From Oscillospiraceae bacterium (GTDB lineage: Bacteria; Bacillota; Clostridia; Oscillospirales; CAG-272): a stretch of DNA of 64,000 nucleotides. Each line of letters opens with the position of its first letter. Within the stretch, counting starts at the first letter, position 1. Where the stretch lies: the NCBI GenBank assembly GCA_015065005.1, contig SVRE01000003.1, positions 4,164 to 68,163 of the forward strand. The letters are read 5' to 3'. Both the position numbers and the translations under genes were made by a program. The notes beneath the pieces are model-generated. The model was not told where the DNA came from. It was given only the letters and a program-made list of their open reading frames with translations, and made no database searches. Below, piece after piece: positions 1 through 64,000 of this stretch.

Positions 1-1
1 A

Positions 2-1051
2 AAGGGTATTAGATTTGCATACCAGACCTGCTTGGCAGCCTTTGCATTTGCAATTCTGTCATTCTTCTTTGGTTCAACCTTTGTTGTTGGTATTGATAAC
101 AAGATGCTTCAGTATATTCTTGGCTGTGGCGGTGGAGTTGTTGGTAGCTGGGCTATCGGCTCATTCTTTATGATGCCTTACCATATTACAGCGCAAATCT
201 CCAGCGTTGAGGAAAAGCTGACACACAAAAATCACTCAGCTATGTACTTTGCGGCAAACGCAGTATGTACATCTATCGTAAGCGCAATTTCAGGCTCATT
301 GATTTATGAGCTTATAAAGAACCTGTTCATCTCAAAGGAAACAGGCAAGATTATCTGGGCAACAAGCGAAACCGTTAGAATTAACGGTGTTGAATTTATC
401 ACTAAGCCAATTGAATCAGCAGCAATTGAGCTTGGAATGATAGATTACGGCAAAATTATGCTGTTGACAGAGGAAGCAAGGGAAGCTTTAATCAAAGAAC
501 TGCCTGTGTACAATTTCGGCTTGATTTTAGTTCCGTTTATAGTTGCGGCTTGTTGCATTCTCGGTCTTTTCCTGGCGTTTAAAATGCCAAGGGATTTCAC
601 TGCGGACCTTGTTGCAAAGGAGCTTAAGACGCTTGACCCAACAGTTGATTTGGAGGAATTTAAAAAGGATGAAAGCTACAATGTTAAGGAAGAAAAGAGC
701 GAAATTATATTCGTTCAAATCGGTCTTTGGGTGCTTTCAGGCGGTATATTTGGCTTTATTTGGTCAGCGTACCTCTTTAAGTCAATAAAGGAGCATATAA
801 AAGGCTTTAAAAACGTTCTTTGGTGGGCATTGTGCGTATTTGTTCCATTTGTATCAGCCTTCTTAATGGCAAAAGTGTATACAGAGCTTAAGGTAATGGG
901 AGAACAAAAGGGCGTTAAAATTACAGGTAACAAGTGGCTATATATTGTCCTTGGAATTCTATTCCCAATTCTTCCTTTAAATGTGGTTTTGCTTGCTCTA
1001 ATGCAAAAGAATATTAATAAGTTATTTGAATCAGAGGAAAAGGTAGCATAA
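2..1051 (+). CDS. MFS/GPH-type membrane transporter, 5'-truncated by the window edge, with an extra C-terminal multi-TM module
   Basis: The frame is open from the window edge, with no stop upstream of nt 32. The translation is rich in TM segments. The stop abuts the next start (TAAATG). The C-terminal about 120 aa resemble small DUF4234-like membrane modules. Confidence 0.55.
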   Translation, partial: KGIRFAYQTCLAAFAFAILSFFFGSTFVVGIDNKMLQYILGCGGGVVGSWAIGSFFMMPYHITAQISSVEEKLTHKNHSAMYFAANAVCTSIVSAISGSLIYELIKNLFISKETGKIIWATSETVRINGVEFITKPIESAAIELGMIDYGKIMLLTEEAREALIKELPVYNFGLILVPFIVAACCILGLFLAFKMPRDFTADLVAKELKTLDPTVDLEEFKKDESYNVKEEKSEIIFVQIGLWVLSGGIFGFIWSAYLFKSIKEHIKGFKNVLWWALCVFVPFVSAFLMAKVYTELKVMGEQKGVKITGNKWLYIVLGILFPILPLNVVLLALMQKNINKLFESEEKVA

Positions 1052-1702
1052 ATGTACTGGTTTACTCATTGGTTTATTAAAATAACAGGCTTCATTCCGT
1101 GGCTTTTCGGTTATCGCGCCAAGATTTATTATGAAGACAAAAGCATACAGGGTAGAAGGATTAAGGGCAAGGCAATAGTTATGCCCAACCACCACTCTGT
1201 AATGGATGTTGCCTTACATATGTTTGTGTTTTGGAGTCGTACTTTGCGATGCCTGGCGGCGGAACTGATGTACAAAAAGAATATTTTTATGACCCTTATG
1301 CTAAAGCTTCTGGGCTATATCAAAGTTGATAGAGACTCTCACGATTTTTCCTTCCTCGGCAAGGCTGAAAAGGTGCTGAACAAAAAAGGAGTAATAGAAA
1401 TTTATCCCGAATCTCGCCTGGCAAGGCCCGGGGAGGAAAAGCCTCTTGAATTTAAGCCAAGCGTTGTGTACCTTGCCCTGTCAACAGGCGCGCCTATAAT
1501 CCCCGTTTACCACACAGGCGCACTTTTTAAAAAGGAGAGGGCGCTTGTAATAATAGGCAAGCCTATTGATGTTAAGGAATGGTATGATGACACTCTTGGC
1601 GAAAGAGAAAATATTGAAATAATCTGTAAGAAATTAAGGGAAAGGGTTATTGAATTAGGTAATGAGCTTGAAAGACAAAGAAAAGAAGAAAAAGCAAGGT
1701 AA
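1052..1702 (+). CDS. PlsC-family lysophospholipid/glycerolipid acyltransferase
   Basis: HX4D motif (NHHSVMD) and an EIYPESR block (FPEGT-like). The size is about 216 aa, and the gene is translationally coupled to its neighbours. Confidence 0.75.
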   Translation: MYWFTHWFIKITGFIPWLFGYRAKIYYEDKSIQGRRIKGKAIVMPNHHSVMDVALHMFVFWSRTLRCLAAELMYKKNIFMTLMLKLLGYIKVDRDSHDFSFLGKAEKVLNKKGVIEIYPESRLARPGEEKPLEFKPSVVYLALSTGAPIIPVYHTGALFKKERALVIIGKPIDVKEWYDDTLGERENIEIICKKLRERVIELGNELERQRKEEKAR

Positions 1703-3842
1703 TTTCCTGTATGACTTTGTTAAGGTAACAGGCGCAATACCTGCAATGCTTTGGCTTCGTCCCAAAATTTTGTATGTGGGTAAAAAGCAAAGGATAAAGG
1801 GCGGCGTTTTAATTGCAGCCAACCACGTTACATTTACTGACCCTGTTGCATTGCTTTGCGCTCTTTGGTACAGACGTCTTCACAGTATAGCAACAAAGGA
1901 CTTGTATTCCTCAAAGCTAAAGAAATTCTTTTTCAACAAAATGCACTGTATAATGGTGGATAAGGAAAACTTTAATATGGGTACATTCCATCAAGTGTGC
2001 GAAAGGCTACAGCAGGACAAGGCGGTTGTTGTTTTTCCCGAGGGCACAGTTAACAAAACAGGAAATGCATTTTTGACCTTTAAGTCAGGTGCGGTTTTAA
2101 TGGCATATAAGGCAAAAAAGCCGATTTTGCCAATATATCTGCATGAGCCGAAGAAATGGTACGAAAGGCGTATCATTGTTGTCGGTGAGCCTATTGAGAT
2201 TAATAAAAGTGGGGCATTGTTGCCATCAATGGATGAAATAAACCAAATAAATCAGCTGTTACAGGAAAAAGAAGAGGAGCTAAAGGCTCACTGTGACAGC
2301 TACGTGGCTAAAAAAGCCAAAAGGAGCAATAAAATGGGCATTTTTGAAAAATATACAGATAAAGAAACATATGCAAAAATAGTTGACTTTGAGTCAGTTA
2401 GCCAAATGTGGGCGCACTCTGTCAGTGAGTACGGCGACAAAACCGCAATTTGCGACAATGGTGAGAGCTACACGTTTTCCGACCTTGAGGAGCAGGTTGC
2501 AAGGATGCGCTCCTACCTTCTTGAAAACGGAGTAAAGAAGGGGGATAATGTAGGCATATATATTCCAAACTGCAAGGACTTTGTAAAGACCTATTTGGCA
2601 GTTACAACAATAGGCGCAGTTGCAGTTCTTTTGCCACCTCAGCTTGATGAAATGACCGTTTTTGGCTGTTCAATGAAATTTGCCTTAAGCGCTATGGTAT
2701 ATTCACAGGCTCTTGAGAGTAAGCTGACCTTCTTAAAGGAAAAAAGACCTGATTTTAAGCTTTTTCCCGATAGTGTTGAAGGTGAAAACAGCGTACCTTG
2801 CCAAAATGTAGCAGGCAGTGATCCTTGTACAGTTTTGTTTACAGGCGGTACAACAGGCAAGAGCAAGGGCGCTCTTCTTTCCAATCGGGCAATTATGCGC
2901 GGTACCAAGAACGGCTGCTACGGTATAAAGAGTATATTTAATGAGCGTTATTTGCTCGTTTTACCCCTTACCCACGTTTTCGGTCTTGTGCGTAATATGC
3001 TCACAAGCCTTTATACAGGCAGTGCCTTGTTTATTTGCCGTAACAATAAGGATATGTTTAAGGATATTGCAGTGTTTAAGCCAACAATTATGGTTCTCGT
3101 TCCCGCCCTTGCTGAAATGGCAATTAACTTGTCAAAGCAATTTGGCAGAAATATGATGGGTCCGGACCTTAAAACTATAATTTGCGGTGCTGCAACCGTT
3201 TCACCGTACCTTGTACAGGAGTATGACAAAATCGGAGTTGAGCTTTTGCCGGGCTACGGTATGACAGAAAGTGCTAACCTTGTAAGCGGCAACCCTGAGG
3301 CACGTAAAAAGCCTGCATCCGTTGGCTTGATTTACGAGGGCATGGAATATAAGGTTGTTGACGGTGAGCTTTGGCTTAAGGGCGTTAATATGATGGAGGG
3401 CTACATTGGTGAGCCGGAGGAAAACGCAAGCTCATATGAGGACGGCTGGTTTAAAACAGGTGACCTTGTTCGTTTTGATGAAGAGGGATTTTTGTACATA
3501 GTTGGCAGGAAGAAGGAGATTATAGTTCTTTCAAACGGTGAAAATATTTTCCCTGCCGAAATCGAAACCAAGTTTAATGAAATTGATGTTGTACAGGACT
3601 CCTTGGTTTATGAAAATGAGGAGCTAAACGGCTTGATTTTGGAGGTTTACCCACGTGGGGTCGTTCTTGCCACCGTTGAGTGCGAGGACAAGGAAAAATA
3701 CCTTCGTGACAGAATTAACGAGGTAAATATGGCGCTTCCATCAATTCAAAGGGTAAACCAGATTATCATAAGAGATAAGGACTTTGTTCGTTCTCCAAGT
3801 ATGAAGATAGTAAGAGGTCAGAATAAAAATGAGCAGAAATGA
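1662..3842 (+). CDS. Fusion of a PlsC-type acyltransferase with an AMP-dependent acyl-CoA/acyl-ACP synthetase (Aas-like)
   Basis: The N-terminal part has HX4D (NHVTFTD) and VFPEGT. The C-terminal part has the adenylation motifs TGGTTGKSKGA, GYGMTES, TGDLV and GRKKEIIV. The start is uncertain because it overlaps the upstream gene by 41 nt. Confidence 0.8.
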   Translation: MSLKDKEKKKKQGNFLYDFVKVTGAIPAMLWLRPKILYVGKKQRIKGGVLIAANHVTFTDPVALLCALWYRRLHSIATKDLYSSKLKKFFFNKMHCIMVDKENFNMGTFHQVCERLQQDKAVVVFPEGTVNKTGNAFLTFKSGAVLMAYKAKKPILPIYLHEPKKWYERRIIVVGEPIEINKSGALLPSMDEINQINQLLQEKEEELKAHCDSYVAKKAKRSNKMGIFEKYTDKETYAKIVDFESVSQMWAHSVSEYGDKTAICDNGESYTFSDLEEQVARMRSYLLENGVKKGDNVGIYIPNCKDFVKTYLAVTTIGAVAVLLPPQLDEMTVFGCSMKFALSAMVYSQALESKLTFLKEKRPDFKLFPDSVEGENSVPCQNVAGSDPCTVLFTGGTTGKSKGALLSNRAIMRGTKNGCYGIKSIFNERYLLVLPLTHVFGLVRNMLTSLYTGSALFICRNNKDMFKDIAVFKPTIMVLVPALAEMAINLSKQFGRNMMGPDLKTIICGAATVSPYLVQEYDKIGVELLPGYGMTESANLVSGNPEARKKPASVGLIYEGMEYKVVDGELWLKGVNMMEGYIGEPEENASSYEDGWFKTGDLVRFDEEGFLYIVGRKKEIIVLSNGENIFPAEIETKFNEIDVVQDSLVYENEELNGLILEVYPRGVVLATVECEDKEKYLRDRINEVNMALPSIQRVNQIIIRDKDFVRSPSMKIVRGQNKNEQK

Positions 3843-4080
3843 GATAGCAGAAAAACTAAAGGATATAATGGCGCTTGCCCTGGGAAACAAGGTTGACCTT
3901 GGTAAATGTACTGAGGAGTCCAATTTGACTACTGATTTAGGGCTTAATTCCGTTGGAATATTATACGTGGTTATTGCCATTGAGGAGTTTTTTGGAATAA
4001 GCTTTGGTGATGTCAGCTTCGGTGATTTCCAATGTGTTGGTGACGTAATCAATTATATCGAGGAGCAGATTAAACAATGA
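3829..4080 (+). CDS. Acyl carrier protein
   Basis: 83 aa acidic protein with a DLGLNSV phosphopantetheine-attachment-like motif. Both ends overlap the neighbouring genes. Confidence 0.7.
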   Translation: MSRNEIAEKLKDIMALALGNKVDLGKCTEESNLTTDLGLNSVGILYVVIAIEEFFGISFGDVSFGDFQCVGDVINYIEEQIKQ

Positions 4081-5081
4081 AATGGGAGCTGAATGAGCCC
4101 AAAAAAGGGGATATGATTCGCGTTCGCGCAGGCAGTATATATCACTACGGTGTATATGTCAGCGATAGCGAGGTTATTCAGTTTGGCTTAGCCCCAAATG
4201 CGCGCTTAAATGTTAAGGACTGTGATATAGAGGTTTTGTCAACCGACATAGATACCTTTTTAAACGGTGAGTTTTTAGAGGTGGCAGTTTTGGACAGGAA
4301 AGAAACTAAAATGCGTATTCCGCCCGAAAAAACGGTGGAAGCAGCGAGGGCGCGCATAGGCGAAAAGGGCTATAACATTTTACGCAATAACTGTGAGCAT
4401 TTTGCAAACGAGTGCGTAATGGGTCTAAAGAAAAGCTCTCAAGCGGATGACGTGCGTGAATTTTTCCGCAACCTTCCCATAGTTGACGTTTATCTTGGCG
4501 TAATTCCCGAAAAGGTAAAAATTTCCTCCGTTTACCCAAAGGAGAGGGCAAAGGAAATTAAGGCTTGCTCAAATGATAGGGTAAAAAGAGAGAAGTATTG
4601 TGCATGGAAGCTTTTGGAATATGCCCTTAACCGTACCTTTGGCGCTAAAATTAAGGAGCTTGAATTTATAAAGGGCGAAAACGGTAGGTGGTCAACCCCC
4701 ACACATCATTTTTCAATTTCCCACACAGACGGTATGGTGGCTGTTTCCGTTTCCCGTGCCATGGTTGGCGTTGATATTGAAAAGGAAAGCGATAAGCTTT
4801 TGTCCGTGGTCCCAAGGCTGCTTACACAGGATGAGCTTTTGGAATATGAAAAATTAGAGCAAGAAAGTAAGCTTTCCTACTTAGGCACTAAATGGACACA
4901 AAAGGAAAGCATATTCAAATCTTTAGATGAGAAAGGATTCATTCCACATAAAATTGAGGTAAAGGAATACGAAACCTACACGCGGGAAATAGAAACAGAG
5001 GGAAATAAATACTATTTGTCCGTTGCTACCCAAACCCCCGAAAGAGTGCGCCTTTATACTAATGTGGAATATTTAAAGTGA
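4077..5081 (+). CDS. Fusion of an LRAT/NlpC-P60-like domain with an Sfp-type 4'-phosphopantetheinyl transferase
   Basis: The N-terminal part has YHYGVYV and the NCEHFANEC motif of the LRAT/HRASLS family. The C-terminal part has ISHTDGMVAV, VGVDIE and WTQKESIFKS (PPTase motifs). Confidence 0.7.
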   Translation: MKWELNEPKKGDMIRVRAGSIYHYGVYVSDSEVIQFGLAPNARLNVKDCDIEVLSTDIDTFLNGEFLEVAVLDRKETKMRIPPEKTVEAARARIGEKGYNILRNNCEHFANECVMGLKKSSQADDVREFFRNLPIVDVYLGVIPEKVKISSVYPKERAKEIKACSNDRVKREKYCAWKLLEYALNRTFGAKIKELEFIKGENGRWSTPTHHFSISHTDGMVAVSVSRAMVGVDIEKESDKLLSVVPRLLTQDELLEYEKLEQESKLSYLGTKWTQKESIFKSLDEKGFIPHKIEVKEYETYTREIETEGNKYYLSVATQTPERVRLYTNVEYLK

Positions 5082-5088
5082 GAGAATT

Positions 5089-5799
5089 ATGAAAATAGGA
5101 CTGTTTTCCGACCCGCACTACTGTCAGTGCGATAATATAGGCGGTAATCGCCATCCCATGCTCTCTTATGATAAAATTAAGACATCAATGGAGGAGTTTA
5201 ATAAGAGTGGGGTTGACCTATGCATATGTATGGGAGATTTAACCGACCATGCCAAGGGGGACACAAGGGCGGATGCAAAAAGCAATCTGAAAAAAATAAT
5301 GGCGCTTATTAATTCTTATAAAATTCCCTTTTATCTTGTAGTCGGCAATCACGACTATTTAATGCTAAACTCAGATGACTTAAAAGAGGAAAATATCGAC
5401 ACTCCCCCGTACAAAATTGAAACTGAGGAGTATAATTTTATCGCCTTAGACGGTAACTACCGTTCTGATATGGAGCGCTTTGATAAGGCGGGTGTTGTCT
5501 GGGATGACTCAAACCTGCCACCCTTTCAGCTTGATTATTTAAGAAAAAGCCTTGCAAGCTCACAAAAGCCCTGTATCGTACTTGTTCACGAGAATTTAGA
5601 CCCTACAGTGCAGGAGCAGCATATAATAAAAAATGCAACAGAGGTGCGTAAAATAATCAAGGAAAGCGGAAAGGTAAAAATGGTAATCCAAGGCCATTTC
5701 CACGAGGGTAGCTATCAAATAATAGACGGCATACCCTACCTGACCCTTAAAGCTATGTGCCAGGGTGAGGAAAACCCGTATGTTATTTTAGAAATATAA
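5089..5799 (+). CDS. Calcineurin-like metallophosphoesterase
   Basis: Motifs DPH, GDLTDH, GNHD and GHFH. It is the last gene of the plus-strand operon. Confidence 0.75.
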   Translation: MKIGLFSDPHYCQCDNIGGNRHPMLSYDKIKTSMEEFNKSGVDLCICMGDLTDHAKGDTRADAKSNLKKIMALINSYKIPFYLVVGNHDYLMLNSDDLKEENIDTPPYKIETEEYNFIALDGNYRSDMERFDKAGVVWDDSNLPPFQLDYLRKSLASSQKPCIVLVHENLDPTVQEQHIIKNATEVRKIIKESGKVKMVIQGHFHEGSYQIIDGIPYLTLKAMCQGEENPYVILEI

Positions 5800-5801
5800 A
5801 A

Positions 5802-5826
5802 AGAGCCGATTAATCGGCTCTTTTTA
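5802..5826. terminator. Bidirectional intrinsic terminator
   Basis: AGAGCCGAT-TA-ATCGGCTCT stem flanked by an A-run and a T-run, placed between convergent genes. Confidence 0.7.
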
Positions 5827-7696
5827 ATTGCTCCTTATTGTATTGAAGCATATAAAGGCTATGATATTTACCCTTCTTTTCAAGCAGCTCAAAATGGGAG
5901 CCCTGCTCGATAATTTCACCGTGTGAAAGCACAATAATGTTGTCCGCGTGCTGAATAGTGGATAGCCTGTGGGCAACCATTAGCATAGTGCCGATTGACA
6001 TTATCTTTTCAAGAGAATTTTGTATTAAAATCTCTGTTTCCGTGTCAATGTTTGATGTTGCCTCATCAAGTATCATAACAGAGGGCTTGTGAATTATGGT
6101 TCTTGCAAAGGACAAAAGTTGTCTCTGTCCTGAGGAGAAGTTGTTACCGCGCTCTCTTACCTCAGTGTCAAGCCCACTTGGTAAACGGTTAATGAAATGG
6201 TTAGCATTTACATACTCGCATACCCGATTTATTTCCTCATCAGTGTACTCGTTGTGCAAGGCAATATTACTCCTGATGGTTCCTGCAAAAAGGAACACAT
6301 CCTGTAGCATCTGCCCAAAATGGCGTCTTAATGAGGAAATCTTAATCTTCTTTATATCAATTCCGTCAATTAAAATCTGTCCCTTTTGTATGTCATAGTT
6401 CCTGCAAATCAAGGAAAGTATGGTTGTCTTGCCTGAGCCTGTTGACCCAACAAAGGCAACGGTTTCCTTTGCCTTAACCTTAAAGGAAACACCCTTTAAA
6501 ACCCATTCATCGGGGACATAGCTGAACCAAACATCACGGAATTCAATTTCCCCTTCAACCTTTTCAAGCTCTATTGCATCAGGCTCGTCAACAACTGTTG
6601 GCTCAATGTCAAAAATAGTAAATATTTTCTCAGCAGATGCAAATGCGTGCTGTAGCATATTAAACTGCTCAGCAAGGGCCTGTATAGGGTTAAAGAATTT
6701 GTTCAGATACATATAAAATGTAACAATAGTGCCGGCGCTGATGCCCTGCCCCAAAAAGCTGATGTTGTCAATATATCCGCGTCCGCCTAAGTAGAACAGG
6801 CACATAACGGAAGCAACGTAGAGCATATACACAAGCGGTCTGAATATACCAAAGGTAAACATTTGCTCACGCTTGCATTTTCCCAAATGGTTATTTTTTT
6901 GGTCAAATTCTTCCTTTTTTCTGTCCTCACGGTTGAAAATCTGGATTATTTTCATTCCCGACAAATTTTCGGAAAGGTAAGTGTTTATGGCAGTTGTTGC
7001 ATTGTTTACCTGCCTGTATGCCTTACGGGAGAATTTTCTGAAAATAATGGTGAACAGAATGACAAACGGCACAAAGCAAAGCACCATAAGCGTCAGCATA
7101 TAGTTAAGGCACAGCATAGCACCCAAAACGCCGAAAACAATAAAGATATTCTTAACCAAGTTTACAAGAATACCCGTAAACATATGGGATATGGAGTTTG
7201 TGTCGTTAACCACACGTGTAACCAGCTTGCCAACAGGGTTTTTGTGTAGCTGGTCGTGGGATAAGGACTCAATATGCTCAAACAAATCCTCGCGGATTTT
7301 AGAAACAATCCTTTGTCCTGTTTTTTGAAGCACAATAGCCTGTACATAGGATGAAATCAAGGAAACTATGAGAATACCGGCATAAATTATAACCGTTGTA
7401 TAAAGCTCGGAAAGCTCAAAATCTCCCTTAATCATCTCGGTTATATTACCGATAATAATAGGTGAAATAATGTCATAGGCAATGGAGAAAATAATAACAA
7501 AAAGCACTAAAATAAAGCTCTTTGCGTGTGGCTTAGCATAAGCAAGCAACCGCTTAATTATTTCTCCGTCCTTCATATTGCGGTCAAAGCCAATGGCGGT
7601 TTTTTTGTCCTTCATCAAGCAAAAGGCGACAACAAAAATAACAGAAATAGCGCCGATAATAGCGCCGATTATTAAAAGAGGATATAATTCGTACAT
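5810..7696 (-). CDS. ABC exporter, fused permease/ATPase (heterodimer partner 2)
   Basis: Six-TM N-terminal half, Walker A GSTGSGKT, signature SSGQRQ, Walker B ILDEATS. Confidence 0.85.
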   Translation of the reverse strand: MYELYPLLIIGAIIGAISVIFVVAFCLMKDKKTAIGFDRNMKDGEIIKRLLAYAKPHAKSFILVLFVIIFSIAYDIISPIIIGNITEMIKGDFELSELYTTVIIYAGILIVSLISSYVQAIVLQKTGQRIVSKIREDLFEHIESLSHDQLHKNPVGKLVTRVVNDTNSISHMFTGILVNLVKNIFIVFGVLGAMLCLNYMLTLMVLCFVPFVILFTIIFRKFSRKAYRQVNNATTAINTYLSENLSGMKIIQIFNREDRKKEEFDQKNNHLGKCKREQMFTFGIFRPLVYMLYVASVMCLFYLGGRGYIDNISFLGQGISAGTIVTFYMYLNKFFNPIQALAEQFNMLQHAFASAEKIFTIFDIEPTVVDEPDAIELEKVEGEIEFRDVWFSYVPDEWVLKGVSFKVKAKETVAFVGSTGSGKTTILSLICRNYDIQKGQILIDGIDIKKIKISSLRRHFGQMLQDVFLFAGTIRSNIALHNEYTDEEINRVCEYVNANHFINRLPSGLDTEVRERGNNFSSGQRQLLSFARTIIHKPSVMILDEATSNIDTETEILIQNSLEKIMSIGTMLMVAHRLSTIQHADNIIVLSHGEIIEQGSHFELLEKKGKYHSLYMLQYNKEQLKRAD

Positions 7697-9468
7697 TACA
7701 TAGCCTCCTTTTCTTCATCAAGGCGCTGCAGCTCCACCATATTGCGGTAGTCCTTGCAATTTTCATAAAGCTCATCGTGTGTGCCTGTTGCCACAATCTC
7801 ACCGTCATCAATGTAAACAATCTTGTCCATTTTCTCAATGGTAGAAACACGGTGTGCAATTAAAATTGTGGTTTTGTCTTTTCGTACAGTCTTTAAATTT
7901 TCAATGATAATTTTCTCTGTTTTGGTGTCAACCGCCGACACAGAGTCGTCTAAAATCAAAACAGGTGCGTTTTTCATAAGGGCACGTGCAATGGAAATTC
8001 TTTGCTTTTGTCCCCCCGAAACCGTAACTCCTCGCTCGCCCAGAACCGTTTGATAGCCCTGTGAAAAGCCCTCAATGCTTTTGTGTATGTCCGCCAATCT
8101 GGCAGCCTTCTGTACATCAAGCTCACTTTCATTGGTAGCAAAGGCAATGTTATTTTCAATTGTGTCGCTGAACAAAAAGTTGTCCTGTGGCACATAAGCG
8201 CAAAACTCACGCAAATTCTTAATAGGTACTTGATTTACATCCACACCGTCAACAAAAAGCGTGCCGTTTTCCACATTATAGGTGCGTAAAATCAAATCAA
8301 CAAGGGTTGTTTTGCCGGCACCCGTCTTGCCTATAATGCCAACATTTTCCCCTGCATTGATTTTCAAGCAAATATCCTTTAATGCATCAAATGAAGCATC
8401 AGGATACCTGAAGGTCAGATTTTTAAATTCTATCTCTCCGCGAACAGCTTTGATCTCTTGCACATCCTCTTTGTCGCAAACGTCAATTTTTGCATCAAGA
8501 AGCTCACTTATACGGTTAAGGGAAGCCTTACCCCTCGATTGCATTTCAATAAGCTGGGAAATAGCCATAATCGGCCATACAATAGTATTAAAATAACCGA
8601 TAAACTCAACAAACTCACCGGCATTAAAGCGTCCGTTGTAAACAAGGTATCCGCCGTAGCCAATAATTACACAAATAACCGACTCAACAAAAAGAGTAAC
8701 AAAAATATGCAAAAGGGTAGATGCCTTTGTGTGGTCAACGTTGGCATCCTCGTTTTTCTTGCTTAGCTTTTTAAATGCCCAAAGCTCACGCGCTTCTTTA
8801 ACAAATGCCTTGATTACCGCAATGCCCGAAAAGCTTTCCTGTGCGTAATCGGAAAGGGCGGAAAAAGCCTCCTGTCTTAACGTCCATTTCTTCATCATAT
8901 ACTTACGCACAATAGTTGCAACAACAATAAGCATTGCCATAGGTATCAGGGATAAAAGAGTTAAAACATAGTCCATTTTAAACATCTTGTAAAGTGCAAG
9001 ACATCCAAGGAGCAAGGCGTCAAAAAAGGATAAAACGCCCGAGCCAAAGCATTCCTCAACCGTACGCAAATCATTGGTAAATAAGGACATCAAATTACCA
9101 ACCTTGTTTACCTGGTAGTAGCTTTGGGATAAGTCCTTACAATGGTCGAACATACGGCCTCTTAAATCCGTTTCCACCTTAATCGCCGAGCCAAAGAAGC
9201 AAATTCTCCAAGCAAATCTGCCAACAACAAGCGCCACAATAACAAAAATCATGGGCAAGCACACCTTGTCAAGCAGAAATTCAATGTTGAATTCGTGTGT
9301 AACACCGTCAACAACCACATACCCATCATTAATACCGTTAATGACAGACCTGTAAATTTCGGGAATTAAGAGCTGAAAATAGTCAACAACAATAAGCGCC
9401 ACTAAGCCTAAAATAAGCATAGGCGCATACCGTAAATAATATTTGTTAATATGCTTTCCAAATAACAT
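7696..9468 (-). CDS. ABC exporter, fused permease/ATPase (heterodimer partner 1)
   Basis: Walker A GKTGAGKT, signature SGGQKQR, Walker B ILDDSVS. There is a 1-nt overlap with the downstream partner. Confidence 0.85.
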   Translation of the reverse strand: MLFGKHINKYYLRYAPMLILGLVALIVVDYFQLLIPEIYRSVINGINDGYVVVDGVTHEFNIEFLLDKVCLPMIFVIVALVVGRFAWRICFFGSAIKVETDLRGRMFDHCKDLSQSYYQVNKVGNLMSLFTNDLRTVEECFGSGVLSFFDALLLGCLALYKMFKMDYVLTLLSLIPMAMLIVVATIVRKYMMKKWTLRQEAFSALSDYAQESFSGIAVIKAFVKEARELWAFKKLSKKNEDANVDHTKASTLLHIFVTLFVESVICVIIGYGGYLVYNGRFNAGEFVEFIGYFNTIVWPIMAISQLIEMQSRGKASLNRISELLDAKIDVCDKEDVQEIKAVRGEIEFKNLTFRYPDASFDALKDICLKINAGENVGIIGKTGAGKTTLVDLILRTYNVENGTLFVDGVDVNQVPIKNLREFCAYVPQDNFLFSDTIENNIAFATNESELDVQKAARLADIHKSIEGFSQGYQTVLGERGVTVSGGQKQRISIARALMKNAPVLILDDSVSAVDTKTEKIIIENLKTVRKDKTTILIAHRVSTIEKMDKIVYIDDGEIVATGTHDELYENCKDYRNMVELQRLDEEKEAM

Positions 9469-9600
9469 ATTTTCACTCCCTTCATTATAATACGTATAAA
9501 TAATAGCACAACAGGTACTTAAAAATCAACAATTTAAGACAAGAAAAATGTTAAAAATTTGTTTTTTGCAATTGTCTAAAATGTCCTTATCGTTATCAAT

Positions 9601-9646
9601 CAAAAAACAAGGCTGATATGGTGAACCAAAGCTCGCCTTATCAGCC
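9601..9646 (-). terminator. Intrinsic terminator after the acetyltransferase gene
   Basis: GGCTGATA / TATCAGCC stem followed on the minus strand by UUGUUUUUUG. Confidence 0.55.
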
Positions 9647-9651
9647 GCATT

Positions 9652-10263
9652 TTATAAATTTTCCCAGTCTATTTCTTCATTTTTAAAGAAATATTTTTTG
9701 TCCTTTTCACCAACGGGGCGCATAACACGGCATGGGTTGCCAACCGCCACTACATTTGCAGGGATGTCCTTTGTTACAATGCTTCCTGCGCCAATTACGG
9801 TATTGTCACCGATGCTAACTCCTGGCATAACTATAACTCCCGCACCAAGCCAGCAGTTCTTTCCGATATGCACAGGCTTGTTGTATTGGGTAGCCTTTGC
9901 TCGTAGCTCGGGGTCAATGGGGTGTCCTGCCGTTGCAATAACAACATTCGGGCCAAGCATTGTGTAATCCCCTATGTATATGTCCGCATCGTCCACCAAG
10001 GTCAAATTAAAGTTTGCATATACCATTTTGCCAAGGTGCGTGTTTTTACCGCCCCAATTGGAATGTAAGGGCGGCTCAATATATGTGCCCTCACCGATTT
10101 CGGCAAACATTTCCTTTAACAGCATTTCACGCTTTTTGCTTTCAAGCGGACGCGTAGCATTGTAATCGTATTGCTTTTCCAGGCAAAGTGCCTGGTCGCT
10201 AAGGATCGATTCATCGTTGCAATAGTAAACCAAGCCCTTTTCCATTCTTTCCTTTTGTGTCAT
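9652..10263 (-). CDS. maa: Maltose/galactoside O-acetyltransferase (hexapeptide-repeat family)
   Basis: Left-handed beta-helix hexapeptide repeats (IGDNTVIGAGSIV) and a Mac-type N-terminal region. About 203 aa. Confidence 0.8.
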   Translation of the reverse strand: MTQKERMEKGLVYYCNDESILSDQALCLEKQYDYNATRPLESKKREMLLKEMFAEIGEGTYIEPPLHSNWGGKNTHLGKMVYANFNLTLVDDADIYIGDYTMLGPNVVIATAGHPIDPELRAKATQYNKPVHIGKNCWLGAGVIVMPGVSIGDNTVIGAGSIVTKDIPANVVAVGNPCRVMRPVGEKDKKYFFKNEEIDWENL

Positions 10264-10327
10264 AATCCACCTCGAAACATTTGTTAAAGTAATTATATAT
10301 TAATTTTAGAAATATTTCAAGTAATAC

Positions 10328-10356
10328 TTGCACATTATTAAAAACTGTGATAAAAT
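10328..10356 (+). promoter_or_regulatory. Sigma-A-type promoter upstream of lepA
   Basis: TTGCAC, 17 nt spacer, then TGaTAAAAT (extended -10). Confidence 0.5.
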
Positions 10357-10400
10357 AACTGTGATTTTTATAGCCTTTTAAATTGGGAAAGGAAGAATAA

Positions 10401-12218
10401 ATGAACGAAAAACAGAAAAATATAAGAAACTTTTCTATAATAGCTCATATTGACCACGGTAAATCAACATTGGCTGACAGAATACTTGAGTATTCAAATG
10501 CTGTTACCAAAAGGGAAATGGAGGAGCAGCTTCTTGATAATATGGACCTTGAAAGGGAAAGAGGAATTACTATCAAGGCACGTGCTGTCCGTATCGACTA
10601 TAAGCATAAGGACGGGCAGGAGTATGTTCTTAATTTGATTGATACCCCCGGCCACGTTGACTTTAACTACGAGGTTTCCCGTTCTCTTAACGCCTGTGAG
10701 GGTGCGCTGTTGGTTGTTGACTCCACCCAGGGTATTGAGGCGCAAACTCTTGCAAACGCATATTTGGCAGTGGATTGTGACCTTGAAATTGTGCCTGTTA
10801 TTAATAAAATTGACTTGCCCTCTGCCGATGTTGACAGGGTAAGGGGAGAAATCGAGGACGTTATCGGCATCATTGCTGAGGATTGTCCTGCAGTTTCCGC
10901 AAAGGTAGGTCTTAATATTGACCAGGTGCTTGATGCCATAGTTGAAAAAATACCTGCACCGAAGGGGGATACAGATAAGCCACTTAAGTGCTTGATTTTT
11001 GACTCTCACTACAATTCATATTTAGGCGTAGTAGTGTATGTGCGTGTAATTGACGGTGTTTTGAAGGCAGGCGACAAGATTAAGCTTATGAACACAGGCG
11101 CACAGTATGATGTGGTTGAGGTGGGCTACCTCAATGCCTTTGGCTTGCAAAAGAGTGAGCAGCTTAGCGCAGGTGAGGTTGGATATATTACCGCCAGCAT
11201 TAAAACCGTTAGCGAAACAAGGGTGGGTGACACTGTTACAACCGCAGAAAACGGAGCAGAGGAGCCGCTTCAAGGCTTCAAAGAAGCGCTTCCAATGGTA
11301 TTTTCGGGTATCTACCCCGCAGACGGTGCAAGATACAATGACCTTCGTGATGCCCTTGAAAAGCTTAAGCTGAATGATGCGGCATTGTCCTTCGAGGCTG
11401 AAACGTCAATCGCCCTGGGCTTTGGCTTCCGTTGTGGCTTCCTTGGTCTTTTGCATATGGAGATTATACAGGAGCGCTTGGAGAGAGAGTTTAATTTGGA
11501 CCTTATCACCACAGCCCCCAGCGTTATTTACAAGGTAGAAAAAACAAACGGTGAGGTTATCTTGGTTGATAATCCATCCAATTACCCACCAACAGATACA
11601 ATTAAAACTGCATATGAGCCAACAGTTAAGTCAAGCATTATTACCCCAACCGAGTATGTTGGCGGTATTATGGATTTGTGCCAGGACAGGCGTGGCACTT
11701 TCAAGGATATGAAATATCTTGACTCTTCCCGTGTTGAGCTTCATTACATTATGCCGCTTAATGAAATAGTTTATGACTTTTTTGACGCCTTGAAGAGCAG
11801 AAGTAAGGGATATGCGTCTCTTGATTACGAGTTATCGGGCTATGAGCCAAGTAACCTGGTTAAGCTTGATTTCCTTTTGAACGGTGAAATTGTTGACGCA
11901 CTTACCTTTATCGTACACGCCGATAAAGCATACACAAGGGCAAGAAAGATAGCTGAAAAGCTAAAGGATAACATTTCCCGTCAGCTCTTTGAAATTCCGA
12001 TTCAGGCGGCTATTGGCTCTAAGGTTATTGCAAGAGAAACCGTTCGCGCTCTTCGTAAGGACGTGCTTGCAAAATGCTACGGCGGTGATATCACAAGAAA
12101 GAAGAAGCTGCTTGAAAAGCAAAAAGAGGGTAAAAAGAAGATGCGCCGCTTAGGCTCTGTTGAGGTTACTCCGGAAGCGTTTATGGCAGTTCTTAAGCTG
12201 GACGACAGCGAGAAATGA
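10401..12218 (+). CDS. lepA: Elongation factor 4
   Basis: [21 protein letters not shown]-domain, DTPGHVDF, and the conserved LepA C-terminal domain. 605 aa. Confidence 0.97.
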
Positions 12219-13354
12219 AAAAATTAGGCTTATATATTCATATTCCTTTTTGCATAAAGAAGTGTGCTTATTGTGATTTCTATTCCCTTTGTCATACAAA
12301 AGCAAAGGAAGAAAAATATATAAACGCACTTTGTAAGCATATAGAAAGAGAAGCGCCACAATATAAAGATTGTGAATTTGATACAGTATTTTTTGGCGGC
12401 GGAACGCCAAGTGTGTTAAGTGTCAGCTCCTTTAATGCTCTTGTAAATACCATCAAAAAGCACTTAAATCTCACACAGGGTGGGGAATTTACCGTTGAAG
12501 CTAATCCGGGTACATTAACAAGAGATAAGCTTATGGCATATAAAAATGCCGGTGTTAACCGCCTTAGCATTGGGCTGCAAAGCACAAATGACAGTGAGCT
12601 TACGGTTCTTGGCAGAATACACACTCTTAGTACCTTTGAGGAAAGCTATTATCTTGCAAGAGAGTGCGGATTTGATAATATCAGCATTGACGTTATGTAT
12701 GGCTTGCCAAATCAAACTCTGGACAATTTTTCAAAAACGCTGGACCACGTGTGCGATTTTGCGCCTGAACACATATCGGCATATTGCTTGAAAATTGAAG
12801 ATAATACTCCCTTTGGCAAAATCAAGGACACTCTTATACTGCCAAGTGATGAGGAAGAATACCAAATGTATATCTTTCTTTGCAAGGAGCTTGAAAAAAG
12901 AGGATACAAGCAGTATGAAATCAGTAATTTTGCAAAAGACAATCGCCGTTCAAATCACAATTTAAAATATTGGTTAAGTCGGGAATATATTTCCTTTGGT
13001 CCCTCTTCGCACTCGTATTATAACGGTGTCAGATATTCATATCCTTGCGATATCGACAGTTATATTGACCAGGCTGAAATCAAAATTCCTGAAAGGGTAA
13101 CAGAGGAGCAAATCGAACCGTGTCTTAAAATGGAGCAAATGGATGAATATGTAATGCTCAAATTAAGATTGGTTGACGGAATTTCGGAAGCCGACTTTAA
13201 AAGCTTGTTTGGTACTGACTTCTTAAACGAGTATCCAAGCATCGAAAAATTTGTAAAAAGCGGACACGTGTCCCATCAAAACGGTATATTTCACTTTACA
13301 CCCGAGGGCTTTTTTGTCAGCAACTATATTTTAACGGAAATACTTCATATCTAA
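12215..13354 (+). CDS. hemW: Radical SAM heme chaperone HemW (HemN-like)
   Basis: CxxxCxxC ([10 protein letters not shown]) radical SAM motif and the classic lepA-hemW synteny with an ATGA overlap. Confidence 0.85.
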
Positions 13355-13392
13355 AGCTTCGATAAAAACATATCGGAGCTTTATTTTATTTA
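13355..13392 (+). terminator. Intrinsic terminator after hemW
   Basis: AGCTTCGATA / TATCGGAGCT stem followed by TTATTTTATTT. Confidence 0.65.
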
Positions 13393-13403
13393 AAATAATA
13401 TTA

Positions 13404-13432
13404 TTGACTATTTAATAATTTTGTGGTAAAAT
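13404..13432 (+). promoter_or_regulatory. Sigma-A-type promoter
   Basis: TTGACT, 17 nt spacer, then TGgTAAAAT. Confidence 0.55.
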
Positions 13433-13459
13433 AATAAAAATTATGAAAGGAGAGGCTAT

Positions 13460-14143
13460 ATGGAAATTAACGAGTTAAAATATAACATTGCACAAAATAT
13501 ATATTATTTGCGCACTGTCAATCATATGACTCAGAGTGAGCTGGGTGAAAAGCTTAATTATTCCGATAAGGCAATCTCCAAATGGGAAAGGGCGGAGGGC
13601 ATGCCTGATGCCTATGTTTTGCACAAAATCAGTGACATGTTCGGTGTCAGTGTTGATTACTTGATCAATGAGCATAATGAGCAGGACACTAAAATAGAAA
13701 CTAAGCCAACCAAGGATATTAAAAGGCTGATAGCAACAATTGTTCTCTGGGGAATTATTGCGGTTGCCATTCTTTTGATGGTTGTTTTGTATTTGGCAAC
13801 AGACAATTTTTATTGGCAAATTATTATTTACTCCTTGCCTGTTACATTCATCGTGCAAATTGTGCTATCCTGTGTCTGGTGGCGTGGCCGCGGCTCCTTT
13901 TTGTTTGCCTCACTTCTGATTTGGGCAATACTTGGTATAGTTTACGTTGCACTGCTAAGATATAATTTTTGGGAAATTTTCTTCATTGGAATACCTGTTC
14001 AAATCATTGTTTTTCTGTGCTACAAGATAAGAATTACAATTACGGTTACACAGAAAAATCCAAAATTTTTCGTTTGGAAGGACTCAGGTGGTAAAAAACC
14101 TTCAAATAATGGCGAAAATGGAGAAAATAAAGGTGAAAAATGA
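13460..14143 (+). CDS. XRE-family HTH regulator fused to a multi-TM membrane domain
   Basis: N-terminal HTH_3 (MTQSELGEKLNYSDKAISKWERAEGMPD) followed by about 4 TM segments. RBS AAAGGAGAGG. Confidence 0.75.
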   Translation: MEINELKYNIAQNIYYLRTVNHMTQSELGEKLNYSDKAISKWERAEGMPDAYVLHKISDMFGVSVDYLINEHNEQDTKIETKPTKDIKRLIATIVLWGIIAVAILLMVVLYLATDNFYWQIIIYSLPVTFIVQIVLSCVWWRGRGSFLFASLLIWAILGIVYVALLRYNFWEIFFIGIPVQIIVFLCYKIRITITVTQKNPKFFVWKDSGGKKPSNNGENGENKGEK

Positions 14144-14202
14144 AAACGGCACCCTGTGTCTGTTTTTCATAGGCGCTCACCTTTCAAAATAGCTAAAATT
14201 AA

Positions 14203-14232
14203 GCACTCTACTGTCCGTAGAGTGCCTTTTTT
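14203..14232 (+). terminator. Intrinsic terminator
   Basis: GCACTCTAC / GTAGAGTGC stem plus T6. Confidence 0.75.
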
Positions 14233-14360
14233 ATATTAATAGAATTATTTTTTAATTAAGTAGGTAGACTTTTTATGTAAAAATTGGTACAATTTACACA
14301 GCTCGGGTAAATAGTGTAAGAAAACTTGCTTGCCCGAAAAACAAAGTGAGGTATTTAATT

Positions 14361-15248
14361 ATGTCAGATTACATTTTGGCTACTTGCTCTACAGCAGATA
14401 TAAGTGCAGAGCATCTTAAAGCAAGAAATATTGATTATGTTAAATTTTCCTTCTACCTTGACGGAAAGGAATGTGCAGATGACTTGGGACAGACCATCAG
14501 CTTTAGTGATTTTTATCAAATGATGCGTGACGGCGTTGATACGAAAACCTCTCAACCAAATGCACAGCAGTTTAAGGACTTTATCGTTCCGTATTTCAAG
14601 GAAGGCAAGGACGTTATTATTCTTAATTTGTCTTCGGGTCTTTCAGGCGCACAGACCTCTGCTAATATTGCAATGGCAGAGCTTAAGGAAGAATATCCTG
14701 ACAGAAAGGCTTATGTTATTGACTCTCTTGGTGCATCCTCGGGTATGGGCCTTTTGGTTGACAAAATGGCAGACCTTCGTGACGCGGGTATGTCTATTGA
14801 TGACTTGTATAAGTGGACTGAGGAAAATAAGCTGAAGGTACACCATTGGTTCTTCTCAACGGACTTAACCTTTTACGTTAAGGGCGGCAGGGTTTCCAAG
14901 GCTGCAGGCTGGTTTGGTACTGTTTTGAAAATTTGTCCTCTTCTTAATATGGATTTACTGGGTCATTTAGTACCAAGGGAAAAGATCAGAGGCAAAGCAA
15001 ACGTAATTAAACAAATAGTTAAGAAGATGGAACAATTTGCTGACTGCGGTCTTGACTATGACGGAAAATGCTATATGTGTCATTCTGATTGCTATGAGGA
15101 TGCAAGGGCGGTTGCTGATATAATTGAGGCTAAATTTCCCAAGCTTAACGGTAAGGTGCTTATAAATAGCATCGGGACAACAATCGGCTCTCATACAGGA
15201 CCTGGCACAGTTGCTGTGTTCTTCTTTGGTAAAGAAAGAAATGATTAA
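14361..15248 (+). CDS. DegV-family fatty-acid-binding protein
   Basis: DegV-like translation (ILATCSTADIS... GPGTVAVFF). The start is moved to ATG 14361, 6 nt downstream of the GTGAGG RBS. Confidence 0.85.
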   Translation: MSDYILATCSTADISAEHLKARNIDYVKFSFYLDGKECADDLGQTISFSDFYQMMRDGVDTKTSQPNAQQFKDFIVPYFKEGKDVIILNLSSGLSGAQTSANIAMAELKEEYPDRKAYVIDSLGASSGMGLLVDKMADLRDAGMSIDDLYKWTEENKLKVHHWFFSTDLTFYVKGGRVSKAAGWFGTVLKICPLLNMDLLGHLVPREKIRGKANVIKQIVKKMEQFADCGLDYDGKCYMCHSDCYEDARAVADIIEAKFPKLNGKVLINSIGTTIGSHTGPGTVAVFFFGKERND

Positions 15249-16915
15249 TGGAGAATGTGATGTCAGAAAATATCAAACACGATAAAATTAACGGTGAGGA
15301 TTACAAAAATCTGATTATAAGTGCAGCTCAAAGCTTGGAGGACAGTAAAGAGGAAATCAACGATTTAAACGTATTTCCCGTGCCGGACGGTGATACAGGC
15401 TCCAACATGTCAATGACAGTAGGAAATGCTGCTAAGGAACTGTTAAAAAACGATAATTTAACTCTTGACCAAACAGCTGAAAAGACTGCAAAGGCTATGC
15501 TGCACGGTGCAAGGGGTAACTCAGGCGTAATTGTCAGCTTGCTTTTCCGCGGAATTGCAAAGGGACTTAAAAATTCCTTTGAGTGTGACGGAATTGCATG
15601 GGCTGAGGCGCTTAAGCAGGGGGTTGAAGCCGCGTATGGCGCAGTTGACCGTCCGGCAGAGGGTACAATTTTAACAGTTGCAAGAAAGTGTGCAGAAGCA
15701 GCGGAGCAGGCAGCAAAGCGTCAAAATGATTTTGAGTACGTTTTGGGTGTAGCTATTGAAGCTGCTGAAAAGGCGCTTGATGAAACGATAAATCAAAACC
15801 CCGTGCTTGAAAAGGCAGGCGTTGTTGACGCGGGCGGTATGGGCTGGCTTGTGGTTATGAAGGCTATGCACCAAACCTTGAAAACAGGCAAGGTTGCAAC
15901 CTATGAACCAAAGGTGAGCAATGAAGAGCCAAGAGAAAGGGCAGATTTCTCCGCCTTTGAAACAGAGGAAATTACCTTTGGCTTCTGTACTGAGTTTATA
16001 GTCAGAAAGCACGATGGTGACAGCGATACCCAAGGCTTTAAAAAATACCTTAACGGTATGGGAGATAGCCTTGTTATGCTTGATGACGGTGAAATCATTA
16101 AGGTTCACGTTCACACAAACGAACCGCATGCGGTTTTAGGTGAAGCACTTAAATACGGTGTTTATGAAACCGTTAAGGTTGAAAATATGCGTACTCAGCA
16201 CACGAATAAGCTGGTTGAGGAGGCTATGTCTGCACCCGGTGCAAAAAGTGAAAAGGAATATGGCTTTGTAAGTGTTGCAAGCGGTAGCGGAATAGAAGAA
16301 ATGTTTAAGGAGCTTGGCGTTGATATAGTTGTGGCAGGTGGCCAAACTATGAACCCGTCCTGCGAGGATATTTATAATGCTGTTTGTCAAATCAACGCAA
16401 AAAACATATTTATCTTGCCAAACAACAAGAACATAATAATGACCTCTAACCAGGTGTCTGAAATGTCAGACAAAAACATAAAGGTTATTCCTACAAGGTC
16501 AGTGCCACAGGGCTTTTCTGCATTGCTGGGCTTTGATTTAGAGGCTGATGTGGATGCGAATTTTGAAAGTATGTCCGAAATGGCAAAGACGGTAGATACA
16601 ATGCAGGTTACTTATGCTGCAAGAAACTCCAATTTTGACGGCCTTGAAATCAAGGAGGGCGATTATCTCTCCCTCTACAATGACAAGCTTTTGAAAAACG
16701 ACAGTAGCCTTGATAATATCATTAATGCTTTGGCAGATAAAATCAATGAAAGCGAAAAGAGCTTTGTAAGTGTATATTACGGTGAGGATGTTTCCAAAGA
16801 GGAAGCGGAAGATACTCTTTTCAAGCTTGAAAAATCAATTGATAATCCAAGCGTAGAGCTTGCTTTATACCAAGGCAATCAGCCTGTATATTACTATATC
16901 ATTTCAGCGGAATAA
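15248..16915 (+). CDS. yloV: DAK2-domain fusion protein YloV
   Basis: N-terminal DhaL/Dak2 motif (DGDTGSNM) plus a YloV C-terminal domain. TAATG overlap with degV. Confidence 0.85.
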   Translation: MENVMSENIKHDKINGEDYKNLIISAAQSLEDSKEEINDLNVFPVPDGDTGSNMSMTVGNAAKELLKNDNLTLDQTAEKTAKAMLHGARGNSGVIVSLLFRGIAKGLKNSFECDGIAWAEALKQGVEAAYGAVDRPAEGTILTVARKCAEAAEQAAKRQNDFEYVLGVAIEAAEKALDETINQNPVLEKAGVVDAGGMGWLVVMKAMHQTLKTGKVATYEPKVSNEEPRERADFSAFETEEITFGFCTEFIVRKHDGDSDTQGFKKYLNGMGDSLVMLDDGEIIKVHVHTNEPHAVLGEALKYGVYETVKVENMRTQHTNKLVEEAMSAPGAKSEKEYGFVSVASGSGIEEMFKELGVDIVVAGGQTMNPSCEDIYNAVCQINAKNIFILPNNKNIIMTSNQVSEMSDKNIKVIPTRSVPQGFSALLGFDLEADVDANFESMSEMAKTVDTMQVTYAARNSNFDGLEIKEGDYLSLYNDKLLKNDSSLDNIINALADKINESEKSFVSVYYGEDVSKEEAEDTLFKLEKSIDNPSVELALYQGNQPVYYYIISAE

Positions 16916-16920
16916 AAATA

Positions 16921-16952
16921 AGCCTGTTGCAAACGCAACAGGCTGTTTTTTT
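16921..16952 (+). terminator. Intrinsic terminator after yloV
   Basis: AGCCTGTTGC / GCAACAGGCT stem plus T7. Confidence 0.8.
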
Positions 16953-16956
16953 GCCA

Positions 16957-16985
16957 AAATGGGCGAACTATGTTCGCCCATTTTA
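16957..16985 (-). terminator. Intrinsic terminator after pyk
   Basis: GGGCGAAC / GTTCGCCC stem flanked by A/T runs. Confidence 0.6.
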
Positions 16986-16988
16986 AAT

Positions 16989-18401
16989 TTATATAGTTTC
17001 CAGCTTAATCAAATTTGTGTTTCCACTTTCACCGTTAATAATGCCGCCTGTGATAACAAGCTGGTCACCCTTTTTCAGCTTGAAGGTTTCCTTTGCCGCC
17101 TTTGTTGCCATATAGAAAAGAACGTCAATGGAATTAACCTTTTCAGTCATAACAGGTGTAACACCCCAGGAAAGAGCGAGCTTACGCCAGGTCTTTTCAT
17201 TAGTTGTCATACCAATAATATCAATCGGAGCTCTGAAACGTGATACCATTCGCGCCGTGCTTCCCGAAATTGAGCAAACAACAATTCCCTTGGCCTTAAT
17301 ATCAATTGCCATACAAGCAGTAGAGTGTGAAATGGCGTCAACGGAATTTTTTATTGTAAAGCCCGAGGTAGAAAAGCTCTTAGAGTAGTCAATACAGCTT
17401 TCTGTCTTTTCAGCAATTTTAGACATTGTCTTAACAGTTAAAGCAGGATATTTACCGACAGCAGTTTCACCCGAAAGCATAATAGCGCTTGTCCCGTCAT
17501 AAACCGCATTGGCAACGTCAGAAATCTCGGCGCGTGTTGGGCGTGGGTTATGTATCATTGATTCCAGCATCTCAGTAGCGGTAATAACTCGCTTACCAAG
17601 CATTCTGCACTTGGTGATAAGATACTTTTGTGTAGAGGGTACCTCTTCAAATGGAATTTCCACTCCCAAGTCACCTCTTGCAACCATAATACCGTCACAT
17701 TCCTTGCAAATTTCCTCAATGTTGTCAACACCGCTACGGTTTTCTATCTTGGCAATAATGTCCAGTTGCTCGCCACCGTTAGCCTTTAAAAACTCCTTAA
17801 CATCAATTAAATCCTGTCTTTTTGAAACAAAGGAGCAAGCAATAAAATCAACATCATTTTCAATTCCGAAAAGCAAATCGCTTTTGTCCTGTTCGCTTAA
17901 ATATTCTTGATTTAAAACCTTGTTGGGGAAGCTCATGCTCTTGGAGTTGGATAGCTCACCGCCAACCAAAACCTTGCATATAGCGTCTGTGTCGGTAAGC
18001 TCCTTCACCTCAAATATAACAAGACCGTTGTTTACGGAAATTCTATCACCCACATTTAAATCCTTAATCATACCCTTGTAGGTAACGCTAACAATGGTGC
18101 TGTCCCCTTCTACCTCGTTTGTTGTAAAGGTAAAGGTATCACCGTCATTTAAAAGCACCTTGCCATCCTTAAAGGATTTGATTCTGTATTCGGGACCCTT
18201 AGTGTCAAGCATAATAGCGATAGGCATGTTAAGCTTTTCGCGCACATCCTTAATCAAGTTGATTTTTTCAAGGTGCTGCTCGTGCGTTCCGTGTGAAAAG
18301 TTAAGCCTTGCAACATTCATTCCGGCCAAGCAAAGCTCGGTCATTGTTTTTTCTGTACTGCACGCCGGACCAATAGTACAAACAATTTTGGTTTTTCTCA
18401 T
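16989..18401 (-). CDS. pyk: Pyruvate kinase
   Basis: MRKTKIVCTIGPA N-terminus, MVARGDLGVEIP motif, 470 aa. Confidence 0.95.
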   Translation of the reverse strand: MRKTKIVCTIGPACSTEKTMTELCLAGMNVARLNFSHGTHEQHLEKINLIKDVREKLNMPIAIMLDTKGPEYRIKSFKDGKVLLNDGDTFTFTTNEVEGDSTIVSVTYKGMIKDLNVGDRISVNNGLVIFEVKELTDTDAICKVLVGGELSNSKSMSFPNKVLNQEYLSEQDKSDLLFGIENDVDFIACSFVSKRQDLIDVKEFLKANGGEQLDIIAKIENRSGVDNIEEICKECDGIMVARGDLGVEIPFEEVPSTQKYLITKCRMLGKRVITATEMLESMIHNPRPTRAEISDVANAVYDGTSAIMLSGETAVGKYPALTVKTMSKIAEKTESCIDYSKSFSTSGFTIKNSVDAISHSTACMAIDIKAKGIVVCSISGSTARMVSRFRAPIDIIGMTTNEKTWRKLALSWGVTPVMTEKVNSIDVLFYMATKAAKETFKLKKGDQLVITGGIINGESGNTNLIKLETI

Positions 18402-18404
18402 AGA

Positions 18405-20174
18405 TTAGTGTTCCTCGTTATTTTCAAATTGCGAATTGTAAAGATTATAGTAGAAGCCCCTTTTCAAAAGCAGCTCCTGGTGGTTACCCTGTTCAACAAT
18501 ATTACCGTTGTTCATAACAAGAATAATATCTGCCTCTTTAATCGTGGAAAGCCTGTGGGCAACGATAAATGATGTTCTCCCCTTCATAAGTAATGCAAAG
18601 GCGTTTTGTATTTTAAGCTCAGTTCTTGTATCAATTGAGGAGGTAGCCTCATCAAGAATAAGCATAGGCGGTGGGGACAGCATAATTCTCGAAATACACA
18701 AAAGCTGCTTTTGTCCTTGTGAAAGACCGCCAAGCTCCTCGGAAATTACAGTATCATATCCCTGGGGGAGCCTTTTTATAAAGCTGTGCGCGTGGGCAGC
18801 CTTAGCAGCTTTTATAATTTCCTCGTCTGTTGCATCGGGCTTGCCCAGAGCGATGTTTTCCTTAACAGTGCCTCCCATCAGCCAGGTGTCCTGCAGGACC
18901 ATACCGTAGTTTTTACGCAAGGAATGTCTTGTGATATTGCGTATATCCTCACCGTCAACGGAAATAGCACCGCTATTTACATCATAAAACCTCATTAACA
19001 GGTTGATAAGGGTTGTTTTGCCACATCCCGTAGGGCCAACAATTGCAATCCTTTGTCCCTTTTCTACCGCAAGATTAAGGTTTTTGATAAGCTCCTTTTC
19101 GGGAGTGTAAGAAAATTCTACATTTGATAGTGTAACCTCACCCTGTGCATTTGTAAGCACAAGGGCATTTTCATCGTCAGGCAGCTCTGTTTCCTCATCA
19201 ATCAGTTGGAAAACACGGGTAGCACAGGCAAGGGAGTTCTGCAGCTCCGTTACCACACCGGAAATTTCGTTAAATGGCTTTGCATATTGGTTAGCATAGC
19301 TCAAAAAGCAGGATAACGCGCCAATTGAAATTGCCGTGCCGAAATTACCCATAACCACCATAGCGCCAACAAGAGCAACACCCGCATAAACAAGGGCGTT
19401 TACAAATCTTGTTGTTGGGTTAACAAGTGAGGAAAAGAAGATAGCCTTAACGGACGCCTTCTTTAATTGCTCGTTTGATTTGTCAAATTCTTCTAAAGAT
19501 TCATCCTCGTGGGAAAATGCCTTAACCACCTTTAAATTGCCAAGATTTTCTCCGATAATGGCGGTTTGCTTGGCTCTTGCCTCACTTTGAACCTTGAAAA
19601 GAGAATATGTGCGCTTTGAAATAAAGCTTGCAACAATCAGTGAAAGAGGGGTAAGTGCCACCACAACAACGGTAATAACAGGGCTAAGGGTAAGCATAAA
19701 CACAAGGGTGCCCACAATAGTAGAAACACCTGTAAAGAACTGGGTAAAGCCCATCAAAAGTCCTTCAGCCAGCTGGTCAACGTCAGAGATCATTCGGCTG
19801 ACAATTTCACCGTATGCGTGGGAGTCAATGTACTTAAGCGGAAGCTTTTCGAGCTTGTCAAACGCTTCATTACGCACATCACGGGTGATTGAGAAGGTGA
19901 TTTTGTTGTTGATAGTGTTCATTATCCACTGTAACAGTGCGATAATAACAGAAATAATTCCTACATTAAGAAGCAATGTTAGAATTTTATCAAGCGCAAC
20001 CTGCTCCTTGCCCACAATTAGGTCTATGGCATCACCTATTACAATAGGAATGTAAAGGGTCAAGCCAACAGTAACTAAGGACAGTAAAATAGAAATTACA
20101 AGTAAAAACGAGTACCTTTTAATGTATCTGAGTATTCGTTTTACGGAGGAAAACTGAATGGAATTCTTTTTCAT
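18405..20174 (-). CDS. ABC exporter, fused permease/ATPase (second pair, partner 2)
   Basis: Walker A GPTGCGKT, signature SQGQKQ, Walker B ILDEATS. Confidence 0.85.
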   Translation of the reverse strand: MKKNSIQFSSVKRILRYIKRYSFLLVISILLSLVTVGLTLYIPIVIGDAIDLIVGKEQVALDKILTLLLNVGIISVIIALLQWIMNTINNKITFSITRDVRNEAFDKLEKLPLKYIDSHAYGEIVSRMISDVDQLAEGLLMGFTQFFTGVSTIVGTLVFMLTLSPVITVVVVALTPLSLIVASFISKRTYSLFKVQSEARAKQTAIIGENLGNLKVVKAFSHEDESLEEFDKSNEQLKKASVKAIFFSSLVNPTTRFVNALVYAGVALVGAMVVMGNFGTAISIGALSCFLSYANQYAKPFNEISGVVTELQNSLACATRVFQLIDEETELPDDENALVLTNAQGEVTLSNVEFSYTPEKELIKNLNLAVEKGQRIAIVGPTGCGKTTLINLLMRFYDVNSGAISVDGEDIRNITRHSLRKNYGMVLQDTWLMGGTVKENIALGKPDATDEEIIKAAKAAHAHSFIKRLPQGYDTVISEELGGLSQGQKQLLCISRIMLSPPPMLILDEATSSIDTRTELKIQNAFALLMKGRTSFIVAHRLSTIKEADIILVMNNGNIVEQGNHQELLLKRGFYYNLYNSQFENNEEH

Positions 20175-21892
20175 CTTTCTTCCTCCTTAAATTGTGACTC
20201 ATATATCTCTGAGTAAACAAGACAGCTCTTGAGAAGCTCCTCGTGCTTACCCATGCCAACAATTTTACCGTCATCAAGAACAATAATCTTGTCGCAATGC
20301 ATAATTGAAGATGTTCTTTGAGAAACAATAAAGGTTGTTGGGTTAAAATCAATGTTTTTAATTGCGTGGCGTAACCTTGCATCCGTTGCGTAGTCAAGGG
20401 CACTGCACGAGTCATCAAGAATTAGTATCTTAGGCTTTTTTACTAAAGCGCGGGCGATGGTAAAGCGCTGCCTCTGCCCGCCTGAGAGGTTTTTGCCACC
20501 CTCTTCTATAACAAAGTCAAGCCCCTCGCTCTTGCTGTTTAATACATCTGTGGCTTGCGCCGCATCAATGGCAGACAATATTTCCGTATCCGTTGCTTGC
20601 TTGTTTCCCCACTTAAGGTTATCACGTATAGTGCCCTTAAATAAAACAGCCTTTTGCGGCACGATGCCTATTTGCTCACGCAAATATTCAAGGTCATAAT
20701 CGCAAACGTCATTTCCTTCCACTAAAACCTGTCCCTCATAGCAGTCATAGAAGCGTCCAATCATATTGATAAGGGAGCTTTTGCCTGAGCCTGTGCCGCC
20801 AATAATGCCAATGCTCTCACCGGGCATAGCGGTAAAGGAAATATCCTCAAGGGTACACTCAGGAGAGTTCTTGTAACGAAGAGAAGCTTTTTTAAATTCA
20901 ACAGTATAAGCGTTATTTTCGCCGCTTGTAAGGCTACCGCTTTTTTGAGACGGCTGTACCTCAAGCACGCCTTCAATTCTGTTTGCGCAAGCTACCGCCT
21001 TTGTAATAGTCACAATTAAATTAGCCAGCTTTATAAGCTCAATCAAAATCTGTGACATATAGTTGTAAAGGGCGATAACCTGGCCCTGTGTCAAATTACC
21101 GTAGTTAACCTGTATGGCACCGCGCCAGATAAGAATGGAGATGGAAATGTTTACAATTGCATATGTGGCAGGGTTCATAATTGCGGAAATTTTGCCAACA
21201 AAAACCTGAGCCTTATTTAACTCCTCTGTCTGAGCGTGAAATTTGCTTTTTTCACTTTCCTCAAGTCCAAATGCGCGTATAACACGAACACCGCTCAGGT
21301 TTTCGCGCGAGGTGTTAAGCACTCTGTCAAGCTTGCCCTGTACCTTTTTGTAAAGAGGAATGGTAGAAAGGATAATGCCAAAAACAACCACCGCCAATAA
21401 AGGTATGGCAACAACAAATACAAGTGAGGCGTTTACATCAACAATAAAAGCCATAATCATAGCGCCGAAAACAATAACAGGAGAACGCATAAACAAGCGT
21501 AAGGTAAGATTAACGCCTGATTGTACCTGGTTTATATCGCTTGTCATTCTTGTAATAAGTGTTGAAGTGCCAAGGGTATCAATTTCGGTATATGAAAGAG
21601 AAGAAATGTGCTTGAATAAGCCGTGCTTGATCGATGAGACAAAGCCAACCGCCGCATAAGCGGAAAAATACTGTGCAAAAAGGGTGCAGGTAAGACCGAT
21701 AGCGCCAAGTGCCACCATAATAAGACAGCATTTTACAATATAAGGAGTGTCATTATTTTTAATTCCCACATCAACAATGCTTGCAACCACCAATGGGATA
21801 AACAGCTCAAAGCAAGCCTCCAGCATTTTAAAAAGCGGAGCCAACACGCATTGCTTTTTGTATCCCTTCATATGAACAAGTAGCTTTTTCAT
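20171..21892 (-). CDS. ABC exporter, fused permease/ATPase (second pair, partner 1)
   Basis: Walker A GGTGSGKS, signature SGGQRQR, Walker B ILDDSCS. 4-nt overlap with the partner. Confidence 0.85.
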   Translation of the reverse strand: MKKLLVHMKGYKKQCVLAPLFKMLEACFELFIPLVVASIVDVGIKNNDTPYIVKCCLIMVALGAIGLTCTLFAQYFSAYAAVGFVSSIKHGLFKHISSLSYTEIDTLGTSTLITRMTSDINQVQSGVNLTLRLFMRSPVIVFGAMIMAFIVDVNASLVFVVAIPLLAVVVFGIILSTIPLYKKVQGKLDRVLNTSRENLSGVRVIRAFGLEESEKSKFHAQTEELNKAQVFVGKISAIMNPATYAIVNISISILIWRGAIQVNYGNLTQGQVIALYNYMSQILIELIKLANLIVTITKAVACANRIEGVLEVQPSQKSGSLTSGENNAYTVEFKKASLRYKNSPECTLEDISFTAMPGESIGIIGGTGSGKSSLINMIGRFYDCYEGQVLVEGNDVCDYDLEYLREQIGIVPQKAVLFKGTIRDNLKWGNKQATDTEILSAIDAAQATDVLNSKSEGLDFVIEEGGKNLSGGQRQRFTIARALVKKPKILILDDSCSALDYATDARLRHAIKNIDFNPTTFIVSQRTSSIMHCDKIIVLDDGKIVGMGKHEELLKSCLVYSEIYESQFKEEER

Positions 21893-22003
21893 ATGCTTTT
21901 CTCCTTTCCTGCTTGCTAATAAATCATAAGTCCCAAATTACATCAGCATATATTATACCACAAGCACCATAATATTACAATATTATAAAGTGCAAATTTA
22001 CAA

Positions 22004-22030
22004 AGAAAAAGCACGTTTTCACGTGCTTTT
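22004..22030 (-). terminator. Intrinsic terminator after rnj
   Basis: GCACGT / ACGTGC stem with a U-run on the minus strand. Confidence 0.6.
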
Positions 22031-22034
22031 AGTC

Positions 22035-23888
22035 TTAAATATTCAAAAGTATAGGTAATATTACAGGCTTGCGCTTTGTTTTTGCAAAAATATACTTGGT
22101 AATAGCATTTTTAAGCAAGGTTTTTAACTCAACCCATTCCTTAATGCCCTCATCAAGAGCATCAATCAATACTCTGGTGGCAATATCCTTGGTGCCGCTC
22201 ATAAGCTCCTCGCTTTCACGCACATATACAAATCCGCGTGAAATAATCTCAGGGCCGGACATCAAAATGCCCTCCTCAAGGCTAATGGTTGCAACAGCAA
22301 TAATAAGTCCGTTTTCCGCCAAGCTCTTTCTGTCGCGCAGAACAATGTTTCCAACGTCACCAATACCGCTTCCGTCAATCAGCACCTTGCCCGCCTGTAC
22401 CATTCCGTTAAATTTTGCACCCTCATCACTGATTTCAATAACCTTACCGATGTCAGATACAAAAATTCGGTCAGCGCTCATGCCCATTCCCTCGGCAAGC
22501 TCCTTATGCTGTATCAAATGCCTGTATTCACCGTGTATGGGCATAAAATATTTTGGCTTGGTAAGGGCATGCATCAGCTTAAGCTCCTCTTGGCATGCGT
22601 GGCCTGAAACGTGCACCTCAACGCTTGAATCGTGGTAAACATTAACTCCGCGTCTGTACATCTCGTTAACAATCTTTCCAACAAGTGGCTCGTTACCGGG
22701 GATCGCACTGGAGGACAGTACAACCAGGTCCTTATCTGTCAAAACAACCTTGTCGTGGTCAGAAAAAGCCATTCTGTAAAGGGCGGACATAGGTTCACCC
22801 TGGCTTCCCGTTGTAACAATTGTAATTTTTTCAGGGGGATATTTCTTGATTTCATCAATATCAATCAAAGCGCCATCGGGTACATTCATATATCCTAACT
22901 TAACCGCCGCATTAACTACGTTAATCATACTTCGGCCCGTCACCGCAACACGCCTTCCGTGATTAACGCTGGCATCTATAATTTGCTGTACTCTGTGTAC
23001 GTTTGAAGCGAAGGTGGCAATAATAATTCTTTTGTCCGTGTATGAATCAAGGATTTTTTCAAGTGAAAAGCCTACCTTACGCTCTGACGGTGTGTGTCCC
23101 GGGCGTTCTACGTTTGTGGATTCGCAAAGGAGCATAGTAACTCCTTCGTTGCCAAGCTGTCCCAAACGGACAATGTCCATCATTTCGCCATCAATGGGGG
23201 TTACATCAAGCTTAAAGTCGCCTGTGTGTAAAATAACACCCTGGGGTGTTGTAATTGCCAAAGCACAAGCATCGGCAATAGAGTGGTTAACTCTTATAAA
23301 TTCAACCTTAAAGCATCCTGCTAAAACCGTGTCTCCTGCACTTACCGTGTTAAGCTTAGCGCTTTGCAACAGCTTATGCTCAAGGAGCTTGTTTTCAAGA
23401 ATTCCCAAGGAAAGCTTAGTGCCGAAAACAGGCACATTCATAAGCTTTAAAAAATAAGGTAAGGAGCCGATATGGTCCTCGTGTCCGTGGGTGATAAATA
23501 CACCGCGGATTTTCTCAACGTTGTTGATAAGGTAAGTAAAGTCGGGAATTACGAGGTCAACGCCCAGCATATCATCATCTGGGAAGCCGATACCGCAGTC
23601 AACAACAACAATATCGTTTTCACACTCGATAACGGTAATATTTTTACCGATTTCGTTAAGCCCACCCAAGGAAAAGACCCTAACCGTAGGCTTCGGCTTT
23701 TTTGGAGCGCTCCTTCTTTTTTGGTTGTTCCTTTTTGGTTTCTTTGCACCCATCGGTGCATCTGCCTTTTTCTGCATATTTTTTTGTAGAGCTTTGTTGC
23801 TTGACGGTGGATTCTTTTTTGCGGAAGCGCGTGGCTTTTTCCAACCGCCCTGCTTTTTTAATTTCTTATTTTCTGTTTTTTCTGCCAT
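22035..23888 (-). CDS. rnj: Ribonuclease J with a Lys/Pro-rich N-terminal extension
   Basis: HGHEDHIG metallo-beta-lactamase motif with beta-CASP/RNase J architecture. The start is set at ATG 23888 (AAAGGAA RBS) rather than 23945. Confidence 0.9.
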   Translation of the reverse strand: MAEKTENKKLKKQGGWKKPRASAKKNPPSSNKALQKNMQKKADAPMGAKKPKRNNQKRRSAPKKPKPTVRVFSLGGLNEIGKNITVIECENDIVVVDCGIGFPDDDMLGVDLVIPDFTYLINNVEKIRGVFITHGHEDHIGSLPYFLKLMNVPVFGTKLSLGILENKLLEHKLLQSAKLNTVSAGDTVLAGCFKVEFIRVNHSIADACALAITTPQGVILHTGDFKLDVTPIDGEMMDIVRLGQLGNEGVTMLLCESTNVERPGHTPSERKVGFSLEKILDSYTDKRIIIATFASNVHRVQQIIDASVNHGRRVAVTGRSMINVVNAAVKLGYMNVPDGALIDIDEIKKYPPEKITIVTTGSQGEPMSALYRMAFSDHDKVVLTDKDLVVLSSSAIPGNEPLVGKIVNEMYRRGVNVYHDSSVEVHVSGHACQEELKLMHALTKPKYFMPIHGEYRHLIQHKELAEGMGMSADRIFVSDIGKVIEISDEGAKFNGMVQAGKVLIDGSGIGDVGNIVLRDRKSLAENGLIIAVATISLEEGILMSGPEIISRGFVYVRESEELMSGTKDIATRVLIDALDEGIKEWVELKTLLKNAITKYIFAKTKRKPVILPILLNI

Positions 23889-24052
23889 AGATATTCCTTT
23901 CGCACGCAAAAACACGTCACTCTGTGACGGTATTGTATTTGGCAAGCAGAGAATAGTATGTATAACGCCCCCATACTATCGTAATTGCCGATAAAACGAA
24001 TTAATGATGAATATATTCTACCATAAATGAAAGGAATAGTCAATAGAATAGG

Positions 24053-24322
24053 CTAAATTAAGAAAAGATAGACAAGCAAGGTGGCTATAACGCCAAGCAA
24101 TGTCCCACACAAAAAAGCCACAAGCTTACCAAAGCGCCCTTTTTTCTCCTTTCCTTTAAAATCATCAGGGCAAAGCGCGTTTACTATTTTGTTAGCCTCT
24201 AAAACAATATCATTTTTTTCTTCGGTAATCGCTTCAGGCTTAAGGATAAAATAAGCCTCATCAAAAATCTTACTTCCGGTATCCTTTAAAAACACAATGC
24301 TTTTGTGACAGCCCTTAATCAT
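24053..24322 (-). CDS. Hypothetical C-terminally membrane-anchored small protein
   Basis: Single C-terminal TM. The start is moved to ATG 24322, because the GGAGG RBS lies inside the longer ORF-track model. Confidence 0.5.
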   Translation of the reverse strand: MIKGCHKSIVFLKDTGSKIFDEAYFILKPEAITEEKNDIVLEANKIVNALCPDDFKGKEKKGRFGKLVAFLCGTLLGVIATLLVYLFLI

Positions 24323-24443
24323 ATAATCCTCCAAAATGTAATATATGAAATTATAACCTGAAATAGCAAGGCTTATTCAAATTTAAGAAACAAAATTTTC
24401 CAAAAATTTACTGTAAAATTATGTAAAAATTGCCATATAATTG

Positions 24444-24472
24444 TTGACTTTAAATATTGTAAATGTTAAAAT
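24444..24472 (+). promoter_or_regulatory. Sigma-A-type promoter upstream of the abrB-like gene
   Basis: TTGACT, 17 nt spacer, then TAAAAT. Confidence 0.55.
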
Positions 24473-24516
24473 AAAATTGTACCAAAGCGAAATATGAAGA
24501 AAAAAGGAGAAATATT

Positions 24517-24762
24517 ATGAAGTCAACCGGAATAGTAAGGAAAATGGATGAGCTTGGGCGCATAGTTTTACCAATGGAAATTCGTAATACATTTGACATT
24601 AAGACCAAGGATCCCTTGGAGATTTTTGTTGAAGAGGATTGTATTATACTGAGAAAATATCAGCCCGCCTGTGTATTTTGCGGGGACACTCGGGATAATG
24701 TTTCTTTTGGTGAAAAGCGCGTTTGCAAAGCTTGCATAGAAAAGCTAAATCAAGTTAAATAA
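24517..24762 (+). CDS. AbrB/SpoVT-family transition-state regulator
   Basis: MKSTGIVRKMDELGRIVLPMEIR swapped-hairpin domain. Confidence 0.85.
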   Translation: MKSTGIVRKMDELGRIVLPMEIRNTFDIKTKDPLEIFVEEDCIILRKYQPACVFCGDTRDNVSFGEKRVCKACIEKLNQVK

Positions 24763-24772
24763 GGGGCACAAA

Positions 24773-27070
24773 ATGGAAAAAATACTTAAATACAGTAAGG
24801 AAGCAGAATTTTTTGAGGAGGCACTACCGTTAGGCAACGGTCAGCTTGGTGCAATGGTTTACGGCAGGCACGGGGTTGAAAGGATTTCTATCAACCATGA
24901 CACCTTGTGGTCGGGTAAGCCGGGAGATAACTATGTAAATGGCGCCTTCGAATCTAATGAGAAAGCGAAAAAGCTATTAAATGAGGGCAAAAGATATGAG
25001 GCGCAAAGGGAAATTGAAAACAATTTCACAGGCGAATATCTATGCTCCTATATGCTTCTTGGCACACTATATATTAAAAACTTAAACGCAGGCGGTGAAA
25101 TTACCGATTACAAAAGGGTTTTAGACCTTGAAAACGGTATGGTTACCGTTACATATAAGGAAAACGGTATTCAGCATAAGAGAGAATATTTTGTGTCATA
25201 TCCACATAACTGCATTATGGTGAAAATGTCAACATCTGAGCCTGTTTCATATGAGCTTTACGGAGATTGCGTTGGCAAGAGCCACGTTACATCATTTAAT
25301 GATACACTTTATTTTTCAGGTGAGTGTCCAACAAGCTTAGCGCCCGATTATATCAGGCACGAAAAGCCCGTGTATTATGACGGAGAGGGCGTTAGAGTAA
25401 CAGGTATTGCAAGATGCAAAACAAACGGTGAAATCAAAAACGGCGCAGGAGAATGTGTAACAGTCGAAAACGCAACAGATGTAAGCGTTTATTTCTGTGC
25501 TGAAACAAGCTTTGTTGATTTCGATAAGCTTCCGAACAAAAAAACCTTTGAGCCTTGCTTTGAAAGGTTAAAGGAGCTTTGCAAGCTTGATTACGAGGAT
25601 ATTAAATCAGCTCATATTGATGACTTTTCATCAATGTTTAACAGGGTAACAACAGACTTTGGCGGCAAGTCAAGCGACCTTGATACAGATGAGCGCTTGA
25701 AGGAAAAAGAGAAGGACGCGGGTATGTGTGAGCTTCTTTATAACTTTGGCAGATATTTAATTATCGCAGGCTCACGCGAAGGCTCACGCGCTACCAATTT
25801 GCAGGGTATTTGGAACGAAAGCTATTATGCCCCCTGGTCATCAAACTACACTCTTAACATCAATGCGGAAATGAACTATTGGCCCGTTCTTATGAACGAC
25901 CTTGTAAGCTGTAATCTTCCCATTATCGAGCAAACAAAGAATATCAGCATAAACGGTAGAGAAACTGCAAAGCAGTTTTACCATGCAGACGGCTTCTGCG
26001 CTCACCACAACAGTGATTTATGGGCGCACACCACACCTGTTGGCGCAAAGAAGGAAAATTCCTCTCAGTACGCATATTGGAACGTGTCAGGCGGATGGCT
26101 TTGCCGTCATTTGTTTGAGCATTATGAATATACTCTTGACAAGGAATACCTTGCAAGCACCGCATATCCTATAATGAAGGAAAGTGCTAAGTTCTTTTTG
26201 TCCATTATGGAAAAGGATGGTGATAACTGGCTTGTAACTCCGTCAACATCACCGGAAAACAGCTATTACCTTGACGGTAAGCTTACATATATTGCAAAAT
26301 ATGCGGTTATGTCACAGTCCATTGTTGAGGATTTGTTTAAAAATATATCCAAGGCTGCAAGGGTGCTTGGCATAGATGATGAGTTTACAAGAGAAATTGA
26401 GGAAAAGAAGGACCATATCGGTATTTATAAAAAAGGCAGCCAGGGCCAGCTTCTTGAATATGATGAGGAGTTTGAGGAATTTGACGTTTATCACCGCCAC
26501 GTTTCCCACCTGTACGGCTTTTACCCTGCGGACGTAATTACAACGGAGAACAATCCTGAGGTTGCACAAATGGTAAGGCGCTCTCTTGAGAGAAGAGGGG
26601 ATGAGGGCACAGGCTGGAGCATGGGCTGGAAGGTTTGCCTGTGGGCAAAGCTGAAGGATGGTGACCACGCAATGAAGCTTGTTAAAAATCAGCTTCGTTA
26701 TATGCCTGCAAGACCCGAAGATAGTGTTGATATGTGGCATTCGGGCGGAACATATGCAAATATGTTTGACGCACATCCACCGTTCCAGATTGACGGTAAC
26801 TACGGTGTATGCGCAGGCATTGCACAAATGTTCTTGCAGTGCGAGGATGGAAAAATAAGAATTTTACCTGCCCTTCCAAGCGAAATGGAAAACGGTTCAA
26901 TCAAGGGTCTTTTGGCAAAGGGCAACATTAAGGTGGATATTGAATGGAAGAATAATCAGCTATCTTACCTTAAATTAGTAACACCAATTAAGCAAACTGC
27001 TATAATAAATATAGAGGGTGCCGACCACGACGTAGAGCTGGAGGCAAATGAGGAATATATTTACGCATAG
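24773..27070 (+). CDS. Glycoside hydrolase family 95 (alpha-L-fucosidase-like)
   Basis: N-terminal ALPLGNGQLGAMVYG and HDTLWSG, and NINAEMNYWP, all typical of GH95. 765 aa. Confidence 0.8.
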   Translation: MEKILKYSKEAEFFEEALPLGNGQLGAMVYGRHGVERISINHDTLWSGKPGDNYVNGAFESNEKAKKLLNEGKRYEAQREIENNFTGEYLCSYMLLGTLYIKNLNAGGEITDYKRVLDLENGMVTVTYKENGIQHKREYFVSYPHNCIMVKMSTSEPVSYELYGDCVGKSHVTSFNDTLYFSGECPTSLAPDYIRHEKPVYYDGEGVRVTGIARCKTNGEIKNGAGECVTVENATDVSVYFCAETSFVDFDKLPNKKTFEPCFERLKELCKLDYEDIKSAHIDDFSSMFNRVTTDFGGKSSDLDTDERLKEKEKDAGMCELLYNFGRYLIIAGSREGSRATNLQGIWNESYYAPWSSNYTLNINAEMNYWPVLMNDLVSCNLPIIEQTKNISINGRETAKQFYHADGFCAHHNSDLWAHTTPVGAKKENSSQYAYWNVSGGWLCRHLFEHYEYTLDKEYLASTAYPIMKESAKFFLSIMEKDGDNWLVTPSTSPENSYYLDGKLTYIAKYAVMSQSIVEDLFKNISKAARVLGIDDEFTREIEEKKDHIGIYKKGSQGQLLEYDEEFEEFDVYHRHVSHLYGFYPADVITTENNPEVAQMVRRSLERRGDEGTGWSMGWKVCLWAKLKDGDHAMKLVKNQLRYMPARPEDSVDMWHSGGTYANMFDAHPPFQIDGNYGVCAGIAQMFLQCEDGKIRILPALPSEMENGSIKGLLAKGNIKVDIEWKNNQLSYLKLVTPIKQTAIINIEGADHDVELEANEEYIYA

Positions 27071-27102
27071 TTGTAAAAGCATGCTTGGTTGGAGGTAGTT
27101 AT

Positions 27103-27942
27103 ATGAAAAATTTGGGATATTATAACGGCAAAACAGGACTGATAAGTGAAATTTCGGTCCCCATAACCGACAGGGCGTTTTACTTTGGAGACGGGGTATA
27201 CGATGCGGTAATGTGCCGAAATAATATCCCATATCTTTTGTGGGAGCATATTGACAGGCTGTATAATAACTGCACCCTGTTGGGCATCAAGCCCCCGATG
27301 TGCAAAAATGAGCTGAGCTTGACAATAAAGGAGCTTGTTCGTAAGGTTGAGGGAGAGGAAAAGTTCGTTTATTTTCATATTTCCCGCGGCAGCGGAATAA
27401 GGAATCATTCCTTTACAAACGGTGAGGGGAATCTTTGCATTATGATAAAGCCACAGCCCCTTGATAACGTATATGAAAAAATGAACACAGTGTTAAAGGA
27501 AGATATTCGCTATGAGCTTTGCAACATAAAAACCTTAAACCTTTTGCCAAGCGTGCTAACGGCCCAATCAGCCACCGAAAACGGTTGTGAGGAAGCAATT
27601 TTACATAGGAACGGCACAGTAACGGAATGCTCACACAGTAACGTATCAATTTTAAAAAACGGCACTTTAATAACCGCCCCCTGTGACAGGTTTATTCTGC
27701 CGGGCGTAACCCGTGCCCACCTGCTTACCGTAGCACACGAAAACGGAATAAATACCGAAGAGCGCAAATATACGGTGGAGGAGCTTTTGGATGCTGATGA
27801 AATTATAGTAACCAGCTCATCAAAAATGGCACGCGGAGTCAAAACCGTAGATGGCAAGGCGGTAGGAGGCAAGGATGAATGCACTCTTTCCATTCTTCGT
27901 GACACGCTTTATATAAATTATCTTAACGCAACAAACATATAA
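27103..27942 (+). CDS. dat: Class IV aminotransferase, probably D-amino-acid aminotransferase
   Basis: DRAFYFGDGVYD motif, about 280 aa. The start is set at ATG 27103 after the GGAGG RBS. Confidence 0.65.
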   Translation: MKNLGYYNGKTGLISEISVPITDRAFYFGDGVYDAVMCRNNIPYLLWEHIDRLYNNCTLLGIKPPMCKNELSLTIKELVRKVEGEEKFVYFHISRGSGIRNHSFTNGEGNLCIMIKPQPLDNVYEKMNTVLKEDIRYELCNIKTLNLLPSVLTAQSATENGCEEAILHRNGTVTECSHSNVSILKNGTLITAPCDRFILPGVTRAHLLTVAHENGINTEERKYTVEELLDADEIIVTSSSKMARGVKTVDGKAVGGKDECTLSILRDTLYINYLNATNI

Positions 27943-27966
27943 AAAAGCACCTAAGGGTGCTTTTTT
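27941..27966 (+). terminator. Intrinsic terminator
   Basis: GCACC / GGTGC stem flanked by A6 and T6. Confidence 0.7.
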
Positions 27967-28027
27967 AATTGACTTTGTTCACCTTGTGTGATACAATTAA
28001 CTTGAAATAAACATAAAGGACTTTTCA

Positions 28028-28579
28028 ATGGAAATTGTAGCACAAATTTTTGGAATAATAGGTATGATATTTAACCTCTTGGTGTTTCAGCAAAAAACAC
28101 ACAAGGGGGTTACAATGTGCCAGTTTTTCGCTGCAGCCGCCTTCTGCGCTAATTACTTAATGCTGGGCGCATTCGTTGGCGGTATATTAAATTTGGTAGG
28201 GGCGCTGCGCGCACTTGTCTTTTTCTTTAAGGAAAAAACAAAGGCAAACAGTGTTGTGTGGTTAATAATCTTCATTTTAGCCTTTTCAGCATCCTATCCT
28301 TTAACATTTTTTGCATTCGATACTGAGCCAACAACGAAAAATCTTATAATCGAGCTTCTTCCCGTAGTTGCTATGGTTATTATAACCGTCAGCCTTAGGT
28401 TAGGCTCGGCAAAGGCTGTGCGCTTTATGGGTCTTTTCAGCTCTCCTATGTGGCTTGTGTACAACGCCTTCAGCGGCTCAATCGGTGCTATTGCCAGTGA
28501 GATATTAAATCTCATTTCAATGATAATAGGTATCATTCGCTTAGATATAAAAGGAAAAAATCAAAAGACGCTCAAATAG
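28028..28579 (+). CDS. YgjV-family inner membrane protein
   Basis: About 180 aa with a six-TM profile, resembling YgjV-family proteins. Confidence 0.55.
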   Translation: MEIVAQIFGIIGMIFNLLVFQQKTHKGVTMCQFFAAAAFCANYLMLGAFVGGILNLVGALRALVFFFKEKTKANSVVWLIIFILAFSASYPLTFFAFDTEPTTKNLIIELLPVVAMVIITVSLRLGSAKAVRFMGLFSSPMWLVYNAFSGSIGAIASEILNLISMIIGIIRLDIKGKNQKTLK

Positions 28580-28622
28580 AATTCACATTAGTAGTGTAAG
28601 ATTAAAATAAGGCGGTGAAAAT

Positions 28623-29318
28623 ATGGACAGAGATGAACAGTATAGGGAACAGCTGCTTGCTTCCATAGATGATGAAACACTTGAATGGGTTAAGGATAAA
28701 TCAATAGAATATATTAAGCTTATGTCATATTACAGATGTGCTATGATGGAAATAGAAACCAAATTCAAGGTTTTAAAGGAGGAATACTCCTTAGTACACG
28801 ACAGAAATCCGATAAACAGCATAAGAACAAGGTTAAAATCCCCGAAAAGCATAAAGGAAAAAATGGAAAGGTTAGGGCATGAAATCAGCCTTGAAAGCAT
28901 TGAGAAGAAGCTTAATGACGTGGCGGGAATCAGAATTATCTGTGCCTTTAAGGATGATGTATATACCTTGGCTGATGCACTTTTGAAGCAGGATGACGTG
29001 ACCCTTATACAAACAAAGGACTATATAAAAAATCCAAAGGAAAACGGTTATCGCAGCTTACATATGATAGTGTCCATTCCAATTTATCTGGCGCATACAA
29101 AAAGAGAAATGAAGGTTGAGGTGCAGTTCCGCACCATCGCTATGGATAGTTGGGCAAGCATGGAGCATCAAATAGTTTACAAAAAGGACGTTAAGCTAAG
29201 CAAGGAAATGCAAATGGAGCTTGACGAATGTGCAGATTTAAGTGCTGCCTTGGATGAAAAAATGAACAATCTGAGGAAAAGCTTATTTGAAAAGGAATGT
29301 ATAATAAACCCAAAATAA
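28623..29318 (+). CDS. Small alarmone synthetase (RelQ/RelP-type GTP pyrophosphokinase)
   Basis: RelA/SpoT synthetase-domain motifs (DVAGIRIIC, GYRSLH, EVQFRT). 231 aa. Confidence 0.85.
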   Translation: MDRDEQYREQLLASIDDETLEWVKDKSIEYIKLMSYYRCAMMEIETKFKVLKEEYSLVHDRNPINSIRTRLKSPKSIKEKMERLGHEISLESIEKKLNDVAGIRIICAFKDDVYTLADALLKQDDVTLIQTKDYIKNPKENGYRSLHMIVSIPIYLAHTKREMKVEVQFRTIAMDSWASMEHQIVYKKDVKLSKEMQMELDECADLSAALDEKMNNLRKSLFEKECIINPK

Positions 29319-29325
29319 CCAAAAA

Positions 29326-29350
29326 ACTCCGACACGTGTCGGAGTTTTTT
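29326..29350 (+). terminator. Intrinsic terminator (palindromic, probably bidirectional)
   Basis: CTCCGACAC / GTGTCGGAG stem flanked by A6 and T6. Confidence 0.75.
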
Positions 29351-29433
29351 GGTTTAAGACCGTAGAATTTCAAGATAACCCATAAGGCTAAAAGCCTTTC
29401 TCGAAGCTCTTCCTTGTAAAATAGGCAAATTCA

Positions 29434-30276
29434 TTAATAATAGAATGAATGGTTGCCAATCTTAGCGTACAAGGGTCTGTTTTTAACCACCCAGGAGTTA
29501 GGCACAAGGGAGGCATTTACAAAATACAAAATACCGTTGTTTACTGAATACCCCTCTAAGCAAATTTTAGCCGCAATAATGCTTTGGCTGTTCGGTGCTT
29601 TGTAAATTGTTCCGTTGGCGGTGGGGCTGAACTGCACTCCGTTTTTCTTGTCAAAAATTACACCGTATATGGTGTTCGGAAAATAGGAGTGTCTGGTTCT
29701 GTTCAAAATTACATTACCTACCGCAATTTTACCCTTTAAAGGCTCGCCACCGCTTTCCGCATAGATTATGCGCGAAAGCCAGTAAACCTCGTCACTACGG
29801 TAGAATTTCTCCCCGGAAAGAATACCGCCGCTGCCCTTAGTAATATAAAAAGAGGAGTTGTAGTTATTCCAGCTGATTTTGCCGTCAAAGGCCTTTGCCA
29901 TCAGCATAACAGGCGCATACATTACACCGCTCTTCATATAAATCGGGCTTTCGGTGTATAAATACCTTCCGTTTGCCACTATGTAATTTTGACCGTCCTT
30001 AGCAGTTAAATACAGCTTGCTCGTTGAAACGGTTAATGTCCGTGTGGAGTAGTTGTACTTAACTGAGGCTGTGGGGTCCATTGCGGTAGCAAATTTCCGC
30101 ACACCAACAAAGGTTGTATTGTCCTTTACGTTGACACCGCCCCAAAACCGTTGATTGTTAATATATACCCCAACGCTTGCTCGCGTTTCTCCCGATGCAA
30201 AGGACATCATAGAAAAGCAAGAGAGCAGAAGTATAAATAACAGTGAAAATGATAATACCTTCTTCAAATTTACCAT
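29434..30276 (-). CDS. SleB/CwlJ-type cell-wall hydrolase with an N-terminal stalk domain and signal peptide
   Basis: C-terminal IIYAESGGEPLKGKIAVGNVILNR (Hydrolase_2 family) and an N-terminal signal peptide. Confidence 0.75.
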   Translation of the reverse strand: MVNLKKVLSFSLLFILLLSCFSMMSFASGETRASVGVYINNQRFWGGVNVKDNTTFVGVRKFATAMDPTASVKYNYSTRTLTVSTSKLYLTAKDGQNYIVANGRYLYTESPIYMKSGVMYAPVMLMAKAFDGKISWNNYNSSFYITKGSGGILSGEKFYRSDEVYWLSRIIYAESGGEPLKGKIAVGNVILNRTRHSYFPNTIYGVIFDKKNGVQFSPTANGTIYKAPNSQSIIAAKICLEGYSVNNGILYFVNASLVPNSWVVKNRPLYAKIGNHSFYY

Positions 30277-30458
30277 CCTTTCCTTGATTTTTCATAACTA
30301 CGTGGTAAATCCAACGCGATTACACTAAAATTGTAACATCAAGAAAAAACTAAATCAAGGAACAGATTTTTCCAAGGAAAATCAAGGCATTAAAAATACC
30401 GTTTTTTGTAAAAAAGTGCGGGGGAGTGTGCGATTTTTGCTAAAATTCACCTGCATTG

Positions 30459-32150
30459 TTAAGCTTTAACAAGTCCTTTTGCAAAGGAAATTTCCTCTTT
30501 GCCTATAGCACCGCATATTCTTGATAATATCAGATAAATAACGGCACATACGCCTATTTCAACAAAGCATAGGATTTTGCCCTGAACAATTTTAATTAAA
30601 AATGAGTAGAAAATATCGGAATTAAAAATCAGCCGTGTAATGATTGTGGAAATAATAATACAGGTCAAGGGCTTAACCACCCACTTGATAATAGGAGTCT
30701 TAATTTTTGTAATTGACAATAGCTTAATAATGCTAAGTGTAGTGTTAAAAAGCTCCATCATAAAAATTACAACCACATATCCCTTTATTCCCATTGCAGG
30801 CAAAAGAGTAACAACCAAAATAACACTCATAAGCGCATCAATAATATTAACTCGCATTGTGTAAAGCTGCTCGCCCAAGCCCTTTAGCATCGCATCTACC
30901 GCATTGTCAAGATACATTAAGGGAATTAAAGGGGATAAAAGGCGTATAAACTCTCCGGCCTCCTTGTTTCCATAAATAAATGTACCGATTTCGTGGGAAA
31001 AGCAAACAAAAATGCCCGACACACCAACCGAAAACAAAAGTGCAAAATAAAACACCCTGGAAACAATATGCTTTATTCTTTTTTCATCCCCCTTTTCCTG
31101 TGCGCTTGAAAGCTCAGGAATTAAAAGTGATGAAAAGGAGCTAAGCACAGCGGAAGGGAAAAGCAAAATAGGGAAAACCATTCCGTGTAAAACTCCGTAG
31201 GAGCTTAGTGCCTGTGTTGCGCTTGCCCCGCTTTTTTTAAGTCCCCAAGGAATTGCTAAATGCTCAATTGTCAAAAGTGCGGAGCGCACATAGGTGCTGA
31301 TTGCCACTGGCAGGGCAATTGAAATTATAGAGCTTTTGTCCTTGCTCTTTTCTGCTTCCTTGGCAGTAATAAAGCTACCCTTATTTACACCCTTAACATT
31401 GAAAACAGAGGCCCCTGTGGCTGTTTTTGACAAAACATTCTCTTTTTTGACAATGTTAAATTTTTCGTTTTTATGTATTTTTCTGTCGAAAAAGTAAAGG
31501 GTAGCGGAAATTATAACGCAAACTGCCTCGCTGATTGCACCGCCCGCAACCACCGCAATGCAGGCATACCCTAAGCCCTTTGGCGCAATTAAAATCAGCA
31601 GGGCAGATACAACCGTAATTTTTGCACCCTGCTCGCATATTTGCACAATAACGCTTTTATAAACTCTGCGCACCGCGCTGAAATAACCGTTTAGCGCGCT
31701 TGAAATTGAAATTGGCACAAGTGTAAAGGCAAGCAGCTTAAGGGAGGGTATTGTTCTTGTGTCCCCCAAAGCATATGCACCCAAGGGCTTTGCAAAGGTA
31801 AATAAAAGAATACTTGATAAGATAGAGAAGAACAAGCAATAAAAAAGTGCATTTCTCATTATTTTGCGCACATTCGTGTCAGCCTTTTTATCAAAGTAAC
31901 CTTCGTTTCCGTAAGGCAAAGCATTGGAGACCAAGCGCACTACCGCCAAATTAATTCCCGAGGTTGCAAGGGTAATGGCAAAGCCGTAAACCGTTGATGT
32001 AAGGTTTAAAAGCCCCATTCCCTCCGCCCCCACCTTGGAGGACACGTAAACATTAAAGCTAACCGAAACCGTTCGCATCAGTATAGCAACCACGGATAAC
32101 AGCATGCCGTTGAAAAAGTATTTTTGTAGCCTGTTAATTTTTACCACCAC
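30459..32150 (-). CDS. spoVB: Stage V sporulation protein B / MOP-family flippase
   Basis: About 14-TM polysaccharide-biosynthesis (MurJ/Wzx-like) profile. The size and context fit SpoVB. Confidence 0.65.
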   Translation of the reverse strand: MVVKINRLQKYFFNGMLLSVVAILMRTVSVSFNVYVSSKVGAEGMGLLNLTSTVYGFAITLATSGINLAVVRLVSNALPYGNEGYFDKKADTNVRKIMRNALFYCLFFSILSSILLFTFAKPLGAYALGDTRTIPSLKLLAFTLVPISISSALNGYFSAVRRVYKSVIVQICEQGAKITVVSALLILIAPKGLGYACIAVVAGGAISEAVCVIISATLYFFDRKIHKNEKFNIVKKENVLSKTATGASVFNVKGVNKGSFITAKEAEKSKDKSSIISIALPVAISTYVRSALLTIEHLAIPWGLKKSGASATQALSSYGVLHGMVFPILLFPSAVLSSFSSLLIPELSSAQEKGDEKRIKHIVSRVFYFALLFSVGVSGIFVCFSHEIGTFIYGNKEAGEFIRLLSPLIPLMYLDNAVDAMLKGLGEQLYTMRVNIIDALMSVILVVTLLPAMGIKGYVVVIFMMELFNTTLSIIKLLSITKIKTPIIKWVVKPLTCIIISTIITRLIFNSDIFYSFLIKIVQGKILCFVEIGVCAVIYLILSRICGAIGKEEISFAKGLVKA

Positions 32151-32188
32151 ACATTTTTAATTAAATTAATAAATTATATGCACTCAGC

Positions 32189-32226
32189 CAAAAAAATAAC
32201 CTTCCACCATAAAAGTGAAAGGTTAA
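32189..32226 (-). terminator. Intrinsic terminator
   Basis: TAACCTTCCAC / GTGAAAGGTTA stem with U7 on the minus strand. Confidence 0.65.
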
Positions 32227-32229
32227 ATT

Positions 32230-32820
32230 TTATTCAGGATAGTAGAAGCATTGCACAAGCTGGTCTGTTTCTCTATGGTATAGCCGTCCGTCCTTTGAAT
32301 AGAAGGTTTTGTTTTTCTCATTGCATATTATGTAATAGGTGGGAATGTAAACAACCTCACATTCTTCTCCGTTTTTCATTTCAGTGAAAATATATACAAG
32401 CTTTGTATCTGTGTTGTTAAGTTCCTGAATATTGCTTCCAATATGTAGCGTTATATCGAATTGTACAGTGTTTGCTTCCTTAAGCTCATCATCTGTCATA
32501 AAAGTTAAGTACTTGATCGTTCCGTTTGGATTTAATTTTACAGTGTCAAAATCAATTTCAAAGGGAAGTGGTACGCCGCGTCCGGTGTATCCACCTAATG
32601 AAGTAAGGGGGTAGTCTTTATAATAGTTTGGAAGCTCTATAACAATATTATCGTAATCTCCATTGTAGGTATAAAAACCAATAAAAGCATCTTTGAATAC
32701 GTCACTGTATCCATATGTTATATTGCCCTCATGTTCTGCATCGTACCATAGACAGCAACCGCAGAGCAAAATAGATAAAGCTATGCAAACAATAGTAATC
32801 AAAGTCAATTTTATTTTCAT
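32230..32820 (-). CDS. Hypothetical lipoprotein
   Basis: Signal peptide with a lipobox (LLCGC). The start is moved to ATG 32820, because the GTG of the ORF-track start is part of the GAGGTG RBS. Confidence 0.6.
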   Translation of the reverse strand: MKIKLTLITIVCIALSILLCGCCLWYDAEHEGNITYGYSDVFKDAFIGFYTYNGDYDNIVIELPNYYKDYPLTSLGGYTGRGVPLPFEIDFDTVKLNPNGTIKYLTFMTDDELKEANTVQFDITLHIGSNIQELNNTDTKLVYIFTEMKNGEECEVVYIPTYYIICNEKNKTFYSKDGRLYHRETDQLVQCFYYPE

Positions 32821-32902
32821 ATAAATCACCTCTTATATTAATTCTAACACGTAGAACATTTTAAATCAATACACTTTAATTTACAACCGTTAACCGCAGG
32901 TA

Positions 32903-32936
32903 GAAAAAATATCCGCACAAGCAATGTGCGGATATT
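32903..32936 (-). terminator. Intrinsic terminator after the GH38 gene
   Basis: ATATCCGCACA / TGTGCGGATAT stem with U6 on the minus strand. Confidence 0.8.
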
Positions 32937-32940
32937 TCAA

Positions 32941-35900
32941 TCATTTTACAATCAAGGTTACAATCTCAAATGGCTTAACCTCAATGTTTACAGTGTTGTT
33001 CTTAACACTCAGCTTCTTTAGCTTCTTTTCGCTTAAGTTACCAAGGTAAGCCTCAGTAATATCAAAGCCAAAGGTAACATTTGTCTTGGCACGTACGTTT
33101 TTGCAGTCATAAAGACGAACAACTGTTTCGTCCCCATATTCCGCTTCCTTAATTGCCTCTACAAGCACATTGTCCTTGTCAACCTTAACAAGTGAGTATT
33201 CAGGAGCCAATTGTCCCTTGCCCTCTGTCTTAACAGCAGTCATTTGCAGGTTTAAGTCATATGCTTGCTTAACTGTATCGCAGCTTGCCAAATTGCCCTT
33301 ATGCGGATAGAGAGAATAGGTAAGGATATGCTCACCCTGGTCGTTGTAGTTACCCATGTTGTCTGGGTTCCATGCGGAGGTAAGTATAGTTAAGCGCATA
33401 TCTCCGTTGTGTATATCGTGTCCGTACTTACAGTCGTTTAGCAAGCTTACACCGTAATCCCCCTCGGAAAGGTCGGCGTACTTGTGTCCGCAAACCTCGA
33501 ATTTCGCCTGATCCCAGGAGGTGTTGTAGTGGGTTGGTCGCTCAATAGAGCCGAACTGTATTTCATATGTTGCTTTGTCAGCATTGATATCAACAGGGAA
33601 GGATACCTTTAAAATCTGCCTTCTCTGTGCCCAGTTAACCTTTGTTTCAAAGTCAATTCTTGGCATATCCTCGTAGAACCATACAGTTTGCTCAATTTCG
33701 CTTTCCATATGTTTCTTTTTGTAGTGGATACCTGTTCTTGCTCCGTCAACAACTGTGTAAACATCGTAAGCCGCACCAACGTCATATTCCTTGTCGTTTG
33801 CACTTCTTTGATATTCCCAGGCATCATACTGTGTTGGGTAATTCTCAAGCACAAAGAGCCTGTTAGCGCGCTCACCCTTCTTTATTACCTCTCTGTGATT
33901 CTTTTTGTCAAAGAGAGAAACAAGGTTATAATCCTTGTCGAATTTTGCGGTGTAGAATTTTGAGTAAACGGTATTTCCCTTAACCTCAATTGTATTTTTC
34001 GCATCAACACTCTCAATTACGCGGTAGCCCTTAGGCGGAATGTTCTTTACATAAACACTCTTGCCATCAATGCTTACAACAGATGAATTATCAAATGAAT
34101 GCGGGTTAAACACAACATAGCCTGCTTGACTTACATTCTCAGCTACATAATCAAAGGCTTGATTTCTGTATCTTGCAAACATCTCCTTTAACTCCTTATA
34201 TTCCTTGTCAGTGTTTTCATAAACCTCAGGAATGGAGGAGCCGGGGATAATATCGTGGAATTGGTTGGTCAAAAGCACCTCCCACGCCTTGTGTAGCTCC
34301 TCTTTAGGGAATTTGGCAACACGTAGCTTATCCATCATTACGCAAAGCGCCTCTGTGTCAAGAATCAAAAATTCGCACTGGCGGTTGTTTCTCTTGTTCT
34401 TAGCAATAGATGTATATGTACCTCTGTGGAATTCAAGGTAAAGCTCACCTCTCCAGGAGGGTAAAAGCTCTGGCTTTTTACTTATTTCCTTTTCCAACTT
34501 ATCAAAGAAGGATGTGGCAGTGTCAATCTTAGCCTGTGCAAGTCCGGGCACACCCTTGCTATCGCGGCGTAGCATTTCAAGCATATCATCAGTAGGGCCT
34601 CCGCCGCCGTCACCGTAACCAAATGTAACAATTGCCTCGTTTGAAAGTGACTTTTGCTGGTATCTGTTCCAGGCACCGTCAATTACGGAAAAGTCAGAGG
34701 AAGGGCAGTAGGAGCTGAACCTTTCGGGCACGCGTCCCTTCTTTTCCTCCTGAGCGGTTAAAAAGTGTGTGTGAATGCCCGTTCCGTCAAGACCGCGCCA
34801 CATGAATGTGTCATAAGGCATTGTATTTGTGTCATTCCAACCGATTTTAGAGGTAACAAACCATTCAACCTCGCTCTTGCGTAAAATCTGTGGCAGGGCA
34901 GCCGCATAGCCGAATACGTCTGGCAACCACAGAATTTTTGACTCAATACCGAACTCATCACGGAAGAAGTTCTTTCCGTATTGCACCTGTCTTACAAGGC
35001 TCTCACCGGAGGAAAGGTTGCAGTCAGCCTCAACCCACATAGCGCCCTCAACCTCCCATCTGCCTGCCTTTATCATTTCCTTAATCTCAGCATAAAGCTC
35101 GGGAGCCTCCTCCTTTACCATCTTGTATAAAATGGCCTGTGAGGACATAAACTTGTATTCAGGGTATCTCTTCATTAATTCAATAACAGTAGCAAAGGAT
35201 CTTTGTGCCTTTTCCCGTGTCTGGTTAACGGTCCAAAGCCAAGCTATGTCAATGTGGGTGTGGCCAATACAAATTGACTTTATATCCTGTTCCTTGCAGA
35301 ATTGGCTGTAAAACTCCTTTTGTAAAAGCTTGTCCGCCACCAGAACTGAATCGTAAAATTCCGCTGATGGCATTTTTAACATATTTAATTTATTGATAGC
35401 TTTTTCAAGAATTGCTACAATGTTTTGGTATTCATAAGTATTCTCCTCAAGGAAGGACAAAGCGCCAAAGGGAACATTTACATCATAGTAGAATTTTTTA
35501 ACATCAAGATTTTCAATAACTATATTTGCATTCAGGCAAAGATGCTCGCGTGCTGCCTCCATACCGGAGTAGCCGTATAGCATAACGTCATAACTGTCCT
35601 GACCCTCCAAGGTCAGATATGTATGGTTGGTGTCAAGTCCTTGTTTAATCTTGCCGTCAACATAAGCAATAAACTGTGGATTGGTCGCATCCCAACCGCC
35701 AATTTGTGTGCAAACCTCAAGCTTGAATTCACGGCCCTTCAATTCAGGCACGTTAACAGTAAAGTGGAACCAGGCATGCTCATCTCTTTCGTATCCCCAG
35801 GTTGAGCCATTGGTAAAAGGAACAAAATCCTGTATGTCGGGCAAAGCGGAGCCGCTCTTATAGCCGCAAGTCTTGTAGGTGATATTTTCAACAGGCTTTT

Positions 35901-35976
35901 TGGAAACAACAATCTGTTCCTTAATCCTCTTTAAAACAGTATCAAGATTTTTAATTGATTCGTGTAAAGGCTTCAT
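32941..35976 (-). CDS. Glycoside hydrolase family 38 alpha-mannosidase
   Basis: 1011 aa. CIGHTHIDIAWLW and NQFHDIIPGSSI motifs, typical of GH38. Confidence 0.85.
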   Translation of the reverse strand: MKPLHESIKNLDTVLKRIKEQIVVSKKPVENITYKTCGYKSGSALPDIQDFVPFTNGSTWGYERDEHAWFHFTVNVPELKGREFKLEVCTQIGGWDATNPQFIAYVDGKIKQGLDTNHTYLTLEGQDSYDVMLYGYSGMEAAREHLCLNANIVIENLDVKKFYYDVNVPFGALSFLEENTYEYQNIVAILEKAINKLNMLKMPSAEFYDSVLVADKLLQKEFYSQFCKEQDIKSICIGHTHIDIAWLWTVNQTREKAQRSFATVIELMKRYPEYKFMSSQAILYKMVKEEAPELYAEIKEMIKAGRWEVEGAMWVEADCNLSSGESLVRQVQYGKNFFRDEFGIESKILWLPDVFGYAAALPQILRKSEVEWFVTSKIGWNDTNTMPYDTFMWRGLDGTGIHTHFLTAQEEKKGRVPERFSSYCPSSDFSVIDGAWNRYQQKSLSNEAIVTFGYGDGGGGPTDDMLEMLRRDSKGVPGLAQAKIDTATSFFDKLEKEISKKPELLPSWRGELYLEFHRGTYTSIAKNKRNNRQCEFLILDTEALCVMMDKLRVAKFPKEELHKAWEVLLTNQFHDIIPGSSIPEVYENTDKEYKELKEMFARYRNQAFDYVAENVSQAGYVVFNPHSFDNSSVVSIDGKSVYVKNIPPKGYRVIESVDAKNTIEVKGNTVYSKFYTAKFDKDYNLVSLFDKKNHREVIKKGERANRLFVLENYPTQYDAWEYQRSANDKEYDVGAAYDVYTVVDGARTGIHYKKKHMESEIEQTVWFYEDMPRIDFETKVNWAQRRQILKVSFPVDINADKATYEIQFGSIERPTHYNTSWDQAKFEVCGHKYADLSEGDYGVSLLNDCKYGHDIHNGDMRLTILTSAWNPDNMGNYNDQGEHILTYSLYPHKGNLASCDTVKQAYDLNLQMTAVKTEGKGQLAPEYSLVKVDKDNVLVEAIKEAEYGDETVVRLYDCKNVRAKTNVTFGFDITEAYLGNLSEKKLKKLSVKNNTVNIEVKPFEIVTLIVK

Positions 35977-36102
35977 AAAAAACTCCTTAAAAATAATACT
36001 ACAAAAATTTTACCATAAACTAAGCAAAAAAGCAACAAAGTATTTGCAATTTTTACCTAATTATGATAGACTATTTAAAGAAAAACCGCAAAGGAGGTAA
36101 GT

Positions 36103-36804
36103 ATGCAGGAGCTTTTGCGTACAGAAATGCTGTTAGGACGTGAAAATGTGGAAAAGCTGAAATCCAAGCGTGTTATTGTTTTTGGTGTTGGCGGTGTCGG
36201 CGGTTATACCTGTGAGGCGCTGGCGCGTACAGGCGTTGGACAAATCGACTTGGTCGATAATGATACGGTTTCACTTTCCAATATCAACAGGCAAATAATT
36301 GCCCTTCACTCAACTGTTGGAAGATATAAGGTTGATGTAATGAAGGAGCGAATATATGATATAAATCCGTCTATCACCGTTAATGCTTACAATACCTTTT
36401 TCACTCCCGAAACATCAAGCCAATTTGACCTTTCAAAATATGATTACGTGGTGGATGCTATAGATACGGTAAGCGGTAAAATTGAGCTTGTATTGTTGTG
36501 CGATAAAGCAGGCACACCCATAATTTCCTCAATGGGGGCAGGAAATAAGCTTGACCCCTGTGCCTTTACGGTTAGCGATATTTACAAAACCTCTGTTTGC
36601 CCTCTTGCACGTGTTATGCGTACAGAGCTGAAAAAGCGCGGTATTAAAAAATTAAAGGTAGTTTATTCACAGGAAGCGCCTATTTCCCGGGAAATAGGAG
36701 AAATACAGGGTAACGGCAAGCGCCCACCTGCCTCCTGTGCCTTTATCCCTTCGGTGGTTGGCTTAATCGTAGCCTCTGAGGTTATAAAAGACCTTATTAA
36801 ATGA
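36103..36804 (+). CDS. tcdA: tRNA threonylcarbamoyladenosine dehydratase (ThiF/E1-like)
   Basis: GVGGVGG Rossmann motif, about 233 aa, TcdA/CsdL-like. Confidence 0.75.
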   Translation: MQELLRTEMLLGRENVEKLKSKRVIVFGVGGVGGYTCEALARTGVGQIDLVDNDTVSLSNINRQIIALHSTVGRYKVDVMKERIYDINPSITVNAYNTFFTPETSSQFDLSKYDYVVDAIDTVSGKIELVLLCDKAGTPIISSMGAGNKLDPCAFTVSDIYKTSVCPLARVMRTELKKRGIKKLKVVYSQEAPISREIGEIQGNGKRPPASCAFIPSVVGLIVASEVIKDLIK

Positions 36805-36824
36805 GAAAAATGCAGCCAATTAAC

Positions 36825-36855
36825 TTGTCATCCTCGAGCGAAGCGAAGGATCTTT
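36825..36855. repeat. Short intergenic repeat, copy 1
   Basis: TTGTCATCCTCGAGCGAAGCGAAGGATCTTT. About 26 of 31 positions match the copy at 39302. Confidence 0.6.
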
Positions 36856-36941
36856 AAACAAGAACATTAAATTTAAATTGAAACTACGTAGCAGGGTGGG
36901 GCTTGCTCCCGCCGATAATAAATGATATTTGGAGAAGGCTT

Positions 36942-38003
36942 ATGAAAAACAGAATTAATAATTTAAGAAGCAAATTCGATGCCTTAGGCATTGATGCAGT
37001 ATATGTAACATCACAAACAAACCACCGTTACTTTACAAAATTCGACAATGGGGACGGCTCCTTACTTATTACAAGGGAAAATGCATATGCATTTGAGGAT
37101 TTTCGCTATATTGAGATTGCAGAAAAGCTTCTCTCAAGCGTATATACTGTTGTAGAGCCAAAGGGCAAGCGTTCTGAATGGCTTGAGGCTATTTTAAAGA
37201 AGGAAGAAATCAAGGCACTTGGCATAGAGGACTATTCTATGAGTCTTAATGCATACGAAAGATTAAAAGCGGACGTTAGTGCATTGCTAAAGCCTATTGG
37301 CACCACAATCACCACAATGCGTGAAATTAAGGATGAGTGGGAAATAGCAGAGATTCAAAAGGCGCAGGAAATAACCGATAAAGCATTTACCCATATTTTA
37401 GGCATTTTATCAACGGATATTACCGAAAATGACGTAGCGGCTGAGCTTGAATATTTTATGCGTAAAAACGGTGCAGAGGACAAAAGCTTTGAAACTATTT
37501 CCATAAGCGCCGAAAAAACCTCATTACCTCACGGTGTGCCCGAAAACATAAAGCTGAAAAAGGGCTTTTTCACAATGGACTTTGGCGCAACCGTAAACGG
37601 TTATCATTCCGATATGACAAGAACTGTTTGTATCGGCAAGGCAGACGAGGAAATGAAAAAGCTGTACAACACGGTTTTAAGGGCGCAAAAGGCGGGCCTT
37701 GAATACTTAAAGGCAGGGGTCAATACCAAGGATGCGGATAATGTGGCAAGAGAAATTATTTACGAAAACTATAAAGGCTATTTCGGTCACTCTCTCGGTC
37801 ATAGCGTAGGCTTGGAAATTCATGAGCATCCCGCACTTTCCCCAAATTGTGACAGAATATTGGTTCCCGGTAACGTAGTAACAGTGGAACCCGGTATTTA
37901 TATCCCGGGTAAATACGGCACAAGAATAGAGGATTTGGTGGTAATTCGTGATGGCGGAATCACAAATTTAACAAAATCTCCTAAGGAATTGATAGAAATT
38001 TAA
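36942..38003 (+). CDS. M24-family Xaa-Pro aminopeptidase
   Basis: HSLGHSVGLEIHE and the M24 metal ligands. It sits upstream of efp, as in many Firmicutes. The start is set at ATG 36942. Confidence 0.85.
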   Translation: MKNRINNLRSKFDALGIDAVYVTSQTNHRYFTKFDNGDGSLLITRENAYAFEDFRYIEIAEKLLSSVYTVVEPKGKRSEWLEAILKKEEIKALGIEDYSMSLNAYERLKADVSALLKPIGTTITTMREIKDEWEIAEIQKAQEITDKAFTHILGILSTDITENDVAAELEYFMRKNGAEDKSFETISISAEKTSLPHGVPENIKLKKGFFTMDFGATVNGYHSDMTRTVCIGKADEEMKKLYNTVLRAQKAGLEYLKAGVNTKDADNVAREIIYENYKGYFGHSLGHSVGLEIHEHPALSPNCDRILVPGNVVTVEPGIYIPGKYGTRIEDLVVIRDGGITNLTKSPKELIEI

Positions 38004-38033
38004 TAAAAATGGGAAAAATATTGTAAATACCTA

Positions 38034-38062
38034 TTGCAATATTCAACTTTTTATAGTAAAAT
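38034..38062 (+). promoter_or_regulatory. Sigma-A-type promoter upstream of efp
   Basis: TTGCAA, 17 nt spacer, then TAAAAT. Confidence 0.5.
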
Positions 38063-38153
38063 ATTTGTGTGAATTATGCCCACGCGGCATCAAGGGCAAT
38101 TTGTGGCGGACTTGCTCTTCAAATAATTAAACGCCAAGAAAAGGGAATTTTAA

Positions 38154-38717
38154 ATGATTACAGCAGGCGATTTTAGAAACGGTGTTACCTTTGAAATGGA
38201 AGGTAAGGTATATCAGGTTATTGAGTTCCAGCACGTTAAGCCGGGTAAGGGCGCAGCGTTTGTAAGAACAAAGTATAGAGACGTTGTTTCCGGTGCAACA
38301 CGTGAGGCTTCATTTAACCCAACCGCAAAGTTTGAAACCGTACAGGTTGAGCGTAGAGAGCTTCAGTACCTCTACAATGATGGCGAGCTTTACTATTTTA
38401 TGGATATGGAATCCTATGAGCAGATTCCTGTTGACGCATCAAAGCTTGGCGACAACTTTAAGTTTGTTAAGGAAAATGAAATGTGTAAGCTTTCCTCTAT
38501 TAAGGGTGAGGTTTTCTCAGTAGAGCCACCAACATTTGTTGATCTTGTTATCACAGAAACAGAGCCTGGCGTACGTGGTGATACAGCTACTAACGTAACA
38601 AAGGCAGCTACTCTTGAAACAGGTGCAGTTGTAAGAGTTCCGATCTTTATCAATGAGGGTGACCTTATCAGAATTGATACAAGAGTTGGCGAATACCTTG
38701 AAAGAGTAAACAAATAA
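38154..38717 (+). CDS. efp: Elongation factor P
   Basis: Full-length EF-P translation ([13 protein letters not shown] loop). 187 aa. Confidence 0.97.
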
Positions 38718-38791
38718 TTAATTTGTAATTTAAGGGACCGCTTAAAATCGGTCCCATAAATTTAATAAAAACAGAAAAGGAGTATTTTAAA

Positions 38792-39238
38792 ATGGAAATG
38801 GATATTCTTGAAAAATGTGCTTATATTAAGGGCTTGGCTGAGGGTCTTGGTATAGACAGCTCAAAGCCTGAGGGAAAGGTTTTGAACGCAATTATTGACT
38901 TGCTTTCCGATATTACAGAAACAATTGCAGATATGGATGATGAGGTTGCAACTCTTGGCGATTATGTTGAAGAGCTTGACCATGACCTTGGCGAGGTAGA
39001 GGAATACCTTTACGATGAGGATTGTGACTGTGATTGTGATGACGATTGCTGCTGTGACGATGATGATTGTGATTGCTGCTGCGATGATGACGATTGTGAT
39101 TGCTGTTGCGATGATGAATGTGAGTATATGGAAGCAATGTGTCCACACTGCGGTGAGGAAATTTGCTTTGATAGCGAAATCGAGCAAGAGGACTTGATTT
39201 GCCCTGCTTGCGGCAAAAATTTCTCCGATAAGGAATAG
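38792..39238 (+). CDS. CD1247-N-domain-like protein with a Cys/Asp-only linker and a C-terminal zinc ribbon
   Basis: N-terminal EKCAYIKGLAEGL domain, a 37-aa tract made only of D, E and C, and a C-terminal CPHCG...CPACG motif. Confidence 0.7.
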   Translation: MEMDILEKCAYIKGLAEGLGIDSSKPEGKVLNAIIDLLSDITETIADMDDEVATLGDYVEELDHDLGEVEEYLYDEDCDCDCDDDCCCDDDDCDCCCDDDDCDCCCDDECEYMEAMCPHCGEEICFDSEIEQEDLICPACGKNFSDKE

Positions 39239-39246
39239 TTTAATCA

Positions 39247-39280
39247 AAGAGCCTGCTTTGAGCGGGCTCTTTTCATTTTT
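39247..39280 (+). terminator. Intrinsic terminator
   Basis: AGAGCC...GGCTCT stem followed by TTTCATTTTT. Confidence 0.65.
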
Positions 39281-39301
39281 GACAACTCGAATAGTATTAA
39301 T

Positions 39302-39331
39302 TTGTCATTCTGAGCAAAGCGAAGAATCTTT
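39302..39331. repeat. Short intergenic repeat, copy 2
   Basis: TTGTCATTCTGAGCAAAGCGAAGAATCTTT, similar to the copy at 36825. Confidence 0.6.
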
Positions 39332-39386
39332 TTTAAAACGCTTGAATTAAAGGTGTCAAATTTCTATATAAAATTTAATAATTCTC

Positions 39387-39415
39387 TTGTATTATATAAA
39401 ATTATATGTTAAAAT
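39387..39415 (+). promoter_or_regulatory. Sigma-A-type promoter
   Basis: TTGTAT, 17 nt spacer, then TAAAAT. Confidence 0.4.
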
Positions 39416-39450
39416 TAGAATGACAATTTATGTAAATAATGAGGTGCATT

Positions 39451-40269
39451 ATGAAATTAGGAACAATGGTACATCTTGGCGACAATGTAGTCGAGAAAAT
39501 CAAGGACGTAAAGAAATACGGTCTTGAATCCTTCCAGCTTTGCGCGTGGAATCACAGTATGATGACAAAGGAGTGGGCTGATAAGATTAAGGCAACAGCG
39601 GATAGCGAGGGTCTTGAAATCAGCGCTGTATGGTGCGGCTGGAGCGGAGAAGCGCATTGGAACTTTATCGGTGGATATCACACTCTTGGTATCGTGCCTG
39701 TTTTCCTTCGCGATAAGAGAATGGAAGAGCTGAAGCTGGGCTTCGATTTTGCTAAAATGATGGGTGTAACTGATGTTATCACACATATGGGCTTCTTGCC
39801 TGAAAACCCAACAACAGATGATTTTAAATCAGTTGTTGCCGCTATTCGTGAGCTTGCTGAGTATTGTAAGGCAAACGGACAGTATTTGCTGTTTGAAACA
39901 GGACAAGAAACCCCAATTACATTAAAGAGGACAATTTTGGCAGTAGGTACAGGCAATTTGGGAATTAACTTGGACCCTGCAAACCTTCTTTTGTACGGTA
40001 AGGCTAATCCTTGTGATGCGGTTGATATTTTTGGTGAGTATGTTCGCGGCGTTCACGGTAAGGATGGCGAATATCCAACCGACCCACGTTATATCGGTGA
40101 GGAAAAGAGGATCGGTGACGGTCGTGTTAATTTCCCTGTACTTATTGAAAAGCTTAAAAATTGTGGCTACAATGGCTCTATTACCATCGAGCGTGAAATT
40201 GATGGTGACAAGCAAATCGAGGATGTACTTTATGCTAAAAAATTCTTGGAGGATATAATCAATGGCTAA
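39451..40269 (+). CDS. Sugar phosphate isomerase/epimerase (xylose-isomerase-like TIM barrel)
   Basis: AP_endonuc_2-like translation. The start is set at ATG 39451 after the GAGGTG RBS. Confidence 0.7.
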   Translation: MKLGTMVHLGDNVVEKIKDVKKYGLESFQLCAWNHSMMTKEWADKIKATADSEGLEISAVWCGWSGEAHWNFIGGYHTLGIVPVFLRDKRMEELKLGFDFAKMMGVTDVITHMGFLPENPTTDDFKSVVAAIRELAEYCKANGQYLLFETGQETPITLKRTILAVGTGNLGINLDPANLLLYGKANPCDAVDIFGEYVRGVHGKDGEYPTDPRYIGEEKRIGDGRVNFPVLIEKLKNCGYNGSITIEREIDGDKQIEDVLYAKKFLEDIING

Positions 40270-41239
40270 TAAAATCAGAGTAGGCTTGGTTGGTGTTGGC
40301 GGTATGGGCGGATGCCACTTCTACAATTATGAAAAAATTGAAAATGCGGAGCTTGTTGCGGTTTGTGACGTAAGAAAAGACGTTGCAAAGGAAAAGGTTG
40401 GTAACAGAAAAATTAAGATTTATACTAATCTTGACAGAATGCTTCAGCATCAAGAGCTTGATATGATTGACATTTGTACACCAAGCTATATGCACAAAAA
40501 TATGGCAATCAAGCTTCTTAAAAAGGGCTATCACGTTCTTTGTGAAAAGCCAATGACCTTAAACGCAAAGGATGCACAGAAGGTTATTGAGGCAACTAAG
40601 GAAACAGACAAGAACTTTATGGTTGCCCATGTTGTTAGATTTATGGCACCTTACAGATACCTTCGCAGCGTAATTGAGTCAGGTGAGCTTGGTAAGCTTA
40701 TCCGTCTTGATATGAAGCGTATTTCAGGTATCCCTGCTTGGAGCTGGGAGGACTGGATGAGAGATGAAAAGAGAAGTGGCGGTGTCGCTACCGACCTTTC
40801 AATCCACGATATTGATTTCGTTCAAAGCATTCTTGGTATGCCTGACACCATCCAAGCATATCGTTACAATATGAAGGAAAATAACGATACGGTTGTTACA
40901 AATATGACCTATGGTGACACTCTTGTTTCCTGCGAGGGTACTTGGTATAACACAGGCATTCCATTCCACGCAACATTCCTGGCAGTATTCCAAAACGGCT
41001 GTGTAGAGCTTTCCGATAAGCTTTATAAGAACGGTGAGCCTGTTGAAACCACTGAGGCAAAGGCTGAGGAGGTTGACCTTGGCATTAATGTTGGTAATGA
41101 TGACGGCTATCTCAATGAAATGCAATACTTTGTAAACTGCATTGTTGAAAACAAAAAGCCGGATTTCGTAACTCCCGAAAGCTCCGCACAAAGCGTTGCC
41201 TTGGTTGATATGATTAAGAAAAAAGCTAAAAAGCTTTGA
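40262..41239 (+). CDS. Gfo/Idh/MocA-family NAD(P)-dependent oxidoreductase
   Basis: N-terminal IRVGLVGVGGMG Rossmann fold and the EKP motif. 8-nt overlap with the upstream gene. Confidence 0.8.
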   Translation: MANKIRVGLVGVGGMGGCHFYNYEKIENAELVAVCDVRKDVAKEKVGNRKIKIYTNLDRMLQHQELDMIDICTPSYMHKNMAIKLLKKGYHVLCEKPMTLNAKDAQKVIEATKETDKNFMVAHVVRFMAPYRYLRSVIESGELGKLIRLDMKRISGIPAWSWEDWMRDEKRSGGVATDLSIHDIDFVQSILGMPDTIQAYRYNMKENNDTVVTNMTYGDTLVSCEGTWYNTGIPFHATFLAVFQNGCVELSDKLYKNGEPVETTEAKAEEVDLGINVGNDDGYLNEMQYFVNCIVENKKPDFVTPESSAQSVALVDMIKKKAKKL

Positions 41240-41269
41240 TTTTAATAAAAAAGAGAATAGGAGAAAATT

Positions 41270-43645
41270 ATGAAAAAGAGAATTCTTTTCGCTTTAACTT
41301 TGGCAGTAATGCTCGTTTGTGCCTTTGCGCTTTCCGTTGGTGCAGAGCATAACAAGAGCGAGGTTGTGTCCGTTTCTTTAAGCGACGGTTCATCAATAGA
41401 TTGTGCCTTGTATGACAGTGAGGGTGATGCCTTGGTATGGTACACTCTTGACGAGGGTGCAACTGTTACATCTGTTAAGACAAAGGAGCTTTTCAACAAC
41501 ACAACAGGAGGCAAGCTTGTAGAAGCTACATATCTTGGTGATATTTATCTCGATGCCTCCACACTTTTGCAAAAGCATAACGAAAGCACTACAAACAAGA
41601 TTGTTGTTGCCAATTTGAGAGAATGTACCTTTAAAACCATAGACCATGCCGGCTATAGGGCAACCTTTAGCGACAGTAAGGTTGTACAGTACGTTTATTT
41701 ACCTAATACATTTACAAATATGGGATGTAATGTATTTCAGAACTGTACAAACTTAAAGGTTTGTGATATTCCAAGTGATGCATCCTTTATAATTTCTTCC
41801 GCTAACAACTTTGTTGGTTGTACATCACTTATAGAAATCAACTTACTTGGTTGTACAGCCGTAACCGGTTCTATCATTCACAGCCATTTTAGCGGTTGTA
41901 CATCACTTACAAAGGTTATAATCAACCCCGAAACAATTGATTGGAAGTCAATTGGCGGTTATTCTTTCGGAAGCTGCCCACTTACACAGTTTGGCTTGAT
42001 CGAGGGTGAGTGTACCATTCCTGCTACAACTACATATATCGGTAATGCAGGCTTCCAAAATTCAAGATTTACAAAGGTTGTTATGTCTGACAGCATAACC
42101 TCCTTGGGCTGGAACGTATTTGCAAGTAATCCTAATTTAACAGAGGCTTATATTTCCTCTGGGCTTGAAACATCTGACATTCGCGTGTTTTACGGTTGTA
42201 CAAGCCTTGCAACGGTAACAGGACTTGAAGGGTGTAAGCTGACATCGATTCCAACTGAATACTTCATGAATACAGCGGTTACAAGCATTGTGCTTCCTTC
42301 TACCTGTACAACCGTTGGCTTTAGGGCGTTTAATGGCTGCGGTTCATTGTTAAGTGTTACGATTCCCGAGGGATTTGTGTTGATTGATGACTATGCATTC
42401 CAAAACTGCAAGAAGCTTGAAACCTGTACCTTCCTTGGTAATGCGGGCGAAAATGCTGTAATCGACCAAGCTGCATTTGAAAATTGCTACGAGCTGCGTG
42501 ATGTTAACATTCCATACGGTGTTACAACACTCGGCAATTGCGCATATAAGAGCGCCGGCACGAAAGATCTTACCTTGCCCGGCACACTTACAACATTGAA
42601 TGGCGGTAGCCATTTCCACGGTTCCGCTCTTGAGACTGTAACAGGCTTGGAAAACACACAAATCACCGTTATTCCCGATTCTATGTTCAGATCACAGTCC
42701 AAGTGGAATGACAAGGTAGTAAGGCTTCCTGACACGGTTACATCGATAGGTCAATACGGTATGGCTGACTGTGCCTTTGAAGTGCTTATTCTCAGCCCCA
42801 ATATGACAACTATTGGTATAGAGGCGTTTGTAAACTGCTGTAGCATACGTGAGGTTTATATTCCAGATACTGTTACAACTATCAAAAACAATGCGTTTAG
42901 AAACAACCTGGTAAACGATATTTTGTTCTTTGTAACAAGCAATGACAGTGAATATATTGAAACAATTAAAACAGGCACAGGTACAACCAATGCGGTAATT
43001 TCCTTGGCTGACTATGAGGCAGATAAGGATAGCTATCTAAAGGGCAGATATGTAATCTATGGCTGTAATGTATGCGATGCCTTCTATGACGGTAAGCACC
43101 AAATGTCAGGCGACTACACAATTCAAAAGGGCAACTATTTTGAAAGCGTTACATTTGCCGATACATGTACAAGAGAAGCTTGTGGTCTTGACGTAATAGA
43201 TAACAGCAAGACAATCGGTGCGGTATTCTCATACCTTGGCTTCAGCTATACAGAAGCTCCTGTTGGCGGTACATATTCAATGGCACAGTTCTTCGGCGTA
43301 AATGAAGAAAACCTTGCAAAGTATGAGGAGCTTATGGGTACAACCCTTTCCTTTGGTGTAATCGCTCAGGCAAATAAGCTTGAAGCAGGTCAGGAGACTG
43401 TAGGCACAATTAAGCCAACAATGGGAGTTGGCAAGGTTCTGTATAAGGACTTTACAAACGGCAAGCATAACTACTTTGAAATTAAGGTTTCCGGCATTTC
43501 AGAGGCACTTAAGGACACAAAAATTGTATTCTGCGCATACGTAATCGAAAACGGAAAGATGTCATATCTTAACAACAACGCAACTGTTGAAGAATTGACA
43601 GGTGAAAGCTACAAAGATGTAGTTGCAATAAAAAACGCTAAATAA
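41270..43645 (+). CDS. Secreted BspA-type leucine-rich-repeat protein
   Basis: Signal peptide (MKKRILFALTLAVMLVCAFALSVGA) and many approximately 22-24 aa repeats of the type F.nC.sL..v.iP..vt.Ig..aF. Confidence 0.8.
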   Translation: MKKRILFALTLAVMLVCAFALSVGAEHNKSEVVSVSLSDGSSIDCALYDSEGDALVWYTLDEGATVTSVKTKELFNNTTGGKLVEATYLGDIYLDASTLLQKHNESTTNKIVVANLRECTFKTIDHAGYRATFSDSKVVQYVYLPNTFTNMGCNVFQNCTNLKVCDIPSDASFIISSANNFVGCTSLIEINLLGCTAVTGSIIHSHFSGCTSLTKVIINPETIDWKSIGGYSFGSCPLTQFGLIEGECTIPATTTYIGNAGFQNSRFTKVVMSDSITSLGWNVFASNPNLTEAYISSGLETSDIRVFYGCTSLATVTGLEGCKLTSIPTEYFMNTAVTSIVLPSTCTTVGFRAFNGCGSLLSVTIPEGFVLIDDYAFQNCKKLETCTFLGNAGENAVIDQAAFENCYELRDVNIPYGVTTLGNCAYKSAGTKDLTLPGTLTTLNGGSHFHGSALETVTGLENTQITVIPDSMFRSQSKWNDKVVRLPDTVTSIGQYGMADCAFEVLILSPNMTTIGIEAFVNCCSIREVYIPDTVTTIKNNAFRNNLVNDILFFVTSNDSEYIETIKTGTGTTNAVISLADYEADKDSYLKGRYVIYGCNVCDAFYDGKHQMSGDYTIQKGNYFESVTFADTCTREACGLDVIDNSKTIGAVFSYLGFSYTEAPVGGTYSMAQFFGVNEENLAKYEELMGTTLSFGVIAQANKLEAGQETVGTIKPTMGVGKVLYKDFTNGKHNYFEIKVSGISEALKDTKIVFCAYVIENGKMSYLNNNATVEELTGESYKDVVAIKNAK

Positions 43646-43659
43646 GGAGGAAATATATA

Positions 43660-43833
43660 ATGAAGTACACAAGCCCAATTTATAATAACGAAATGGTTGA
43701 AACAAGCGACATCATTTGTGAATCTCCATTTGATATCGTTCATACCGAAAAGGTAATCGGCAAGGATGAAAACGGCAATGACATCAAGGCTCCAACAACA
43801 CAGATAGTTGTTGATATCGGAAACCTACTTTAA
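43660..43833 (+). CDS. Unannotated 57-aa small protein (MKYTSPIYNNEMVETSDIICESPFDIVHTEKVIGKDENGNDIKAPTTQIVVDIGNLL)
   Basis: Read manually; it is below the ORF-track cutoff. An AAGGAGG RBS lies 9 nt upstream of the ATG. The ORF sits 14 nt after the LRR gene and a strong terminator follows it. Confidence 0.55.
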   Translation: MKYTSPIYNNEMVETSDIICESPFDIVHTEKVIGKDENGNDIKAPTTQIVVDIGNLL

Positions 43834-43840
43834 TTGAACA

Positions 43841-43875
43841 ACACACCGAGGAAATCCTCGGTGTGTTTTCATTTT
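43841..43875 (+). terminator. Intrinsic terminator
   Basis: ACACACCGAGG / CCTCGGTGTGT stem followed by TTTCATTTT. Confidence 0.85.
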
Positions 43876-43950
43876 GTATTAACAATACTTTTATAGAGGG
43901 TAGGGTGCCTTGCAGAGCTGGAGCTGTTAACATTTTCTCAATTTTTGAAA

Positions 43951-44319
43951 TTACTTTTTCGGTTTGCTTGAAAAAATCAAGGATGCAATAAAGCCAAAAA
44001 CAATAGCAGCCGCTATTCCACCCGCAGTTGCGCTGAGTCCCCCGGTCAGGGCACCTAATAGCCCTTTTTCATCAACTGCCTCGCGTACTCCCTCTGCAAT
44101 CAAGTGGCCAAATCCGGTAAGTGGCACGGTAGCACCGGCTCCAGCAAATTCAGCGAGAGGCTTATATACTCCAATGGCTGACAAAAAAACACCGGCGCAA
44201 ACATATAATACAAGAGTTCTTGCAGGTGTTAATTTTGTCTTGTCTATTATAATTTGTGCAACAACACAAAATACCCCCCCCACAACAAAAACAATCAAAT
44301 ACTTAAAAAATATATCCAT
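43951..44319 (-). CDS. spoVAE: Stage V sporulation protein AE (SpoVAEb)
   Basis: About 120 aa membrane protein directly after spoVAD. The start is set at ATG 44319. Confidence 0.8.
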   Translation of the reverse strand: MDIFFKYLIVFVVGGVFCVVAQIIIDKTKLTPARTLVLYVCAGVFLSAIGVYKPLAEFAGAGATVPLTGFGHLIAEGVREAVDEKGLLGALTGGLSATAGGIAAAIVFGFIASLIFSSKPKK

Positions 44320-44327
44320 ATAAAACC

Positions 44328-45323
44328 TCAGCCTGCCGATAAGTGTACTAAATGGCAAATAGCAGGGATGCTACCGCCTTGAAAGAGAGTAATCGGGCTC
44401 ATTAAAGCACCGGTGCCCATAAACAACACCTCTTTATATTCACCGCGCTCCATTTTTGGAATAATATCTGCTGCCATAACTACTGCGCTGCAACCGCATC
44501 CGGAGCCACCGGCATGCACGTCCTGCTGTTCCCGCTCAAATATCATAAGTCCGCAGTCAGTGTGATTTTTTCTTATATCAATTCCCTCACCAAGCAATAA
44601 ATCCTTTAAAATTTCGCTGCCCTCATATCCCAAATCTCCCGTAATAATTTTGTCAAAATAGTCGGGGGAGTGGTTAGAATTTCTGAAATATCTTACAATA
44701 GTATCAATGGCGCTGGGTGCCATTGCCGCGCCCATATTGTTAATATCTGTAATACCCTTGTCAATCGCTTTTCCAAAAAGCACCTCTGTAATTTTCACCG
44801 TGCCTTCATTTCCCAAAACAAAAGCGCCGGAGCCTGTGGTTGTCCACTGTGCAGTGGGTGTACGCTGCCCACCGTATTCAAGGGGAAATCTGAATTGTCT
44901 TTCACTGGAGCAATAATGGGAGGATGTAACAGCGCAGCATTTACTTACTATACCGTTACTGTAAAGGCATGCGCCAAGGGCTAACCCCTCGGAGCATGTG
45001 GAGCAAGCGCCATATAAGCCAAGATAAGGTATGTCAAAATTAGTTATGGCATAATTAGAGCCAACGCATTGATTGAGCAAATCCCCGGCAAGCAATAAAT
45101 CAACATCGGAGTCCCGTAGTCCTGCACGGTTGATAGCTCCTTTAACGGCCCTATATTGCATCTCGCTTTCGGCTTTTTCCCACGTGTCCTTGCCAAATTT
45201 ATCATCATCGCTGTATTCATCAAATAAATCGCCCATCGGTCCTGCCTTCTCCTTGTGTCCAACAACGGAATAGTACGAGGAAATTTTAGGTGCATTATTC
45301 AAGGTAATAATTTGGTTTTTCAT
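44328..45323 (-). CDS. spoVAD: Stage V sporulation protein AD
   Basis: Thiolase-fold-like, 331 aa, with the conserved SpoVAD translation. It lies between spoVAC and spoVAE. Confidence 0.9.
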   Translation of the reverse strand: MKNQIITLNNAPKISSYYSVVGHKEKAGPMGDLFDEYSDDDKFGKDTWEKAESEMQYRAVKGAINRAGLRDSDVDLLLAGDLLNQCVGSNYAITNFDIPYLGLYGACSTCSEGLALGACLYSNGIVSKCCAVTSSHYCSSERQFRFPLEYGGQRTPTAQWTTTGSGAFVLGNEGTVKITEVLFGKAIDKGITDINNMGAAMAPSAIDTIVRYFRNSNHSPDYFDKIITGDLGYEGSEILKDLLLGEGIDIRKNHTDCGLMIFEREQQDVHAGGSGCGCSAVVMAADIIPKMERGEYKEVLFMGTGALMSPITLFQGGSIPAICHLVHLSAG

Positions 45324-45329
45324 ACATAG

Positions 45330-45773
45330 CTACCCCCAAATTAAAGTGCAAAAATAGTAAATAACGCCGTAGATTGTACCGCTTAACGTGGCAAAAACAA
45401 TAACAGGACCCGCAATTGTAAACATTTTAGCGCCTACACCTAAAACATACCCCTCGCTTTTGGTATCAATAGCCTGAGAAGAAATGGCATTGGCAAAGCC
45501 TGTAATTGGTACAAGCGTGCCCGCGCCTGCAATCTTGGCTATATTGTCAAAAACCCCTAATCCTGTGAGCAAACAGGCGATAAAAATCAAGGTAATTGAG
45601 GCAAGTGTACCCGCATCCTTGTCATTGATGCCTAAATATTGGTATAAATCACGGAAAATCTGACCAATAATACAAATAATACCGCCAAAGGCAAAAGCAA
45701 AGAAGCAATCCTTAATCAAGGGCGATTTTTTTGCTCTGTTTTCAACATATTCAACGTACTCTTGTTTTTTCAT
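45330..45773 (-). CDS. spoVAC: Stage V sporulation protein AC
   Basis: About 147 aa four-TM protein. The start is set at ATG 45773 (MKKQEYVEYV). Confidence 0.85.
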   Translation of the reverse strand: MKKQEYVEYVENRAKKSPLIKDCFFAFAFGGIICIIGQIFRDLYQYLGINDKDAGTLASITLIFIACLLTGLGVFDNIAKIAGAGTLVPITGFANAISSQAIDTKSEGYVLGVGAKMFTIAGPVIVFATLSGTIYGVIYYFCTLIWG

Positions 45774-45829
45774 TATAATCACATCCTTTAAAATAAGTTT
45801 GTTCAAATGAAAAATAATTATACTGAGCA

Positions 45830-45858
45830 TTGACAAAAACCTATAATTATAGTAAAAT
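45830..45858 (+). promoter_or_regulatory. Sigma-A consensus promoter
   Basis: TTGACA, 17 nt spacer, then TAAAAT, upstream of the 45899 gene. Confidence 0.6.
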
Positions 45859-45898
45859 ATTATTATAAAAGATATTGTTGCGAAAAGGAGGTAAAATT

Positions 45899-46291
45899 AT
45901 GGCAAAAATCGTATCCGATATCAAAAAAAGTGTAGTAGCAGTTACGCAAACAGCTAAAAAGAAAACTAAAAAAATTGCTGAAGCCACTAAGCTTAAGCTT
46001 GATATTAAAATGGAGGAATCCAATCTTGAGCATTGCTATGAAATGCTTGGCAGGGCAGTGCATGCAAATTCCAAGAATCCAAACAATACATCAAGGGTTG
46101 AAGCCCTTATGGCTCAGGCGGACAGAATCAGCACTATTATAAAGGAATACAAAACAAGGCTTGCGTATTTGCAGGATAAGGAAATTTGCGCTTATTGTGA
46201 GTCAGTGATTGAACGCGGCGCACCTTGCGAATATTGTAACGAAAAAATAGTTGCTAACAAAAAAGAGCCAGAGGCAGAAGAAAATAACTGA
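45899..46291 (+). CDS. Hypothetical coiled-coil protein with a C-terminal CxxC...CxxC zinc ribbon
   Basis: AAAGGAGG RBS. Lys-rich helical N-terminal part and CAYCESVIERGAPCEYC at the C-terminus. Confidence 0.6.
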   Translation: MAKIVSDIKKSVVAVTQTAKKKTKKIAEATKLKLDIKMEESNLEHCYEMLGRAVHANSKNPNNTSRVEALMAQADRISTIIKEYKTRLAYLQDKEICAYCESVIERGAPCEYCNEKIVANKKEPEAEENN

Positions 46292-46322
46292 AATTTAAGA
46301 AAAATAAGAAAGAGGAAATAGA

Positions 46323-47165
46323 ATGAATAATTTATATGCAGCAATGACCTTTGCTGATGTATGGAATAAGATTAATGAGGTTTTGGCACAGCCTGTTATA
46401 TCATTAATCGCAAGAATTTTAGCCGCTATTTTAATCTTGACAATCGGTATTAAAATAGCTAAGGTCATTGCAAGAAGGTATGAAAACAGTAAATCAGCAG
46501 CTAAGCTCAATAAAACAGTCAGAAACTTTTTGAAAAATATAATTGCAATAGTGCTATACGTTGCGGTTGTTCTTTGTGCACTTATTGTTTTGGGCTTTGA
46601 GCTTTCTGTGTTTTCCGCAGCCTTGGCATCTGTCGGTGTTACAATCGGCTTGGCTCTCCAGGGCGGTCTTTCCAACATTGCGGGCGGTATTATGGTAGTT
46701 GCATTTAAGCCATTTGAGCTTGGTGACTATGTTGAAGCAGCAGGCGTTGGCGGTACAGTTACCGATATCGGTATTTTCTACACAACCTTGACAACCCCTG
46801 ATAATAAAAAGGTTGTTGTTCCAAACGGTACAATTTCCAATACCGTTGTAACTAACTATTCAACACACGAAACAAGAAGAATTGACTTTGACTTTAATAT
46901 TTCTTATGAAGCAAGCATTGAGGATGCAAAAAAGGTGCTTCTTGGCTGTGCAAGACATGATGAAAGAATTTTGACAGACCCTGCACCGGTAGTTATGATT
47001 ACCTCTCACAACGAAAGCTCTGTAGGAATCAGATTAAGAGTTTGGGTTAAAAATGAAGATTATTGGGATGTTAACTTTAACATTTTGGAGCTTGTTAAAA
47101 TCAACTTTGACGATAAGGGAATTGAAATTCCTTACAATCAGCTTGACGTTCATATTACAAGATAA
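46323..47165 (+). CDS. MscS-family mechanosensitive channel
   Basis: Three TM segments plus the MscS beta-domain (GDYVEAAGVGGTVTDIGIFYTTL). Confidence 0.85.
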   Translation: MNNLYAAMTFADVWNKINEVLAQPVISLIARILAAILILTIGIKIAKVIARRYENSKSAAKLNKTVRNFLKNIIAIVLYVAVVLCALIVLGFELSVFSAALASVGVTIGLALQGGLSNIAGGIMVVAFKPFELGDYVEAAGVGGTVTDIGIFYTTLTTPDNKKVVVPNGTISNTVVTNYSTHETRRIDFDFNISYEASIEDAKKVLLGCARHDERILTDPAPVVMITSHNESSVGIRLRVWVKNEDYWDVNFNILELVKINFDDKGIEIPYNQLDVHITR

Positions 47166-47169
47166 CTTT

Positions 47170-47210
47170 AAAAGGGCGATACGGATTAAATTTCCGTATC
47201 GCCCTTTTTA
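47170..47210. terminator. Bidirectional intrinsic terminator
   Basis: GGGCGATACGGA / TCCGTATCGCCC stem flanked by A and T runs, between convergent genes. Confidence 0.85.
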
Positions 47211-47227
47211 ATGAACAAATCATAGTC

Positions 47228-49642
47228 TTAAACAATATTTAAAACCTTGAACTTAATCTCACCGTTTTCACAAAAAACAGACACGTCATCGCCCTTTTTT
47301 ATCTCTTTAGTCAAAATTTTCTCAGACAAAGGGTTTTCAATCAGCCCGGTTATAGCGCGTCTTAACGGACGCGCACCATAGTGCTTATTGTAGCTTTCCT
47401 TGGCAATGTGTAAAGCCACATTTTTGTCAAATAACAGCTTGATGCCGATTTCACTGCTTAAATCAGCAACCTCGGAAAGCATAAGCTCGGCAATTTCACT
47501 TGTATCCTCAATGCTTAACTTGTTAAAAGTTACGATTTCATCAAGCCTGTTCAAAAACTCGGGCGGAAATTCCAATTTCAAAGCATCGTTTATCTGTGCT
47601 TTCATAAGCTCATTTTCGGTGCTTTCACTTTCTCTTTCACTAAATCCCAAGTGGCTTGGCTTAATAATGCTTTTAGCACCAATGTTGGATGTCAAAATTA
47701 TAATAGTATTCTTAAAATTGATTTGCCTACCGCTTGAATCAGTCAATGCACCCTCATCTAAAATTTGAAGAAGAATATTGTAAATATCAGGATGTGCCTT
47801 TTCAATTTCATCAAATAATATAAGAGAATAGGGCTTTTGCTTAACTTGCTTTGTCAGTATTCCGCCCTCCTCGTAGCCAACATATCCCGGGGGAGAGCCA
47901 ATCAGCTTGGAAACACTGTGCTTTTCCATATATTCCGACATATCAAGCCGTATAAGCGCGTGGGAAGAGCCGAAAACAGTTTGTGCCAAGGCCTTTGCCA
48001 GCTCTGTTTTTCCAACCCCCGTTGGGCCTAAAAACAGAAAAGAGCCTATTGGTGTTTTGGGGCTTTTCAATCCCGCACGTCCACGCTTTATTGATGCGGC
48101 AACAGCACGTACCGCATCATTTTGACCAACAATTTTTTCTTTTAGCAGCTTTTCTAATCCGGCTAACCTTTCTTGCTCATTTTTCTCTATAGTGCTTATG
48201 GGGACAGAGGTCCACTGTGTAACAATCTCTTCAATATCCGCATTGGAAATTTCTGCCCATTCGCCGTTATCAAGAGCTAACTTTTTATTTGCCCTTTCAA
48301 GCTGGAGCTTAATGCTTTTTTCCTTATCTTTGAGCCTTGTTGCAAGGTCAAATTTTTCATTTAAAATGGCAAGCTCCTTTTCCTTTATGACCTCGTTAAG
48401 GCATCTTTCGTACTCTTTAATTGGGGAAAAGTCAGACATTTTTACCCGAGAGCAAGCCTCATCAATCAAATCAATAGCCTTATCTGGCAAATACCTGTCA
48501 TTAATGTAACGGGAAGATAACTTCACTGCATGATGTATGGCATCAAGGGGAATTCTTACTCTGTGAAAGCTCTCATATTTTTCTCGTAAGCCCTCGATAA
48601 TCTTAACTGTCTGCTCTTCGGTTGGCTCGTTCACCGCTATTGGTTGAAATCTTCGTTCAAGTGCTGCGTCCTTTTCGATGTGTCTCCTGTATTCCTCGGT
48701 TGTGGTAGCACCGATAATTTGGAGCTGTGCCCTTGCAAGGGAGGGCTTAATAATATTTGCTGCATCAACCGCCCCCTCTGCAGCTCCCGCACCTATAATT
48801 GTGTGTATTTCATCAATGAAAAGAATTATGGATGGGTTCGCTTTTAACTCACTCATAACTCCTCTCATTCTTTCCTCAAATTCCCCCCTGTATTTCGCAC
48901 CTGCTATCATTGAGGATAAATCGAGAGAGAAAATAGTCTTTTCCAAAAGCTCCCTTGGCACATTACCGTCATTGATTTTTTGTGCAAGCCCTTCTATAAT
49001 TGCGGTTTTTCCAACCCCTGGCTCGCCGATTAAGCAGGGGTTGTTTTTTGTTCGCCTGCACAGCACCTGGGTAAGTCTTTCAAGCTCCTTTTCTCGCCCA
49101 ATAAGCGGGTCACATTTTCCTGCACGAGCCACTGCGTTGAGGTTTCTGCCGTAAGAAGACAAAATTGGGGAGCCGCTAACCCCAAATTTGTCATAGCTTT
49201 TATCCTGTGAGCTAATATCAAGCATAGCTGCAATTTCATTCTTTAATATTTGCAGATTAACGCCCATGGATATTAAAATTCTTCCTCCAACGCTTTCCCC
49301 GTCCTCACAAATTGAGTAGAGAAGATGCTCAGTGCCGATAAGCTTTGCGTTAAATCGCTTTGAGCATGTAGATGCGCTTTCAATAATTCGCTTGCACTTA
49401 GGTGTTAGCTCCTTTGTGTAAGTGTTGTCACGGTTTCCGGTGCCGGCAATTTCCACCAGCTTATTGTAAACATCGGTGTAGATAATTCTTTTGTCCTCTA
49501 AAATTTTCTTTGCGGCACATTCACAGGAAAGCATACCCAAAATCAAATGCTCGGATCCTATGTATGAGTGCCCCATCTTTTCTGCGCATTTTTTTGCACT
49601 GCTCAATACCGCCTGAGCGCCGGGTGTAAAGCGATTAACCAT
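47228..49642 (-). CDS. clpC: ATP-dependent Clp protease ATP-binding subunit ClpC
   Basis: Clp_N repeats and two AAA+ modules (GEPGVGKT, GPTGVGKT). The start is set at ATG 49642. Confidence 0.9.
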   Translation of the reverse strand: MVNRFTPGAQAVLSSAKKCAEKMGHSYIGSEHLILGMLSCECAAKKILEDKRIIYTDVYNKLVEIAGTGNRDNTYTKELTPKCKRIIESASTCSKRFNAKLIGTEHLLYSICEDGESVGGRILISMGVNLQILKNEIAAMLDISSQDKSYDKFGVSGSPILSSYGRNLNAVARAGKCDPLIGREKELERLTQVLCRRTKNNPCLIGEPGVGKTAIIEGLAQKINDGNVPRELLEKTIFSLDLSSMIAGAKYRGEFEERMRGVMSELKANPSIILFIDEIHTIIGAGAAEGAVDAANIIKPSLARAQLQIIGATTTEEYRRHIEKDAALERRFQPIAVNEPTEEQTVKIIEGLREKYESFHRVRIPLDAIHHAVKLSSRYINDRYLPDKAIDLIDEACSRVKMSDFSPIKEYERCLNEVIKEKELAILNEKFDLATRLKDKEKSIKLQLERANKKLALDNGEWAEISNADIEEIVTQWTSVPISTIEKNEQERLAGLEKLLKEKIVGQNDAVRAVAASIKRGRAGLKSPKTPIGSFLFLGPTGVGKTELAKALAQTVFGSSHALIRLDMSEYMEKHSVSKLIGSPPGYVGYEEGGILTKQVKQKPYSLILFDEIEKAHPDIYNILLQILDEGALTDSSGRQINFKNTIIILTSNIGAKSIIKPSHLGFSERESESTENELMKAQINDALKLEFPPEFLNRLDEIVTFNKLSIEDTSEIAELMLSEVADLSSEIGIKLLFDKNVALHIAKESYNKHYGARPLRRAITGLIENPLSEKILTKEIKKGDDVSVFCENGEIKFKVLNIV

Positions 49643-49699
49643 TTTGTTTCCTCTCTCTCTGATTTTACAGCTATTATTGACCAAAACAGTTAATTATTT

Positions 49700-50230
49700 T
49701 CACTCATTATAAGAATTTATTCTTTCGTATTCAGCTGCCAAGCGGTTAAAGGTAGATGGGTCAATTATTCCGTTGCCCTCAAGCAAATTAATTCGTTGGA
49801 ACTCCTTGATTGCGTTTTGAGTATTTTCATCATAAATTCCGCTGAATTCAATATTACCAATGCTGTCATATTCCTGTCCCACAGTGTTCAGTAAATGCTG
49901 TATTACATAAATTACATCATCACGTACTCCTGGCTCTATGGAATATTCGGGACTTCTCGGTAACAGGTAAATTGCCCTGGCAAGCTGAGTGGCTTCACGC
50001 CTTGCCTTTTCTACTGCCTGTAAAACCTGCCAGGTGGTATGGTCAACTATTCCCGTTGCAGGTAAATCGTATTTTTCTTGAAATTTACGTACTCCCTCGC
50101 GGGTCTCTGCATCGTATTCACCCGACAAGCGTATCCTTGCAACCTCGTTTTCAAAGTAATCTAAATCTCTCAAAATCCTTTGTATTTCCAAAATAGCATT
50201 TCGTTGCTCCTCTAAGCTGTAATATGCCAT
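49700..50230 (-). CDS. Protein with two peptidoglycan-binding (PG_binding_1-like) domains
   Basis: Repeated xVRxFQexxxLxxxGIVDxxTW motifs. The start is set at ATG 50230 after the AAAGGAG RBS. Confidence 0.65.
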   Translation of the reverse strand: MAYYSLEEQRNAILEIQRILRDLDYFENEVARIRLSGEYDAETREGVRKFQEKYDLPATGIVDHTTWQVLQAVEKARREATQLARAIYLLPRSPEYSIEPGVRDDVIYVIQHLLNTVGQEYDSIGNIEFSGIYDENTQNAIKEFQRINLLEGNGIIDPSTFNRLAAEYERINSYNE

Positions 50231-50328
50231 AAATTCTCCTTTAGCAAAAAATACTCTGAAGCTCAAAAGTTAAAAGCTTTTTGAACACTTTGTACATCTG
50301 TGAAAAGTGATATTGGTAAAGCCTCCGT

Positions 50329-51726
50329 TCAACCCAGATTATATCCGGGGTATTGTCCGGGAGAAGCTTGATTCCCGTCATATAAATCCCTGTATGTTGA
50401 TGTGATTGAGTCCCAAGTGCTTGAGGAAACAATTCCTTGGTTACCAAGGCCGAAAATTTCCTTGTAGGCAAGGACAGCACGCTGTGTGGCAGGACCAAAA
50501 ACTCCGTCAACAGCGGTTTTTGGAATAGATGTGTATGTATTAGAAATATAGTTCAAATATTCCTGCAAAGCGCTGACCGCCTCTCCACTTGATCCGATTC
50601 TTAAAACAGTGCCTGGGTAGGGTAGAGTAATACTGCTGAAATACCCTTGTGGCAAGGAATTAATGATGCCCACATATTCGCGGTATAGTCTATCCCAATC
50701 CTGTAATCCAACCTGACCGGTTATCTCTAATCCATTTGCACGCTGAAAGGCTTCAAGCGCATTTTTTGTTCCACTTCCGAAAATGCCGTCAATGGAAACA
50801 GGAGGAATTTCGTTGTTGAATTCTGATGCTAAATTCAGTAGATATTGAAGCTCATATACCTCAGCACCCGTGTCACCCTCTTCTAAAAATGAATTGAATA
50901 AGAGCTCGATTTCCTCTTGGCGTATACCCTCGGATGTCAAATCGTTAAGTCGCTTTACCGCATTAAAGGTTCTTTGTATGCTATACCAGGTTTCCTTTCC
51001 CACAAGGCCGTCAGGATTCAAATCAAATGCACGCTGGTATTCACGTACCGCATTTTCTGTTTCTTCACCAAAAACTCCGTCAACAGGGTAGATTTTAGGT
51101 ATAGATGGGAAATTTTTTGAAATTCTGTTCAGCCGAAGCTGAACCTGCTGTACTGCATTACCCAAATCGCCAATGCCCAAGGTGCGTCCGTCCCAGGTCT
51201 GTGTTCTGCCGCCAACGGGTGCATTTCTGACAAGCTGAATATTATCGCCATAGTAAAATTGCAATATTTCAAATGGCGTGTAGCCCTGCTCGGCTAAGCT
51301 GACAGTACCCCATTGCTCAAGTCCCTGGCAACGTAGCTCACGCCCGTCACAGTAAGCGGCAAAAAACGGTTCAATGCTACCACTCATAATGATGTAGTCA
51401 TTAAAAATCTCATCTACTATTTGAGATATGTTTTCAAATATATCTCGCCCATTTACAAAGGATTGGTCAATTCCAATAGAATTTGTAATATCAAAATCGT
51501 ATCCGCGGGAGCGGTAGTAATCTGTGTAAATTCTGTTAAGCGCAAAGGATATTTGGGCATACACGTTAGCGCGTATGGCGTTTTCGGGCCATGTGGGGAA
51601 AATTTCGCTGGATGCTACGTTTTTTATGTAGTCAACAAAAGGTACGGTAACGTTAGGTGCATCAGAATCTGGCGCACCTAAGTGTACTGTGATAAATTCC
51701 GGAATAACAGGTGTAGTGTTGGGCAT
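50329..51726 (-). CDS. SpoIID/LytB-like domain protein with three PG-binding repeats (SleC-like cortex-lytic enzyme candidate)
   Basis: The N-terminal VPFVDYIKNVASSEIFPTWPENAIRANVYAQISFALNRIY resembles the SpoIID amidase-enhancer/lytic transglycosylase motif. Three PG_binding_1-like repeats follow. Confidence 0.55.
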   Translation of the reverse strand: MPNTTPVIPEFITVHLGAPDSDAPNVTVPFVDYIKNVASSEIFPTWPENAIRANVYAQISFALNRIYTDYYRSRGYDFDITNSIGIDQSFVNGRDIFENISQIVDEIFNDYIIMSGSIEPFFAAYCDGRELRCQGLEQWGTVSLAEQGYTPFEILQFYYGDNIQLVRNAPVGGRTQTWDGRTLGIGDLGNAVQQVQLRLNRISKNFPSIPKIYPVDGVFGEETENAVREYQRAFDLNPDGLVGKETWYSIQRTFNAVKRLNDLTSEGIRQEEIELLFNSFLEEGDTGAEVYELQYLLNLASEFNNEIPPVSIDGIFGSGTKNALEAFQRANGLEITGQVGLQDWDRLYREYVGIINSLPQGYFSSITLPYPGTVLRIGSSGEAVSALQEYLNYISNTYTSIPKTAVDGVFGPATQRAVLAYKEIFGLGNQGIVSSSTWDSITSTYRDLYDGNQASPGQYPGYNLG

Positions 51727-51735
51727 AAAACCTCC

Positions 51736-52158
51736 TTAAAGGGCAGTGTTTGGCGTTTCAACAAATCTTCGTGTGGAGCTTGGAAAATCATCAACTTGAC
51801 TTGCGTATTCAATCAAAGGGATAAGCTCAACAGGTTGAATGGCGGTAATTCCTTGGAAAATCGGCACATTGATGTAAGAATTTGAATAAAAGCCCTCCCT
51901 TGATGCCTCAATGTTGTAAACAGAGAATGGATTTTCATTCCCCGGGGTCAAAGACAGCTCTTTGTTCTTTGTGTTAAGCGCCACCTTTGGCGCTCTGCCA
52001 TCTTGGTCGGTGTAAAGGGTGTATATTATTCTTCCTCTTTCACCGCCCTCGCTGCTCGGTGTATACTCATAGATGTTAATTTGTGCGTTTTCAACAGGTA
52101 ACGCACCGTTAGCGGTTTTTGCAATTACTTGCAAAAAGCCTATGCTTTCACTATTCAT
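51736..52158 (-). CDS. Hypothetical protein, possibly with a carboxypeptidase-regulatory-like beta-sandwich
   Basis: GGAGG RBS before ATG 52158. About 140 aa of beta-rich sequence. Confidence 0.45.
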   Translation of the reverse strand: MNSESIGFLQVIAKTANGALPVENAQINIYEYTPSSEGGERGRIIYTLYTDQDGRAPKVALNTKNKELSLTPGNENPFSVYNIEASREGFYSNSYINVPIFQGITAIQPVELIPLIEYASQVDDFPSSTRRFVETPNTAL

Positions 52159-52219
52159 AAAAATACCTCCGTTTCTGCTTGGTGCTATTACATAGTATGC
52201 AAAAAACAAAATCTGGCTA

Positions 52220-52248
52220 TTGACTTTTGGAAAAAATCGCAGTATAAT
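52220..52248 (+). promoter_or_regulatory. Sigma-A consensus promoter of the queT leader
   Basis: TTGACT, 17 nt spacer, then TATAAT. Confidence 0.7.
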
Positions 52249-52277
52249 ATTTTTGCTTTAGTCGCAAGGCTACGGTA

Positions 52278-52318
52278 GTGAGTTCGTAACCATCCTCACT
52301 TAAATCAAAACTAAGGAG
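52278..52318 (+). promoter_or_regulatory. preQ1-I riboswitch (translational, SD-sequestering)
   Basis: GUGAG-UUCGUAACCAUC-CUCAC-UUAAAUCAAAACUAAGGAG. It has a 5-bp P1, a loop of the type seen in the T. tengcongensis aptamer, and an A-rich tail ending in the SD sequence. It lies immediately upstream of queT. Confidence 0.75.
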
Positions 52319-52325
52319 AATTTTA

Positions 52326-52826
52326 ATGAAAAAATCAAAGGCGTTATATTTAACGCAGGCAGCTCTTGTTGCCGCAATGTACGTTGTGCTTACCCTTGTT
52401 TCAAGTGCTTTTGGCTTGTCAAGCGGTGCGGTGCAGCTTCGCCTTGGGGAAGCGCTTTGCGTTTTACCTTATTTTATGCCTGCCTCTGTGCCGGGCTTGC
52501 TTATTGGTTGCATAATTGCAAACTTTATTTCGGGCGCTGTTGTCTGGGATGTAATCTTCGGTTCACTGGCAACGTTAATCGGTGCATATGTTGCATCTAA
52601 AATCAAATGCAAGTATCTTGTACCCTTGCCAACCGTGCTTTCAAATACGGTTATCGTTCCGTTTATAGTTTTGCTCTTTTATACTCCCGGGGTCAAATCC
52701 TTTTGGGTGTATTTGACAATAACGGCAGGTGTTTTTGTTGGTGAGGTATTGTCAGCATATCTGCTTGGTATGGTTTTGCTGATAGCTCTTGATAAAAGAA
52801 AGGGCATTTTCACAAAAAAACGTTAG
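52326..52826 (+). CDS. queT: Queuosine precursor transporter QueT
   Basis: QueT-like 5-TM translation (LTQAALVAAMYVVLT...), with a preQ1 riboswitch upstream. Confidence 0.8.
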   Translation: MKKSKALYLTQAALVAAMYVVLTLVSSAFGLSSGAVQLRLGEALCVLPYFMPASVPGLLIGCIIANFISGAVVWDVIFGSLATLIGAYVASKIKCKYLVPLPTVLSNTVIVPFIVLLFYTPGVKSFWVYLTITAGVFVGEVLSAYLLGMVLLIALDKRKGIFTKKR

Positions 52827-52840
52827 GATATTACATACTA

Positions 52841-52880
52841 AAAGGGACTGTTTGATGGTAACAGTCCCTGATTTATTTTT
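52841..52880 (+). terminator. Intrinsic terminator after queT
   Basis: GGGACTGTT / AACAGTCCC stem followed by TGATTTATTTTT. Confidence 0.7.
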
Positions 52881-52954
52881 GAAATGCTTCTTTAATCATT
52901 GATTTTTATCTCTTAATGTGGTAAAATTAAGAAAACAAAAAGCGAGGTATGGAT

Positions 52955-53866
52955 ATGGCAAAAGGGAAATTAACAAAAAGAAAAAAGCAAAAGCTGATAA
53001 AGGGCGGCTTAACCCTTGTCTGCCTTGTGATATTGGCTTTGCTTTGGTTTATATTTAAACCGGAACAAGAGGTGTATGAGGTTCCAAAGGGCACGGCTGA
53101 GCTTCACTTTATTGATGTGGGACAGGGGGATGCCACACTTATCAAGTCAGGGGACAAGAATATATTGATTGACACAGGTGAATATGACGCAAAGGAAGCG
53201 CTTTTTAAATATCTTGACAAATGTAATGTCAAGGAAATTGAGTATTTTGTGGTAACACATTTTGACTCTGACCATTTTGCAAATGCAACAGATGTGCTTG
53301 ATAGCTATGATGTTAAAAAGCTCATAATTCCCGACCAGGTGAAAACAACCAAAACATATGAAAAATTTATTTCCAAGGTTGAAGAGCAGGTAAAATCAAA
53401 GGATATTGAGGTTTTAAATGCAAATGAGATGATTGGCGAAAAGCTTGATGTTGAAGGCTTGGAGTTAACGGTTATGGCACCGCTTAGAAATGATTACGAT
53501 AATTCAAATGATTACAGTGTGGTTTTAATGGCTCGCTATGGAAACAAAAGGGTGTTGCTCTCAGGAGATGCTGAAAAGGAAGCAGAGAAGGATATAGTAG
53601 AAAAATATAATTCTCTTAGCTTGGACTGTGATGTGTTTAAGCTTGGTCACCATGGCTCAGGTACCTCATCAAGTCAGGAATTGCTTGATTTGGCAACTCC
53701 TTCCTACGTTATCGCATCCTGTGGCAAGGACAATAAATACGGTCATCCTCACAAGGAGGTGCTGGAAAGAACCAAAGGTATGAAGCTTTACCGCACAGAT
53801 GAGCAAGGAACTATAATTATTTCAATAGCAAATGATGAAATAACGGTAAAAACCGAAAAATCATAA
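52955..53866 (+). CDS. Membrane-anchored ComEC/Rec2-related metallo-beta-lactamase-fold hydrolase
   Basis: N-terminal TM segment, FIDVGQGDA, THFDSDH and GHHGS motifs. The start is set at ATG 52955. Confidence 0.75.
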   Translation: MAKGKLTKRKKQKLIKGGLTLVCLVILALLWFIFKPEQEVYEVPKGTAELHFIDVGQGDATLIKSGDKNILIDTGEYDAKEALFKYLDKCNVKEIEYFVVTHFDSDHFANATDVLDSYDVKKLIIPDQVKTTKTYEKFISKVEEQVKSKDIEVLNANEMIGEKLDVEGLELTVMAPLRNDYDNSNDYSVVLMARYGNKRVLLSGDAEKEAEKDIVEKYNSLSLDCDVFKLGHHGSGTSSSQELLDLATPSYVIASCGKDNKYGHPHKEVLERTKGMKLYRTDEQGTIIISIANDEITVKTEKS

Positions 53867-54324
53867 CCACCAGTGCAACTGGCGGTATGCATACCCCTAA
53901 AAGGGGATATTACAGGCTTAGCCGCAGTATACCAGTCGAACCAGATTTGGAGCGATAAATAAAGCCTTATGCTGCAACGAAAAAATCTTGCCGATTTTTA
54001 ATCGCTCGCGCTTTTTTGTCTTGCCTAAGCCTCTATTTATTCGCTCTAAATTCGTTAAGCAATCTATTCGCACATAATAGGCGAGGGGATTTCAATAGAG
54101 AAAGACGCAGACATATAAAAATATTTCAAGGCTTTATCTGTTGGAAGGCACCGTCTATTTTGCGCGATAGACGGGTTCGATTGGGTATACTGTGGCTAAA
54201 TTCTAATTACGGTAATGGCTGTTGCCGCGGATTTTCACCGCTGTTTCCTTATCATCGGCAAAGCTGGGTGAGCTATGCCGACAGGCAAGTTGAACCTGCC
54301 CCGGTTGTGTTTATTCTTTTGTGT
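53850..54324 (-). ncRNA. Candidate large structured ncRNA of unknown class (strand tentative)
   Basis: There is no credible ORF. A consensus promoter lies at 54359-54331 and an intrinsic terminator at 53885-53867, both on the minus strand. The region contains many nested helices (listed in the findings). Confidence 0.45.
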
Positions 54325-54330
54325 AGATAT

Positions 54331-54359
54331 ATTCTACAATTTTTTCCCCAAAATGTCAA
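54331..54359 (-). promoter_or_regulatory. Sigma-A consensus promoter reading into the structured region
   Basis: On the minus strand: TTGACA, 17 nt spacer, then TAGAAT. Confidence 0.6.
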
Positions 54360-54397
54360 GAGGTTTTATATATTAAGCGGAATTTACATTTTAAGGG

Positions 54398-54426
54398 TTG
54401 AAATTTGTCATTTTGTAGTGTACAAT
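54398..54426 (+). promoter_or_regulatory. Sigma-A-type promoter of the XRE gene, divergent from the previous promoter
   Basis: TTGAAA, 17 nt spacer, then TACAAT. Additional TATAAT boxes lie downstream. Confidence 0.5.
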
Positions 54427-54477
54427 GTTCCATATAATACAAAAAGACAGTATAATTAACAGTTTGAGGAGAGAAAA

Positions 54478-54795
54478 ATGGTAGATTCAAGATTAGGTCA
54501 GCGCATACAAATGTATCGCGAAAAGGCTGGAAAGAGCCAAGAGGAGTTGGCAAATTACATTGGTGTCAGCATAACATCAATTTCAAATATAGAGCGTGGC
54601 GCTAATTACCCCAGCTTTGAGAATTTTATCAAAATTCTAAATTTCATTGGTGCTTCGCCTAATGCGGTTATGTTTGAATTGGTTGAGCAGGCTCAGGTTT
54701 CAAGGGCGAGTGAGCTTTGGGACAAAATGAAAAGGCTTGATGCTGATAAGAGAAATCAAATTTTCAGAATAATTGAAATACTTCTTGAAGAATAA
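54478..54795 (+). CDS. XRE-family HTH transcriptional regulator
   Basis: HTH_3 motif (KSQEELANYIGVSITSISNIERGANYPS) and GAGGAGAG RBS. Confidence 0.85.
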   Translation: MVDSRLGQRIQMYREKAGKSQEELANYIGVSITSISNIERGANYPSFENFIKILNFIGASPNAVMFELVEQAQVSRASELWDKMKRLDADKRNQIFRIIEILLEE

Positions 54796-54831
54796 TACAA
54801 ATCCCTTGTGCAAAAGCACAAGGGATTTGTA
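54796..54831. terminator. Bidirectional intrinsic terminator
   Basis: 16-bp stem TACAAATCCCTTGTGC / GCACAAGGGATTTGTA, between convergent genes. Confidence 0.85.
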
Positions 54832-54832
54832 T

Positions 54833-56755
54833 TTATTTTGGTATTTCTAAACCGTAAGCATAGACTCCTGTGTCTGTTATTACGTAATAGTATCCCTTTC
54901 GATAATAGCTACGCACTGCGTTTTTGTCCGAGAATGAAAGCGGTTCACTTAAAAGTGTGTTGAAGCCTTCACCGTCAAAGTGCAGCAAAAGGTATTTGTT
55001 TGTATATCCCACATTTAACTCATATGATTTCATTGCAATACCCAGGAGCTTTCTTGAGCTGTCAATGTAATAAGCATTACAATCCGTTGAATAGTAAGTG
55101 TTTTTCAGCTCATGTGAGTAAACGGTCACGTTTTTGCCGTTCTCCTTTTTATAAATGTCAATTTTCAACGCCTGTGAGTTGGAACCAACACCTATGCTGA
55201 TAAAATATCCGCCTCCGAAATCTATAAGTGAGGTTGGGTAGCCTTTGCTTGTGTCTGTGCGTTCACAGGTTATGTTTTCAGGGTCGCTTGTATCAAAAAC
55301 AAACACAGGGTCCGCCAAAATTCCATTTATTGAGGTGTAAGCATAGGCAAAATTCCCCTCGTATCTGACAAGTGACAGTGTTTCGCCGGCTGTGGCAAAA
55401 TTTTCAACCTTGGAAACTGTTTTCATTGCTTTGATGTCAATACAATACAAGCTTGCACTTGTTTCATACCAAATGTAGCCCTGCCCATCCTTAGGGATAA
55501 ATGAGGTTGTAGCCAATAAAAGCATGCCATCCTTTTCCCTTAAATTGGTTATATCATTGACGTAACCGTTAACTAATGCTGTACCCTTGTGCTGCAGCTT
55601 CCCGTCACCGTAGGAAATGACAGATATTTCTGTGTTATACGGTACAGTCAGATAATCAATGCTGCTATCTCCTGCGAAAATGCGCCTGGTTAAGAAGATG
55701 CTTCCGCCTGACACATAAACCTTGTCGCTATATGAAAGATATGCAGCGGTTTCCTTAACTGTGGCATTTCCTTGGTCAAGCTTTGTAACCATTAAATATG
55801 AGCTTGAATTTATATTATTTGGGAAATAAATGTTTTCCGAAAAAATTTCCTTATTGTTTTCACGGTAAAATGGCATATAGGTAAACGGCTTTTCCTTGCT
55901 GTAGCTTTTTTGTATCTGATAACGTGTAAACAGCAAAACCTCGCCGTTTGACATATGGGAGGAGGCATATGTGCCTGACACCATTTTAAAATCCGTCACC
56001 TTAACGGTAGGGGTACGGCTTATATCAAGCGTAAGCACACCTGTTACGGGAGACTTGCCGGGAATTGCTATCAATGTCAGTGTATTTTGATCAGGGGAAA
56101 GATACATTTTCCAGCCGTATTCGTAAGCATAGTTATCGGGAATACCCGTTTCAACATCAAGCCAGCCAATAGACCTTACATATTCCCTCATTTCATCAAC
56201 ATAACCGCCAAGGGAAAGCATGGAAACAAGGGTGCTTTCGCCGTTTTCCACTGAGTAAACGCAGAGCTCCTTTCCACGCAAATAGAAAATATGCGTCTCA
56301 GTTATCTTAATTATGTCACCATCGGGGTTTTCATTAAAGTTAAGCTCACCGTTTGAATGTGAGGTCTCGTTTTCGAGTTGAGCTCCGCTTGAAAACAGCT
56401 TTTCAAGGGCATCTAAAAGTGCTGCGTTTTCAACAATTGTTGTATTTCCGCTATCCTCCGGGAGATTTGTATCCTCCTGGTCATTTGAAGGGTTTTGCAC
56501 CTGGTTTAAGCCACCGCCCCCGCTTGGGGTGCTGGGTGCAGGTGGACTTACAGGGTCATCCCTTGTTAAAAGCGGAATAAAAATTGCTAAATTCAAAACA
56601 AGCAAGCAGCAAGCAACCGCTACAAAAAATGTTGTCCATTTAAACTTAGTGGGCGGAACGGAGGATGCTATCTGTTTCAGCCTTTGCGGGTCGCTTTCGC
56701 TTATATATTTATCATCAACCAGGCTCATAATGTCAAGCAGCTGTCTGTTTTTCAT
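54833..56755 (-). CDS. Putative anti-sigma factor: N-terminal cytoplasmic segment, one TM, extracellular beta-propeller-like domain
   Basis: 4-nt overlap with the sigma factor gene. One TM segment at about aa 40-62, followed by a Pro/Gly linker and a large beta-rich domain. Confidence 0.6.
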   Translation of the reverse strand: MKNRQLLDIMSLVDDKYISESDPQRLKQIASSVPPTKFKWTTFFVAVACCLLVLNLAIFIPLLTRDDPVSPPAPSTPSGGGGLNQVQNPSNDQEDTNLPEDSGNTTIVENAALLDALEKLFSSGAQLENETSHSNGELNFNENPDGDIIKITETHIFYLRGKELCVYSVENGESTLVSMLSLGGYVDEMREYVRSIGWLDVETGIPDNYAYEYGWKMYLSPDQNTLTLIAIPGKSPVTGVLTLDISRTPTVKVTDFKMVSGTYASSHMSNGEVLLFTRYQIQKSYSKEKPFTYMPFYRENNKEIFSENIYFPNNINSSSYLMVTKLDQGNATVKETAAYLSYSDKVYVSGGSIFLTRRIFAGDSSIDYLTVPYNTEISVISYGDGKLQHKGTALVNGYVNDITNLREKDGMLLLATTSFIPKDGQGYIWYETSASLYCIDIKAMKTVSKVENFATAGETLSLVRYEGNFAYAYTSINGILADPVFVFDTSDPENITCERTDTSKGYPTSLIDFGGGYFISIGVGSNSQALKIDIYKKENGKNVTVYSHELKNTYYSTDCNAYYIDSSRKLLGIAMKSYELNVGYTNKYLLLHFDGEGFNTLLSEPLSFSDKNAVRSYYRKGYYYVITDTGVYAYGLEIPK

Positions 56756-57312
56756 AGCTTAATCCCCTCCTTTTCCAAATGCTTTTTAAATTTAGACCTG
56801 AGTCTTGAAAGAATAATTTTTACATTGTTTTCGCTTAGCCTGCAGGTAATTGCAATATCCTTCACAGAGGAAAGATACCAATACCTCTGCATAAAAATAA
56901 GCCTTTTTTTGGTGTCAAGTGAGCCTAAAAATTCGTTCAATGCCTTTTTTAAGGCAAGCTCGTCAACCATAGTGCAATCGCCCAAGGACGTGTCAGATAT
57001 AATTTCGCTAATCTCATCAAAAACAAGCTCTATTGCATCATTTCGCTTCTTTGCGTGGTTTTTGTCATACATATCAAGGGCAAGGTTACGTGTTATCTTT
57101 CCTAAAAAAGCCTTTAAATTATCAGGAATAGTGGGCGGTATGGAGTTCCAGGCGCGCAAATATGTATCGTTAACACATTCCTCGCTATCCTGGTCAGACA
57201 ACAAAATGTTGTTTGCGACATAATGGCAGTACCGACCGTATTTTTGCTCGGTTTGAGAAAGTGCCTCTTCGTTTCTGCGAAGATACATTTCAACTATTAA
57301 TTTGTCATCCAT
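56752..57312 (-). CDS. Sigma-70-family (ECF-like) RNA polymerase sigma factor
   Basis: Region 2 (DSEECVNDTYLRAW) and region 4 HTH (SVKDIAITCRLSENNVKIILSRLR). Confidence 0.85.
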   Translation of the reverse strand: MDDKLIVEMYLRRNEEALSQTEQKYGRYCHYVANNILLSDQDSEECVNDTYLRAWNSIPPTIPDNLKAFLGKITRNLALDMYDKNHAKKRNDAIELVFDEISEIISDTSLGDCTMVDELALKKALNEFLGSLDTKKRLIFMQRYWYLSSVKDIAITCRLSENNVKIILSRLRSKFKKHLEKEGIKL

Positions 57313-57349
57313 GTCGCCACCTCCTTTTGAAAAATTTATTTTTCAATCA

Positions 57350-57387
57350 ACACAAAGTGTTGTATGTAATCACACAAAGTGTGTATG
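57350..57387. repeat. Two direct copies of ACACAAAGTGT(T)GTATG spaced 22 nt apart (operator-like)
   Basis: Copies at 57350-57366 and 57372-57387. Each contains the palindrome ACAC-N3-GTGT. They lie 38 nt upstream of the sigma factor start codon. Confidence 0.6.
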
Positions 57388-57558
57388 AAATCTTAACAGG
57401 CGCAATAGAATCAGCGGGTAGAAAAACGAAAGCGCCACAATGCCGAATTTTGTCCCGTTCACCTTAATAAACGGATTTTAACCCCAAAGGGTTACACCTG
57501 TTTATAATTTTATTGTAACATTTTTTTATATTACTTGCAATAGCAAAATAAAAGAGCC

Positions 57559-57816
57559 TTATTCAAGGCTCTTTTTCATATCAAAGCTCTTAATATGTTC
57601 TTTTATGATATTTTCGTTAACGGTTATTTTTTCGTTTACAGCTCGATAAAGCAAATCCTTTAAATTGTCGAAAAAATCATTCAATTCATTTTTTTCAAGA
57701 AAATAATAAGTTAAAAACCAATAAATGTCAAGCTCATCATCTGTTAACACATGCCTGCTCAAATATTTGTATACTTCCCAGTCTAATTCGGTATGCACAA
57801 AAGCTTCTTTTTCCAT
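57559..57816 (-). CDS. Hypothetical 85-aa acidic protein
   Basis: ATG start with an RBS-like GGGG upstream. A terminator hairpin overlaps the stop. No motif was recognised. Confidence 0.45.
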   Translation of the reverse strand: MEKEAFVHTELDWEVYKYLSRHVLTDDELDIYWFLTYYFLEKNELNDFFDNLKDLLYRAVNEKITVNENIIKEHIKSFDMKKSLE

Positions 57817-57926
57817 AAAAACCCCTTATTTCTATCATTGCACTTGTATAGGTGCAAGAATATCTTAACATAATACTATAATAAAGTCAAGATATTGTTC
57901 TTAAATAAGTGCAGGAGGTTGTGGCT

Positions 57927-58151
57927 GTGAACGCAGATGTTGAAAAAAGAGTAGGGCAAAATGTTCGTTCATTGCGAGAAGCTAAGGGGTTTACCCAGGA
58001 GCAGCTTGCTACAAGGCTTCAACTCCGTGGGTGTGATATGACAAGAAGCGCGGTAGCCAAAATCGAGGTGGGACAAAGGCATCTCTACCCGGATGAAATA
58101 ATTTTAATAAAGGAAATTTTAAACGTTAATTACGAAGATATACTAAAATAG
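57927..58151 (+). CDS. XRE-family HTH transcriptional regulator
   Basis: HTH_3 motif (FTQEQLATRLQLRGCDMTRSAVAKIEVGQR). The GTG start at 57927 lies 8 nt after the AGGAGG RBS. Confidence 0.8.
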   Translation: MNADVEKRVGQNVRSLREAKGFTQEQLATRLQLRGCDMTRSAVAKIEVGQRHLYPDEIILIKEILNVNYEDILK

Positions 58152-58152
58152 C

Positions 58153-58180
58153 AAAAGAGCCTCAATCGAGGCTCTTTTTT
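58153..58180. terminator. Bidirectional intrinsic terminator
   Basis: AGAGCCTC / GAGGCTCT stem flanked by A4 and T6. Confidence 0.85.
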
Positions 58181-58194
58181 ACTTTGTTTCGCTA

Positions 58195-58288
58195 ATCATC
58201 ACTTTTGCAGCAAATGCAAAAATATCACTTGTCGTCAATGGACAAATATCACGCGGCAAAGCCGCATATCACAGGATGCATGGCATCC
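58195..58288. repeat. Array of four different hairpins, each preceded by ATATCAC (the first by ATCATCAC)
   Basis: Plus-strand reading: ATCATCAC-TTTTGCAgcaaaTGCAAAA-ATATCAC-TTGTCgtcaatgGACAA-ATATCAC-GCGGCaaaGCCGC-ATATCAC-a-GGATGCatgGCATCC. Confidence 0.7.
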
Positions 58289-58303
58289 ATAATTGACTTG
58301 CTT

Positions 58304-58354
58304 TTAGTGGCTTTGCTCCTTTGCCTTTGTTTCGCAGTATAAGCAACGGTAAAC
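58304..58354 (-). pseudogene. Orphan duplicate of the last 16 codons plus stop of pyrI
   Basis: 49 of 51 nt are identical to 58454-58504. Both differences are synonymous in the pyrI frame. Confidence 0.8.
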
Positions 58355-58453
58355 CATAGCCTCCATCTGAGAGGGAGGGGGACCGCAACGCATTTACTTT
58401 GCTTAGCACAAGGCAAGAAAAGCGGTGGAAGGAGAGAAAAGCAGACCTAACAG

Positions 58454-58882
58454 TTAGTGGCTTTGCTCCTTTGCTTTAGTTTCGCAGTATAAGCAACGGT
58501 AAACTCTGTTTTCCTTGTCTGTCAAGGTAAACACCTGGTCAAGCTCTTGCTCGCAGGATGTGATACAACGCGGATTTTTGCACGCAATTACATTTACCAA
58601 TCTCTCGGGCAGGGAAACGGTTTTCTTTTCTACAATTTTGCCGTCCTTAATAATATTAATTGTTACATCCGGGTCAACGTATCCAAGAATATCAGTATTT
58701 AAGGTGATGTCAGCATCGATTTTGATAATGTCCTTTGTGCCCATTTTTTTGCTATATACATTTTTGCCGATAACAATAGGGCAGTCAAGGCTATCAAGAT
58801 TTAAAAGGGAGTAAAGCTCCATACCGCGGCCTGCGGTAATATGGTCTATAACCATACCGTTTTTAATTGAATCTATATTCAT
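58454..58882 (-). CDS. pyrI: Aspartate carbamoyltransferase regulatory subunit
   Basis: 142 aa with the zinc domain CKNPRCIT...YRCLYCE. It directly follows pyrB. Confidence 0.9.
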   Translation of the reverse strand: MNIDSIKNGMVIDHITAGRGMELYSLLNLDSLDCPIVIGKNVYSKKMGTKDIIKIDADITLNTDILGYVDPDVTINIIKDGKIVEKKTVSLPERLVNVIACKNPRCITSCEQELDQVFTLTDKENRVYRCLYCETKAKEQSH

Positions 58883-58894
58883 AGCCTTACCTCC

Positions 58895-59809
58895 TTAGTT
58901 AATGCCCAAAAGCATCAAAATCAATGCCATACGCATATATTTTCCGTTCAAGGCTTGCTCAAAGTAGCAGGCGCGTGGGTCACTGTCCACCTTAACGCTG
59001 ATTTCGTTTACACGTGGCAGTGGATGCATAATGCAAAGGTCCTTCTTTGCATTGTCTAATTTTGGAAGGTCAAGGATGTAGCTGTCCTTTAAGCGCAGGT
59101 AGTCCTCCTCATTAAAGAAGCGCTCCTTTTGGATTCTTGTCATATAAAGAATATCAAGCTCCGGCATAGCGGTGCACAAATCCTTGGTTTCCACGTATTC
59201 GATTCCGTTTTTGTCAAGCACGTCTGTCTTAACGTAGCTTGGGATTCTTAGCTCCTCAGGGGAGATAAGCACAAATTTAATGCCCTTATATCTTGACATG
59301 GCGGCAATTAAGGAGTGGACGGTACGTCCAAACTTAAGGTCACCGCAAAGACCGATTGTAAGGTTTTCAAATCTACCCTTCTTGCGCTTGATTGTAAGCA
59401 GGTCAGCAAGGGTTTGCGTTGGGTGGTTGTGTCCGCCGTCACCTGCGTTAACCACAGGAATAGTTGCGTTCATAGAAGCAACAAGGGGTGCGCCCTCCTT
59501 GGGGTGACGCATAGCGATAATATCTGCATAGCAGGAAATCATCTTTGCAGTGTCGGCAACGCTTTCACCCTTGGCAGAAGAAGAGCTGGATGCCTCAGAA
59601 AATCCAAGCACATTACCACCAAGCTCGTACATAGCAGCCTCAAAGCTAAGACGGGTACGGGTTGAAGGCTCAAAGAAAAGAGTTGCCAGCTTTTTGCCCT
59701 TGCATTTTTCGCTGTATTTTTGTGGATTGTCAATTATATCAAGAGCTGTGGCAATAAGACCGTCAAGCTCTTCTAAAGAGAGTTCTTTAATATCTATTAA
59801 ACTTCTCAT
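58895..59809 (-). CDS. pyrB: Aspartate carbamoyltransferase catalytic subunit
   Basis: STRTR, HPTQ and HPLPR motifs. The start is set at ATG 59809 after the AAAGGAA RBS. Confidence 0.92.
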
Positions 59810-59885
59810 TATTTTTCCTTTCATTTTGCATATCACATAGGGCAGACTCGTGAATCGCCCCTACGTTATACGTTTTGCATTTGGA

Positions 59886-60536
59886 TTACGCGCCGTAAAC
59901 CTCAAGATATTTCTTAATTCTTGCAACATTTTCCTCATTTGCGGAATCTGCCTCAAGGTACTCGATAATATCGTAAACGTCAACTACGGAGTAAACAGGG
60001 AAGCCGAACTCTTCCTCAATTTCAACCATAGCGCCCTTTTCGCCCTTGCCCTTTTCTTTTCTGTCAACCATAACAAAGCAAGCGGCAACGCGAATTCCCT
60101 CAACGCTCTTCATAATTTCCATAGTTTCACGGATAGCGGTGCCTGCGGTAATAACGTCCTCAACGATTACAACCTCTTCACCTGCCTGTGGCTTGTAGCC
60201 TACAAATACACCGCCCTCACCATGGTCCTTAACCTCTTTTCTGTTAAAGAAGAATGGGAGGTTGAGTCCGTTTTCAGCAAGTGCAATAGATGTAGCAACT
60301 GCAATTGAAATACCCTTGTATGCAGGACCGTAAAGAGCAGTCTGCTTCTTGCCAACCTTGTCAAGATATGCCTTAGCGTAGAACTGACCAAGCTTGGAAA
60401 TATGCTCACCTGTCTTAATCTCGCCTGCGTTTATAAAATATGGGATTTTTCTACCACTCTTAGCTGTAAAATCACCAAATTTGAGCACTCCTGCGCTCTG
60501 TAAAAATTCAATAAATTCTCTCTTGTATTGTTCCAT
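59886..60536 (-). CDS. pyrE: Orotate phosphoribosyltransferase
   Basis: PRPP-binding motif VVIVEDVITAGTA. The start is set at ATG 60536 after the GGAG RBS. Confidence 0.9.
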   Translation of the reverse strand: MEQYKREFIEFLQSAGVLKFGDFTAKSGRKIPYFINAGEIKTGEHISKLGQFYAKAYLDKVGKKQTALYGPAYKGISIAVATSIALAENGLNLPFFFNRKEVKDHGEGGVFVGYKPQAGEEVVIVEDVITAGTAIRETMEIMKSVEGIRVAACFVMVDRKEKGKGEKGAMVEIEEEFGFPVYSVVDVYDIIEYLEADSANEENVARIKKYLEVYGA

Positions 60537-60555
60537 AATAATCTCCGTATCCAAG

Positions 60556-60944
60556 GCTCCTTTGTAAAGGGAGCTGCCAGCTTTGCTGACTGAGGGATTG
60601 TTTTACCAAGCTATCAATGTGTCGACAAACCCACAAAAAGTTGTCGTGAATCTCATAATTTGGTATTCTCACCACAGTAAGCCCCGGTGACTTAAGATAG
60701 TCAGTTCTTTTTTCGTCGTTTTCGCTTTCTTCTTCGAACCCGTGCTGAAAACCATCAAGCTCTATTACTAAATTTGCCTTTGCGCAATAAAAATCTACAA
60801 TGTAATTTCCTATAACCTTTTGTATTAAAAACTTTATTGGATAAAACTTTAAGCAATCGTACCATAAGTGCTTTTCTTCGGTGTCATATTTTCCCTTAAC
60901 TCTTTAGCTAAGGGAACGATATTTTTGTTATGACTGTATTTCAT
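60556..60944 (-). pseudogene. Frameshifted DUF559 (Vsr-like) endonuclease-domain gene flanked by inverted hairpin repeats
   Basis: Manual translation gives MKYSHNKNIVPLAKELRENMTP, then a frameshift near 60876-60880, then EEKHLWYDCLKFYPIKFLIQKVIGNYIVDFYCAKANLVIELDGFQH...TVVRIPNYEI. The first frame hits a premature stop at 60849-60851. Confidence 0.75.
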
Positions 60945-61067
60945 GTCAAATCCCTCCGTCACCATGCGGGTGCCACCTTCCTTTACAAAGGAGGCTAAAA
61001 ATACTCGCACAAAGCAGGCGCAAAGCACTCGTGTAACTTAAAATTTCATTTCAATGGATTTGTTGGA

Positions 61068-61766
61068 TTAACCAACAAATTCATTTACACATCTTCTGTA
61101 TGCTGCAACAGGGTCACTGGCTGCTGTAATCGGTCTGCCTACTACAATGTAGTCGGAGCCGATTTTCTTTGCTTCCTCAGGTGTCATAACGCGAACCTGG
61201 TCGCCCTTGTCACCGTCTGCAAAGCGAACACCCGGGGTAACTGTTACAAAGTCGCTGCCGCAGGTAGCGTGTACCTTTTCTGCTTCCAAAGGAGAGCATA
61301 CTATACCGGCAAGGCCTGCCTTCTTTGCGTTCATTGCATAGTGCATAACAACCTTGTCCATTGGCTCGTTAATAAGCAAGTCATCTCTCATTCTTTCCTC
61401 ACTTGTAGAGGTAAGCTGTGTAACAGCGATAAGAAGTGGGCGTGTTCCGTCAGGACGGGTCAAGCCCTCAAGTGCTGCCTCCATCATAGCAATAGTACCG
61501 CTTGCGTGTACGTTTGTCATATCAACATCAAGACGTGACAAAACTGCCATAGCCTTTTTAACTGTGTTAGGAATATCGTGAAGCTTAAGGTCTAAGAAAA
61601 TCTTGTGACCTCTTTTCTTAATCTCACGAACGATATCCGGACCCTCCGCATTAAAAAGCTCCATACCGATTTTTACAAATGGCTTTTCATCCTTGAATAA
61701 GTCAAGAAAATCAAAAACCTGCTCCTTGCTTGCAAAATCACAAGCTACAATTACGTCCTTTCCCAT
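61068..61766 (-). CDS. pyrF: Orotidine 5'-phosphate decarboxylase
   Basis: [10 protein letters not shown] and the conserved OMP decarboxylase translation. 232 aa. Confidence 0.92.
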
Positions 61767-62677
61767 TAGTGTGCTCCTCCTATAATATCCTTTAAATCTT
61801 TTATACCGTATTTTTCCATAACCCTTGGTAAATCCTCAATAATCTTCGGGCAAGCCATCGGGTCAACCAGGTTAGCCGCACCAATTTGAACAGCACTTGC
61901 ACCTGCAAGCATCATTTCAATTACGTCCTCAGCGCTTTCAACTCCGCCGCCGCCAACAATTGGAATTTTAACAGCCTCATAGACCTGGTAAACCATTCTG
62001 ATGGCAACAGGCTTGATTGCAGGGCCGGAAAAACCGCCCATCTTATTTGCAATTACAGGCTTTTTGCTCTTTAAATCTATTCTCATACCGAGAAGAGTGT
62101 TAATTAAGCTGATGCCGTCAGCCCCAGCCTCCTCACACGCCTTGGCAATTGCAACAATGTCAGTTACATTTGGGGATAGCTTAACTATAATAGGCTTGCT
62201 TGTCACTGCCTTAACCGCACGTGTTACCTCAGCCGCTGCCTCGGGGGATGTGCCAAAGGACATTCCGCCGCCGTGCACGTTAGGACAGCTTACATTTACC
62301 TCAAACCAACCAATCTGTGGCTCACTATCAAGCATTTTTACTGTGTAAACATAGTCCTCAACGCTAAATCCGCTTACGTTTGCCATAACAGGCTTGTGGA
62401 AGCACGCCTTCAGCTTTGGAAGCTCATTTTCAATAACCTTGTGAACACCGGGGTTTTGAAGTCCCACGGAGTTTATAAGTCCGTTTTTGCACTCCGCAAT
62501 TCTTGGTGTTGGATTGCCGAAGCGTGGGTCCTTGGTAGTGCCCTTGAAGGAGAAGCTACCAAGCATATTTATGTCATAAATCTCTGCAAATTCGTAGCCG
62601 AAGCCAAAGGTTCCGCTGGCGGGAATCAATGGGTTATCAAGCTCTATTCCGCATAAATCTGTTTTCAAGCTTACCAT
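61766..62677 (-). CDS. pyrD: Dihydroorotate dehydrogenase B, catalytic subunit
   Basis: Class 1B DHODH translation ([19 protein letters not shown]). 1-nt overlap with pyrF. Confidence 0.92.
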
Positions 62678-63399
62678 ATGATTTCCTCCTTTTCAAGAAC
62701 AGGGCCATCCTTGCAGATTCTCTTGTTTCCGTATTTTGTCTTGCAGGAGCAGCCCATACAAGCGCCAAAGCCACAGCCCATACGCTCCTCAAAGGAGAAC
62801 TGACCGCTTGTTGTACTCTTGTTATAAACCGCCTTTAGCATTGGCTCGGGACCGCAGGTGTAGAAATATGTATAATCAACCATTTGGAAGGCGTCCGTTA
62901 CAAAGCCCTTTACCCCATAGCTGCCGTCTGCTGTTGCTACAATTACGTTAGCGCCAAGAGCCTTGAACTCGTTCTCGTAAAATACCTCGTCAGCTGAGTT
63001 GAAGCCTAAAATAACGCTTGGCTTTTTGCCCTGCGCTACAAGCTCACGGCAAAGCTGGTACATAGGTGGCACACCAGCACCACCACCTACAAGCAGTGGC
63101 TTTTCTCCGCTTTTTGAAATATCGTAGCCATTTCCAAGACCTGTAAGGGTAAGTATTTCCTCGCCCTTTTTCATTTCAGCCATTACCTCTGTGCCCTGTC
63201 CCACAACCTTGTATATAAGGGTTAATTCATTCCCCTCAACACAGCAAACAGAAATAGGACGGCGCAGGTAAAAGCCATCTATCTTCAAATTTACAAACTG
63301 ACCGCACTTAATGTCAGCACAGTCACCCAAAAGCACCATTTCGTATGTGTTTTTGGCGATTTTTTTGTTAATTTCAATTGTAAAAATTGTATCTTTCAT
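62671..63399 (-). CDS. pyrK: Dihydroorotate dehydrogenase B, electron-transfer subunit
   Basis: FAD/NAD-binding fold plus the C-terminal 2Fe-2S motif CGFGACMGCSC. The start is set at ATG 63399. Confidence 0.88.
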   Translation of the reverse strand: MKDTIFTIEINKKIAKNTYEMVLLGDCADIKCGQFVNLKIDGFYLRRPISVCCVEGNELTLIYKVVGQGTEVMAEMKKGEEILTLTGLGNGYDISKSGEKPLLVGGGAGVPPMYQLCRELVAQGKKPSVILGFNSADEVFYENEFKALGANVIVATADGSYGVKGFVTDAFQMVDYTYFYTCGPEPMLKAVYNKSTTSGQFSFEERMGCGFGACMGCSCKTKYGNKRICKDGPVLEKEEIIW

Positions 63400-63450
63400 T
63401 ATTTTTACCTTGTGTCTAATGTTAATTTTGCATTTTGAACTTTGCATTTT

Positions 63451-63484
63451 TATCAAGTGGGGCGAGCCTTCGCCCCACTTGATA
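63451..63484. repeat. Perfect 15-bp hairpin between carB and pyrK
   Basis: TATCAAGTGGGGCGA-gcct-TCGCCCCACTTGATA. No U-run follows on the minus strand. Confidence 0.7.
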
Positions 63485-63486
63485 AA

Positions 63487-64000
63487 TCAAGCGTCAATTG
63501 TTGAAATTGTAAGTGTGATTTCCTCAAGTACATCAAGCAAAATTCTTACTGTATCAAGGGATGTAAAGAGAGAAATGTTGTTCTCAATTGCCAAATGTCT
63601 TATCTGGTATCCGTCCTTTTGCTCCTGTGCCGCACCGTCGCTTGTGTTGATAACGTATGCAATGTGGCCCTGGCGCATAGCCTTTGGAATATCAGAAGAG
63701 CCGTCACCAATCTTTTGCTTAATTCTTGTTCTGATACCGTGCTCCTTTAAGTAATTTGCAGTACCCTCGGTTGCCTCAATGTTGAAGCCAAGGTTGTAGA
63801 AACGGCGGATAAGCGGGAGCGCCTCCTCCTTATCGTTGTCAGCAACGGTTACAAGAACTGTACCGTAGTTTTGTACCTGCATACCGGAGGCTTGCAGAGC
63901 CTTGTAGAACGCACGGTTCAAGGTGTCATCATAACCGATAGCCTCACCTGTGGACTTCATTTCCGGGCTCAGGTAAGCGTCAATTCCGCTGATTTTCTTG
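63487..64000 (-). CDS. carB: Carbamoyl-phosphate synthase large subunit, C-terminal (MGS-like) part; 5' end lies beyond the window
   Basis: The translation KSTGEAIGYD...VLVTVADNDKEEA...NLGFNIEATEGTANYL matches the CarB allosteric domain. The frame is open to the window edge. Confidence 0.88.
   Translation of the reverse strand, partial: KKISGIDAYLSPEMKSTGEAIGYDDTLNRAFYKALQASGMQVQNYGTVLVTVADNDKEEALPLIRRFYNLGFNIEATEGTANYLKEHGIRTRIKQKIGDGSSDIPKAMRQGHIAYVINTSDGAAQEQKDGYQIRHLAIENNISLFTSLDTVRILLDVLEEITLTISTIDA

Follow-up and report, generated by a model that had tools for sequence, protein, structure and literature searches.

LplT and Aas, a transporter and an acyltransferase/acyl-ACP synthetase, re-acylate lysophospholipids in Gram-negative bacteria (PMC11416262). 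In Firmicutes, exogenous fatty acids are brought into phospholipid by the FakAB, PlsX, PlsY and PlsC route, and Enterococcus has an auxiliary acyl carrier protein (ACP), AcpB, as a second carrier for exogenous acyl chains (PMC6509188, PMC12594616). Further, in the AcpR/ACS system for bacterial sphingolipids, a private carrier, its loading ligase and a dedicated transferase are encoded together (PMC9386255).

Here we compared with these systems a tightly packed set of genes at the 5' end of a 64,000-nucleotide stretch of DNA (referred to in its entirety as the window) from an uncultured gut Clostridium. Judged from its sequence, the cluster most likely represents an Aas-kind system in a new, previously uncharacterised form. 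The interpretation that we favour, with a probability of about 55%, is that it forms a seven-gene accessory operon that would salvage and remodel exogenous lipid in a host in whose 83% complete genome no FAS II genes were found.

Results

Organization of the operon

The six open reading frames of the operon that fall in the window all lie on the plus strand where the original prediction had placed them (Table 1), and their junctions, in order, abut, overlap by 41 nt, 14 nt and 4 nt (ATGA) and leave a gap of 7 nt. The extent given for the operon, 2-5799, had to be revised because the window truncates the transporter gene and because a gene further upstream, encoding an AMP-binding::PP-binding (A-T) ligase, had been missed. 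A spacer of 10 nt separates the A-T gene from the MFS_2 transporter gene that follows it, and a promoter-like site precedes the A-T gene; the true start of the operon is thus ∼2.9 kb upstream of the window, and there are seven genes in all. At the other end, a hairpin looks like the element that closes the operon and separates it from convergent ABC exporter genes. Profile searches confirmed the predicted domains of five genes with Pfam, whereas the in-window part of the transporter gene gave no Pfam match and its MFS assignment was recovered only with the full-length gene.

Table 1. Features of the operon and its surroundings (positions are those of the window unless prefixed L002)
Feature	Position	Strand	Basis or remark
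AMP-binding::PP-binding (A-T) ligase, 640 aa, first operon gene	L002:1305-3227	co-directional with operon	outside window
MFS_2 transporter, full-length gene, 658 aa	L002:3238-5214		Pfam MFS_2 1e-31
MFS_2 transporter, 3' 1050 nt of the gene at the 5' end of the window	2..1051 (open 5')	+	ORF list
Stand-alone PlsC-family acyltransferase, 216 aa	1052..1702	+	Pfam Acyltransferase 4e-18
PlsC-acyltransferase::acyl-AMP ligase fusion, 726 aa, Aas-like architecture	1662..3842	+	Pfam, NCBIfam, BLASTP
Cluster-specific ACP, 83 aa	3829..4080	+	PP-binding 1e-6
LRAT/PLAAT-like domain (1-135)::Sfp-type PPTase (136-334)	4077..5081	+	Pfam, PDB, AF2
Calcineurin-like metallophosphoesterase, 236 aa, last operon gene	5089..5799	+	Pfam Metallophos 2e-17
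Palindromic GC-rich hairpin between A and T runs	5797..5826	.	bidirectional-terminator-like
FakB (DegV)	14346-15248	+	fatty-acid kinase pair with FakA, 8.5 kb downstream of operon
FakA	15248-16915	+	fatty-acid kinase pair with FakB

Conservation of the cluster and lipid metabolism of the host

A gene-neighbourhood survey revealed strong co-conservation, as the original prediction required: the core order A-T, (MFS_2), PlsC, PlsC, ligase, ACP, LRAT(::PPTase) is kept in ∼25 genomes, counted at species level, of Clostridia from gut and rumen that belong to several families, and in two Treponema. MFS_2 orthologues (50-61% identity) occupy the same position in nine loci. Two loci, L011 and L017, are without A-T and the first PlsC yet keep PlsC, ligase, ACP and LRAT::PPTase, and this joint absence argues that the genes are paired in modules. 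In at least 10 other loci the cluster is directly followed by genes for an alpha/beta-hydrolase, DegV/FakB, a second MFS_2 protein, FakA and more, lipase-like hydrolases, neighbours that reinforce a lipid-salvage context; in Treponema it lies beside an esterase and an MMPL transporter. The distribution is patchy (5 of 201 genomes of the order, plus Treponema), and the cluster is horizontally transferred. Public sequencing runs with matching DNA are animal gut and faeces metagenomes; no RNA run was listed.

The metallophosphoesterase, although all its metal motifs are intact, did not hold its proposed place in the pathway. It is kept only in L087 and in L021, a sister genome without the cluster, and was found neither in L088 nor in more than 20 other loci; it is thus confined to relatives whose LRAT::PPTase is ∼84% identical or more, plus that sister genome. 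It would be a passenger that accompanies the PPTase gene in one lineage and performs no core step. It has a weak CpdA/SpdA-like match (3e-12) and no matches among PDB sequences; roles as a GpdQ-like glycerophosphodiesterase or an ACP phosphodiesterase were set aside because support was at superfamily level only and the gene is not co-conserved with the cluster.

In the host genome (83% complete), no FabF/B, FabZ or FabH was found, so that the proposed insulation of the pathway from FAS II becomes moot. The host has FakAB, PlsX (plsX being directly followed by rnc), two PlsY, PlsC and a lone AcpP-type housekeeping ACP. Ketoacyl synthase (KAS) was found in only 4 of the 23 genomes behind related loci (two with only a stand-alone PPTase), compared with 102 of 201 across the order. 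Because KAS is present in the two Treponema carriers and in one further genome, G010, the cluster goes with auxotrophy as a tendency in related genomes and not as a rule. Conversely, in this order the cluster is absent from most genomes that lack FAS II and is therefore dispensable for auxotrophy.

Two modules of ligase, carrier and acyltransferase

The sequences contain two adenylate-forming ligases, and each of them is accompanied by a carrier and by an acyltransferase of PlsC type. Module 1 comprises the A-T didomain protein and the stand-alone PlsC, and module 2 comprises the PlsC::ligase fusion and the stand-alone ACP. The stand-alone PlsC, with HHSVMD as its HX4D motif, is a conserved paralogue distinct from the fused PlsC domain (43-55% versus 25-31% identity). 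In the fusion, Pfam places an Acyltransferase domain at residues 42-160 (2e-22) and an AMP-binding domain at residues 252-581 (3e-61); the motifs HVTFTD (HX4D), FPEGT and TGGTTGKSKG are present, the NCBIfam long-chain fatty-acid ligase model matches at 3.5e-68, and the segment DGWFKTGD...GRKKE is a good match to the fatty-acyl-CoA-synthetase signature. The protein thus has the architecture of Aas, with an N-terminal PlsC domain bearing HX4D and a C-terminal adenylate-forming domain in one polypeptide, and it aligns collinearly with E. coli Aas in two BLASTP blocks (ligase, 32% identity, E 4e-29; acyltransferase, 30%, E 5e-9), in agreement with the Aas-like logic originally proposed. At the level of sequence it stands outside the Aas family: it scores far below the equivalog cut-offs (NF006386, 158 bits versus 1221; NF005291, 149 versus 1349), general fatty-acid-CoA ligase models outscore the Aas models, and clear orthology was not detected. 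A search of PDB sequences at the strict threshold of E<=1e-40 gave no match for the fusion. In most other genomes PlsC and the ligase are encoded by two adjacent genes, and their fusion here provides a Rosetta-stone link between them.

The stand-alone ACP has a PP-binding domain, matches ACP models at 4e-12 (under the equivalog cut-offs) and carries its attachment serine in DLGLNSV, Ser41 being invariant in 12 orthologues; the carrier serine is present in both carriers, A-T and the free ACP. As predicted, the cluster has a carrier protein of its own; its identity to the housekeeping-type ACP is 37%, and its helix II differs, being non-acidic. The likeness to LplT proposed for the operon does not extend to the sequence of the transporter. 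It belongs to MFS_2 and has no detectable similarity to E. coli LplT (BLASTP E 0.77), an MFS_1-type protein of ∼400 aa; it has no PDB sequence matches, it bears a C-terminal extension of ∼240 aa without a family match, and an ESM Atlas search returned only "putative MFS transporter" clusters. Its only link to lysolipids is its context.

Module 1 opens the way to a different interpretation, which we regard as rather doubtful, namely that the cluster makes a specialised acylated product and does not serve bulk-membrane salvage. A-T would then activate an aryl, hydroxy, amino or unusual fatty acid, PlsC and LRAT would assemble a distinct lipid or ester with a glycerolipid, a sterol, a bile acid or another alcohol as the acceptor, and MFS_2 would either bring in that acceptor or send out the product. 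Consistent with this, A-T has MenE and aryl-CoA ligases among its best named matches on a par with FadD, so that it may use a substrate other than a fatty acid; among PDB sequences it has only weak MenE and aryl-ligase matches, and its carrier domain bears a PCP-like LGGSS motif. Specialised pathways typically have private carriers whose helix II is non-acidic, LRAT-family enzymes esterify alcohols, and the patchy, horizontally transferred distribution fits as well. Specialised carriers such as AcpXL and NodF of rhizobia are further examples of the private-ACP kind. Pairs of a specialised ACP and an acyl-ACP synthetase are on record for sphingolipids (PMC9386255). However, the genes conserved alongside the cluster include none for head-group, condensation, reductase, aminotransferase or glycosyltransferase functions; the neighbours that do recur are FakA, FakB and lipase-like hydrolases, and the second ligase clearly belongs to the fatty-acid, Aas-like type. 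A Dlt-like D-alanylation role for A-T was also considered and dropped, there being no DltA-model match among the matches listed.

The LRAT::PPTase fusion

The N-terminal domain of the fusion matches Pfam LRAT (1.6e-20) and, among PDB sequences, PLAAT3 (1.9e-7); the C-terminal domain matches Pfam ACPS (3e-7) and, in the PDB, Sfp. The AF2 model (pLDDT 90) has fold matches to 4mrt, 4fa0 and 7zom, with TM-scores of 0.77-0.79 (normalised to target) for the LRAT domain and E 9e-13 and a TM-score of 0.70 for the PPTase against 4mrt. The LRAT domain has the papain-like fold of LRAT/PLAAT proteins (NlpC/P60 superfamily) with a catalytic pair of His23 and Cys106 (in NCEHF), and H23, C106 and H108 are invariant in 26 sequences. 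Similarly, the PPTase domain has the pseudo-dimeric fold, Mg-binding Asp/Glu and W/FxxKE..K signature of the Sfp type in its motifs GVDIE and WTQKES..K, in which D233, E235, W273, K276, E277 and K281 are invariant. No animal-type C-terminal hydrophobic membrane anchor was found: the LRAT domain leads through a helix into the PPTase, and stand-alone forms measure 140-143 aa.

The fusion is widespread, with 727 protein clusters at E<=1e-10, the best 120 of which all have both domains, and the family comprises hundreds of 90%-identity protein clusters from gut metagenomes. It is not obligatory, because LRAT without PPTase occupies the same position in five loci (L024, L026, L027, L029 and L030). 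To our knowledge, the PLAAT/LRAT family has been studied almost only in animals, and we know of no characterised member of the LRAT::PPTase fusion family. Literature searches on LRAT with PPTase, on fatty-acid auxotrophy in Clostridia/Christensenellales and on acylated bile acids in Christensenella returned no paper on the cluster.

The recurrent fusion to a carrier-docking PPTase raises the question of whether LRAT is itself directed at carriers and is not a phospholipase. It might act as an editor, like a type II thioesterase, and free carriers that are mis-primed or bear a stalled acyl group, or else be a transferase of acyl groups between phospholipid and holo-ACP. Both are roles for one part and would fit either salvage or a specialised product. 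The invariant Cys-His pair agrees with such a function, and papain-like Cys enzymes readily take thioester donors. Further, in two loci (L018 and L027) the free ACP is present but the second ligase is missing, so that another loader would be needed. Conversely, the five PPTase-less LRAT genes speak against an activity coupled to carrier docking, and the ACP could be loaded by PlsX instead. A complex prediction for LRAT residues 1-135 with the cluster ACP gave a score of 0.19, the mark being 0.32, and weighs neither for nor against such a function. Overall, we consider a carrier-directed LRAT domain unlikely. One specific proposal, in which the PLAAT-like domain joined to the sole PPTase would serve as a phospholipid:holo-ACP transacylase, is a long shot: acyl chains would be stripped from host or dietary phospholipids via an acyl-Cys and handed to the phosphopantetheine thiol of the PPTase-docked carrier. 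This would account for the cluster variants with ACP but no ligase and, if true, would let gut bacteria without FAS II harvest acyl chains independently of ATP.

The PPTase had been taken to be dedicated to the cluster, but it is the sole ACPS-family match in the host genome and in many other carriers. That it would therefore have a housekeeping role, and that the phosphoesterase is not co-conserved, might suggest packed housekeeping neighbours without a common function, an idea that is highly improbable and already disfavoured by synteny, since the six core genes stay adjacent and in the same order in several families and in another phylum, and some neighbouring genes are fused.

Discussion

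Our preferred reading, the salvage and remodelling of exogenous lipid, draws on domains and catalytic residues that are intact and invariant across orthologues, on a core gene order conserved in Clostridia and Treponema, on Fak and hydrolase neighbours unaccompanied by head-group enzymes and on collinearity with Aas. It draws equally on a host in which FakAB, PlsX and PlsY are present and FabF/B, FabZ and FabH were not found, and on the lower frequency of KAS behind related loci than order-wide. Counting against it, FakAB and PlsX are already in the cell, which leaves the need for ATP-dependent acyl-carrier loading to be accounted for, and a simple scheme of one ligase per carrier does not account for the two loci with ACP but no second ligase. 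Also on this side stand the transporter's lack of detectable similarity to LplT, the KAS of some carriers, the absence of the cluster from most FAS II-lacking genomes and the closeness of A-T to MenE and aryl-CoA ligases.

In the salvage reading, the PPTase would turn all four carriers of the cell into the holo form, and each ligase would spend ATP to attach a scavenged fatty acid to the carrier paired with it. From these carriers, both PlsC enzymes would pass the acyl groups to lyso-glycerolipids (or a glycerophosphodiester), acceptors that may be imported via MFS_2 or made in situ. The LRAT domain, acting as a phospholipase A or transacylase through an acyl-Cys, would make or exchange lysolipid and acyl groups in the manner of a Lands cycle, and the operon would run beside the standard FakAB, PlsX, PlsY and PlsC route.

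Approximately half of the sampled gut and rumen genomes of the order showed no ketoacyl synthase and thus probably have to build their membranes from scavenged lipid. As a Gram-positive equivalent of LplT/Aas, the cluster would be carrier-insulated and have two modules; its bacterial PLAAT/LRAT-type enzyme forms one protein with the only PPTase found in the genome, an enzyme that is essential. This fused protein would provide a testable entry into the exchange of lysolipid and fatty acid between host or diet and uncultured Clostridia.

Comparison with known systems places the cluster beside several of them. With mammalian PLAAT/HRASLS and LRAT proteins (PDB 4dot, 4fa0, 7zom and 4q95) the LRAT domain shares the fold and the His/Cys (NCEHF) pair; it differs in being bacterial and cytoplasmic, in having an Sfp-type PPTase in place of the membrane anchor and in having Gln or Ala in place of the second catalytic His. 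Like the FakAB/PlsX/PlsY/PlsC route and Enterococcus AcpB, the cluster would serve exogenous fatty acids and has a second ACP, and Fak genes are physically linked to it in many genomes; unlike that route, it is predicted to activate by ATP-dependent adenylating ligases onto carriers and not through acyl-phosphate, and its acyltransferases are cluster-specific paralogues, the standard route being present in addition. With AcpR/ACS it shares the joint encoding of private carrier, ligase and transferase, but it has no head-group or condensing enzyme, and its downstream enzymes are PlsC-type glycerolipid acyltransferases. The cluster is also like E. coli LplT/Aas (PMC11416262): PlsC stands N-terminal to an adenylate-forming acyl-ACP synthetase domain in a protein of 726 aa here and 719 aa there, the gene lies in an operon with an MFS transporter, and a carrier-bound acyl intermediate is predicted here. 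In contrast, most relatives encode the two halves of the fusion separately, the organism is a Clostridium of Gram-positive type with no FAS II genes found, the cluster has an ACP of its own where the E. coli system borrows AcpP, and it adds a second ligase-carrier-PlsC module, a PLAAT-like domain and a PPTase.

Results

All six ORFs of the window lie where they had been placed from sequence alone; the first junction abuts, the next overlap by 41, 14, and 4 nt, and the last is a 7-nt gap. The window starts at contig base 4164 with its first gene incomplete, and upstream DNA was added to complete it: the portion inside the window had no family match, and the complete product is an MFS_2 transporter of 658 aa. 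A seventh, co-directional gene, encoding an AMP-binding::PP-binding didomain protein (A-T, 640 aa), ends 10 nt upstream of the transporter gene and is preceded by a promoter-like site. The predicted operon is thus confirmed in its genes and domains, yet it had been mis-delimited. The C-terminal extension of the transporter had no family match; it is present in MFS_2 orthologues located between A-T and PlsC (620–658 aa) and missing from the paralogues of about 460 aa that follow FakB in other genomes. Further upstream, a TMEM164-like gene occupies a position at which none of the related loci, the 84%-identical relative included, has a counterpart; human TMEM164 is an acyltransferase that remodels phospholipids (bioRxiv 10.1101/2022.07.06.498872; PMC12830759).

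Coordinates of features in the window and in related loci
Feature	Sequence	Position	Strand	Remarks
TMEM164-family membrane protein (236 aa; Pfam 3.9e-10)	L002 (contig bearing the window, contig bases)	365-1075		Upstream of the window; 230 nt upstream of the operon; own promoter-like site
C-terminal extension of the transporter (~240 aa, residues about 420-658)	Window	1-1051		Extra hydrophobic segments
Palindromic terminator-like hairpin	Window	5797-5826		Between the operon and two convergent ABC exporter genes
Two convergent half-transporter genes (628 and 590 aa)	Window	5810-9468	-	MsbA/SmdAB-like ABC exporters
Stand-alone PPTase (203 aa), same phosphoesterase and ABC pair	L021 and G201 (sister genome)	9980-11309		Syntenic site; MFS_1 gene precedes
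Extra PlsC-family acyltransferase (274 aa) and 83-aa protein	L088 (70% relative)	1820-2949		Just upstream of the A-T gene

Pfam searches bore out the domain calls, with matches to two PlsC domains, AMP-binding, PP-binding, LRAT plus ACPS, and Metallophos, and catalytic motifs are intact in all operon proteins. NCBIfam models place the ligase among long-chain fatty-acid ligases and the small protein among ACPs. This cluster ACP shares 37% identity with the housekeeping-type ACP. Its helix II is not acidic but hydrophobic, as would suit a carrier with partners of its own.

To survey the gene neighborhood, we searched a single genome of each species, using the LRAT::PPTase protein as query; this gave 80 loci, onto which all operon proteins were mapped by tblastn and ORF clustering. 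The order A-T, [MFS_2], PlsC, PlsC, ligase, ACP, LRAT is common to about 25 species-level genomes, as the predicted co-occurrence required; the carriers are uncultured Eubacteriales, Christensenellaceae, Oscillospiraceae/Ruminococcaceae, and Lachnospiraceae from animal guts and rumen, together with two Treponema. Within the sampled order the cluster is sporadic (5 of 201 genomes). Most loci encode PlsC and ligase in separate, adjacent genes, and the fusion of the two occurs only close to the window's lineage. LRAT and PPTase are fused in about 20 loci, and in five LRAT occupies the same position on its own. Two loci (L011 and L017) lack A-T and the first PlsC, indicating that these two form one module and that PlsC, ligase, and ACP form the other. 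In L018 and L027, A-T, two PlsC genes, ACP, and LRAT are present and the second ligase is missing. The 70% relative keeps the six-gene core; its additional acyltransferase and 83-aa protein, the latter with no family match, may be a third acyltransferase/carrier pair.

The phosphoesterase, originally counted as part of the pathway, directly follows the cluster only in the 84%-identical relative (L087); it is absent from the 70% relative and present in the sister genome, where no Aas-like cluster was found anywhere. This sister-genome arrangement suggests that the cluster was gained or lost beside an essential PPTase gene. The ABC exporter pair is probably unrelated to the cluster, because it is 82–88% identical to its counterparts in the same sister genome.

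The LRAT::PPTase fusion family comprises 727 protein clusters at E<=1e-10, and both domains are present in all of the best 120; family names are generic only, e.g. "lecithin retinol acyltransferase family protein" in Candidatus Coproplasma. In an AF2 model (pLDDT 90) the C-terminal part matches Sfp (4mrt) and the N-terminal part PLAAT2/3/4 (4dpz, 4fa0, 7zom, 7zot), in agreement with PDB sequence matches. The PPTase had been thought dedicated to the pathway. However, it is the sole ACPS-family match in the window's genome (83% complete), and a single such match was likewise found in G060, G072, and G082; of 16 genomes that carry the fusion, at least 9 have no other such match. In the PPTase-domain tree, the window's domain groups as sister to the sister genome's stand-alone PPTase (support 94/89), nested among fused forms. 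Judged by these two results, it behaves as the housekeeping PPTase of the lineage, located in and fused to the cluster.

FakB and FakA lie 8.5 kb downstream of the operon. In at least 10 loci, the cluster runs directly into an alpha/beta-hydrolase (Hydrolase_4 type) and DegV/FakB, followed by a second, shorter MFS_2, FakA, two more hydrolases, and a small zinc-ribbon membrane protein. In Treponema L011, the cluster is bordered by genes for an esterase, an unknown protein, and an MMPL transporter, and FakA, FakB, and a hydrolase lie close by. The window's genome holds PlsX, two PlsY, two DegV, FakA, seven PlsC-family matches, a lone AcpP-type ACP, and one further ACP; rnc directly follows plsX, where fab and acpP genes would usually stand. 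FabF/B, FabZ/A, and FabH had no match in this 83% complete genome, so that the proposed insulation from FAS II is moot where no FAS II marker is detected. Ketoacyl synthase was detected in only 102 of the 201 genomes sampled from the order and in 1 of the 10 from the window's own family, most members of which also lack FabZ and FabH, suggesting that fatty-acid auxotrophy is widespread in this lineage of the gut and rumen. The rarity of ketoacyl synthase in the genomes behind the related loci (4 of 23) is a tendency and not a test, because related genomes are not independent samples.

Discussion

The most economical reading is that the cluster is an accessory system in which scavenged fatty acids would be activated on two private carriers and two PlsC-type enzymes would then acylate lysolipids or glycerophosphodiesters, the presumed acceptors. 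The MFS_2 importer and the PLAAT-like phospholipase or transacylase may supply or exchange substrates, although the transporter substrate and the LRAT role are putative. Fatty-acid specificity is predicted on good grounds for the module of PlsC, ligase, and ACP and is a tentative assignment for A-T. The main rival is that the cluster would make a specialized acylated product; in the compared loci it is not accompanied by head-group, condensing, or reducing enzymes. As a subsidiary hypothesis, LRAT might have the carrier thioester as its target, serving either as an editor or as a phospholipid:ACP transacylase.

Overall, the accessory acylation system agrees in part with the original prediction, whose Aas-like logic is supported and whose LplT-like transporter, phosphoesterase, dedicated PPTase, and FAS II insulation are not. 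No paper describing this cluster was found in the literature searched. The transporter differs from E. coli LplT, to which it has no detectable similarity. PlsC::ligase is collinear with E. coli Aas (ligase, 32% identity, E 4e-29; acyltransferase, 30%, E 5e-9), far under the NCBIfam Aas equivalog cut-offs. Alongside this Aas-like protein, the cluster adds to Aas-type systems an unprecedented LRAT::PPTase fusion.

Follow-up and report, generated by a model that had tools for sequence, protein, structure and literature searches.

A probable copy of the orphan motif Gut-1 (RF01706) at the end of the pyr operon of an Oscillospiraceae bacterium

The array of short hairpins that lies beyond the end of the pyr operon in this 64-kb stretch of Oscillospiraceae DNA (the whole of which is here called the window) is very probably a solo copy of Gut-1, a family of dispersed, structured intergenic repeats catalogued in Rfam as RF01706. 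The explanation that best covers the observations, and a probable one, is that this Gut-1 copy sits in the 3' untranslated region (UTR) of the pyr operon, where it may act locally, at the end of the transcription unit. An initial annotation, made from the sequence of the window, had described an "inverse-CRISPR-like" alternation of a constant 7-mer with unrelated hairpins, and had not recognized in it any known motif.

The pattern itself, as first described, proved accurate to the base when positions 58140-58310 were read directly. The plus strand carries three exact copies of ATATCAC (58222-58228, 58246-58252 and 58266-58272), each of them the family linker GTGATAT on the minus strand, together with a variant, ATCATCAC, at 58195-58202; after each of the four comes a perfect hairpin. 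Hairpin D (58203-58221, TTTTGCA-gcaaa-TGCAAAA) has a stem of 7 bp and a loop of 5 nt, and hairpin C (58229-58245, TTGTC-gtcaatg-GACAA) has 5 bp and a 7-nt loop. Hairpin B (58253-58265, GCGGC-aaa-GCCGC) has 5 bp and a 3-nt loop, and hairpin A (58274-58288, GGATGC-atg-GCATCC), which a single A at 58273 separates from the third ATATCAC on the plus strand, has 6 bp and again 3 nt in the loop. The four stem sequences are unrelated to one another.

All of these features are assigned to the minus strand. There, the variant at 58195-58202 is the 3'-most linker, degenerate, and reads GTGATGAT, with one extra base. It aligns with the last GUGAUAU linker of a covariance model built for this work (model R1, described below), and orthologs have GAGATAT at this place. 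At the other end, the 5' flank of the element (58289-58303, AAGCAAGTCAATTAT on the minus strand) contains a further degenerate linker, first on this strand and fifth in the array (58289-58297; ATAATTGAC on the plus strand, GTCAATTAT on the minus), and the alignments to both Rfam's model and R1 run through it. The Rfam alignment to Gut-1 begins within this flank, with CAAUUAU. On the plus strand the flank gives TTGACT, which serves as the -35 box of the next gene in full-length relatives; at two loci (L106 and L110), TTGACT-N17-TATAAT comes after the last ATATCAC, and the gene comes next. The total for the window copy is four hairpins, with three exact and two degenerate linkers.

Such an arrangement is far beyond what chance would deliver. 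The window holds 16 copies of ATATCAC on its two strands, against 6.2 expected, and the 13 copies outside the array are without hairpins next to them. Estimated from these counts, the expectation of meeting three copies within 51 nt by chance is about 4e-5, a figure that leaves the four flush hairpins out of account. Viral contigs provided an empirical baseline for arrays of the hairpin type; here, the spacers of the triple 7-mer pattern were hairpins in 2 of 148 matches, and the remainder were tandem repeats. Folded as RNA, the minus strand has a predicted energy of -38.8 kcal/mol (z = -3.7, with none of 200 shuffles as good). Folded as DNA, the plus strand of the array region has z = -2.8 against shuffles.

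At the gathering threshold, an Rfam scan of the window returned nothing. Run without a cut-off, the scan matched Gut-1 at 58217-58295 on the minus strand, over the full length of the model (positions 1-77), with 41.8 bits and an E value of 4.6e-7 in a local search, or 8.1e-5 over the whole 64-kb window and 4227 families. Among those 4227 families this is the best match in the window; one other, weak and partial, reached E <= 0.05. Rfam's gathering cut-off for RF01706 is 50 bits, which is an operational value and not a biological feature. The window copy scores below this curated value, and would therefore go unannotated in Rfam's own pipeline.

For model R1, the input was 67 arrays from genomes other than that of the window, all of them undoubted members of the family, whose neighbours pass the Rfam cut-off. 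It scores the window at 49.1 bits (E about 1e-7) and the arrays at two loci discussed below, L280 and L135, at 55.7 and 30.8 bits; in the 134 kb searched it found no match beyond these three. Conversely, when Rfam was run on 20 of the scanned loci, the arrays came out as Gut-1 at 52-67 bits against the cut-off of 50. At one of the paired elements (L025), both halves pass the cut-off, with 59.2 and 52.0 bits.

The array thus belongs to a known motif, which the initial annotation had not recognized; the published seed alignment for Gut-1 already includes members with GUGAUAU linkers in the same layout. Seed members also have an upstream tRNA or terminator and an inverted second half. The window copy shares with Gut-1 its run of three or more hairpins joined by GUGAWAU linkers (three exact GUGAUAU, plus GUGAUGAU and GUCAAUUAU) and its 5' flank of the form CAAU...AU. 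It shares the covariation of the family, which is seen both family-wide and at the pyrI site, in hairpin B. And it shares the habitat, the gut Clostridia metagenome: the window sequence is found in faeces, gut and bovine-gut metagenomes, and its closest named relatives are metagenome-assembled genomes (MAGs) labelled "Clostridia bacterium." It differs from Gut-1 as modelled in having four hairpins rather than three, two of them with atypically long loops (5 and 7 nt). It differs from the typical copy in being a solo half, without the inverted partner, and in lying upstream rather than downstream of a terminator.

Gut-1 was reported from human gut metagenomes only, and in no sequenced organism (Weinberg et al., 2010, Genome Biol 11:R31; PMC2864571). 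That paper considered it likely to be an RNA and not cis-regulatory, and gave no function; in the literature searched, Gut-1 is mentioned in the 2010 paper alone. The family is now seen in MAGs from ruminant and other animal guts as well. To survey it, one genome per species (185,579 species) was scanned for the pattern GTGATAT-N10-22-GTGATAT-N10-22-GTGATAT. The search of other genomes for the 7-mer with a hairpin, which the initial annotation had proposed, did find the pattern: the scan gave at least 119 loci, and 92 of the matches listed are of the hairpin type, with stem sequences as variable as those in the window. All 92 come from gut or rumen MAGs of Clostridia or Bacillota, labelled variously Clostridia, Eubacteriales, Oscillospiraceae, Acutalibacteraceae, Ruminococcus, Christensenellaceae and Bacillota. 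The listed matches in other phyla are plain tandem repeats. Plasmids gave no match, phages gave two partial ones (on unannotated faecal "Bacteriophage sp." contigs), and the junction 18-mer gave nothing but chance matches in metagenome contigs.

The unit of the family is a set of three to five short hairpins with Watson-Crick stems, connected by a 7-nt linker, GUGAUAU or GUGAAAU (AUAUCAC on the other strand), with spacers of 11-20 nt and stems of 4-8 bp. Across the 67 arrays, each of the first six stem positions in three hairpins is occupied by all four Watson-Crick pairs; 78-98% of cells are paired, against 29-68% after shuffling, or in round figures about 90% against 30-50%. This is what was to be expected from the earlier suggestion that the structure and its flanking motif are kept while the stem sequences vary. 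Perfect palindromes make up 72% of the hairpins.

These data bear directly on a reading under which the array gains units, either by recombination at attC-like sites or as an "inverse CRISPR" that adds hairpins beside a constant 7-mer. What speaks for this is a superficial alternation of constant and variable segments, and a unit number that differs by one between orthologs. The regular alternation is, of course, a likeness to CRISPR, but the roles are reversed. CRISPR has direct repeats of about 23-50 nt, unique spacers, and cas genes or a leader; in Gut-1 the constant unit is 7 nt long, there are three to five units, no leader and no cas-like neighbours, and the variable palindromes are homologous between genomes. 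Hairpins at the same position may read, for example, TGAAACC-TTGC-GGTTTCA and TGAAGCC-TTAC-GGCTTCA. Further, 103 of 105 arrays among the matches listed have either three or four linkers. A unit number so nearly fixed, together with homologous hairpins, indicates a structured module that is diverging, not one that acquires units. An attC site is an imperfect palindrome, about 60-140 nt long and equipped with R''/L''-L'/R' cores, that stands beside gene cassettes and an IntI integrase. The hairpins here are 13-19 nt long, GTGATAT misfits GTTRRRY, and neither cassettes nor an integrase occur among the open reading frames (ORFs) of the window or among the neighbours of the arrays. Nor is any protein family consistently linked to the arrays: when the 424 ORFs within 2.5 kb of them were clustered, the largest shared cluster covered 7 of about 92 loci, and the best real association was a PF05635 gene just downstream, at 5 loci. 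Homologous hairpins, a near-fixed unit number and the lack of linked genes thus contradict the CRISPR-like and the attC-like proposals alike, and acquisition of units is highly improbable.

What the family does show is the behavior of a dispersed repeat. Among the matches listed, 97 of 105 arrays are intergenic, and 68 of 105 are followed within 170 nt by an array in the reverse orientation, forming a convergent pair. Another 28 of the 105, the window's included, stand without any reverse-oriented array to the left or right (27 of these having full flanks on both sides). In the paired elements, GTGATAT is predicted to pair with ATATCAC in minimum-free-energy folds. Neither solo nor paired arrays show any bias in orientation towards the flanking genes; the split is about 50:50. 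A recurrent layout starts with a tRNA-CCA or a gene end, followed by an intrinsic terminator, "CA" and GTTATAT-TCGCC..GGCGA-GTGATAT..., and ends with GGCGAATATA, three ATATCAC-hairpin units and the promoter of the next gene. At 17-18 loci among the matches listed, a tRNA or tmRNA gene lies within 400 nt.

The repeats also leave their mark on assemblies. Of 104 arrays, 18 have a contig end less than about 100 nt away (1.8 expected), and 30 have one at up to 300 nt (5.5 expected). Within one MAG, paralogous copies can have sharp borders, such that the terminator and array are common to them (L099) or the whole pair is (L064), and no target-site duplications are seen at the borders of paralogs or orthologs. 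With relaxed matching of the linker, 50 of 105 loci among the matches listed have at least two arrays within 8 kb. Several MAGs have matches on more than one contig; the window has a single copy in its 64 kb.

The closest analogy would be to the REP and BIME repeats of Enterobacteria and the BOX repeats of Streptococcus pneumoniae, which are dispersed extragenic repeats of a palindromic or modular kind. Like these, Gut-1 is intergenic and probably multi-copy, and is often placed at operon ends or between convergent genes. Like these, it is independent of orientation, is made of modules that join a hairpin to a short linker, often occurs as inverted pairs, and breaks assemblies. The analogy has its limits. 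The stems of REP are conserved within a genome, whereas those of Gut-1 vary by unit and by copy, the linker alone being constant; there is no sequence similarity; and the neighbours of Gut-1, in which RAYT (Y1 transposase) was looked for, include no RAYT-like gene.

The site in the window illustrates how such a module sits at the end of an operon. The last gene of the pyr operon, pyrI (58454-58882, minus strand; PF01948 and PF02748), is followed by a remnant of itself (58304-58354, minus strand). This remnant is a 51-nt copy of 58454-58504 with two mismatches, and represents the displaced 3' end of the ancestral pyrI, stop codon included. Then comes the array, and then a bidirectional intrinsic terminator (58153-58178) common to the pyr operon on the minus strand and an XRE gene on the plus strand. 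The terminator and the remnant had served as landmarks in the initial annotation, and both are real. The sequence GCGAAACAAAG, similar to the pyrI end, occurs again at 58182-58192. With the pyrI stop codon on one side of it and, on the other, the terminator that ends the transcript that would contain it, the array is part of the pyr operon 3' UTR, in the GUGAUAU sense.

Comparison with relatives then shows how old this placement is. The loci compared encode pyrI proteins 90-98% identical to that of the window (six contigs of the same species, L001-L006, are 100% identical and add no information). Two lineages have the array at the same site: L135, where pyrI is 96% identical, and L280/L281, where it is 92% identical. 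In the window, in L135 and in L280, the order is pyrI stop codon, array (GTGATAT on the mRNA-sense strand) and terminator, the terminator of L135 being the same as that of the window; the same order of stop codon, array and terminator is found in L043 at another gene. Judged from L135 and L280, in which an intact stop is followed by AAGCAAG... and then by the array, the array originally came right after the ancestral pyrI stop. In the lineage of the window, a later insertion of 150 bp, which consists of a new pyrI 3' end and a 99-nt element, pushed the array, along with the original end of pyrI, further downstream.

All four hairpins persist in the window, L135 and L280, and the sister lineages keep them with compensatory changes. 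In hairpin B, the stem is GCGGC/GCCGC in the window, ACGGC/GCCGT in L135 and ACGTC/GACGT in L280, with changes from G-C to A-T and from G-C to T-A across the three. The stem of hairpin A is kept in L135 and L280, with loops CAT, TAC and TCC among the three orthologs. In hairpins C and D the outer pairs are kept and the length changes, with complementarity retained: hairpin C is TTGTTGC-tct-GCAACAA in L280 and TTGTC..GACGA, with one T:G pair, in L135, and hairpin D keeps its outer pairs TTTTGC/GCAAAA in both and has a 9-bp stem in L280. L135 and L280 have five hairpins to the window's four, the extra hairpin and its linker occupying the position of 58289-58303. In L135, two linkers have drifted (to GTAATGT and GTAATAT), which means that constraint on the 7-mer may be weak at the pyrI locus.

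The array is absent from L007-L014, L134, L136, L277-L279 and L282, which have at this site a bare terminator, a DUF559 gene or other genes. Since most close relatives do without it, the array is dispensable for pyr expression. The array at the pyrI site is therefore old, maintained in structure, and dispensable. A link to the adjacent XRE gene was considered and rejected, because the orthologs L135 and L280 have the array without the XRE gene. The array had also been considered as a candidate for the non-coding arm of a DUF559 element, a view given up once Gut-1 had been identified; the two are separate hairpin-bearing elements at one hotspot.

Among the possibilities listed in the initial annotation was a processed 3' UTR of the pyr operon with several hairpins. 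The position fits this, being in the 3' UTR in all three lineages. A role specific to pyr is not supported, as the module is found in dozens of unrelated contexts. The array is most likely a dispersed, structured intergenic module of a REP/BIME-like kind, rather than a pyr-specific regulator.

How would such a module work? Its hairpins would form each time the region became single-stranded, and most directly in a transcript that crosses the array. The module would then serve, locally, to punctuate the end of a transcription unit, either shielding the upstream RNA from 3'-to-5' decay or blocking read-through between neighbouring units. The conserved linkers would be the likely contact sites for a putative factor. 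Local punctuation of the 3' end, acting in cis, is proposed here tentatively, as a possible mechanism.

Several observations sit uneasily with it. If RNA were selected on one strand, G:U pairs would usually be preferred in the stems; here, stems have 19 G:T against 25 A:C. With G:T no more frequent than A:C, the stems lack a wobble signature by which to name the RNA strand, and an attempt to assign the strand from wobble pairs gave no signal. The loops on the GTGATAT strand are TTC, TTT, TGC, TAC, TTGC and TTAC, so that loops of the GNA or GNRA type fall on the ATATCAC strand, which at the pyrI site is opposite to the mRNA sense. Finally, many canonical copies begin 2 nt past the T-tract of a terminator, and copies that begin there would reach RNA only by read-through.

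Direct evidence for RNA comes from elsewhere in the family. No RNA run holding the organism of the window was found; the window was found in DNA metagenomes only. At L025, a canonical copy beside tRNA genes, contigs from four metatranscriptomes cover the motif with a summed depth of 45-960, against 1-100 over its reverse half and 0-3 over the adjacent coding sequence. These contigs are unstranded and largely multi-mapped, and may include carried-over DNA; most are 90-95% identical, and thus derive from other Gut-1 copies. The coverage is suggestive only.

Matching contigs of this kind would also be expected if Gut-1 were a free-standing gene for a trans-acting small RNA (sRNA), whose four single-stranded GUGAUAU linkers sequester an RNA-binding protein. 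A single-stranded motif repeated between hairpins is the classic layout of a sponge, by which CsrB and RsmZ sequester CsrA, and the layout of Gut-1 is the same. An autonomous gene would be independent of the orientation of its neighbours, as Gut-1 is, and both the Rfam type ("Gene; sRNA") and the opinion of the original authors lean this way. The setting, however, is awkward for a gene. The array begins 15-40 nt past the pyrI stop in the window, L135 and L280, leaving no room for a promoter, and this weakens the case. Canonical copies begin 2 nt past the upstream terminator, and no constant distance to a promoter emerged. It would be unusual, too, for the gene of a trans-acting sRNA to occur in numerous copies per genome whose stems differ widely, and there is no wobble signature. 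An sRNA gene is therefore an unlikely account of the family.

The absence of wobble pairs, the independence of orientation and the asymmetry of the loops keep alive a different view, in which Gut-1 acts as DNA, perhaps as single-stranded DNA, and not as RNA. It comes in two versions. In one, Gut-1 is a selfish repeat, like a MITE or a REP, copied by an enzyme that recognizes hairpins. In the other, it is an array of protein-binding heptads whose spacing changes when the palindromes extrude. Covariation restricted to Watson-Crick pairs and a majority of perfect palindromes are as this view would have them, as are the many inverted pairs, the enrichment at contig ends, the paralogous copies, and presence or absence among close relatives. 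Loops of the GNA type, which here fall on one strand, belong to a class that gives very stable mini-hairpins in DNA.

Stems of 5-7 bp, on the other hand, are short for cruciform extrusion in duplex DNA. The 424 neighbouring ORFs include no transposase cluster, the 92 loci no RAYT-like or RHH gene, and the borders, as noted, no target-site duplication. Further, orthologous sites (pyrI and tRNA-Gln loci) have retained their copies, with compensatory changes, which argues against neutral junk.

As for the heptads, the omega protein (ParB, RHH) of pSM19035 binds 5'-WATCACW-3' in 7-10 consecutive repeats (PMC9499535). The Gut-1 linker with its next base, TATCACT or TATCACA, falls within WATCACW, and the heptads form direct repeats or, in pairs, inverted ones. 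In a second system counted in favor of action as DNA, HigA2 of Mtb, an XRE-family protein, binds ATATCAC-N6-GTGATAT (PMC11205783). The omega heptads, however, are contiguous and lie in plasmid promoter regions, while those of Gut-1 are chromosomal, occur by the dozens, and have palindromes of 11-20 bp between them. In the window, two of the four linkers fit WATCACW, with spacers of 13-19 bp, and are not contiguous. Among the neighbours of the arrays there is no omega-like gene. The likeness is best treated as a resemblance only. Overall, that Gut-1 acts as DNA is doubtful, if a good deal less so than that it is an sRNA gene.

A more speculative variant, offered as a long shot, would make Gut-1 a DNA punctuation element, not an sRNA, in which heptads of the omega type (TATCACW) are interrupted by palindromes. 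Folding of the palindromes, whether in single-stranded DNA or through supercoiling driven by transcription, would bring the heptads into register, and in paired elements GTGATAT is predicted to pair with ATATCAC; a contiguous protein-binding array might in this way be made or destroyed at the border of two transcription units. This would fit the Watson-Crick-only covariation, the independence of orientation and the position between a terminator and the next promoter.

For the window, then, the result is mainly a correction. The "inverse CRISPR" that seemed without precedent is a copy, scoring below the threshold, of an orphan motif that was catalogued in 2010; its proper annotation is Gut-1-like, rather than pyr regulator. 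Of wider value is the Gut-1 family, on which the window copy gives a handle. Beyond what the 2010 paper reported, Gut-1 is widespread in MAGs of Oscillospiraceae, Acutalibacteraceae and Christensenellaceae from animal guts; it is usually a convergent pair, abuts terminators and tRNA genes, and lacks wobble pairing; it behaves in assemblies as a dispersed repeat; and its linker falls within the consensus of a known protein-binding heptad. With these facts added, the question of whether Gut-1 is an RNA gene or a REP-like punctuation element of DNA or RNA becomes a concrete one, which can be put to the test.

Here, arrays of the Gut-1 type (RF01706) can have a gene behind them. Where two such arrays form a convergent inverted pair, a PF05635 gene lies directly 3' of the pair in four of the fetched loci, L021 (5990-6530), L034, L106 and L110, and as a pseudogene in a fifth, L108. 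PF05635 is the family of the 23S rRNA intervening-sequence protein, which folds as a four-helix bundle. The -35 box of this gene (TTGACT or TTGACA) begins immediately after the last ATATCAC, and the TTGACT is kept in the window (58293-58298), without the gene behind it. Outside the array, ATATCAC or its complement GTGATAT occurs 13 more times in the window (for example at 4139, 12085-12094, 41538 and 41763), against approximately 6 expected from dinucleotide shuffles. None of the 13 adjoins a hairpin, and the excess is probably an effect of codon usage.

The pyr operon also carries traces of a DUF559 (PF04480) gene. A frameshifted pseudogene lies on the minus strand between pyrF and pyrE (~60560-61010; E = 1.2e-20 for its 3' frame), and relatives hold intact DUF559 open reading frames at differing sites around the operon (L007 3097-3390; L009 446-814; L010 3867-4157; L134 2334-2708; and L282). 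The gene appears to move. The element ends examined (L010 3600-3670 and 4150-4220; L007 2935-2985) are inverted repeats in which two hairpins, the first of them CCTTCTCC-AGC-GGAGAAGG, are accompanied by a third part, the constant motif ATGAGGAGAG. In the second hairpin, the stem varies between the two ends of an element and from copy to copy. The DUF559 ends are a second system of constant motif plus variable hairpin, in the same genomes as the ATATCAC array. Degenerate tandem copies (~20 nt) of the half-hairpin also lie within L010 3540-3625.

Beyond the terminator of the array, an XRE-family helix-turn-helix gene (57909-58151, plus strand) diverges from an 85-residue reading frame (57559-57816, minus strand) that has no Pfam match. 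Long palindromes (57839-57913) occupy their common promoter region. The pair is found in some relatives (L012) and is absent from others (L135, L280). It could represent a small cassette with a regulatory or toxin-antitoxin-like role.

Downstream of pyrI, a 99-nt insert (58355-58453) separates two direct 51-nt copies of the pyrI 3' end (58304-58354 and 58454-58504), the downstream one being ancestral because it matches relatives better. The insert recurs in L134 (pyrI 98%; ~1930-2090), where the duplication is 57 nt, and is absent from L135 and L280; both duplications are of unusual length for a target duplication. The insert is similar to the right-hand end of DUF559 elements (CTCTCCTTC, a hairpin, then CCTCCC..GGAGG). 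A 16-nt motif like the end of pyrI (GCGAAACAAAG-TAAAA and variants) has four copies in the window (58177-58192, 58320-58335, 58392-58407 and 58470-58485), one between array and terminator and one within the insert. These copies may have been left by repeated rearrangement at this hotspot.
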